A stretch of 55,128 nucleotides of DNA from an uncultured Gammaproteobacteria bacterium (GCA_902581285.1 CACHNP010000011.1:1-55128); one strand, 5' to 3'. Counted from the first letter of the stretch, positions 1 through 55,128 are shown. Numbers and translations are program-made. The notes: generated by a model not told the origin, from the sequence alone.

Positions 1-83
1 TTCTGTATTCAGTTTTAATGGTACCCGAAGGTACATCGAATCTGCTATATAAGGTTGATTTGATTATTTTGAAAACTTTTTCC

Positions 84-1706
84 TTACTGAATTCTGCATG
101 ATGTATTTCTTTTTTCTGGGAGCTGGTCATAAAGTTGGCGCTCCATAATGTCTTTGTTATTACTGTTTTTTTTATTATGCTGGTCTTTTTTTAACGTGTC
201 CTTTTCGAGTGAACTTTCTATTTTCTTTATCCATTTTTTATTTTCAGTTTCATGCGTTTTATAGAGTAGATTGATCAGCAGTTGGTTTTTATCTATTATT
301 TCGAGTTTTTTTAATTGTTTATCGATGACTTCTTTTGTTTGAGTATTCAATATCGAGTGAGCATGTTTTATTTGATATGGTTCTAGTCGGCGATCTTTTT
401 TTTCAGTTTTATTTTTTATTAGGTTATTCTTGAGTTCTTGCCTTAGTTCCATATTTTTAAATTCTATTTTCATAAGCATAGAATCGGTTTTTTTGTTTTT
501 TCGTAGATAGTGTTTTTTTATTTTAGAGTAGAGATCTTGGTCATTATTATATAGTAGAGGGAAGTTCCTGATGTTGTCTACGATGATGTATTCTGTTTGG
601 GCGTTAAAAGAAGTGAGAGCATCCTGTTTTTTTATGAGTTTGTCTTTAATGAATTTTGTTATCAAAATGAGGCGTGTGCTCTCGATCAAGTAAAACAAAG
701 AGGCAAGTTCAGACTGAATTGATTCTTGATTAAGAATATTAATTTTTTTTTCCCACACTCTATTAATATATTTTTTAGTAGTTGGTAATAAACTATCCAT
801 CAAGCCACCTAGCATAGAAAGTGAAAATAACCAGTAGTCACTGGTCTCATACGAAGATGAATTGTATATGGCGAGTGAGGATTTAATTAACATGATAGAA
901 TTTATTAGTGCGTTATATAAAGCAACAAATGATTTGGCGCAAGAGCCTGACTTCTTGTATCGAGCCTCAAACACGTTAGATATCATCTGGTATGGGCCGC
1001 TTAAACCATCAATTCCATTCCACCAGTGCTGTGTCAATAATGTGTCGAGTGTTGTGGAGTATTGAGGGAAATAGTGAAGCCAAAGGGTTATTAGTGTGCA
1101 CACGATGTAATAACGGTGTTGGAACGTTGCCAGTCGAGATGTCATGTAGACGGTAAGTGGTGTTTTGTTAGTCATCATCATAAGGTGATTTAGAGGAATC
1201 AGCACTAAGTACGAAAGCGGAGTTTCCGTGCTTATTTTGTACAAGTTGGATGAGTGCATTCTTTTTACAAGGTCACGATATTCTCTGGACTTTAACCATT
1301 CACTATCTGCTTTCTGATTCAGATCTACGATGATAAGGCGAAACATCGCAGACATTACCATTAAAACAATTGCCGCGTTAGTTATTTCGTTTTGTTCTGA
1401 GTCGTTATTGATAGCGTAAAGTGCTGCGCTCGCTGTCGCGCAGGCATATGCCATGATGGAATAAAGAGTTGTGGGGTCAACACAATGGCTTTTCTCATGT
1501 CGATAAGTTTTGGGGTAAGTGGTAGGTTTTATTCCCTGTTCTATTGTTTCATAATTTTCAATTTCTTCTATCGCATGATAATTTTTAATCCTTTTTTTAT
1601 CGCTCAAAAGTGGCTGTTTCATGATAGGCGCCTTGTTGATAGTTGATTGGTCTGTTACGATTTTACCATAAAATAAGTGAGAAAACTTTTGTTTGATAGC
1701 TGGCAA
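84..1706 (-). CDS. Hypothetical 540-aa protein. The N-terminal half has several hydrophobic segments and the C-terminal half is K/E-rich coiled-coil-like. Candidate secreted effector.
   Basis: Long ORF with no conserved enzymatic motif recognised. The gene looks AT-rich and the protein is lysine-rich and low in complexity. Hydrophobic helices at roughly aa 90-330 are followed by charged heptad-like sequence. Confidence 0.45.
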   Translation of the reverse strand: MPAIKQKFSHLFYGKIVTDQSTINKAPIMKQPLLSDKKRIKNYHAIEEIENYETIEQGIKPTTYPKTYRHEKSHCVDPTTLYSIMAYACATASAALYAINNDSEQNEITNAAIVLMVMSAMFRLIIVDLNQKADSEWLKSREYRDLVKRMHSSNLYKISTETPLSYLVLIPLNHLMMMTNKTPLTVYMTSRLATFQHRYYIVCTLITLWLHYFPQYSTTLDTLLTQHWWNGIDGLSGPYQMISNVFEARYKKSGSCAKSFVALYNALINSIMLIKSSLAIYNSSSYETSDYWLFSLSMLGGLMDSLLPTTKKYINRVWEKKINILNQESIQSELASLFYLIESTRLILITKFIKDKLIKKQDALTSFNAQTEYIIVDNIRNFPLLYNNDQDLYSKIKKHYLRKNKKTDSMLMKIEFKNMELRQELKNNLIKNKTEKKDRRLEPYQIKHAHSILNTQTKEVIDKQLKKLEIIDKNQLLINLLYKTHETENKKWIKKIESSLEKDTLKKDQHNKKNSNNKDIMERQLYDQLPEKRNTSCRIQ

Positions 1707-2137
1707 ATCTACAATTAGGGTTCAGTACGATTTTTTATGGGTTTATAGAGTCTGAATTACCAGACAAAAAACAGCATTAACGCAGTTTTCTGCTTCATTT
1801 TTCGCTATATATTTTGTCGTTTAACATTATTTTCAGAATACCTCGTAAAGCTGTTCTGCTTAAATGAATCGGAAATAAAAACTCGGATAAGTATCAGGTG
1901 ACACTCCCCAAGGAATAAGTAAATAAATAATTTTTTTGAATAAAATGTGTTATTTAATTTTTCTTTCGAAAAATGAATCTATTCATACACGTCGGTGTTT
2001 TTGTAACACTTGCCCTTAAATAGCAACTTGAGTGTGGCGCTCTCTTTGTGAAGTCACGCTGACAATAAACTACTGGAAATTGTTTTTTATGTGTCTCGTT
2101 GAGAAACGTGACAGTGTTCTAGCTATGATAAAGCTAC

Positions 2138-3145
2138 TTAACTGATGATGCATCTATAACATGCAGGTACTTCTATGTCATTACTCCATAGGTTTTCATC
2201 AGATTCGCTTCGACTCAGTGGTGAGGCAATGGGTTGGTCCTGTTCATTTACAATACGTATTTTGTTGTCATAACACTTTTTCAGGATATCCCCCAAATCT
2301 GGACCGTTATAAAGGTACTGAGTAAAAAAACGTGGGTAAATATCAGCCATCATTTCCTCAGGAAATTGTCCTGTTAAGCTTGAGATCCCTTTTTTTGAGG
2401 TGCTTAGCATGTCTGAAAGGGGATTGTGTAATCCACGACAGGTTGTCATTAAATTTTTTAGGTCTCTAAAATAAATCGAGCGCAGTGCTTCTAACTCGTC
2501 TAGAGCAAGAACTCTCAGTATCTTTTCAACTTCAACCTTACCTTTATCCTTTTTTAGATGCCCAGATAGCCATTTGATAGCGCTACTCGCCCGCTTGTGA
2601 TTATCCCAGCCTAACTTAACTGAGGTCACTGACTCTGGAGCACTAGCTAAAGCCTCTGCAAGCTCGGGCACTGTTTTGTTTTCAAGGCTATTTCCAGATA
2701 AATTCAAAGTGGCCACATTAGCTCGGATGCCGGAAAAAGCCTCTGCAAGCTCGGCGCCTGGTATGAAGTCAAACGCATTATTAGACAAATTCAATTTGGT
2801 CACTGTTTTTGGGATACCCTCAAAAGCCTCTTTAAGCTCGGCGCCAGATTTCTGAAAAAGACCACACTCCAAACTCAATAAGGTCACATTAGCCGGAATA
2901 GCGCCAAGAGCCTCTTTAAGCTCGGCGCCTGTTTTGTTGTTAAACTCATTAGCGGACAAATCCAATGAAGTCACCGTTTCAGGGATGCTTGAAAAAATTT
3001 CTTTGAGCTCGTCGGCTGTTTTTTTGTAAAGACTATTGTCGCTTAAATCCAATAAAGTCACTGTAGCTGGGATACCGGCGAAAGCCTCTGCAATGTCAGA
3101 GATTGTTTTGTTTCCAATGTCATTCATTTTATGTCGATGATACAT
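2138..3145 (-). CDS. Leucine-rich-repeat protein (RI/RanGAP-like 28-29-residue LRRs). Eukaryotic-like; candidate translocated effector.
   Basis: At least six tandem repeats of the form LxLSxNxL...ELKEAxxxIPxxVTxLxL (LDLSDNSL, LDLSANEF, LNLSNNAF, LNLSGNSL). Confidence 0.7.
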   Translation of the reverse strand: MYHRHKMNDIGNKTISDIAEAFAGIPATVTLLDLSDNSLYKKTADELKEIFSSIPETVTSLDLSANEFNNKTGAELKEALGAIPANVTLLSLECGLFQKSGAELKEAFEGIPKTVTKLNLSNNAFDFIPGAELAEAFSGIRANVATLNLSGNSLENKTVPELAEALASAPESVTSVKLGWDNHKRASSAIKWLSGHLKKDKGKVEVEKILRVLALDELEALRSIYFRDLKNLMTTCRGLHNPLSDMLSTSKKGISSLTGQFPEEMMADIYPRFFTQYLYNGPDLGDILKKCYDNKIRIVNEQDQPIASPLSRSESDENLWSNDIEVPACYRCIIS

Positions 3146-3579
3146 GGGTTATTCCGACCTATTTTAAATTCCAACAGTACGCAACCACTTAATAAATCGG
3201 TTGATTTCTAGAAAGATGATGCAAACTCTACTTTTTTGTTTGTGCATAATTTACAATGCGCGGCTCCCACTGTCCATGGGGATAATTACTGAAAGTGATC
3301 CATTTCTATCGCTATACTTCTAACTATTTGTGCTGTTCTAGATCGTCGTAAAGTAATCAGAACAAAACGCGAATCAATGTTAATTATTTTGATTGTCGCT
3401 CGCTTAAGTCACAAATATTAAGATAGAAGATGCTTGAAAGCGCTGAACTTGGTGTTTATGGGCAGTCACTGTGGTACTAGAGCTAGCCTCTGCTTACTAC
3501 AAAGACATGCTTTTTTAAAGATGCTTTGTGAGTTTCATTTTAGATCGGGAGATCTACAGCTATTTGCAGGAGGTTGTGT

Positions 3580-3918
3580 TCAGTCGTCTGCGCCTGGCTT
3601 TTCGCTAAAGTATTTTTCAAATTTATTTTCTTCGTCTTTGTACTTACCAGCATCTAATGGGGCGTCTTTTTTTTCTGTGATATTAGGCCAAATTTCAGCG
3701 TATTTTCTATTGATGTTATGCCATTTCTCCTTCTCGTCTTTTGTATCTGGGATAATGGCATCTACAGGGCATTCGGGTTCGCAGACGCCGCAATCGATAC
3801 ACTCATCTGGGTTGATGACCAGCATGTTTTCGCCTTCGTAAAAGCAATCAACGGGGCAGACTTCCACGCAATCGGTGTGTTTGCATTTGATGCACTTTTC
3901 ATTCACAAGGTATGTCAT
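3580..3918 (-). CDS. fdxA: 7Fe (3Fe-4S plus 4Fe-4S) ferredoxin, FdxA-type
   Basis: Two cysteine motifs, [17 protein letters not shown] and [15 protein letters not shown]. Length of 112 aa is typical of Azotobacter-type ferredoxin I. Confidence 0.85.
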
Positions 3919-4104
3919 TTCTCTTCGCCCATCTGATAAAAACTCATTCTACTTTGAAGTGGTGTTGGATGCAATGAGCAGGGTGGTTAAGTTATTCATT
4001 TATATTTAGAAGGTTGTGCTCGCGCGCGCCGCGGTATGACCGTTTTGATGACTTGATTTGCGGTTAAGCTTTGGTTAGAATGGGCGCACTTTAAGTTTCC
4101 TGGA

Positions 4105-4341
4105 GTGATTATGTTTGATCCGCAAGTTATTGAAAATATGATAAAGGATGGCATGAGTTGCCAGTCTGCGACAGTGACTGGTGACGGTCATCACTTTGAA
4201 GCGGTTATCGTCAGCGAGCAATTCTCCGGTGAATCCACTTTGGCGCGACACCGACGTGTGTACGCCACGCTTGGCGCAAAAATGGGCCATGAGATCCACG
4301 CGCTTTCAATCAAAGCGCTAACCCCAGAAGAAGTGCAGTAG
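4105..4341 (+). CDS. BolA/IbaG(YrbA)-family protein
   Basis: 78 aa. The core [31 protein letters not shown]...[13 protein letters not shown] matches the BolA/IbaG family. Confidence 0.8.
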
Positions 4342-4381
4342 CACGCGTCTTCCCAACCATGTTATTGAAAAAACAGGAGCT

Positions 4382-4702
4382 ATGATGTCAGATATTCAAA
4401 CAAAAATCCAAGACACAATCGATAACCACGATGTTGTGTTGTTCATGAAAGGCACTAAAGATTTCCCTCAGTGTGGCTTCTCTGGCAGGGTCGCTCATAT
4501 CCTTAAACAACTTGGCGTTGAGTACCATCACGAAAACGTGCTCGAGGATCCTGAATTGCGTGAAGGTATCAAAACGTTTTCAAATTGGCCTACCATCCCG
4601 CAATTGTATATCAAAGGTGAGTTTATGGGGGGCTGTGATATCGTCTCTGAAATGGAAGCATCTGGCGAATTGAAAAAATTGCTTTGTAACAACGAAGGGT
4701 AA
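4382..4702 (+). CDS. grxD: Monothiol (CGFS) glutaredoxin, Grx4/GrxD type
   Basis: CGFS active site (PQCGFSGR), plus [20 protein letters not shown], which is diagnostic of Grx4-type glutaredoxins. 106 aa. Confidence 0.9.
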
Positions 4703-4943
4703 TTGTTTTTACCCTTTACTGTTTTTAATTTTCTATTCACCCCAGTCAATGGTTTGCTCGTTTTCAAGCTCTTGAGCATGGTCACGTGCTTGGTAAATTT
4801 TTTGATACTTGTCGTGCTCAAATTGCTGAGACGGCGAAAGTGGGTTTTTTTTATTAAATTCAGCCATTTTTTTGTCAATTTCACTGACATAATACCTGTC
4901 GATTTTTTTCATTTTTGATAGAATACCTTTTTTGTAAACATGA

Positions 4944-7900
4944 GTGTGTAGTAGTATGAAACTTAACCTGAATGGCTTTGAATTTCAAGAGCTATTAACT
5001 GCTGAAGGCGTGGCACGCTGCGATGAGCGCTTCATTAACTGGTTGTGCGACAGGGATGCGGGCCTGCATGCTCAATTATTGGCCTACCGTCACGACGGTT
5101 GGGGTCGTGGCCCGGAACTCAGTGATTTTATTATACGCAGTGCTGTGCTGCTTGATGAGTTTCTGGTTGATTTGTATTCCATCCATGACGAGGCAAAGCG
5201 GTTAGAACAAGAGATTAAGTCTCACGACCCTGTTTTTTCGTTTAAGCAATCGTATGTGATAAAAAAAGCCAAGCGCCTGCTGTCGAAGCTGGATGAGCAG
5301 CCGGGATTTACGGAGCTCCATGAGTCTCTGGTGTCTAAGGTGACAGCTGATCAGGGGGGCTTTGATGAGTTGGGTTTGTCGCGCTATGCAATGGCGCTAT
5401 TAACTGAAGAAGCTGCTCATGAGGAAGCCATACTTCAAGTGGTCCAGTGGTCGGCTCACGCGCTTCAGACCGCAGAGGCGCAATCCGTGGTGGCGGAATG
5501 GTCTGCCTTTCGGCTTCCACAAAAAAAAGATTACCAAAATTTGGTCGCGCTAGAGGTGGGTGAAAATGGCATGTTGTCTTCACCTAGTCAGCACCATGTT
5601 CATCGTGATGGCTTTGATCTCACGGACCCCAGGATGACACAGCGACAGGCCTTAAGTGAAATAGATTACTGTGTTTATTGTCACGATAAAGAACGGGATT
5701 ATTGCTCTAGTGGTTTTCCATTAGAGAAAGACAACATGGATGCCGGTTTCAGGAAAAATCCTTTGGATGAGCTGCTGTCTGGATGCCCTTTAGAAGAAAA
5801 AATCTCTGAGATGCATTGGTTAAAGAAATCCGGTTACAGTATAGGTGCGTTAGCCACTGTGATGATTGATAACCCCATGTGCCCTGCAACAGGTCATCGA
5901 ATCTGTAACGACTGTATGCAGTCTTGTATTTATCAAAAACTTGACCCTGTTAACATTCCTCAAGCCGAATCACGGGTGTTGACCGATGTGGTGGATTTGC
6001 CGTGGGGGGTGGAAATCTATGATCTACTGACCCGATGGAATCCATTACGTCGAGAGCAGTATAAAATCAAGCCTTATAACGGAAAGAAAATACTAGTCAT
6101 GGGTATGGGCCCGGCAGGTTTTACTTTGGCGCACCATCTTTTACTCGAAGGCTATGCGGTCGTGGGTGCGGATGGCTTGAAACTGGAGCCATTACAGCAA
6201 GCGTGGCTGCAACAGCCGATAGAAAATTTCTCACGGTTAAAAGACAGTTTGTCTGATCGCATCATGATGGGTTTTGGTGGGGTTGCAGAATACGGCATTA
6301 CGGTCCGTTGGGATAAAAACTTTTTGAAGTTGATTTTGGTTTCTTTACTGCGAAGACAGTATTTTCAGTTGGTTGGTAGTATTCGTTTTGGCGGCGCTTT
6401 AACAGTTGAAAAAGCCTGGGAGCTGGGGTTCGATCATCTTTCGATAGCGGTGGGTGCCGGGTTGCCAAAAGAGCTCATGATTGAAAACAGTTTGGCGATA
6501 GGTATGCGACAGGCGAATGATTTCTTGATGGCATTACAATTGACTGGTGCGGCGAAGAAAAATTCATTGGCAAATTTACAGATTCGAATGCCGATTGTCG
6601 TTATTGGCGGTGGTTTGACTGGTGTTGATGCTGCAACTGAGGCACAGGCATATTACTTGCTGCAAATTGAAAAAATGGCATCGCGTTACGCAACGTTGGT
6701 ATCCCATTATGGGGAAGACAAGGTTAGGGCACGTTTTAGTCAAACCGACTTGACTATTTTAGATGAGTACTTACAGCATGCCCAAATGTTGTTTGATGAG
6801 CGTGAGTGTGCTCGATCTGAAAATCGCCAGCCTGATTTGATCGCTTTGGTTCGCCGTTGGGGTGGTGTAACCATTGCGTATCGTCGCCGTGTTCAAGATT
6901 CACCAGCATACCGTTTAAATCACGAAGAGCTGGCCATGGCAATGGAGCAGGGTTTATATTACGCTGAGCATGTTTCACCTGAAAAAGTCATTTTAGATTC
7001 TAACGGTCACGCTAAAGCGGTGGCTTTTGTGAAAAATGTTGCCGGTAGTGAAGATGTATCTACGGTGACCATGGCGGCTAAAACCATACTCGTCGCTACA
7101 GGCGCTAAACCCAATGTGGCATACGAGTTCGAGCATCGTGGTACTTTTTTGAGGAAGCAGTTTCAGTATGAAAGATTTGATTTGATTGAAGGTGAACTTA
7201 CTCAGGCCAGTGAAGATGTAAACGTGAAATCGTGCCGTATTGGCCCTTTTACAAGCTACAACAAAGACGGTAAGCTGGTCAGCTTTTTGGGGGACACTCA
7301 TTCGGTGTTTCACGGAAGTGTTGTGAATGCGATCGCTTCAGCTAAACGGGTGTATCCACGCATCAGTGAGGCTCTGCAATCGCAACATAATCCGGTCGAT
7401 TGCGATGATTACCCGCTGTTTAGGGAAAAGATACACGACGTTTTTCGTTCACGAGTTATTAGCGTCGAACCCCTTACGAATAATCACATGCAATTAACGG
7501 TGTATTCGCCCTTAGCCGCAGAGCAATTCTATCCTGGGCAATTTTATCGGATTCAAACTTACGAATCGCTAGTTGACACAATCGAGGGCACGGCATTGCA
7601 CATGGAAGCGTTGGCTTTGATTGGGGTTAAGCGAGACAATGCTGACGGGGTGTTATCATTCATTATTAGTGACAACGGCGTTAGCTCTAAACTGGCTTCG
7701 CGTTTTCGCTCAGGCGACAGGTTGTCTGTCATGGGGCCAACTGGTGCGAAGCTACCGCTGCCTCGTGATGGTGGGATGATTATCGTGGGTGGAGAGTGGG
7801 CGCGTATTCAGATCTTGTCGATTGGTTATGAATTAAAAAAATTAGGCGTTAATCTGATTTTTTTCTCTTGTGAAAAAAATACTTTCTTAGAAGATGAAGT

Positions 7901-8369
7901 TAGTTCATTGTGTTCTGAGGTTATCTCAGTTCAGTCGGAATCTGATGTCCCGGCAGCGTTGCAATCTTGGGCAACAAAAAATGTTCAGACTGCGTCAAGT
8001 GTTCGTCAGTGCCAAGTGTTTTCATCGCCATCTTTGTTAAAATCCATTCAAGCGATAAGAGCCAATGAGCCAATGCAGGTGCTGAGTCATGTTCGTTTTA
8101 CCGCTGCGGTTTTCGGGCCAATGCAATGTATGTTGAAAGGGGTTTGCGCGCAATGTTTACAGTGGCAAATTGACCCTGCGACCGGTAAGCGAACCAAGGC
8201 TGTGTATGCATGCTCCTGGCAAAATCAACCCATTGAGATTATTGATATCGACAGTCTGTCGGAACGATTGGCTCAAAATCAATGTCAGGAACACTTGGGC
8301 AGGCTGTGGTTGGATCATATTTCATCTGGTAAAGTGCAAAAAAATGACAGTCAGAGTTTCGTATGGTAG
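4944..8369 (+). CDS. Large multidomain FAD/NAD(P) oxidoreductase of 1141 aa. It has an unknown N-terminal domain of about 230 aa. This is followed by a GltD/SudA/NfnB-like module (Cys clusters and two Rossmann folds) fused to a PyrK/SudB/NfnA-like FNR-fold domain with a C-terminal Cys cluster.
   Basis: Cys clusters CVYCHDKERDYCSSG and CPATGHRICNDCMQSC at about 5660-5930. GxGxxG motifs GMGPAG (about 6106) and GGGLTG (about 6606). C-terminal FNR-like region from RVISVEPLT through GQFYRIQTY, ending in the Cys cluster CMLKGVCAQCLQW...YACSW. Confidence 0.7.
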   Translation: MCSSMKLNLNGFEFQELLTAEGVARCDERFINWLCDRDAGLHAQLLAYRHDGWGRGPELSDFIIRSAVLLDEFLVDLYSIHDEAKRLEQEIKSHDPVFSFKQSYVIKKAKRLLSKLDEQPGFTELHESLVSKVTADQGGFDELGLSRYAMALLTEEAAHEEAILQVVQWSAHALQTAEAQSVVAEWSAFRLPQKKDYQNLVALEVGENGMLSSPSQHHVHRDGFDLTDPRMTQRQALSEIDYCVYCHDKERDYCSSGFPLEKDNMDAGFRKNPLDELLSGCPLEEKISEMHWLKKSGYSIGALATVMIDNPMCPATGHRICNDCMQSCIYQKLDPVNIPQAESRVLTDVVDLPWGVEIYDLLTRWNPLRREQYKIKPYNGKKILVMGMGPAGFTLAHHLLLEGYAVVGADGLKLEPLQQAWLQQPIENFSRLKDSLSDRIMMGFGGVAEYGITVRWDKNFLKLILVSLLRRQYFQLVGSIRFGGALTVEKAWELGFDHLSIAVGAGLPKELMIENSLAIGMRQANDFLMALQLTGAAKKNSLANLQIRMPIVVIGGGLTGVDAATEAQAYYLLQIEKMASRYATLVSHYGEDKVRARFSQTDLTILDEYLQHAQMLFDERECARSENRQPDLIALVRRWGGVTIAYRRRVQDSPAYRLNHEELAMAMEQGLYYAEHVSPEKVILDSNGHAKAVAFVKNVAGSEDVSTVTMAAKTILVATGAKPNVAYEFEHRGTFLRKQFQYERFDLIEGELTQASEDVNVKSCRIGPFTSYNKDGKLVSFLGDTHSVFHGSVVNAIASAKRVYPRISEALQSQHNPVDCDDYPLFREKIHDVFRSRVISVEPLTNNHMQLTVYSPLAAEQFYPGQFYRIQTYESLVDTIEGTALHMEALALIGVKRDNADGVLSFIISDNGVSSKLASRFRSGDRLSVMGPTGAKLPLPRDGGMIIVGGEWARIQILSIGYELKKLGVNLIFFSCEKNTFLEDEVSSLCSEVISVQSESDVPAALQSWATKNVQTASSVRQCQVFSSPSLLKSIQAIRANEPMQVLSHVRFTAAVFGPMQCMLKGVCAQCLQWQIDPATGKRTKAVYACSWQNQPIEIIDIDSLSERLAQNQCQEHLGRLWLDHISSGKVQKNDSQSFVW

Positions 8370-8432
8370 ATCCTGGCATTCAAATCGTCTTCTGTATACA
8401 ATAAAGGTACCATAACAAAGGAGTAAAAACAC

Positions 8433-8759
8433 ATGACAGCCAATACTTTAACATGCGATGAATTAATCACTAAGATTCGAGATAATGATTCTAACCTACT
8501 TATCGCTGATGTGCGTTCGAAGCAGTCTCATGATGAAGGGCATATTGATAACGCGATACATTTTACGCTCAAATCACTGACAGAAGTGGTCGAGGAAGGT
8601 TCTGAAATGTCTCAAAAAGAAATTGTGCTCTATTGTGATGAAGGAACTATCCTTAGTCGCATCGTCGCAGATATTTTATCAAATCAAAACATTCAAAATG
8701 TGTCTGTTTTAGAGGGTGGTTTTGCAGCTTGGTGTCAAATTGCGAGAAAAACTGATTAA
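8433..8759 (+). CDS. Single-domain rhodanese-like sulfurtransferase
   Basis: 108 aa with an active-site loop [10 protein letters not shown], a Cys in CxxGxxxR context. Confidence 0.65.
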
Positions 8760-8764
8760 TTGCC

Positions 8765-9796
8765 ATGAGTAAAGCATCTAAGCAAATTGCTATTAGCATT
8801 CCAGATTTTTCTGTTCCTGAGTCGTATGACCTTGCAGTGAAAAAACAACTGATGAAGAAGATAGCGGATTATTTAAAACAAAATGATGCCGTGTTGATTT
8901 CCCATTACTACACGTCACACGATATTCAGGAATTGACTGAGTTTTGCGGTGGGTTCATTGGTGATTCCTTAGCAATGGCTAAACACGGTCTTGAGCACAG
9001 TGCCAAGAATATCATTGTTTGTGGTGTTAAGTTTATGGGCGAAACGGCGAAGATTTTGAGTCCCGATAAAAATGTCTTTATGCCAACCTTAAATGCAACT
9101 TGCTCTCTTGATTTAGGTTGCCCAGCAGATGACTTTAAGACATTTTGTGAACAATACCCTGATCGCACTGTTGTTGTCTATGCGAATACGTCAGCTAGAG
9201 TGAAAGCCATAGCTGATTGGGTTGTGACATCGTCTAATGCATTGGAGATCATTGATTATCTAGATTCAAAAGGCGAAAAGATCATATGGGCACCAGATAA
9301 GTATTTAGGCTCTTATATTAAAAAACAAACATCGGCTGATATGGTTTTGTGGGATGGGGCGTGTATTGTGCACGAAGAGTTTAAAGCACAGGCACTATTG
9401 GATCTTAAAAAAGTTCATCCTAACGCTGCTGTTTTGGTTCATCCTGAGTCGCCTGCTTCAGTTGTCGGTATTGCCGATGTGGTGGGTTCTACTTCAAAAT
9501 TATTGTCAGCAACTAAAACAATGGACAACGACACTTTTATCGTTGCAACGGATTCTGGTATTTTCTACAAAATGAAACAGGCATCACCTGATAAAACCTT
9601 TATTGAGGCTCCTACGTCTGGGCAAGGTGCAACATGCCGTAGTTGTGCTCGATGCCCTTGGATGTCGATGAATCAATTATCGATGATCGATAAGTCATTA
9701 TTCAATAAAGATTGCGAAATTACTTTGGATCCCGAAATAATTAAGCAAGCTCAGGTCTCCCTAAATAGGATGGTCTCATTTCCACCTGAAAGTTAA
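8765..9796 (+). CDS. nadA: Quinolinate synthase A
   Basis: Strong identity to E. coli NadA across [60 protein letters not shown] and [13 protein letters not shown]. Confidence 0.93.
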
Positions 9797-9813
9797 ATAA
9801 AAAAAGGAATAGC

Positions 9814-10605
9814 ATGCGTTTCAATTACAGTACATTGTGTGTTGATCTTGTTGCCGAAGGTATTTTGCTTTTAACCTTGAATCGTCGTGAAGTCCACAAT
9901 GCGATAAATTCGGTTATGATGACAGAGCTTTTATCTTTTTGGAATACGGTTTCTGATGCTAATGATTTAAGGGTAATAGTGATCACTGGCAGTGGTGATC
10001 GTGCTTTTTGCGCAGGGGCGGATTTAAAAGAGCGGTTTAATTTAGACCTAAATACATGGAAAGAGCAACACGCTGTATTGCAGGCGGCAATGAAAGCGAT
10101 GTCGAGTTGCCCACTGCCAATTATTAGCATGGTAAATGGCTTGGCTTTTGGTGGTGGTTTAGAGTTGGCTTTAGCGAGTGACTTTGTATACGCTTCCAAA
10201 ACAAGTCAGTTTGCGCAATCAGAAGTGAAGCTGGGTATTATGCCTGGCGCAATGGGTACGCAAAATCTTCCAAGAGCGCTTGGTGCTCGACGAGCCCGTG
10301 AGTGTGCTTATACTGGAGAGGTCTTTTCAGGTGAGCAAGCTTATGACTGGGGTCTTGTTAATCATTTATTCCCCCTGGAAACCTTGAAAGATGGAACGAT
10401 AGCTGTTGCTAAAAAGATAGCATCAAATGCGCCTCTGGCTGTTCGCCAAGTTAAACGCTCAATCAATAAAGCGGTGTCTGATGAGTTGATTTCTGGCTAT
10501 GATTTTGAGGTATCATGTTATAATTCTTTACTTGAGTCAGCGGATAGATTGGAAGGCATCGCTGCTTTTAATGAAAAGCGTTTACCCGATTTTAAAGGGG
10601 TTTAA
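9814..10605 (+). CDS. Enoyl-CoA hydratase/isomerase (crotonase) family protein
   Basis: Crotonase signatures ITGSGDRAFCAGADLKE and NGLAFGGGLELALASDF. Confidence 0.8.
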   Translation: MRFNYSTLCVDLVAEGILLLTLNRREVHNAINSVMMTELLSFWNTVSDANDLRVIVITGSGDRAFCAGADLKERFNLDLNTWKEQHAVLQAAMKAMSSCPLPIISMVNGLAFGGGLELALASDFVYASKTSQFAQSEVKLGIMPGAMGTQNLPRALGARRARECAYTGEVFSGEQAYDWGLVNHLFPLETLKDGTIAVAKKIASNAPLAVRQVKRSINKAVSDELISGYDFEVSCYNSLLESADRLEGIAAFNEKRLPDFKGV

Positions 10606-10606
10606 C

Positions 10607-19628: not shown

Positions 19629-19835
19629 CTAGCTCCTTTTTTCATTTGATATGATTTTTGTTTTTCCTACCCGCGCGAGCAAGGCGTTGATTAGTATGTT
19701 CATTTTTGGTTTTCTGTTGCTTTTCTTGTTCAGCTTCAGTTCTCTGTTCTTTCTTAAAATGGAGTCAACTTTTTTCACATCACAGCGTCTGATTGCTGAT
19801 CTTAAGTCTTCTTGTAACTGCCTTTTTTCTGCCAT
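19629..19835 (-). CDS. Hypothetical small, very basic 68-aa protein
   Basis: K/R-rich ORF directly upstream of the acidic 143-aa ORF. The assignment is weak. Confidence 0.3.
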   Translation of the reverse strand: MAEKRQLQEDLRSAIRRCDVKKVDSILRKNRELKLNKKSNRKPKMNILINALLARVGKTKIISNEKRS

Positions 19836-20172
19836 TTTATTTACCTCACCCCTCTAACATAACATTTATTGAGCAAACTCACAAATACTATTTAATTCAT
19901 ATTGTTATGAATTATACCTCAGCTAGATTAAGATAATATTAAAAGAAGTCTTTGTTCATTATGTAATCAATTCAGGGTTGTTTTTTTGTCTGTTTTATTC
20001 TTGACCTGAATTTTTTTTTACTCATAGCGGCTTGAAAATTAGATTGTTTTTTTTTTAGTCAAAAAAAAGCCATGTTTTTTATTTTTCTTGTACTAAAATT
20101 GAAAATAAGGGAGTGGGAAGGGGTGCAAACTGGATTGCAATGATTAAGCTGCTATTGCAGATGGAGGTAATC

Positions 20173-22494
20173 ATGTTTAGTACAAGTTTAGAGTCAACGT
20201 TAAATTCGGCGTTTAACGAAGCACGGATCAAGCGTCATGAGTTTATCACGGTTGAGCATTTGTTGCTGTCACTGCTTGATAACTCGGAGGCAAGTTTAGT
20301 TTTAACGTCCTGTGGCGCAAACATAGAGCGTTTACGCGCTGGTCTCGGCATTTTTATTGATGAAACGACACCGCAAATACCGCTTCATATGGATCGTGAA
20401 ATTCAACCAACACTCAGTTTCCAGCGTGTCTTGCAACGAGCTATTTATCAGGTGCAAACCACGGGTCGATCAGAGGTTTCTGGAACAAATGTTTTAACCG
20501 CAATATTTGGTGAGCAAGATAGCCAGGCCGTCTACTTCTTAAATCAGGAAAACGTGACGCGCATTGATGTAGTCAATTACATGACTCAAGGTGTTACTCG
20601 CTTTTCACAGCCAGACCTGCCAAGTAACACGTTTGATGATGTTCCAATGCAGGAAACGCCTAACTTTACACGTGAAAGTCAGACTACGGGTGAAGAAAAT
20701 TTAATTGAAACTTATGCACTTAATCTGAACGACCTTGCTCGTGCCGGTAAGCTGGATCCTGTTATTGGGAGAGCTAGTGAGCTTGAGCGAGGCATTCAAA
20801 TATTATCTCGCCGAAATAAAAATAATCCATTGTATGTTGGTGAAGCTGGTGTTGGTAAAACTGCTATTGCAGAGGGTTTGGCGCAAATGATAGTGGACAA
20901 GAAAGTCCCAAGATCATTGTCTTTTTGTACAGTGTACTCGCTAGATCTAGGAACCATGTTGGCAGGAACAAAGTACAGGGGAGACTTTGAAAAACGGTTT
21001 AAGGCTGTACTCAAGGCGCTCAGTAAATATTCTGGGGCGATAATTTTCATTGACGAAATTCATAATTTGGTTGGCGCGGGTTCCGCTACAGGTGGCACCA
21101 TGGATGCAGCTAACTTAATAAAGCCATTGCTATCGAATGGAGAGTTGCGCTGTATGGGGGCCACGACCTACGATGAGTATCGAAACTTTATTGCTAAAGA
21201 TCAGGCCTTATTAAGACGATTCCAAAAAGTGGATATTTCTGAGCCTGGTTATGAGCACACACTGAAAATTTTACAGGGATTGAAAAAGCGATTTGAGTCT
21301 TTTCACCAAATAACTTATACCGATGCCGCACTTGAAAGGACGGTCGAGTTAACCACGCGATATTTAAATGACCGCCATTTGCCAGACAAGGCAATTGATG
21401 TAATCGATGAAGTAGGGGCGCTCCAACAGTTATTGCCACCACAGAAACGACGACGTGTAATACGTCCTAGAGATATCGACAAGGTTCTATCAAAAATTGC
21501 TCGGATCCCACTCGATCAACTAACAACAAGCGATAAGCAAGTATTAAAAACCATGCCGGATAAGTTAAGGCAGTTGGTTTTTGGGCAGGACTCTGCAATT
21601 GACCATCTTTGTGATGCGATTAAGTTGTCTCGAGCTGGCTTGCGTAACGCAGAAAAACCGGTGGGGTCATTTTTGATGGCAGGTCCAACGGGTGTTGGTA
21701 AAACTGAGTTATCCAGACAATTGGCAAAACTGCTCGGAGTGGAGCTGTTGCGATTTGATATGTCTGAATACATGGAGCAGCACGCTGTATCCCGATTGAT
21801 TGGTGCTCCTCCCGGTTACGTGGGTTACGATCAAGGTGGTCTATTGACTGAGGCAGTAATAAAAAACCCACATGCTGTCTTGTTGCTAGATGAAATTGAA
21901 AAAGCACACTTTGATATGTACAACATTCTATTGCAAATAATGGATTACGGTATGTTGACAGATAACAATGGTCGAAAAGCTGATTTTCGGCATGTTATTA
22001 TTATAATGACGACAAATGCCGGTGCTGACATGATGGAAAAAAATTCGTTTGGTTTTGCTAGTCAGTCTAATCTGGATGAAAGTATCTCCGCAGTTAAACG
22101 TCGTTTTACACCAGAGTTTAGGAACCGTCTAGATGCAATTCTTCAATTTAATTACTTGGAGGCACAGACTGTGTCTAAAATTGTGGAGAAGAATTTACGT
22201 GAATTGACAGCTCAACTGAAACCCCATTCTTTACGCGTGACGCTGACTCGGGCTGCAAAGCAGTGGCTGATAGAAAATGGATATGATCGTAAAATGGGTG
22301 CTCGCCCCATGGAGAGATTGTTTAATGAACAAATAAGACGGCCGTTATCTGATGAGATCCTGTTTGGTCAAGGAAGTAAAGAAGCGAGGTTAGTTCAGGT
22401 GGGAGTACAGGACGGTAAAATTACGATTAAGGTAAAGCCTGATACGAAAAAAAACTTATTGACTGATGATATTAAAACCCTAGTTGATAAGTAA
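20173..22494 (+). CDS. clpA: ATP-dependent Clp protease ATP-binding subunit ClpA. The start is set at the internal ATG preceded by GGAGG, not at the ORF-track start 20113.
   Basis: Two AAA+ modules with Walker A motifs GEAGVGKTA and GPTGVGKTE. The N-terminus MFSTSLESTLNSAFNEARIKRHEFITVEHLLL resembles the E. coli ClpA N-terminus. SD GGAGG at 20163-20167. Confidence 0.93.
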   Translation: MFSTSLESTLNSAFNEARIKRHEFITVEHLLLSLLDNSEASLVLTSCGANIERLRAGLGIFIDETTPQIPLHMDREIQPTLSFQRVLQRAIYQVQTTGRSEVSGTNVLTAIFGEQDSQAVYFLNQENVTRIDVVNYMTQGVTRFSQPDLPSNTFDDVPMQETPNFTRESQTTGEENLIETYALNLNDLARAGKLDPVIGRASELERGIQILSRRNKNNPLYVGEAGVGKTAIAEGLAQMIVDKKVPRSLSFCTVYSLDLGTMLAGTKYRGDFEKRFKAVLKALSKYSGAIIFIDEIHNLVGAGSATGGTMDAANLIKPLLSNGELRCMGATTYDEYRNFIAKDQALLRRFQKVDISEPGYEHTLKILQGLKKRFESFHQITYTDAALERTVELTTRYLNDRHLPDKAIDVIDEVGALQQLLPPQKRRRVIRPRDIDKVLSKIARIPLDQLTTSDKQVLKTMPDKLRQLVFGQDSAIDHLCDAIKLSRAGLRNAEKPVGSFLMAGPTGVGKTELSRQLAKLLGVELLRFDMSEYMEQHAVSRLIGAPPGYVGYDQGGLLTEAVIKNPHAVLLLDEIEKAHFDMYNILLQIMDYGMLTDNNGRKADFRHVIIIMTTNAGADMMEKNSFGFASQSNLDESISAVKRRFTPEFRNRLDAILQFNYLEAQTVSKIVEKNLRELTAQLKPHSLRVTLTRAAKQWLIENGYDRKMGARPMERLFNEQIRRPLSDEILFGQGSKEARLVQVGVQDGKITIKVKPDTKKNLLTDDIKTLVDK

Positions 22495-22515
22495 GGCTTG
22501 GGTAATTAAAAAAAA

Positions 22516-22537
22516 CGAAGAACAATACTGTTCTTCG
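22516..22537. terminator. Bidirectional rho-independent terminator between convergent clpA and infA
   Basis: 8-bp perfect stem CGAAGAAC/GTTCTTCG with a 6-nt loop. It is flanked by A8 (22507-22514) and a T-run (22538-22544). Confidence 0.65.
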
Positions 22538-22578
22538 TTTTTTTATGGTGATTTTGTGCGTGAATGTGAAGATCGAGT

Positions 22579-22800
22579 CTATTTTTTTTCTCTGAAGGTA
22601 ATACGCCCTTTTGATAGGTCGTATGGAGTGAGTTCAACTTTGACTGTGTCTCCCACTAAAATTCGAATGTAATTTTTTCTCATTTTACCTGAAATATGAG
22701 CAGTTACGGTGTGCCCATTTTCAAGTTCAACTCGAAAAACGGTGTTAGGTAAGCAGTCAGTGACTTTGCCTTCCATTTCTATTGATTCTTCTTTGGCCAT
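22579..22800 (-). CDS. infA: Translation initiation factor IF-1
   Basis: 72-aa protein starting [13 protein letters not shown] and ending [10 protein letters not shown], near-identical to bacterial IF-1. Confidence 0.95.
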
Positions 22801-22866
22801 TGTGGCTCCTCTTGTTTTTATGTGGGTACAATATGCCCTAATTTAAACCATATTTCAAGCTGTTTG

Positions 22867-23820
<954 letters not shown>

Positions 23821-24128
23821 TTAATCAGAATGATGACAATCTTATCTCATTTGCACGGGTTTGTGTAGCCATTAAGGGTGGTAAATTCTGTCTGCTCTGT
23901 TAAAACCTGCCGTTGATTAGCAGGGTTCGATATTTTTGTAATTCACGAATTTGATAAAAGGTTGAGTTTTAGATAATCCTGGGTCAAATTACCTAAGGTA
24001 TTGACTATCATCTATTTTTAATATTTGCTAAAATAATAGCTTGGGTCATGGTTAAAAATGGCGTCCTGCGTAATCGCAGATTTTGGCACTATCATCTGGT
24101 TTAGTGCGGCGCATTTTCTTGTTTATTA

Positions 24129-26519
24129 ATGGGGTTTGAGGGCGTGAGTAAAGGAAGACAAAAATCGCAGAAGGCTTCTGCGTTGGTTTCAAGATTGAAT
24201 GAACTGGTGCCATTCAGGGAAATGGGGTTAATAGTGACCCTTGGTTTTTCACTGTTTCTGGCTTTATCATTGGTGACGTATCATTACACTGATCCGGGTT
24301 GGTTTTACACGTCAAGTAAGACCACGGTTCAAAATTCTGCTGGGGCTGTTGGAGCCATTCTCGCTGATGTGTTTCTATATGGTGTCGGCTACTTGGCTTT
24401 CTTGTTGCCTTTTTTGTTGGTCTATTCGATTGTCTTTGTGTATCGAAAACGTCATTCTGAATACATGCAGTCGCCTCTTGGTATGGCTCATTTGTCAATT
24501 AAAATAGTTGGGTTTTGGTTATCCTTTTCATCCTTAGCAGCGTTAATTAACATGGTGCTTCCTGCACCAACAGGTCATTTGCCAAGTTCTTATTCCGGTG
24601 GTGTTTTGGGTGCGTTGTTAGCTAGGGCTTTAGTTATTCATTTTAATGTTTTTGGTTCGATCTTGATATTACTATCATTTTTTTGCATTGGTGTGACTGT
24701 TTGTACGGGGAAATCGTGGGTTGAGATTGTTGATAGTGTTGGTTCTCGAGTGATGACTCTATGCCGATTTCGCGAATACGATATTGAGTTACCGCAATGG
24801 TGCCAAGCTTGTTGGCGCCAAGCTGCAAAGCTGTCGTGTGTGGGGCGATTTTTTAAATCGGTGTTTGAGCTGCCTCAATTGCTGTTGTCGCGCTTAAGTC
24901 AATTTCGTCAACGTGAGGTCGTTGATGATATTGTCGAGCCCAATGAACCTGTTTTTAAGTCGCCAGAATTAAGTCGAGTGGATGAAGTCGTTGAGGTGGT
25001 TCAGCAGAAACCGAAGAAGATTCGAACGCCAAGGTACTCGCGTTCAAAAGCCATACCTAAGTTGTCTCTGCTAGATTCTTATGAAAAAGAAACTTCAACA
25101 TCTGCTAGTAAATCAAAGGCGCGGTCTCAAGAAGTCGAACAATGTATCAGTGATTTCGGTATCAAAGTTAAAGTTGTTGCGGTGCATCCAGGCCCGGTGG
25201 TGACTCGATATGAATTGCAATTGGCGCCAGGAACAAAAGCATCGAAAATCACAGGTTTAGCAAAAGATCTGGCGCGATCGTTGTCTGTGGTCAGTGTTCG
25301 TGTGGTTGAAGTCATTCCAGGTAAATCGGTTGTTGGTATTGAGTTACCAAATGAAAAACGAGCGATGGTGTGTTTACAGGGTGTTCTTTCCTCGAGTTCC
25401 TATGAGCGTTCACGATCAGCCCTATCAATTGCACTAGGAAAAGATATTGCCGGCCACCCAGTGGTTGTTGATTTAGCTAAAATGCCACATTTGCTTGTTG
25501 CCGGTACCACTGGCTCTGGTAAATCAGTGGCGTTAAATGCCATGTTATTGAGCTTGTTGTATAAGTCGACGCCTGAGCAATTAAGACTAATATTGATAGA
25601 CCCTAAAATGCTAGAGCTATCTGTTTATGATGGTGTGCCGCACCTTCTAACTCCCGTGGTGACAGATATGAAAGATGCTGCTAGCGCGCTACGATGGTGT
25701 GTTGCGGAGATGGAGCGACGTTACCGTTTAATGGCATCACTTGGAGTTAGGAATGTAGCAGGCTACAACGAAAAGGTGAAGCAAGCGATTAAGCGTGGTG
25801 CCCCATTATTGGATCCGTTAGTTGGAGATGAAGACACCGAGTTGCAAACGCTGCCTCAAATTGTTGTGATTGCGGATGAGTTTGCCGACATGATGGTTGT
25901 TGTTGGTAAGAAAGTAGAAACGCTGATCGCGCGTTTAGCGCAGAAGGCACGTGCCGCTGGGGTGCATTTGATATTGGCAACCCAAAGACCCAGTGTTGAT
26001 GTGATCACGGGATTGATCAAAGCGAATATTCCAACGCGAATCGCTTTTCAGGTTTCATCGAAAGTGGACTCGCGAACGATTCTGGATCAACAGGGTGCAG
26101 AGCAGTTATTGGGGCACGGCGATATGCTTTATTTGCCACCGGGCTCTGGCGTTCCTGTGCGGGTTCACGGCGCCTTCGTGAGTGATGATGAAGTTCATCG
26201 CGTGGTTGATTATTTGCGTTCGCAGTCCAAACCAGAGTACCTAAGCGATATATTGGAAGAAACCATATCTGCAGATCCCAGTGGCTTTACCTCGGCTGCC
26301 ATGGGTGAGTCTGAAGGTGAGCAGGATGAATATTACGATGCAGCTGTTGCATTTATAGCCAAAGCGCGCCGAGTTTCGGTCTCAAGTGTACAACGTCGGT
26401 TCAAAATAGGGTATAATCGAGCAGCAAGGATAGTAGAAACCATGGAAACGGCTGGTGTGGTAACAAAGCCTGAGCGCAATGGCGTCAGAGAAGTTTTGGT
26501 TCCGCCACCACCTGAATAG
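24129..26519 (+). CDS. ftsK: DNA translocase FtsK
   Basis: N-terminal TM helices and a variable linker. C-terminal motor with Walker A GTTGSGKS and a winged-helix gamma domain ([17 protein letters not shown]). Confidence 0.9.
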
Positions 26520-26567
26520 TTCGCATTCGCTAGGTTATTTTTTTTAACTAATTATCAAGGTGTTATC

Positions 26568-27359
26568 ATGAGTTTCTGTCGATCGATCTGTTTATTATTG
26601 GGTTTTGTTGTGGTTATGTCGCATTCTCAAGCGGAAGCGGCTCGCGACTATCGGCCTTCTTCGTCAGTGAGTAAAGCAGTTTCATTGAAGAATGCGGATA
26701 ACTTGATAAAGAAAATGATGAGTATCAATACGTTATCGGCAACAATAACAACCACTCACCCAGCCAGTTTGAGTGATCAGGACGAAACAACCTCATCCGG
26801 TTGTTTAATGGTCTCGCGTGCAAATCACAATCAGCCGACTCAGTTTAAGTGGCTTACTGGCGAAAAGTCGTGTCAGATAACAAGCTACGCTAAGCTCGAC
26901 GACAGTGACGAGCTGGTGATTAGTTTCAATGGCAAGACTTATTGGCGTTACAATGTGGGGCTTGAAGTTGCCAAGGAAAATAAAATTAATTACGATAAGA
27001 TGTTGATGTTAAAATTGTTGGTTTCACCAGATCTGACCGCAAAAGAGTTAGTGAAAGACTTTCAAGTGACTGTTGTTTCTCAAGCCAAAGATAAGATTCG
27101 ATTTACACTGAAGCCGAGCGCATCATCGGCCAATGATGCACAGTTTGCTCAAGTCGATATCACCTTTGATTCAGGTGTACCTGATAAGTTCACATTTATT
27201 GATCTGGCGCAACACAAGTCTGATATCGTTCTAAAACCTGTGGTGGTAAATAAGCATCTAGCTTCAAATCTGTTTACATTCAACCCTAAAAACTTAGGTT
27301 CAGATGTTGATGTTGAACCCTTGCCCTCACAACCAGGTGCGGGCAATAATTCATTATGA
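26568..27359 (+). CDS. lolA: Outer-membrane lipoprotein carrier LolA-like periplasmic protein with a signal peptide and an extra N-terminal region of about 70 aa
   Basis: It occupies the E. coli lolA position between ftsK and rarA. Signal peptide is present. Motifs are only weakly LolA-like. Confidence 0.6.
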   Translation: MSFCRSICLLLGFVVVMSHSQAEAARDYRPSSSVSKAVSLKNADNLIKKMMSINTLSATITTTHPASLSDQDETTSSGCLMVSRANHNQPTQFKWLTGEKSCQITSYAKLDDSDELVISFNGKTYWRYNVGLEVAKENKINYDKMLMLKLLVSPDLTAKELVKDFQVTVVSQAKDKIRFTLKPSASSANDAQFAQVDITFDSGVPDKFTFIDLAQHKSDIVLKPVVVNKHLASNLFTFNPKNLGSDVDVEPLPSQPGAGNNSL

Positions 27360-28648
27360 ACAAAAACGCTGCTAAAATACCGTTAGCTGAACGCATGCGT
27401 CCAAAGTCTCTCAGTGAGGTGGTTGGTCATGCTCATTTGTTGGGTGAGGATGGTGTGTTGGCTCGCATGGTAGCTGCCGGGAAAATGCATTCAATGATCT
27501 TGTGGGGGCCGCCGGGAACTGGGAAAACCACCTTAGCAGACATTTTAAGTCGCTCTGTCAATGCCGAGATGATCAAGTTATCTGCGGTGATGGTTGGTGT
27601 CAGAGAGATTCGCGCGGTGATCAAGGCGGCTGAGTTGAATCAACAGGCCGGTCTGGCCACGGTATTATTTGTGGATGAGATTCATCGCTTTAATAAATCG
27701 CAACAAGACGCATTTTTGCCGCACATGGAATCAGGGCTAATTACCTTGATTGGCGCAACCACGGAAAACCCGTCGTTCGAGTTAAATAACGCCTTGTTAT
27801 CTCGAAGCAAGGTTTACGTTTTAGGCTCGCTTACTGAAGAGGATTTGCAAAGCTTAATTGAGCGAGCATTAATCGATTCTAAGCAGGGTTTAGGTCTTCA
27901 CGCTTTATCCGTTGATGCAGATGCGTTGAAACTGTTAGTCCGATGTGCTGATGGGGATGCGCGACTTTGCATGGGGTGGCTTGAAAGTGCAGCCGAATGC
28001 TTGGTGTTTTCTGACAATCCTACTAGTGTCATCACCGTTCCTGTAGTTGAGGGAGTGATAGGTGAAACTCGCCGCCGATTTGATAACGGTGGTGATGAGT
28101 TTTATCATCAAATCTCAGCCCTGCATAAATCCGTTCGAGGCTCGGATCCTGATGCCGCATTATATTGGTTAGCGCGTATGATGGATGGCGGTTGTGATGT
28201 GAAGTATTTGCTGAGACGAATCATTCGGATGGCATCAGAGGATATTGGTAATGCTGATCCGCGCGCCTTACAAATCGCTACTAACGCGGCTTCTGCTTAT
28301 GAGCGATTAGGTTCTCCCGAGGGTGACTTAAGTGTGGCGCAAGCGGTGGTGTACTTAGCGTGTGCTGCAAAGAGTAACGCCGTTTACACCGCTTGGAATG
28401 CGGCTCGAAGTGATGTGAAACGTGTCGGCAGTCAGCCGGTGCCTGATCATTTAAGAAATGCGCCAACCAAGTTGAATAAGCAGTTGGGTTACAGTGCCCA
28501 ATATCGGTACTCCCATGATGAGCCCAATGCGTTCTCAAAAGGGCAAACTTATTTTCCTGATAAAATGGTAAGGCGGGTGTACTATGAGCCAGTTGAGCGA
28601 GGTTTGGAGATAAAGATCAAGCAGAAACTCACATTGCTTCGAGAGTGA
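27356..28648 (+). CDS. rarA: Replication-associated recombination protein A (AAA+ ATPase)
   Basis: Walker [10 protein letters not shown], Walker [11 protein letters not shown], and the typical MgsA/RarA length of 430 aa. ATGA overlap with lolA. Confidence 0.9.
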
Positions 28649-28657
28649 TACAACATG

Positions 28658-36766: not shown

Positions 36767-38605
36767 TTGGCTGCATTAAAAGACATCGTAAAACTTTTTC
36801 CTTCTGAGCCTGGTGTGTATCTTATGTACGATTCCTCTGATCGTTTGATTTATGTGGGAAAGGCAAAGTCATTAAAAAAGCGTGTATTGAGTTATTTTAC
36901 TCAGCAAAAGACGGCAACGGCTAAAACGTCTGCAATGATGTCTCAGTGTCATAAAATTGAATTTACAATCACTCAAACTGAAAATGAGGCTTTGTTACTT
37001 GAGGCGAATTTAATTAAGCAGCATCGCCCTCGCTATAATGTTTTACTTCGCGATGATAAATCCTATCCTTATTTATACTTAACCACGACAGATGATTATC
37101 CGCGACTGGATTTGTTTCGCGGTAATGTGGATACTCACGGTTGTTATTATGGCCCCTTTTCTGGCGCAACGGTGGTGAGAAACAATTTGCATGTGTTGCA
37201 GAAGGTTTTTAAATTGAGGCAGTGTAGCAATGGGTTTTTTAGATCTCGTAAAACACCTTGCTTACAATATCAAATAGATTGTTGTACTGCACCTTGTGTT
37301 GATAAGGTGAGTCAGAAAGACTATGCGAAGCAGGTCCATGCTTTACGTTCTTTCTTGGATGGAAGAGATGATTCATTAGTTGCCGAACTGCAGGATAAAA
37401 TGCAAGCATGTTCAAAGTCCATGGAATTTGAAGACGCGGCAATGTATCGTGATAGAATTGCTCAGTTAAGGGCGGTTACTGGTGCGCAGTCCATGGTATC
37501 CGGTAGGCTTAGTGCCGATGTTTTCGCTGTGCATAAGGATGCGGTATCTTGTTGTGTTGTGGTGTTGTTTGTTCGCCATGGCCGAGTTTTAGGGCATAAA
37601 TCGTATTTTCCACGCGTCTCGGCTGATACAAGTTTGGGTTGCGTGATATCGGATTTTTTATCGCAGTACTATTTGCAAGAGAATCATCGGTTGGCGCACT
37701 TGGATAAGATTGTTTCGTCTGAGCCTATAGAAAACAAAGACTGGTTACAGGATGCTTTGATTGATTTATTGGGTCAAAAAATAAAGCTTGTTGACAAACT
37801 CACTTCGCATTATCGAAATTGGTGTGCGGTCGCAAAAAAAAATGCTGAGGAGCAATTAAGGCAAAAAGCAAGTAGGTCAGAGATTGATCTTTCTTTATTA
37901 TTTGAATCGTTGGTTGCTGAATTAAAGCTACCAAAACCGGTTTATCACATGGAGTGTTTTGATATCAGTCATACATTTGGTGCGGCAACGGTTGCGTCCT
38001 GTGTTGTGTTTGATGTTACTGCTGTAAGAAAAGATTTGTATAGAAAGTTTAATATCAAAGGGGTTACTCCAGGAGATGATTACGCTGCTATGGAGCAGGT
38101 GTTGCGTCGACGTTATCAGCGGTTGAAAAAGCAGGGTGAGCCGTTGCCAGATTGTATTGTGGTGGATGGAGGAGTAGGGCAGATGACGCAAGCGGTGGCT
38201 GTTCTGTCAAGTCTGGAGATGGGTGATATTACTCTGATTGGTGTTGCAAAAGGGCGATCCAGAAAGCCGGGTAAAGAATCTATTTGGGTTCATGGTCAGA
38301 CAACTCCTTACGCTTTAAGTTTAAGCTCAAAAGCGATGCGGTTAATACAAATGATTAGGGATGAGGCGCACCGGTTTGCCATTGCTGGTCACCGTCAAAA
38401 ACGTCGTCAGTTAACCCTGCATTCTGAGTTGGAGTCATTGCCTGGGATCGGCGTTGTCCAACGACAGGCAATATTAAAGCATTTTGGTGGGCGTCAAGGC
38501 TTGTTTAAAGCCTCATTGGATGATTTGCTTGGTATTCCTGGGGTCGGTCGGGTTAAGGCGCGTTTGTTGTTTGAGTTTATAAAGAAAAAACAGCGTGATT
38601 CGTGA
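36767..38605 (+). CDS. uvrC: Excinuclease ABC subunit C. The gene appears to start with TTG, 10 bp after the letA stop.
   Basis: GIY-YIG domain (PGVYLMYDSSDRLIYVGKAKSLKKR), a UvrBC motif, and C-terminal RNaseH-like and HhH regions. 612 aa. Confidence 0.93.
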   Translation: MAALKDIVKLFPSEPGVYLMYDSSDRLIYVGKAKSLKKRVLSYFTQQKTATAKTSAMMSQCHKIEFTITQTENEALLLEANLIKQHRPRYNVLLRDDKSYPYLYLTTTDDYPRLDLFRGNVDTHGCYYGPFSGATVVRNNLHVLQKVFKLRQCSNGFFRSRKTPCLQYQIDCCTAPCVDKVSQKDYAKQVHALRSFLDGRDDSLVAELQDKMQACSKSMEFEDAAMYRDRIAQLRAVTGAQSMVSGRLSADVFAVHKDAVSCCVVVLFVRHGRVLGHKSYFPRVSADTSLGCVISDFLSQYYLQENHRLAHLDKIVSSEPIENKDWLQDALIDLLGQKIKLVDKLTSHYRNWCAVAKKNAEEQLRQKASRSEIDLSLLFESLVAELKLPKPVYHMECFDISHTFGAATVASCVVFDVTAVRKDLYRKFNIKGVTPGDDYAAMEQVLRRRYQRLKKQGEPLPDCIVVDGGVGQMTQAVAVLSSLEMGDITLIGVAKGRSRKPGKESIWVHGQTTPYALSLSSKAMRLIQMIRDEAHRFAIAGHRQKRRQLTLHSELESLPGIGVVQRQAILKHFGGRQGLFKASLDDLLGIPGVGRVKARLLFEFIKKKQRDS

Positions 38606-38655
38606 TACTGTGGGTGCTTCCTTGATTTATTGGTGCTCTTCGGTAGAATGATTTT

Positions 38656-39243
38656 ATGAGATTTACAACGGCTGATAAAATTACTGTTATGCGCTTGTGG
38701 TTGCTTCCGATAGCGGTCGGTTTATACTATGTTGGCGCGGTTTGGGCTTATCTTCTCTCGGCTTTAGTTTTTCTCATAATAGCAATATCGGATTTCTTGG
38801 ATGGGTATGTTGCTCGTAAAATGGGTGAAGTTAGTGCATTTGGTGCTTTTTTAGACCCTGTTGCTGATAAAGTTTGTGTGGTGGCGATGTTGATTGTGCT
38901 TGCCTCACACTTCAGTGCTGGTCATTTCTATATTGGTCTTTTTCTGACCGGAACAACATTGATCATTTCAAGTAGAGAAATTATTGTTTCTGCGTTGCGA
39001 GAGTTTATGGCAACGAGAGGTTTGCGAGATAAGGTTGCAGTTAAAACTTTGGGTAAGTGGAAAACATTTGCCCAGTGTATTGCTATTATTTTACTTACTA
39101 TGACGTCTGGCTATTTTTCGCCTGATTGGCTGTATCATGTTTTTCTTTATTTCGGGTTGTTTTTTCTATTGGTGGCCGCCACTTTAACCGTTGTATCGCT
39201 GTTCACCTATCTCAAATCAGCAAGACGGCATTTGTCTGCTTGA
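38656..39243 (+). CDS. pgsA: CDP-diacylglycerol--glycerol-3-phosphate 3-phosphatidyltransferase
   Basis: CDP-alcohol phosphatidyltransferase motif DFLDGYVARK...GAFLDPVADK. Colinear with E. coli PgsA. Confidence 0.9.
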   Translation: MRFTTADKITVMRLWLLPIAVGLYYVGAVWAYLLSALVFLIIAISDFLDGYVARKMGEVSAFGAFLDPVADKVCVVAMLIVLASHFSAGHFYIGLFLTGTTLIISSREIIVSALREFMATRGLRDKVAVKTLGKWKTFAQCIAIILLTMTSGYFSPDWLYHVFLYFGLFFLLVAATLTVVSLFTYLKSARRHLSA

Positions 39244-39292
39244 GTTACTTGACCCTTTTTCAAGGATTATTATAAAATAGGTATCTGATTGC

Positions 39293-39320
39293 TTGACTTT
39301 ATTTTTTATTTAGTAATAAT
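39293..39320 (+). promoter_or_regulatory. Candidate sigma70 promoter for the tRNA-Gly-Cys-Leu cluster
   Basis: TTGACT at 39293-39298, a spacer of about 16 nt, then AATAAT, about 22 bp upstream of tRNA-Gly. Confidence 0.35.
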
Positions 39321-39342
39321 AGCAATCTCTTGATTGTGAATT

Positions 39343-39418
39343 GCGGGAATAGCTCAGCTGGTAGAGCGCAACCTTGCCAAGGTTGAGGTCGCGAGTTCGA
39401 ACCTCGTTTCCCGCTCCA
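39343..39418 (+). tRNA. tRNA-Gly (GCC)
   Basis: GCGGGAATAGCTCAGCTGGTAGAGC D-arm, anticodon loop CTTGCCAAG, T-arm GGTTCGAAC, 3' CCA. Confidence 0.93.
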
Positions 39419-39470
39419 TTTTCATAATCAAGTTGCATTTGCTGTACGATTTCCAGGGCTGAATAGGCGT

Positions 39471-39544
39471 GGCTGAGTGGCAGAGTGGTTATGCAGCGGC
39501 CTGCAAAGCCGTGTACCTCGGTTCGATTCCGGGCTCAGCCTCCA
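39471..39544 (+). tRNA. tRNA-Cys (GCA)
   Basis: Acceptor GGCTGAG/CTCAGCC, anticodon loop CTGCAAA, T-loop GGTTCGATTCC, discriminator T plus CCA. Confidence 0.9.
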
Positions 39545-39574
39545 TGAAATCAAAAGAAGCATGTGTTTCAATTA

Positions 39575-39661
39575 GCCCGGGTGGTGGAATTGGTAGACAC
39601 AAGGGACTTAAAATCCCTCGAAGGCAACTTCGTGCCGGTTCAAGTCCGGCCCCGGGTACCA
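39575..39661 (+). tRNA. tRNA-Leu (TAA), type II with a long variable arm
   Basis: Nearly identical to E. coli leuZ. GCCCGGGTGGTGGAATTGGTAGACAC, anticodon loop CTTAAAA, and a 3' end CCGGGTACCA. Confidence 0.9.
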
Positions 39662-39704
39662 ATATCGATACAAACTTTGGTTTGTTAATGAGTAAAACCA
39701 TATT

Positions 39705-40946
39705 ATGATTAGACCGCTTTCTCTTTTCATTGGCTGGAGATATACCAGGGCAAAAAAAAGGAGTGGTTTCGTTTCGTTTATTTCTCTCGCCTCTGTGCTT
39801 GGTATTGCGCTGGGCATCACTGTACTAATTACTGTGCTATCTGTGATGAATGGGTTTGATAGTGAAATACGCGAGAGATTTTTCACCGTAGCACCACATG
39901 TTACGATAAACTTCCCGTCCCCCAAGTTACCTGCTAACTGGTCAAAATTAAAAAATACTGTGGCAACCGACCCCGATGTTGAATCCATGTTGAACTTTGC
40001 CTCTGGAAAGGCGATGTTGGCATATAACCATCAGCTTGATGGTTTGGTTCTGATGGGGGTGGATCCAGAAGCTCAGTTGAATCGAACGGACTTGAAGACT
40101 AAAATTACCTCTGGTTCATTCTTAGGTTTAAATAAAAAGCGGTTTCAGATTGCCGTTGGTTACTCATTGGCTCAACGTCTGGATCTTCACGTGGGTGATA
40201 AGTTTACGGTTATCACGCCACGCTATTCTGTTGATATCACTGGAGTCACGCCAGTACAGAGAAGTTTTACTGTTTGTGCAATTTATAAAGCGTTAGGTGT
40301 TGATGGTGCGGTTGCTTACGTAAACCTTCGTGATGCGAAAGCGCTCTTTGGTAAAGACGTCGAATTGGGTGAGCATTTGAGGTTGCATAACATCTATGAC
40401 GCTGTTTCGGTAAGTCAGCGTTTAGAGGCATTGCTCGGGCCAAATTACTACATTACAAACTGGACCACCCAGTTTGGCCCATTGTCACAAGCGCTGGGTA
40501 TGGAAAAAACAATGTTGTTTTTTATTTTACTTTTGATTGTGGCTGTTGCAGCATTTAATTTGGTCTCTACTTTAGTTATGGTGGTGACAGATAAGCAATC
40601 TGATATTGCTATATTGAAAACATTGGGGGCGAAACCAAGAACGATCATGCTGAGTTTTGTTTTTCAGGGTATGATAATAGGTTCTATTGGTGCTATTTTG
40701 GGATTGATATTAGGTGTGGTACTAGCAACACATATTTCATCGCTCTCTATTTGGTTGCAATCGACTTTGCATGTTCAATTGATCTCAGAGCAAGTTTACG
40801 GAATAAATTATTTGCCTTCAAAACTAAGCATGCACGATGTTTCATGGGTTACTGGTCTAAGTTTTGCTATGTGCCTGATAGCAACACTATACCCTGCGTG
40901 GCTTGCTTTTCGAACACAACCAGCTGAGGCGTTACGATATGAGTGA
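39705..40946 (+). CDS. lolC: Lipoprotein-release ABC transporter permease (LolC/LolE family)
   Basis: 413 aa with an N-terminal TM helix, a large periplasmic loop, and a C-terminal FtsX-like 3-TM region. Followed by lolD. Confidence 0.85.
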   Translation: MIRPLSLFIGWRYTRAKKRSGFVSFISLASVLGIALGITVLITVLSVMNGFDSEIRERFFTVAPHVTINFPSPKLPANWSKLKNTVATDPDVESMLNFASGKAMLAYNHQLDGLVLMGVDPEAQLNRTDLKTKITSGSFLGLNKKRFQIAVGYSLAQRLDLHVGDKFTVITPRYSVDITGVTPVQRSFTVCAIYKALGVDGAVAYVNLRDAKALFGKDVELGEHLRLHNIYDAVSVSQRLEALLGPNYYITNWTTQFGPLSQALGMEKTMLFFILLLIVAVAAFNLVSTLVMVVTDKQSDIAILKTLGAKPRTIMLSFVFQGMIIGSIGAILGLILGVVLATHISSLSIWLQSTLHVQLISEQVYGINYLPSKLSMHDVSWVTGLSFAMCLIATLYPAWLAFRTQPAEALRYE

Positions 40947-41628
40947 AAAGGGCGTGGTATTGAATTGCGAGTCACTTAGTAAGTCGTTTGTCGATGGGGC
41001 GCTCAATGTTGATGTGTTTTCTGATTTGTCATTTTCTGTTGATGCGGGAAGTATGGTTGCGATAACTGGCGCTTCTGGGTCAGGAAAGAGCACTTTATTG
41101 CATTTGCTGGGTGGGCTGGATAAACCAACTTCCGGTCGAGTGTGCCTCATGGGGCATGATATAATGACGCTGAGTGAAAACAAGAAGGCTGAATTGAGAA
41201 ACAAACACCTTGGTTTTGTTTATCAGTTTCATCACCTGCTCCCGGAATTTTCCGCTGTGGAAAATGTGTGTATGCCTTTATTGATCCGTGGTGATGCTTT
41301 TCATCAAGCTGAAAAGCAAGCGTTAGCCCTTATTGATCAGGTCGGCTTGGCTGATCGTTACCGGCATCGGGTTGGTGAATTGTCTGGTGGGGAGCGTCAA
41401 AGGATCGCTATCGCTAGGGCGTTGGTCACGCAACCTGATTGCGTATTGGCGGATGAACCCACTGGTAATTTAGATTCAGAAACAGCGGACCAGGTTTTTG
41501 ATTTAATGCTGGAACTAAATAAGCATAATAATACCAGTTTTGTTGTTGTGACTCACAACCCTTTATTGGCTAATAAGTTAGATCGAGTTCATGTTATCCG
41601 ACAGGGCGCGTTGATCGATGCGCCTTAA
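40939..41628 (+). CDS. lolD: Lipoprotein-release ABC transporter ATP-binding protein. The start is set at MSEKG with SD GAGG, not at the ORF-track start 40903.
   Basis: Walker A GASGSGKST, ABC signature LSGGERQRIAIARAL, Walker B VLADEPTGNLD. Confidence 0.9.
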   Translation: MSEKGVVLNCESLSKSFVDGALNVDVFSDLSFSVDAGSMVAITGASGSGKSTLLHLLGGLDKPTSGRVCLMGHDIMTLSENKKAELRNKHLGFVYQFHHLLPEFSAVENVCMPLLIRGDAFHQAEKQALALIDQVGLADRYRHRVGELSGGERQRIAIARALVTQPDCVLADEPTGNLDSETADQVFDLMLELNKHNNTSFVVVTHNPLLANKLDRVHVIRQGALIDAP

Positions 41629-41637
41629 ATATGGAGC

Positions 41638-42927
41638 TTGTTGATGGTTGATGTAGTAAATACTTTTATTGATTTGCATAAGCGAGGCGATCGCGGCTTA
41701 GTGGTTTGTGTTCGTTTTTTATCACGCTGCGATGTTAAAGAAGATGTTGAGTTCGTTGGTTTAGTTGAGGCTGCGAACATTGAGCTCATACAAGTCTCGC
41801 ATTTATCTCGTGCAGAACCAGTTCCAAAGTACCTTATTGGTCGAGGGCAAGTTGACGCTTTGGCTGAGATTGTTAAGCAGCATGATATTAATGTTGTTCT
41901 CTTTAACCAGGCTATCAGCCCGGCTCAAGGACGTAATTTAGAATGTATTTTTAATTGCCGTGTTATTGATCGTAATGAACTTATTCTGGATATTTTTGCT
42001 CAGCGCGCGCGTAGTTTTGAGGGTAAGTTGCAAGTCGAATATGCGCAGTTGGTTCATATTCGTTCGAGATTAGTGAAAGGTTGGACTCACTTAGAAAGAC
42101 AGCGCGGTGGTATTGGCTTACGCGGGCCTGGTGAGACTCAGCTAGAGACGGATAAACGGCTTATTGATATTCGTTTGAAGTCAATTAAAAAGAAGTTGGA
42201 GAAAGTATTCAATCAAAGGGTATTGCAGCGCTCTAACAGAAAGCAGAAAACTATTCCTACGGTTTCTTTCATTGGTTACACCAATGTCGGTAAGTCCACC
42301 TTATTTAATCTACTGACTGCTGCAGACGTTATGGCTGAAGATATGTTGTTTGCAACCTTGGATCCGACATTAAGGCGACTTAAAATGGATACGCTAGGGA
42401 CTGTTGTGATGGCTGATACGGTCGGCTTTATACGTGATTTGCCGCACGATCTTATTGCAGCTTTTCGTGCAACGTTAGAAGAGACCAAGCAAGCGGATTT
42501 ATTGGTTCATGTTGTGGATAGCTCTCATCCTGAAAGGCAGGAAATGATTGATAGTGTGAATTCGGTCTTGACTGGACTTGGGGTTCGAGATATTCCAGTT
42601 TTGTATGTCTATAATAAGATAGACATACAGGGGGAGTCAGCTCGTATAGAGCGAGGTCGCGCAGGTGTTCCAGCTAAAGTGTATGTTTCAGCGTCAATGC
42701 GCGACGGCATAGATTTGCTGAAGTCAGAAATAATCAGCTTGCTAAGCAACAATTTTTTGTCGACCAAAGTCACCCTCAATCCTTCTCAATCCAAGCTTAG
42801 AGCTAAGCTTTACTCTATTGGTGTAGTGTGTCATGAGGAAATCAGTGATGATGGCACGTGCGTGCTGGATATTAAGATTAAACGGTCGCTATATCAGCAG
42901 TTATTTTCCAAATTGGAAATAAATTAG
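41638..42927 (+). CDS. hflX: GTPase HflX
   Basis: HflX N-domain (LQVEYAQLVH..., LRGPGETQLETDKR) followed by a G-domain (GYTNVGKSTLFN, DTVGF, NKID). Confidence 0.9.
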   Translation: MLMVDVVNTFIDLHKRGDRGLVVCVRFLSRCDVKEDVEFVGLVEAANIELIQVSHLSRAEPVPKYLIGRGQVDALAEIVKQHDINVVLFNQAISPAQGRNLECIFNCRVIDRNELILDIFAQRARSFEGKLQVEYAQLVHIRSRLVKGWTHLERQRGGIGLRGPGETQLETDKRLIDIRLKSIKKKLEKVFNQRVLQRSNRKQKTIPTVSFIGYTNVGKSTLFNLLTAADVMAEDMLFATLDPTLRRLKMDTLGTVVMADTVGFIRDLPHDLIAAFRATLEETKQADLLVHVVDSSHPERQEMIDSVNSVLTGLGVRDIPVLYVYNKIDIQGESARIERGRAGVPAKVYVSASMRDGIDLLKSEIISLLSNNFLSTKVTLNPSQSKLRAKLYSIGVVCHEEISDDGTCVLDIKIKRSLYQQLFSKLEIN

Positions 42928-43000
42928 CCTTAAGTACTTGCAGGCTTTTGATAAGCAGCATAAAATGAAATGAGTTATCAATTGCGCATGGAGTGCAGCT

Positions 43001-44404
43001 ATGTCAAATAAAGGTAAAGACCCGTGGAAAGGTGGGTCTAACGAGGGGCCGCCGGATTTAGTTGATTTTTTCAAAAAAGCATTCAAAAAAAAGCCCCCTA
43101 GTTTTAAAAAAAACAATTCAAATAAGCCAATGCCTTCACCAAAATGGCTGTTCTTAATCCCTGTTTTTATGGTTCTTCTTTGGGCTGGAAGTGGGCTCTA
43201 CGTTGTGCAGGCGCAGGAAAAGGCCATTGTGACTCGTTTTGGTGCTTATCAAAGCACACAGTCTCCCGGGCTGCATTGGATACCAGCGCTTATTGATGAA
43301 GAGCAGCGTGTGAATGTTAAGCAAAATTACCATATCAATGTTCAAGCAAGGCAGATGCTAACCATTGATAAGGCAAACGATACCACAAGTACAACTAAAA
43401 GAGAGTCAAAGAAAGATACATTCAATAAAGCGGTCACAACATTAATGTCGACCAATAATTCAAAAGATCAAGTTGATTCTGGGAAATTATCTAATACTGA
43501 AGAGGACGATGAAAGTAGTATCAGCAATATTGGTATCGTGGTTGCGGATATCACGGTTAACTATAATATCAAAGATCCAAAATTATTTCTCTTTAATGTA
43601 ACTGATCCAAGAGAGTTATTAAATAACGCAACAAAAAGTGCATTAAGAGAGGCGGTTAGCTCAATGGATGTGAATAATGTTATATCTTCCGAGCGTGGTA
43701 TGTTGCAAGAAAAAGTGCGTAAAAAAGTTGTTGATCTAATGGAGAGATACAAAACTGGTATCAACATACGTAGTGTGACTATCCAGAAAACCACTGTGCC
43801 TGTTCAAGTAGAGCAAGCTTATAATGATGTTGTGAACGCGCAGGCTGATAAGCGTCGATTGATCAGTGAGGGTAATATTTATGAAACTGAACGCGAGGCT
43901 ATAGTAAAAGGTATAACGCAGTGTTTAGCTTACAAAGCTGAATCTTATAGCGCTAGGATTGTGAATAAAGCCGCGGGTGACGTGGAGCGTTTCAATGCCT
44001 TGTATAATTCTTACAATCGGGGTGCTGGCGCCAATGATCAAAAGGATAAAGTGAGAAATGTGACGATGCAGCGTTTGTATTTTGATGCAATGCAAAAGGC
44101 CCTTAGCGAGACTACTAATATTGTGATGGATACAGATAAAGGTGCATCAAATAACATGATGTACTTGCCTTTGGATAAGATCATCAAGCAGGACGTAGCA
44201 GAAAATACCGACTCTAGTGCTTCTGTTGTTAAATCTGCCTCAGAGAGTGCAGATGATCAAATGTCTGATCTAGCGTACTGTGAAAAAACAGTCAAAGATC
44301 AGTACTATACATCAAAAAATGATGATGCTGAGAACCCAGTAAACGCAACTCAGGCAGCCCCTGAGCCGGAAAAGCAAGGAGGCAGTAAGTATGGAGCAGC
44401 CTGA
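43001..44404 (+). CDS. hflK: HflK (SPFH family regulator of FtsH), with a low-complexity insertion and a C-terminal extension
   Basis: The N-terminus (DPWKGG...GPPDLVDFFKK), a TM helix, and the core VVTRFGAYQSTQSPGLHWIPALIDE align with E. coli HflK. An extra S/T/D-rich segment of about 60 aa lies inside the SPFH domain. Confidence 0.85.
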   Translation: MSNKGKDPWKGGSNEGPPDLVDFFKKAFKKKPPSFKKNNSNKPMPSPKWLFLIPVFMVLLWAGSGLYVVQAQEKAIVTRFGAYQSTQSPGLHWIPALIDEEQRVNVKQNYHINVQARQMLTIDKANDTTSTTKRESKKDTFNKAVTTLMSTNNSKDQVDSGKLSNTEEDDESSISNIGIVVADITVNYNIKDPKLFLFNVTDPRELLNNATKSALREAVSSMDVNNVISSERGMLQEKVRKKVVDLMERYKTGINIRSVTIQKTTVPVQVEQAYNDVVNAQADKRRLISEGNIYETEREAIVKGITQCLAYKAESYSARIVNKAAGDVERFNALYNSYNRGAGANDQKDKVRNVTMQRLYFDAMQKALSETTNIVMDTDKGASNNMMYLPLDKIIKQDVAENTDSSASVVKSASESADDQMSDLAYCEKTVKDQYYTSKNDDAENPVNATQAAPEPEKQGGSKYGAA

Positions 44405-45371
44405 TAATATCCCAGATCATACCACTAAAATTATGGTCGTAGTTTCAATTTTTTGTGTGATTCTTATGGTGTGCACATTTTTTTCTTACTTTATCGTGGT
44501 TGAAGGTCAGAGCGCACTTCGCTTGCAATTGGGGCAAGTTGTTCTGGATAAAAATAACGTTGCTGAGAAATATAAGCCCGGCGTTCATTTGATGATACCT
44601 TTTATCAATCAGGTGAAGTACTTCAACACTAAATTGCGTACGCTCAATTACGATATAGCAAATACTTACACGGAAGATAAGTATCCCATCAATGTGGACT
44701 ATTTCGTTACTTGGCGTATTAATGATCTCGGTAAGTATTACACATCAACTGGTGCAGACAATGATGTAACCAGCGATATTATTAGACAACAGGTTGGTAC
44801 CGCATTGCAGAAAAATATCGGGCTTAGCAAGTTAGAAGATGTTGTCAATAAGCGGCGTGAGAAGTTGATGACCGATACGACAGTTGATGCTTCTAAACAG
44901 TTGCAAAAATACGGAATCAAGCTTGAAGATTTTCGTTTGAATCGAATTGAGCTTAATAACAGCACATTAAGTCGTGTTTATGAAGCGATGAGGAAAAAGC
45001 GTCAGAAGCAATCACAGCAGTTCTTGTCACAAGGGCGTTCGGAGAAAATCAGGATTGAATCGGGTGCTGATAAGCGTTTCATAACAACAATTTCAGCAGC
45101 TCAGCTGGCGGCTCAAAAAACAAAGGCGGCTGCAGATGAAACGGCGGCAGACAACTATGCAAACGCTTACTCAAAAGATCCAGCCTTTTATAAGTTTTAT
45201 AAAAGCCTTCAAAGTTACGTGAATGTTTTCGCTAATAACCACTCCGTGATGCTATTGAAAACAGATAGTGATTTTTTGAATGTTTTTAAATCTGCGGGTC
45301 ACAATTTAGCAAAAAATAGTGATTTGATTCATCATGTGAAAGCGACTGAAGAATCCGGTGCACCGTCATAA
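44391..45371 (+). CDS. hflC: HflC (SPFH family; partner of HflK)
   Basis: Overlaps the hflK stop. N-terminal TM helix and SPFH domain. At 326 aa it is close to E. coli HflC. Confidence 0.85.
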   Translation: MEQPDNIPDHTTKIMVVVSIFCVILMVCTFFSYFIVVEGQSALRLQLGQVVLDKNNVAEKYKPGVHLMIPFINQVKYFNTKLRTLNYDIANTYTEDKYPINVDYFVTWRINDLGKYYTSTGADNDVTSDIIRQQVGTALQKNIGLSKLEDVVNKRREKLMTDTTVDASKQLQKYGIKLEDFRLNRIELNNSTLSRVYEAMRKKRQKQSQQFLSQGRSEKIRIESGADKRFITTISAAQLAAQKTKAAADETAADNYANAYSKDPAFYKFYKSLQSYVNVFANNHSVMLLKTDSDFLNVFKSAGHNLAKNSDLIHHVKATEESGAPS

Positions 45372-45506
45372 GACAAACTCTATGAGTGATTGTTGGGGGT
45401 GGGATAAAGCTTATTTAAGGTTCTTTTCTTAGATAAAGATGCTGCTAAATTCCCTTGTTTGCTGACTGTTTAATGTTTATAATTCAACATTAATTAGTTT
45501 TGATAG

Positions 45507-46796
<1,290 letters not shown>

Positions 46797-46814
46797 CTGT
46801 CTCTATATGTTTGG

Positions 46815-48176
46815 TTAAACTACCAAATTTGTTTCTGGCTGAGTATGATCTGTTAACTTAATTTGTTTTTCAATCTGTTTAAGTTCTTCCATGTCAGTTA
46901 TCTCGCTTATTGTAGAATCAAAAAGACTGAACTTGGTTTCCAATTTGCATATTTTAGCGATGCTTTGATTTGTTAAGGATGCAAATTTTTTCATTATAAT
47001 GGATGAGAAAATCAAGATAGTTGGGTATGTGTTGAAAATCGTGGTTGCTGCCTCGGTTGACGGGGTAATAATGCTGTGTTTGTAGTCTTTGTACCATGTT
47101 TCATTACCGACATATCTTTCAGTTAGATACAAGGATGTTGCGCTAGAAAAAACGCCAAAATAAGCGGTTAACAAACTGACTAGCGCCAATATCAAGCAGT
47201 TTACTGTGGGTTGAAGATAATAAGGGAGTTGCTTTTTACTGATAAAGTCAACCACGTTAGAATCAACTTTGTCGATCACATAGAGCGTGATTCCAGCAAA
47301 GGGAATAAAGGCAGTGATGCCTAGCGGAATACTGTTAAAGCATTCTTCTATTGTTAAAAGAGTGTAGCCGATGAGAGCGCACGACATCATGAATGTGTTG
47401 ACGCCGTTTGCAGTGTACCGAAGAGTGAGTTTGGTAGAGTCAGATAATTCACTTTGGGTGTTGCTGCTTCGGATTGATTTAAGGGTTTTTGCCCACGAAT
47501 CCAGGTCAACTAGATTCTCAATAGCATTATTTGTGAGGCTGATTTGTTTGGTTTCAGAGAATGAGTTAATTAAACCGAGTTTTTTCTGCTTAATAAATTT
47601 TTGTATATCTAATTGCATGGCCTTGTGCGCTAACAAGACTGATGATTCAGGTTGTTTTTTTTTACACTGTATTGTTTGTATGTGTGATAAGGTATCAATG
47701 ATGCTGTTAACCAGGAAGCTTGCCCCCTGGTAGTGAATAAAAAAGTAGGCTGCTAGCTCAATGATAGCACTGTACATTGGGTCGTGATTTATTAAGGTTG
47801 TCGCAACGAAAGGGATTGTTGATACTGAGGTGGTTAGGATAACTAATGCTTCAATTTTTTTATCTTTTTTATCGCTTTCATTCTTGAAACTTTGAATGCA
47901 ATCATTGGCAAAGTATGCGTTTAAAATGGCGTTGAGCACAAAGCCACCAATAAATGAATTGGTTTCTTTATCCTCCAGGCTAACAGGCCATGGTAATGTT
48001 ACCAGTGATGCGCCGTTTGAGGCTGTCTTTTTAAAAGCAAACCAGGATGAAAGAAACCCCAATGTGCTTGCCACTAGTAAGATGGTTATGTCGGAATAAT
48101 CGATTTTTCTATTTGACTCCGCGTTTTTTCGTTTGAAAATTTGATTGAATGTGTTTTTGTGGTTTGGTTCAAGCAT
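46815..48176 (-). CDS. Hypothetical 453-aa polytopic membrane protein; candidate accessory gene or effector
   Basis: Multiple hydrophobic helices. AT-rich. Convergent on purA with an 18-bp gap. No conserved motif recognised. Confidence 0.45.
   Translation of the reverse strand: MLEPNHKNTFNQIFKRKNAESNRKIDYSDITILLVASTLGFLSSWFAFKKTASNGASLVTLPWPVSLEDKETNSFIGGFVLNAILNAYFANDCIQSFKNESDKKDKKIEALVILTTSVSTIPFVATTLINHDPMYSAIIELAAYFFIHYQGASFLVNSIIDTLSHIQTIQCKKKQPESSVLLAHKAMQLDIQKFIKQKKLGLINSFSETKQISLTNNAIENLVDLDSWAKTLKSIRSSNTQSELSDSTKLTLRYTANGVNTFMMSCALIGYTLLTIEECFNSIPLGITAFIPFAGITLYVIDKVDSNVVDFISKKQLPYYLQPTVNCLILALVSLLTAYFGVFSSATSLYLTERYVGNETWYKDYKHSIITPSTEAATTIFNTYPTILIFSSIIMKKFASLTNQSIAKICKLETKFSLFDSTISEITDMEELKQIEKQIKLTDHTQPETNLVV

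Positions 48177-55128: not shown

Follow-up and report, generated by a model that had tools for sequence, protein, structure and literature searches.

In the window, that is the whole stretch of 55,128 nucleotides of DNA analysed here, a large gene is located together with the genes of a 7Fe-type ferredoxin (fdxA), a BolA-family protein, a CGFS monothiol glutaredoxin (grx), a small protein of 59 aa and a rhodanese (Table 1). The earlier note on this DNA had already named fdxA on the opposite strand, the BolA-family gene and the glutaredoxin gene, and all three could be identified in their places by profiles; the BolA-family gene reached 47 bits against the NCBIfam BolA equivalog, the cutoff of which is 137. 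Terminator-like sites such as the one at the end of grx are not enriched (6 found versus 6.1 expected in shuffles). The genes of the window are housekeeping ones, so the aerobic lifestyle previously deduced from them is not readable there; it has its whole basis in the Legionellales/Coxiellaceae relatives.

The large gene lies in a frame that is open without interruption from 4944 to 8369 on the plus strand, in agreement with the single polypeptide described before. Its length of 1141 aa has to be revised: since the homologs and the NCBI-sourced product of 1137 aa (P0271) begin at the ATG at 4956, the product probably consists of 1137 aa.

Table 1. Features of the locus and the basis of their assignment
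Feature	Position	Strand	Basis or remark
fdxA, 7Fe-type ferredoxin, 112 aa	3580..3918	-	NCBIfam NF045490 FdxA_Protbact 156.9 bits vs cutoff 135; Pfam Fer4, DUF3470
BolA/IbaG-like gene, 78 aa	4105..4341	+	Pfam BolA E 6e-19; start may be ATG 4111
Grx4-family CGFS monothiol glutaredoxin (grx), 106 aa	4382..4702	+	TIGR00365 149 bits vs cutoff 117; CGFS in translation
Terminator-like hairpin and T-run	4694..4717	+	Pattern scan; overlaps grx stop codon
59-aa gene, CBU_0585 homolog (Pfam CBU_0585_lpg0581 family)	4733..4912	-	BLASTP 38% identity, E 4e-11
Large gene: N-terminal domain, all-helical, probably RP005_N type	4956..5651	+	Residues 1-232
Large gene: Fe-S domain, two 4-Cys motifs	5652..5990	+	Residues 233-345; Pfam Fer4_20 match weak
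Large gene: NfnB/SudA/GltD-like FAD and NADPH domains	5991..7445	+	Residues 346-830; Pfam Pyr_redox_2, PDB 5jca_L, 5vj7_A
Large gene: NfnA/PyrK-like FNR module	7446..8090	+	Residues 831-1045; profiles and Foldseek
Large gene: C-terminal 4-Cys motif ([2Fe-2S] type), C-terminal helix and stop codon	8091..8369	+	Residues 1046-1137
Rhodanese, single-domain, 108 aa	8433..8759	+	Pfam Rhodanese E 4e-17; downstream of large gene

Architecture of the large protein

The three-part layout suggested previously stands: an N-terminal part without Pfam match is followed by an NfnB/SudA-like middle and an NfnA/PyrK-like C-terminal part, and the annotation of the latter two and of the Cys motifs is backed by profiles, fold matches and a confident AF2 model (pLDDT 89.7, pTM 0.91). 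As judged from sequence and model, the large gene is a one-chain fusion of both subunits of an NADPH/ferredoxin oxidoreductase with an extra N-terminal domain.

The first domain, described in the earlier note as unrecognised and of about 230 aa, corresponds to about 232 residues which had no match in the Pfam set searched, a set without PF27156 (RP005_N). PF27156 is annotated on P0001, a protein 97% identical to that of the window, and on all 120 homologs listed; it was found in this family exclusively, and N-terminal in every case. No structural relative of it was found among solved structures. With 28% identity to the query it is the least conserved part of the protein (the N-terminal and NAD subdomains together range over 20-28%).

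The middle part matches the NfnI large subunit and Xfn (phmmer E 3e-14), and in Foldseek it was superimposed on NfnI-L with E 6e-20 and TM 0.76-0.82, the values for 5jca_L, 5jfc_L and 5vj7_A being about 1e-19 to 1e-20 at the same TM range. The Foldseek alignment to NfnI-L, a chain of 471 residues, covered 617 columns; the Rossmann region by itself would not account for so many, which speaks for a match of the Fe-S domain as well. The dinucleotide sites for FAD and NADPH of an NfnB-like fold were found at the level of both fold and motif, and the previously reported GMGPAG and GGGLTG are both there and conserved. Conservation of the Cys residues and motifs was evaluated in 76 species at 38-51% identity: GxGxxG (twice), Y642-R643-[RK]644, and, in the FNR module, MGPTG, R865 and Q867 were invariant. 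The highest conservation (62-64% identity to the query) is seen in the core formed by the Fe-S and FAD/NADPH domains. According to the secondary structure of the model, a family-specific helical hairpin is inserted into the NADPH domain at about 554-621.

The proposal that the C-terminal third has an FNR/PyrK fold holds. This part matches NCBIfam PRK06222 (E 2e-8), the family profile found 5jca_S (E 2e-10), 4ylf_A (E 1e-9) and PyrK 1ep3_B (E 6e-7), and Foldseek aligned it with NfnI-S and TmNfnA (E 1.5e-11, TM 0.74-0.75). At the motif level its NAD-type glycine motif is GGEWARI, not of the GGGxGxx type; the Legionellales versions vary (GGEWARI, GSSMAAA, GNQLSIA, DSQQGLA), and a clade of Myxococcota, Acidobacteriota and Methylococcaceae retains the canonical GGGLGNA. 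The NAD subdomain is about 20% identical to its relatives, and in a family variant of 1028 aa most of it is missing, the [2Fe-2S] Cys being kept. Binding of a second FAD in this module is uncertain, because A880 and I889, which align to the ERIPLT segment of NfnI-S (presumably an FAD-contact motif), are not canonical.

The protein has 21 Cys. In the 76 species eleven of them are conserved at 99-100%, one at 64% and the nine non-motif ones at 5% or less, the pattern expected of cluster ligands. The first 4-Cys motif consists of C239, C242, C250 and C277, the second one of C309, C317, C320 and C324, and seven of these eight are 100% conserved. C309, present here, is the residue found in 64% of species, and one clade has Val, Ile or Leu in place of the fourth Cys in the second motif. 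The four Cys of the terminal motif C1058-x5-C1064-x2-C1067-x18-C1086 are conserved at 99-100%, and we take their spacing to resemble the [2Fe-2S] ligand pattern of PyrK. The motifs to which two probable [4Fe-4S] and a terminal [2Fe-2S] cluster had been ascribed are thus present in the sequence, and two [4Fe-4S] clusters plus one [2Fe-2S] cluster are predicted.

The RP005/PRK06567 family and its relatives

The best NCBIfam match of the protein is PRK06567 (625 bits, E 2e-187, residues 5-973 on model positions 1 to 923 of 1031), followed by the Nfn-type models PRK12778 and TIGR01316. The score stays below the equivalog cutoff of 1072, so the protein is a clear homolog that misses the threshold; it exceeds the model by about 110 aa, chiefly in the C-terminal NAD subdomain, and it has the whole architecture in common with this family (Pfam RP005_N plus Pyr_redox_2), in all probability including the N-terminal domain. 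The database label of PRK06567 reads 'putative bifunctional glutamate synthase subunit beta/2-polyprenylphenol hydroxylase'. The Coxiella burnetii ortholog, CBU_0586, is 51% identical over the full length and shares the local synteny, and a Coxiella-like endosymbiont (L019) has an intact copy of the large gene.

The family is already catalogued and widespread: over 8000 relatives are in the databases, and the species loci number at least 598. In 2013 it was reported from nearly every Rickettsiales genome and described as a chimera of GltD-like and 'UbiB' COG parts (PMC3641634); the same combination, GltD-like and FNR-like ('UbiB' COG) in one chain, was found in the window protein. The earlier note set the fusion against subunits that are normally separate. 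Such a fusion is not unusual, since fused Nfn homologs of patterns B, C and D have been published (PMC6405883) and the protein belongs to a family of this size; it is not rare. Our literature search did not find a functional, biochemical or genetic study of any member, nor a characterised ortholog that would have counted against the earlier note.

With NfnAB the large protein has in common both subunit folds (TM 0.74-0.82), candidate Cys motifs of two [4Fe-4S] clusters and a [2Fe-2S] cluster, and the FAD/NADPH Rossmann motifs. It differs in being a single chain in B-to-A order, in the additional 232-aa N-terminal domain and the helical insert of the NADPH domain, in its low identity (15-22%), and in the NAD motif of the A-like part, which is degenerate in this lineage; of the Nfn-like reading put forward before, the two folds could be matched and an intact NAD glycine motif could not, which weakens a plain assignment to NfnAB. 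Against PRK12779, which we assume to be the pattern C fusion, it scored 61 bits with a cutoff of 1519 and is therefore a member of a separate family. Pattern C (Actinobacteria and Proteobacteria, about 950 aa) is likewise a natural fusion of Nfn subunits with the NfnA-like part C-terminal, but the review describes no extra N-terminal domain for it (PMC6405883). Both Nfn subunits are also naturally fused in AadN of Rhodopseudomonas palustris, a pattern B homolog that reduces ferredoxin in this proteobacterium and sets a precedent for that direction (PMC9973337).

GltD shares the Fe-S, FAD and NADPH fold (Foldseek 6s6s_E, E 7e-14), to which the window protein adds the FNR module and the N-terminal domain. 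The score of 37 bits against GOGAT_sm_gam (cutoff 448) and the lack of a GltB-like large-subunit gene in the window neighbourhood speak against a glutamate synthase small subunit.

Possible function of the large protein

We tentatively favour the reading that the large protein is a cytoplasmic, single-chain iron-sulfur flavoprotein of the Nfn type which works as an NADPH-driven single-electron reductase of a ferredoxin-type acceptor. NADPH would bind to the NfnB/GltD-like module at its second Rossmann fold and reduce the FAD of this module. The electrons could then pass singly along the two [4Fe-4S] clusters to a low-potential one-electron acceptor outside the protein, for which a ferredoxin, for instance the 7Fe FdxA encoded nearby, is the most plausible candidate. 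The [2Fe-2S] cluster would link the C-terminal FNR-like module; the helical N-terminal domain and the helical insert, both family-specific additions, probably offer surfaces for scaffolding or partner docking. Architecture, fold, conserved ligand and nucleotide motifs, distribution and gene context are observed, and on top of these we infer which cofactors are bound, that NADPH donates, that a ferredoxin accepts and which way the electrons flow. A likely role would be the housekeeping supply of reducing power, which fits the retention of the gene in the Coxiella-like endosymbiont and in nearly all Rickettsiales (PMC3641634); the protein is probably not a dedicated partner of Grx4 and BolA.

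It is unlikely that the protein reduces, with NADPH, a non-ferredoxin substrate or partner recognised by the N-terminal domain, the Nfn-like part serving as electron input as GltD does in glutamate synthase. Candidates would be a sulfur or persulfide carrier, with regard to the rhodanese gene downstream, a quinone, or another protein. The exclusive, always N-terminal domain without structural relative is in line with this, and GltD-like modules often feed electrons to diverse partners (StnABC, NfnABC and GltD are among the PDB matches); however, a site where a substrate is bound for catalysis is not usually conserved as poorly as this domain. In several Legionellales loci the large gene is followed by a rhodanese gene (Coxiella, L004, L084 and L085 have it in the same position, L022 about 1.1 kb farther downstream), but its linkage is limited to this order, and no partner gene is kept across phyla.

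A true flavin-based bifurcating Nfn is quite improbable, even though the Fe-S motif sets, Rossmann folds and FNR-like fold of NfnAB all have counterparts at motif and fold level, the clade of Myxococcota, Acidobacteriota and Methylococcaceae keeps its glycine motif, and B-to-A fusions ('pattern C') are known (PMC6405883). Here the NfnB-like FAD would split the electrons of NADPH: one branch would lead over the [2Fe-2S] cluster and the FAD of the FNR module to NAD+, the other over the two [4Fe-4S] clusters to ferredoxin, or the reaction would run in reverse; if so, an aerobe would make low-potential reduced ferredoxin from NADPH. The degenerate NAD motif makes classical NADH-dependent bifurcation doubtful in this lineage, and the variability of this motif in Legionellales, the low identity of the NAD subdomain and the variant that has lost most of it while retaining the [2Fe-2S] Cys point in the same direction. 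Xfn of P. furiosus (5vj7), one of the best fold matches, is presumably a non-bifurcating Nfn homolog. It has also been stated that some Nfn homologs do not bifurcate (PMC9973337).

Returning to the favoured ferredoxin reductase, its extension to the entire RP005 family is a decidedly remote proposal: the family could serve many aerobic and intracellular bacteria (Rickettsiales, Legionellales, Coxiella, Acidithiobacillus, methanotrophs, Myxococcota, Acidobacteriota) as a low-potential ferredoxin reductase with a housekeeping role that has escaped recognition, passing electrons from NADPH to 7Fe FdxA-type ferredoxins docked by the N-terminal domain, with a cofactor chain derived from Nfn and possibly bifurcating. 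In that case it would feed radical-SAM and Fe-S enzymes via reduced ferredoxin.

Linkage to bolA, grx and fdxA

The earlier note placed the large gene directly downstream of grx and suggested a dedicated electron-transfer or Fe-S-linked module. The 59-aa gene of the opposite strand intervenes, which makes co-transcription with bolA and grx unlikely and leaves the large gene most likely outside any operon with them. The fdxA-bolA-grx neighbourhood is restricted to Legionellales/Coxiellaceae loci; fdxA occurs within 6 kb of the large gene in Legionellales and also at two unrelated loci (L020 and L080), and in the loci of the species scan no neighbour gene, ferredoxin included, is conserved with the large gene across other phyla. 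Co-directional and uninterrupted adjacency of bolA, grx and the large gene was not kept beyond one lineage.

That Grx4 (GrxD), BolA and FdxA form a dedicated module of Fe-S trafficking or repair together with the large protein, which would for example supply electrons for cluster assembly or transfer, is therefore very unlikely: the order fdxA (minus strand), bolA, grx and, further on, the large gene does recur at about 50% identity in Coxiella, the Coxiella-like endosymbiont and several other Legionellales lineages, but simple inheritance can account for synteny inside one order, several genes are inserted after grx in some lineages, and 75 of the 80 species-scan loci, one Legionellaceae locus among them, lack bolA and grx within 6 kb.

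The 59-aa gene is divergent to the large gene at a distance of 43 bp. It stands directly upstream and divergent also in L001-L003, L004, L005, L006, L019, L022, L084 and L085, and in L086 it is found about 1.1 kb upstream, past an inserted gene.

Domain architecture and family of the large protein

The earlier note described a real feature and read its domains correctly: the assignment of an NfnB-like (GltD/SudA-type) middle part and an NfnA-like (PyrK/FNR-type) C-terminal part was confirmed by profile matches to NCBIfam and PDB, by an AlphaFold2 model and by Foldseek. The best NCBIfam match of the large protein was PRK06567, named there 'putative bifunctional glutamate synthase subunit beta/2-polyprenylphenol hydroxylase' (625 bits, E 2e-187, residues 5-973, from model position 1), a score falling short of the equivalog cutoff of 1072 bits, and the next ones were the Nfn-type models PRK12778 (94 bits) and TIGR01316 (78 bits). 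Among PDB sequences the middle part matched the large subunits of P. furiosus NfnI and Xfn (E 3e-14). The C-terminal part matched PRK06222, a sulfide/dihydroorotate dehydrogenase-like FAD/NAD-binding protein (E 2e-8), and, as a family profile searched against PDB, NfnI-S (E 2e-10), T. maritima NfnA (E 1e-9) and PyrK (E 6e-7). The AlphaFold2 model, calculated with 120 homologs as input, was confident (mean pLDDT 89.7, pTM 0.91), and its comparison with PDB by Foldseek returned NfnI-L and Xfn (E about 1e-19 to 1e-20, target TM 0.76-0.82) as well as NfnI-S and TmNfnA (E 1e-11 to 1e-9, TM 0.74-0.75). In phmmer searches of PDB, the Fe-S region and the C-terminal Cys region, each taken alone, gave only chance matches (CD81, DnaK), thus these motifs are not alignable to the NfnB or NfnA ligands by sequence alone. 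A role as the GltD of glutamate synthase was rejected on the score and on the absence of a partner gene.

The N-terminal domain had 358 matches among 1.84 billion representative proteins, all of them at the N-terminus of proteins of about 1000-1200 aa or in short fragments, with the sole exception of P0121, a metagenomic 3678-aa protein with 49 near-identical 75-aa tandem repeats. This top match was rejected as a relative: its score adds up a short chance match ('SGFKLTD') across the 49 repeats, and the protein is unrelated to the large gene. Homologs carry Pfam PF27156 'RP005_N' at the N-terminal domain; the N-terminal 235 aa and the C-terminal 322 aa of the large protein had no Pfam match because PF27156 is newer than the release used.

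At least 8000 relatives were found by a word-indexed search, where all 120 of the matches listed were full length and 48-97% identical, Coxiella burnetii CBU_0586 included, and a scan of one genome per species yielded at least 598 loci. The gene occurs in Legionellales and Coxiellaceae (including a Coxiella-like tick endosymbiont), in Acidithiobacillus, Methylococcaceae, Ectothiorhodospiraceae, Thiotrichaceae, Cardiobacteriales and Burkholderiales, in Myxococcus and Corallococcus, and in Acidobacteriota, Planctomycetota, Nitrospirota and Binatia. This shows that the family is far wider spread than was implied in 2013, when it was placed in nearly every Rickettsiales genome (PMC3641634). The fusion, presented in the earlier note as unusual, is neither rare nor newly noticed, in view of this distribution and of the natural fusions described in a 2019 Nfn review, including a 'pattern C' in which the NfnA-like part is C-terminal (PMC6405883). 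Literature searches by locus tag and family accession (CBU_0586, RP005, lpg0580/0582, PRK06567, PF27156) returned nothing beyond an epitope list and a single remark from comparative genomics, and the literature yielded no experimental work on any member of the family. The family is catalogued, widespread and uncharacterised, and the window gene is one of its ordinary members.

Conserved motifs and possible function

Conservation was assessed in 75 full-length orthologs (38-51% identical) taken from the species loci and aligned with the query. Eleven of the 21 query Cys residues (C239, C242, C250, C277, C317, C320, C324, C1058, C1064, C1067, C1086) were 99-100% conserved, C309 was Cys in 64% of the species and Val/Ile/Leu in one clade, and the other nine were conserved in 5% or less. 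Both GxGxxG motifs, MGPTG, R865, Q867 and Y642-R643-[RK]644, an NADPH-type signature placed after the second Rossmann strand in NfnB, were invariant. The Fe-S and first FAD/NADPH regions had the highest identity to the query (62-64%); the lowest values were those of the N-terminal domain (28%) and of the NAD subdomain of the FNR module (20%).

Three clades could be distinguished by the glycine motif of the FNR-like module (the module being residues 831-1045, window 7446-8090; loci L004-L083). The canonical GGGLGNA is present in Myxococcota, Acidobacteriota and Methylococcaceae, and AGRWGAA in the Acidithiobacillus and Ectothiorhodospiraceae group, which is also the clade with Val/Ile/Leu in place of Cys309 of the second [4Fe-4S] motif. 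The Legionellales motif is variable and degenerate: the window protein has GGEWARI, Coxiella has GSSMAAA, and other members have GNQLSIA or DSQQGLA. P0226, a short variant of the family that came up in the representative search, has 1028 aa and so matches the PRK06567 model in length (1031 positions); it keeps the [2Fe-2S] Cys residues but lacks most of the NAD subdomain. Since the glycine motif varies by clade and most of the subdomain is missing from P0226, the family does not, as judged from the sequences, conserve the NAD(H) site of the classical Nfn, whose presence in the window protein is doubtful.

The data support an Nfn-derived cofactor chain, in which the FAD of the B-like module would be reduced by NADPH, two [4Fe-4S] clusters would form the outward path, and the FNR-like module would be reached through a [2Fe-2S] cluster. 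Our preferred reading, which we put forward tentatively, is that the large protein may be a housekeeping NADPH-dependent one-electron reductase with a ferredoxin-type acceptor; AadN, a fused Nfn homolog running toward ferredoxin reduction, is a precedent (PMC9973337). It is unlikely that the protein serves as a reductase for an undefined partner bound by the N-terminal domain, and true bifurcation coupled to NADH appears quite improbable, the NAD motif being degenerate in the Legionellales lineage. If the large protein does form the preferred NADPH-to-ferredoxin link, it would explain how Fe-S and radical-SAM enzymes receive their low-potential electrons in aerobes without obvious ferredoxin-reducing systems. 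This multi-cofactor redox protein of about 1100 residues, conserved from Rickettsiales and a Coxiella-like endosymbiont to Myxococcota and Acidobacteriota, is a 'known unknown' in function, and the RP005/PRK06567 family is a worthwhile subject because it belongs to the core redox metabolism of intracellular pathogens, including Coxiella, Rickettsia (according to the literature) and Legionella (judged by the name of the neighbouring Pfam family).

Gene neighbourhood

Genes and open reading frames of the window
Feature	Position	Strand	Basis or remark
Large ORF	84-1706	-	no NCBIfam match or outside scan
Large ORF	2138-3145	-	no NCBIfam match or outside scan
fdxA	3580-3918	-	FdxA_Protbact, 157 bits (cutoff 135)
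BolA-family gene	4105-4341	+	Pfam BolA, E 6e-19
CGFS glutaredoxin (Grx4)	4382-4702	+	TIGR00365, 149 bits (cutoff 117)
59-codon ORF (CBU_0585 homolog)	4733-4912	-	DNA reading between grx and large gene
Large gene, long ORF	4944-8369	+	ORF list
Rhodanese	8433-8759		ORF list; downstream of large gene, followed by nadA, enoyl-CoA hydratase and DUF2797 genes
nadA	8765-9796		checked by tools
DUF2797 protein	10499-11437	+	E 3e-83
CBU_0592-like small membrane protein	11437-11718	+	
NadM/NadR-type nicotinamide-nucleotide adenylyltransferase-Nudix fusion-like ORF	11745-12803		by eye from translation
Nicotinamide phosphoribosyltransferase-like ORF	12833-14224		by eye from translation
Large ORF	14228-18884	-	no NCBIfam match or outside scan
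Large ORF	28658-31330	-	no NCBIfam match or outside scan
CinA-like NMN deamidase-related gene	32829-33680		checked by tools
Large ORF	46815-48176	-	no NCBIfam match or outside scan

The true start of the large gene is most likely ATG 4956 and not GTG 4944, because the homologs begin with MKLNL and the NCBI-sourced product P0271, encoded on a contig exactly as long as the window (55,128 bases), has 1137 aa. The large gene had been placed directly downstream of grx; an opposite-strand ORF of 59 codons, below the 60-aa threshold of the ORF list, intervenes. Its product is 38% identical to Coxiella CBU_0585 (E 4e-11), and Pfam PF28076 'CBU_0585_lpg0581' is annotated on its homologs. Its start lies 43 bp from ATG 4956 on the other strand, therefore the two genes are divergent, and as this ORF separates grx from the large gene, co-transcription of the latter with bolA-grx is unlikely. 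The grx stop codon is overlapped by a hairpin and T-run, patterns no commoner in the window than in shuffled sequence.

When the window neighbours were compared with 83 loci by tblastn, proximity of fdxA, bolA, grx, rhodanese, nadA and DUF2797 to the large gene was limited to Coxiella and related Legionellales, except that fdxA stands 2-2.5 kb from it in two unrelated loci (L020 and L080). A putative functional link of the large protein to FdxA is possible. Three further Legionellales lineages (50-56% identity) have the same gene order with insertions between the genes. All-against-all clustering of the flanking ORFs of 81 loci gave no family common to different phyla, sharing being confined to close relatives. 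Within Legionellales the small divergent CBU_0585-like gene is the most constant neighbour: its association with the large gene holds more regularly than that of fdxA, bolA or grx, and it is present where fdxA and grx are absent (e.g. L004, L006); the 59-aa protein could be a regulator or partner. The proposal of an Fe-S operon was thus not supported, given neighbours limited to Coxiella and related Legionellales and the interrupting opposite-strand gene, and the apparent 'module' is best read as synteny inherited at the order level. The Grx4-BolA-linked role suggested in the earlier note is very improbable.

The CBU_0592-like gene comes after the DUF2797 gene, as it does in Coxiella, and the synteny block thereby reaches further. 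The ORF listed for the DUF2797 protein (312 aa) runs into the enoyl-CoA hydratase gene before it, so its true start is probably near 10610.

Other genes of the window

Downstream of the rhodanese gene there is a run of NAD-related genes (8765-14224). The large minus-strand ORFs listed in the table, one of which (2138-3145) contains repeated 'LDLSxN...ELKEA' leucine-rich-repeat-like units, resemble the effector-type orphan genes that a Legionellales/Coxiellaceae genome would be expected to contain.
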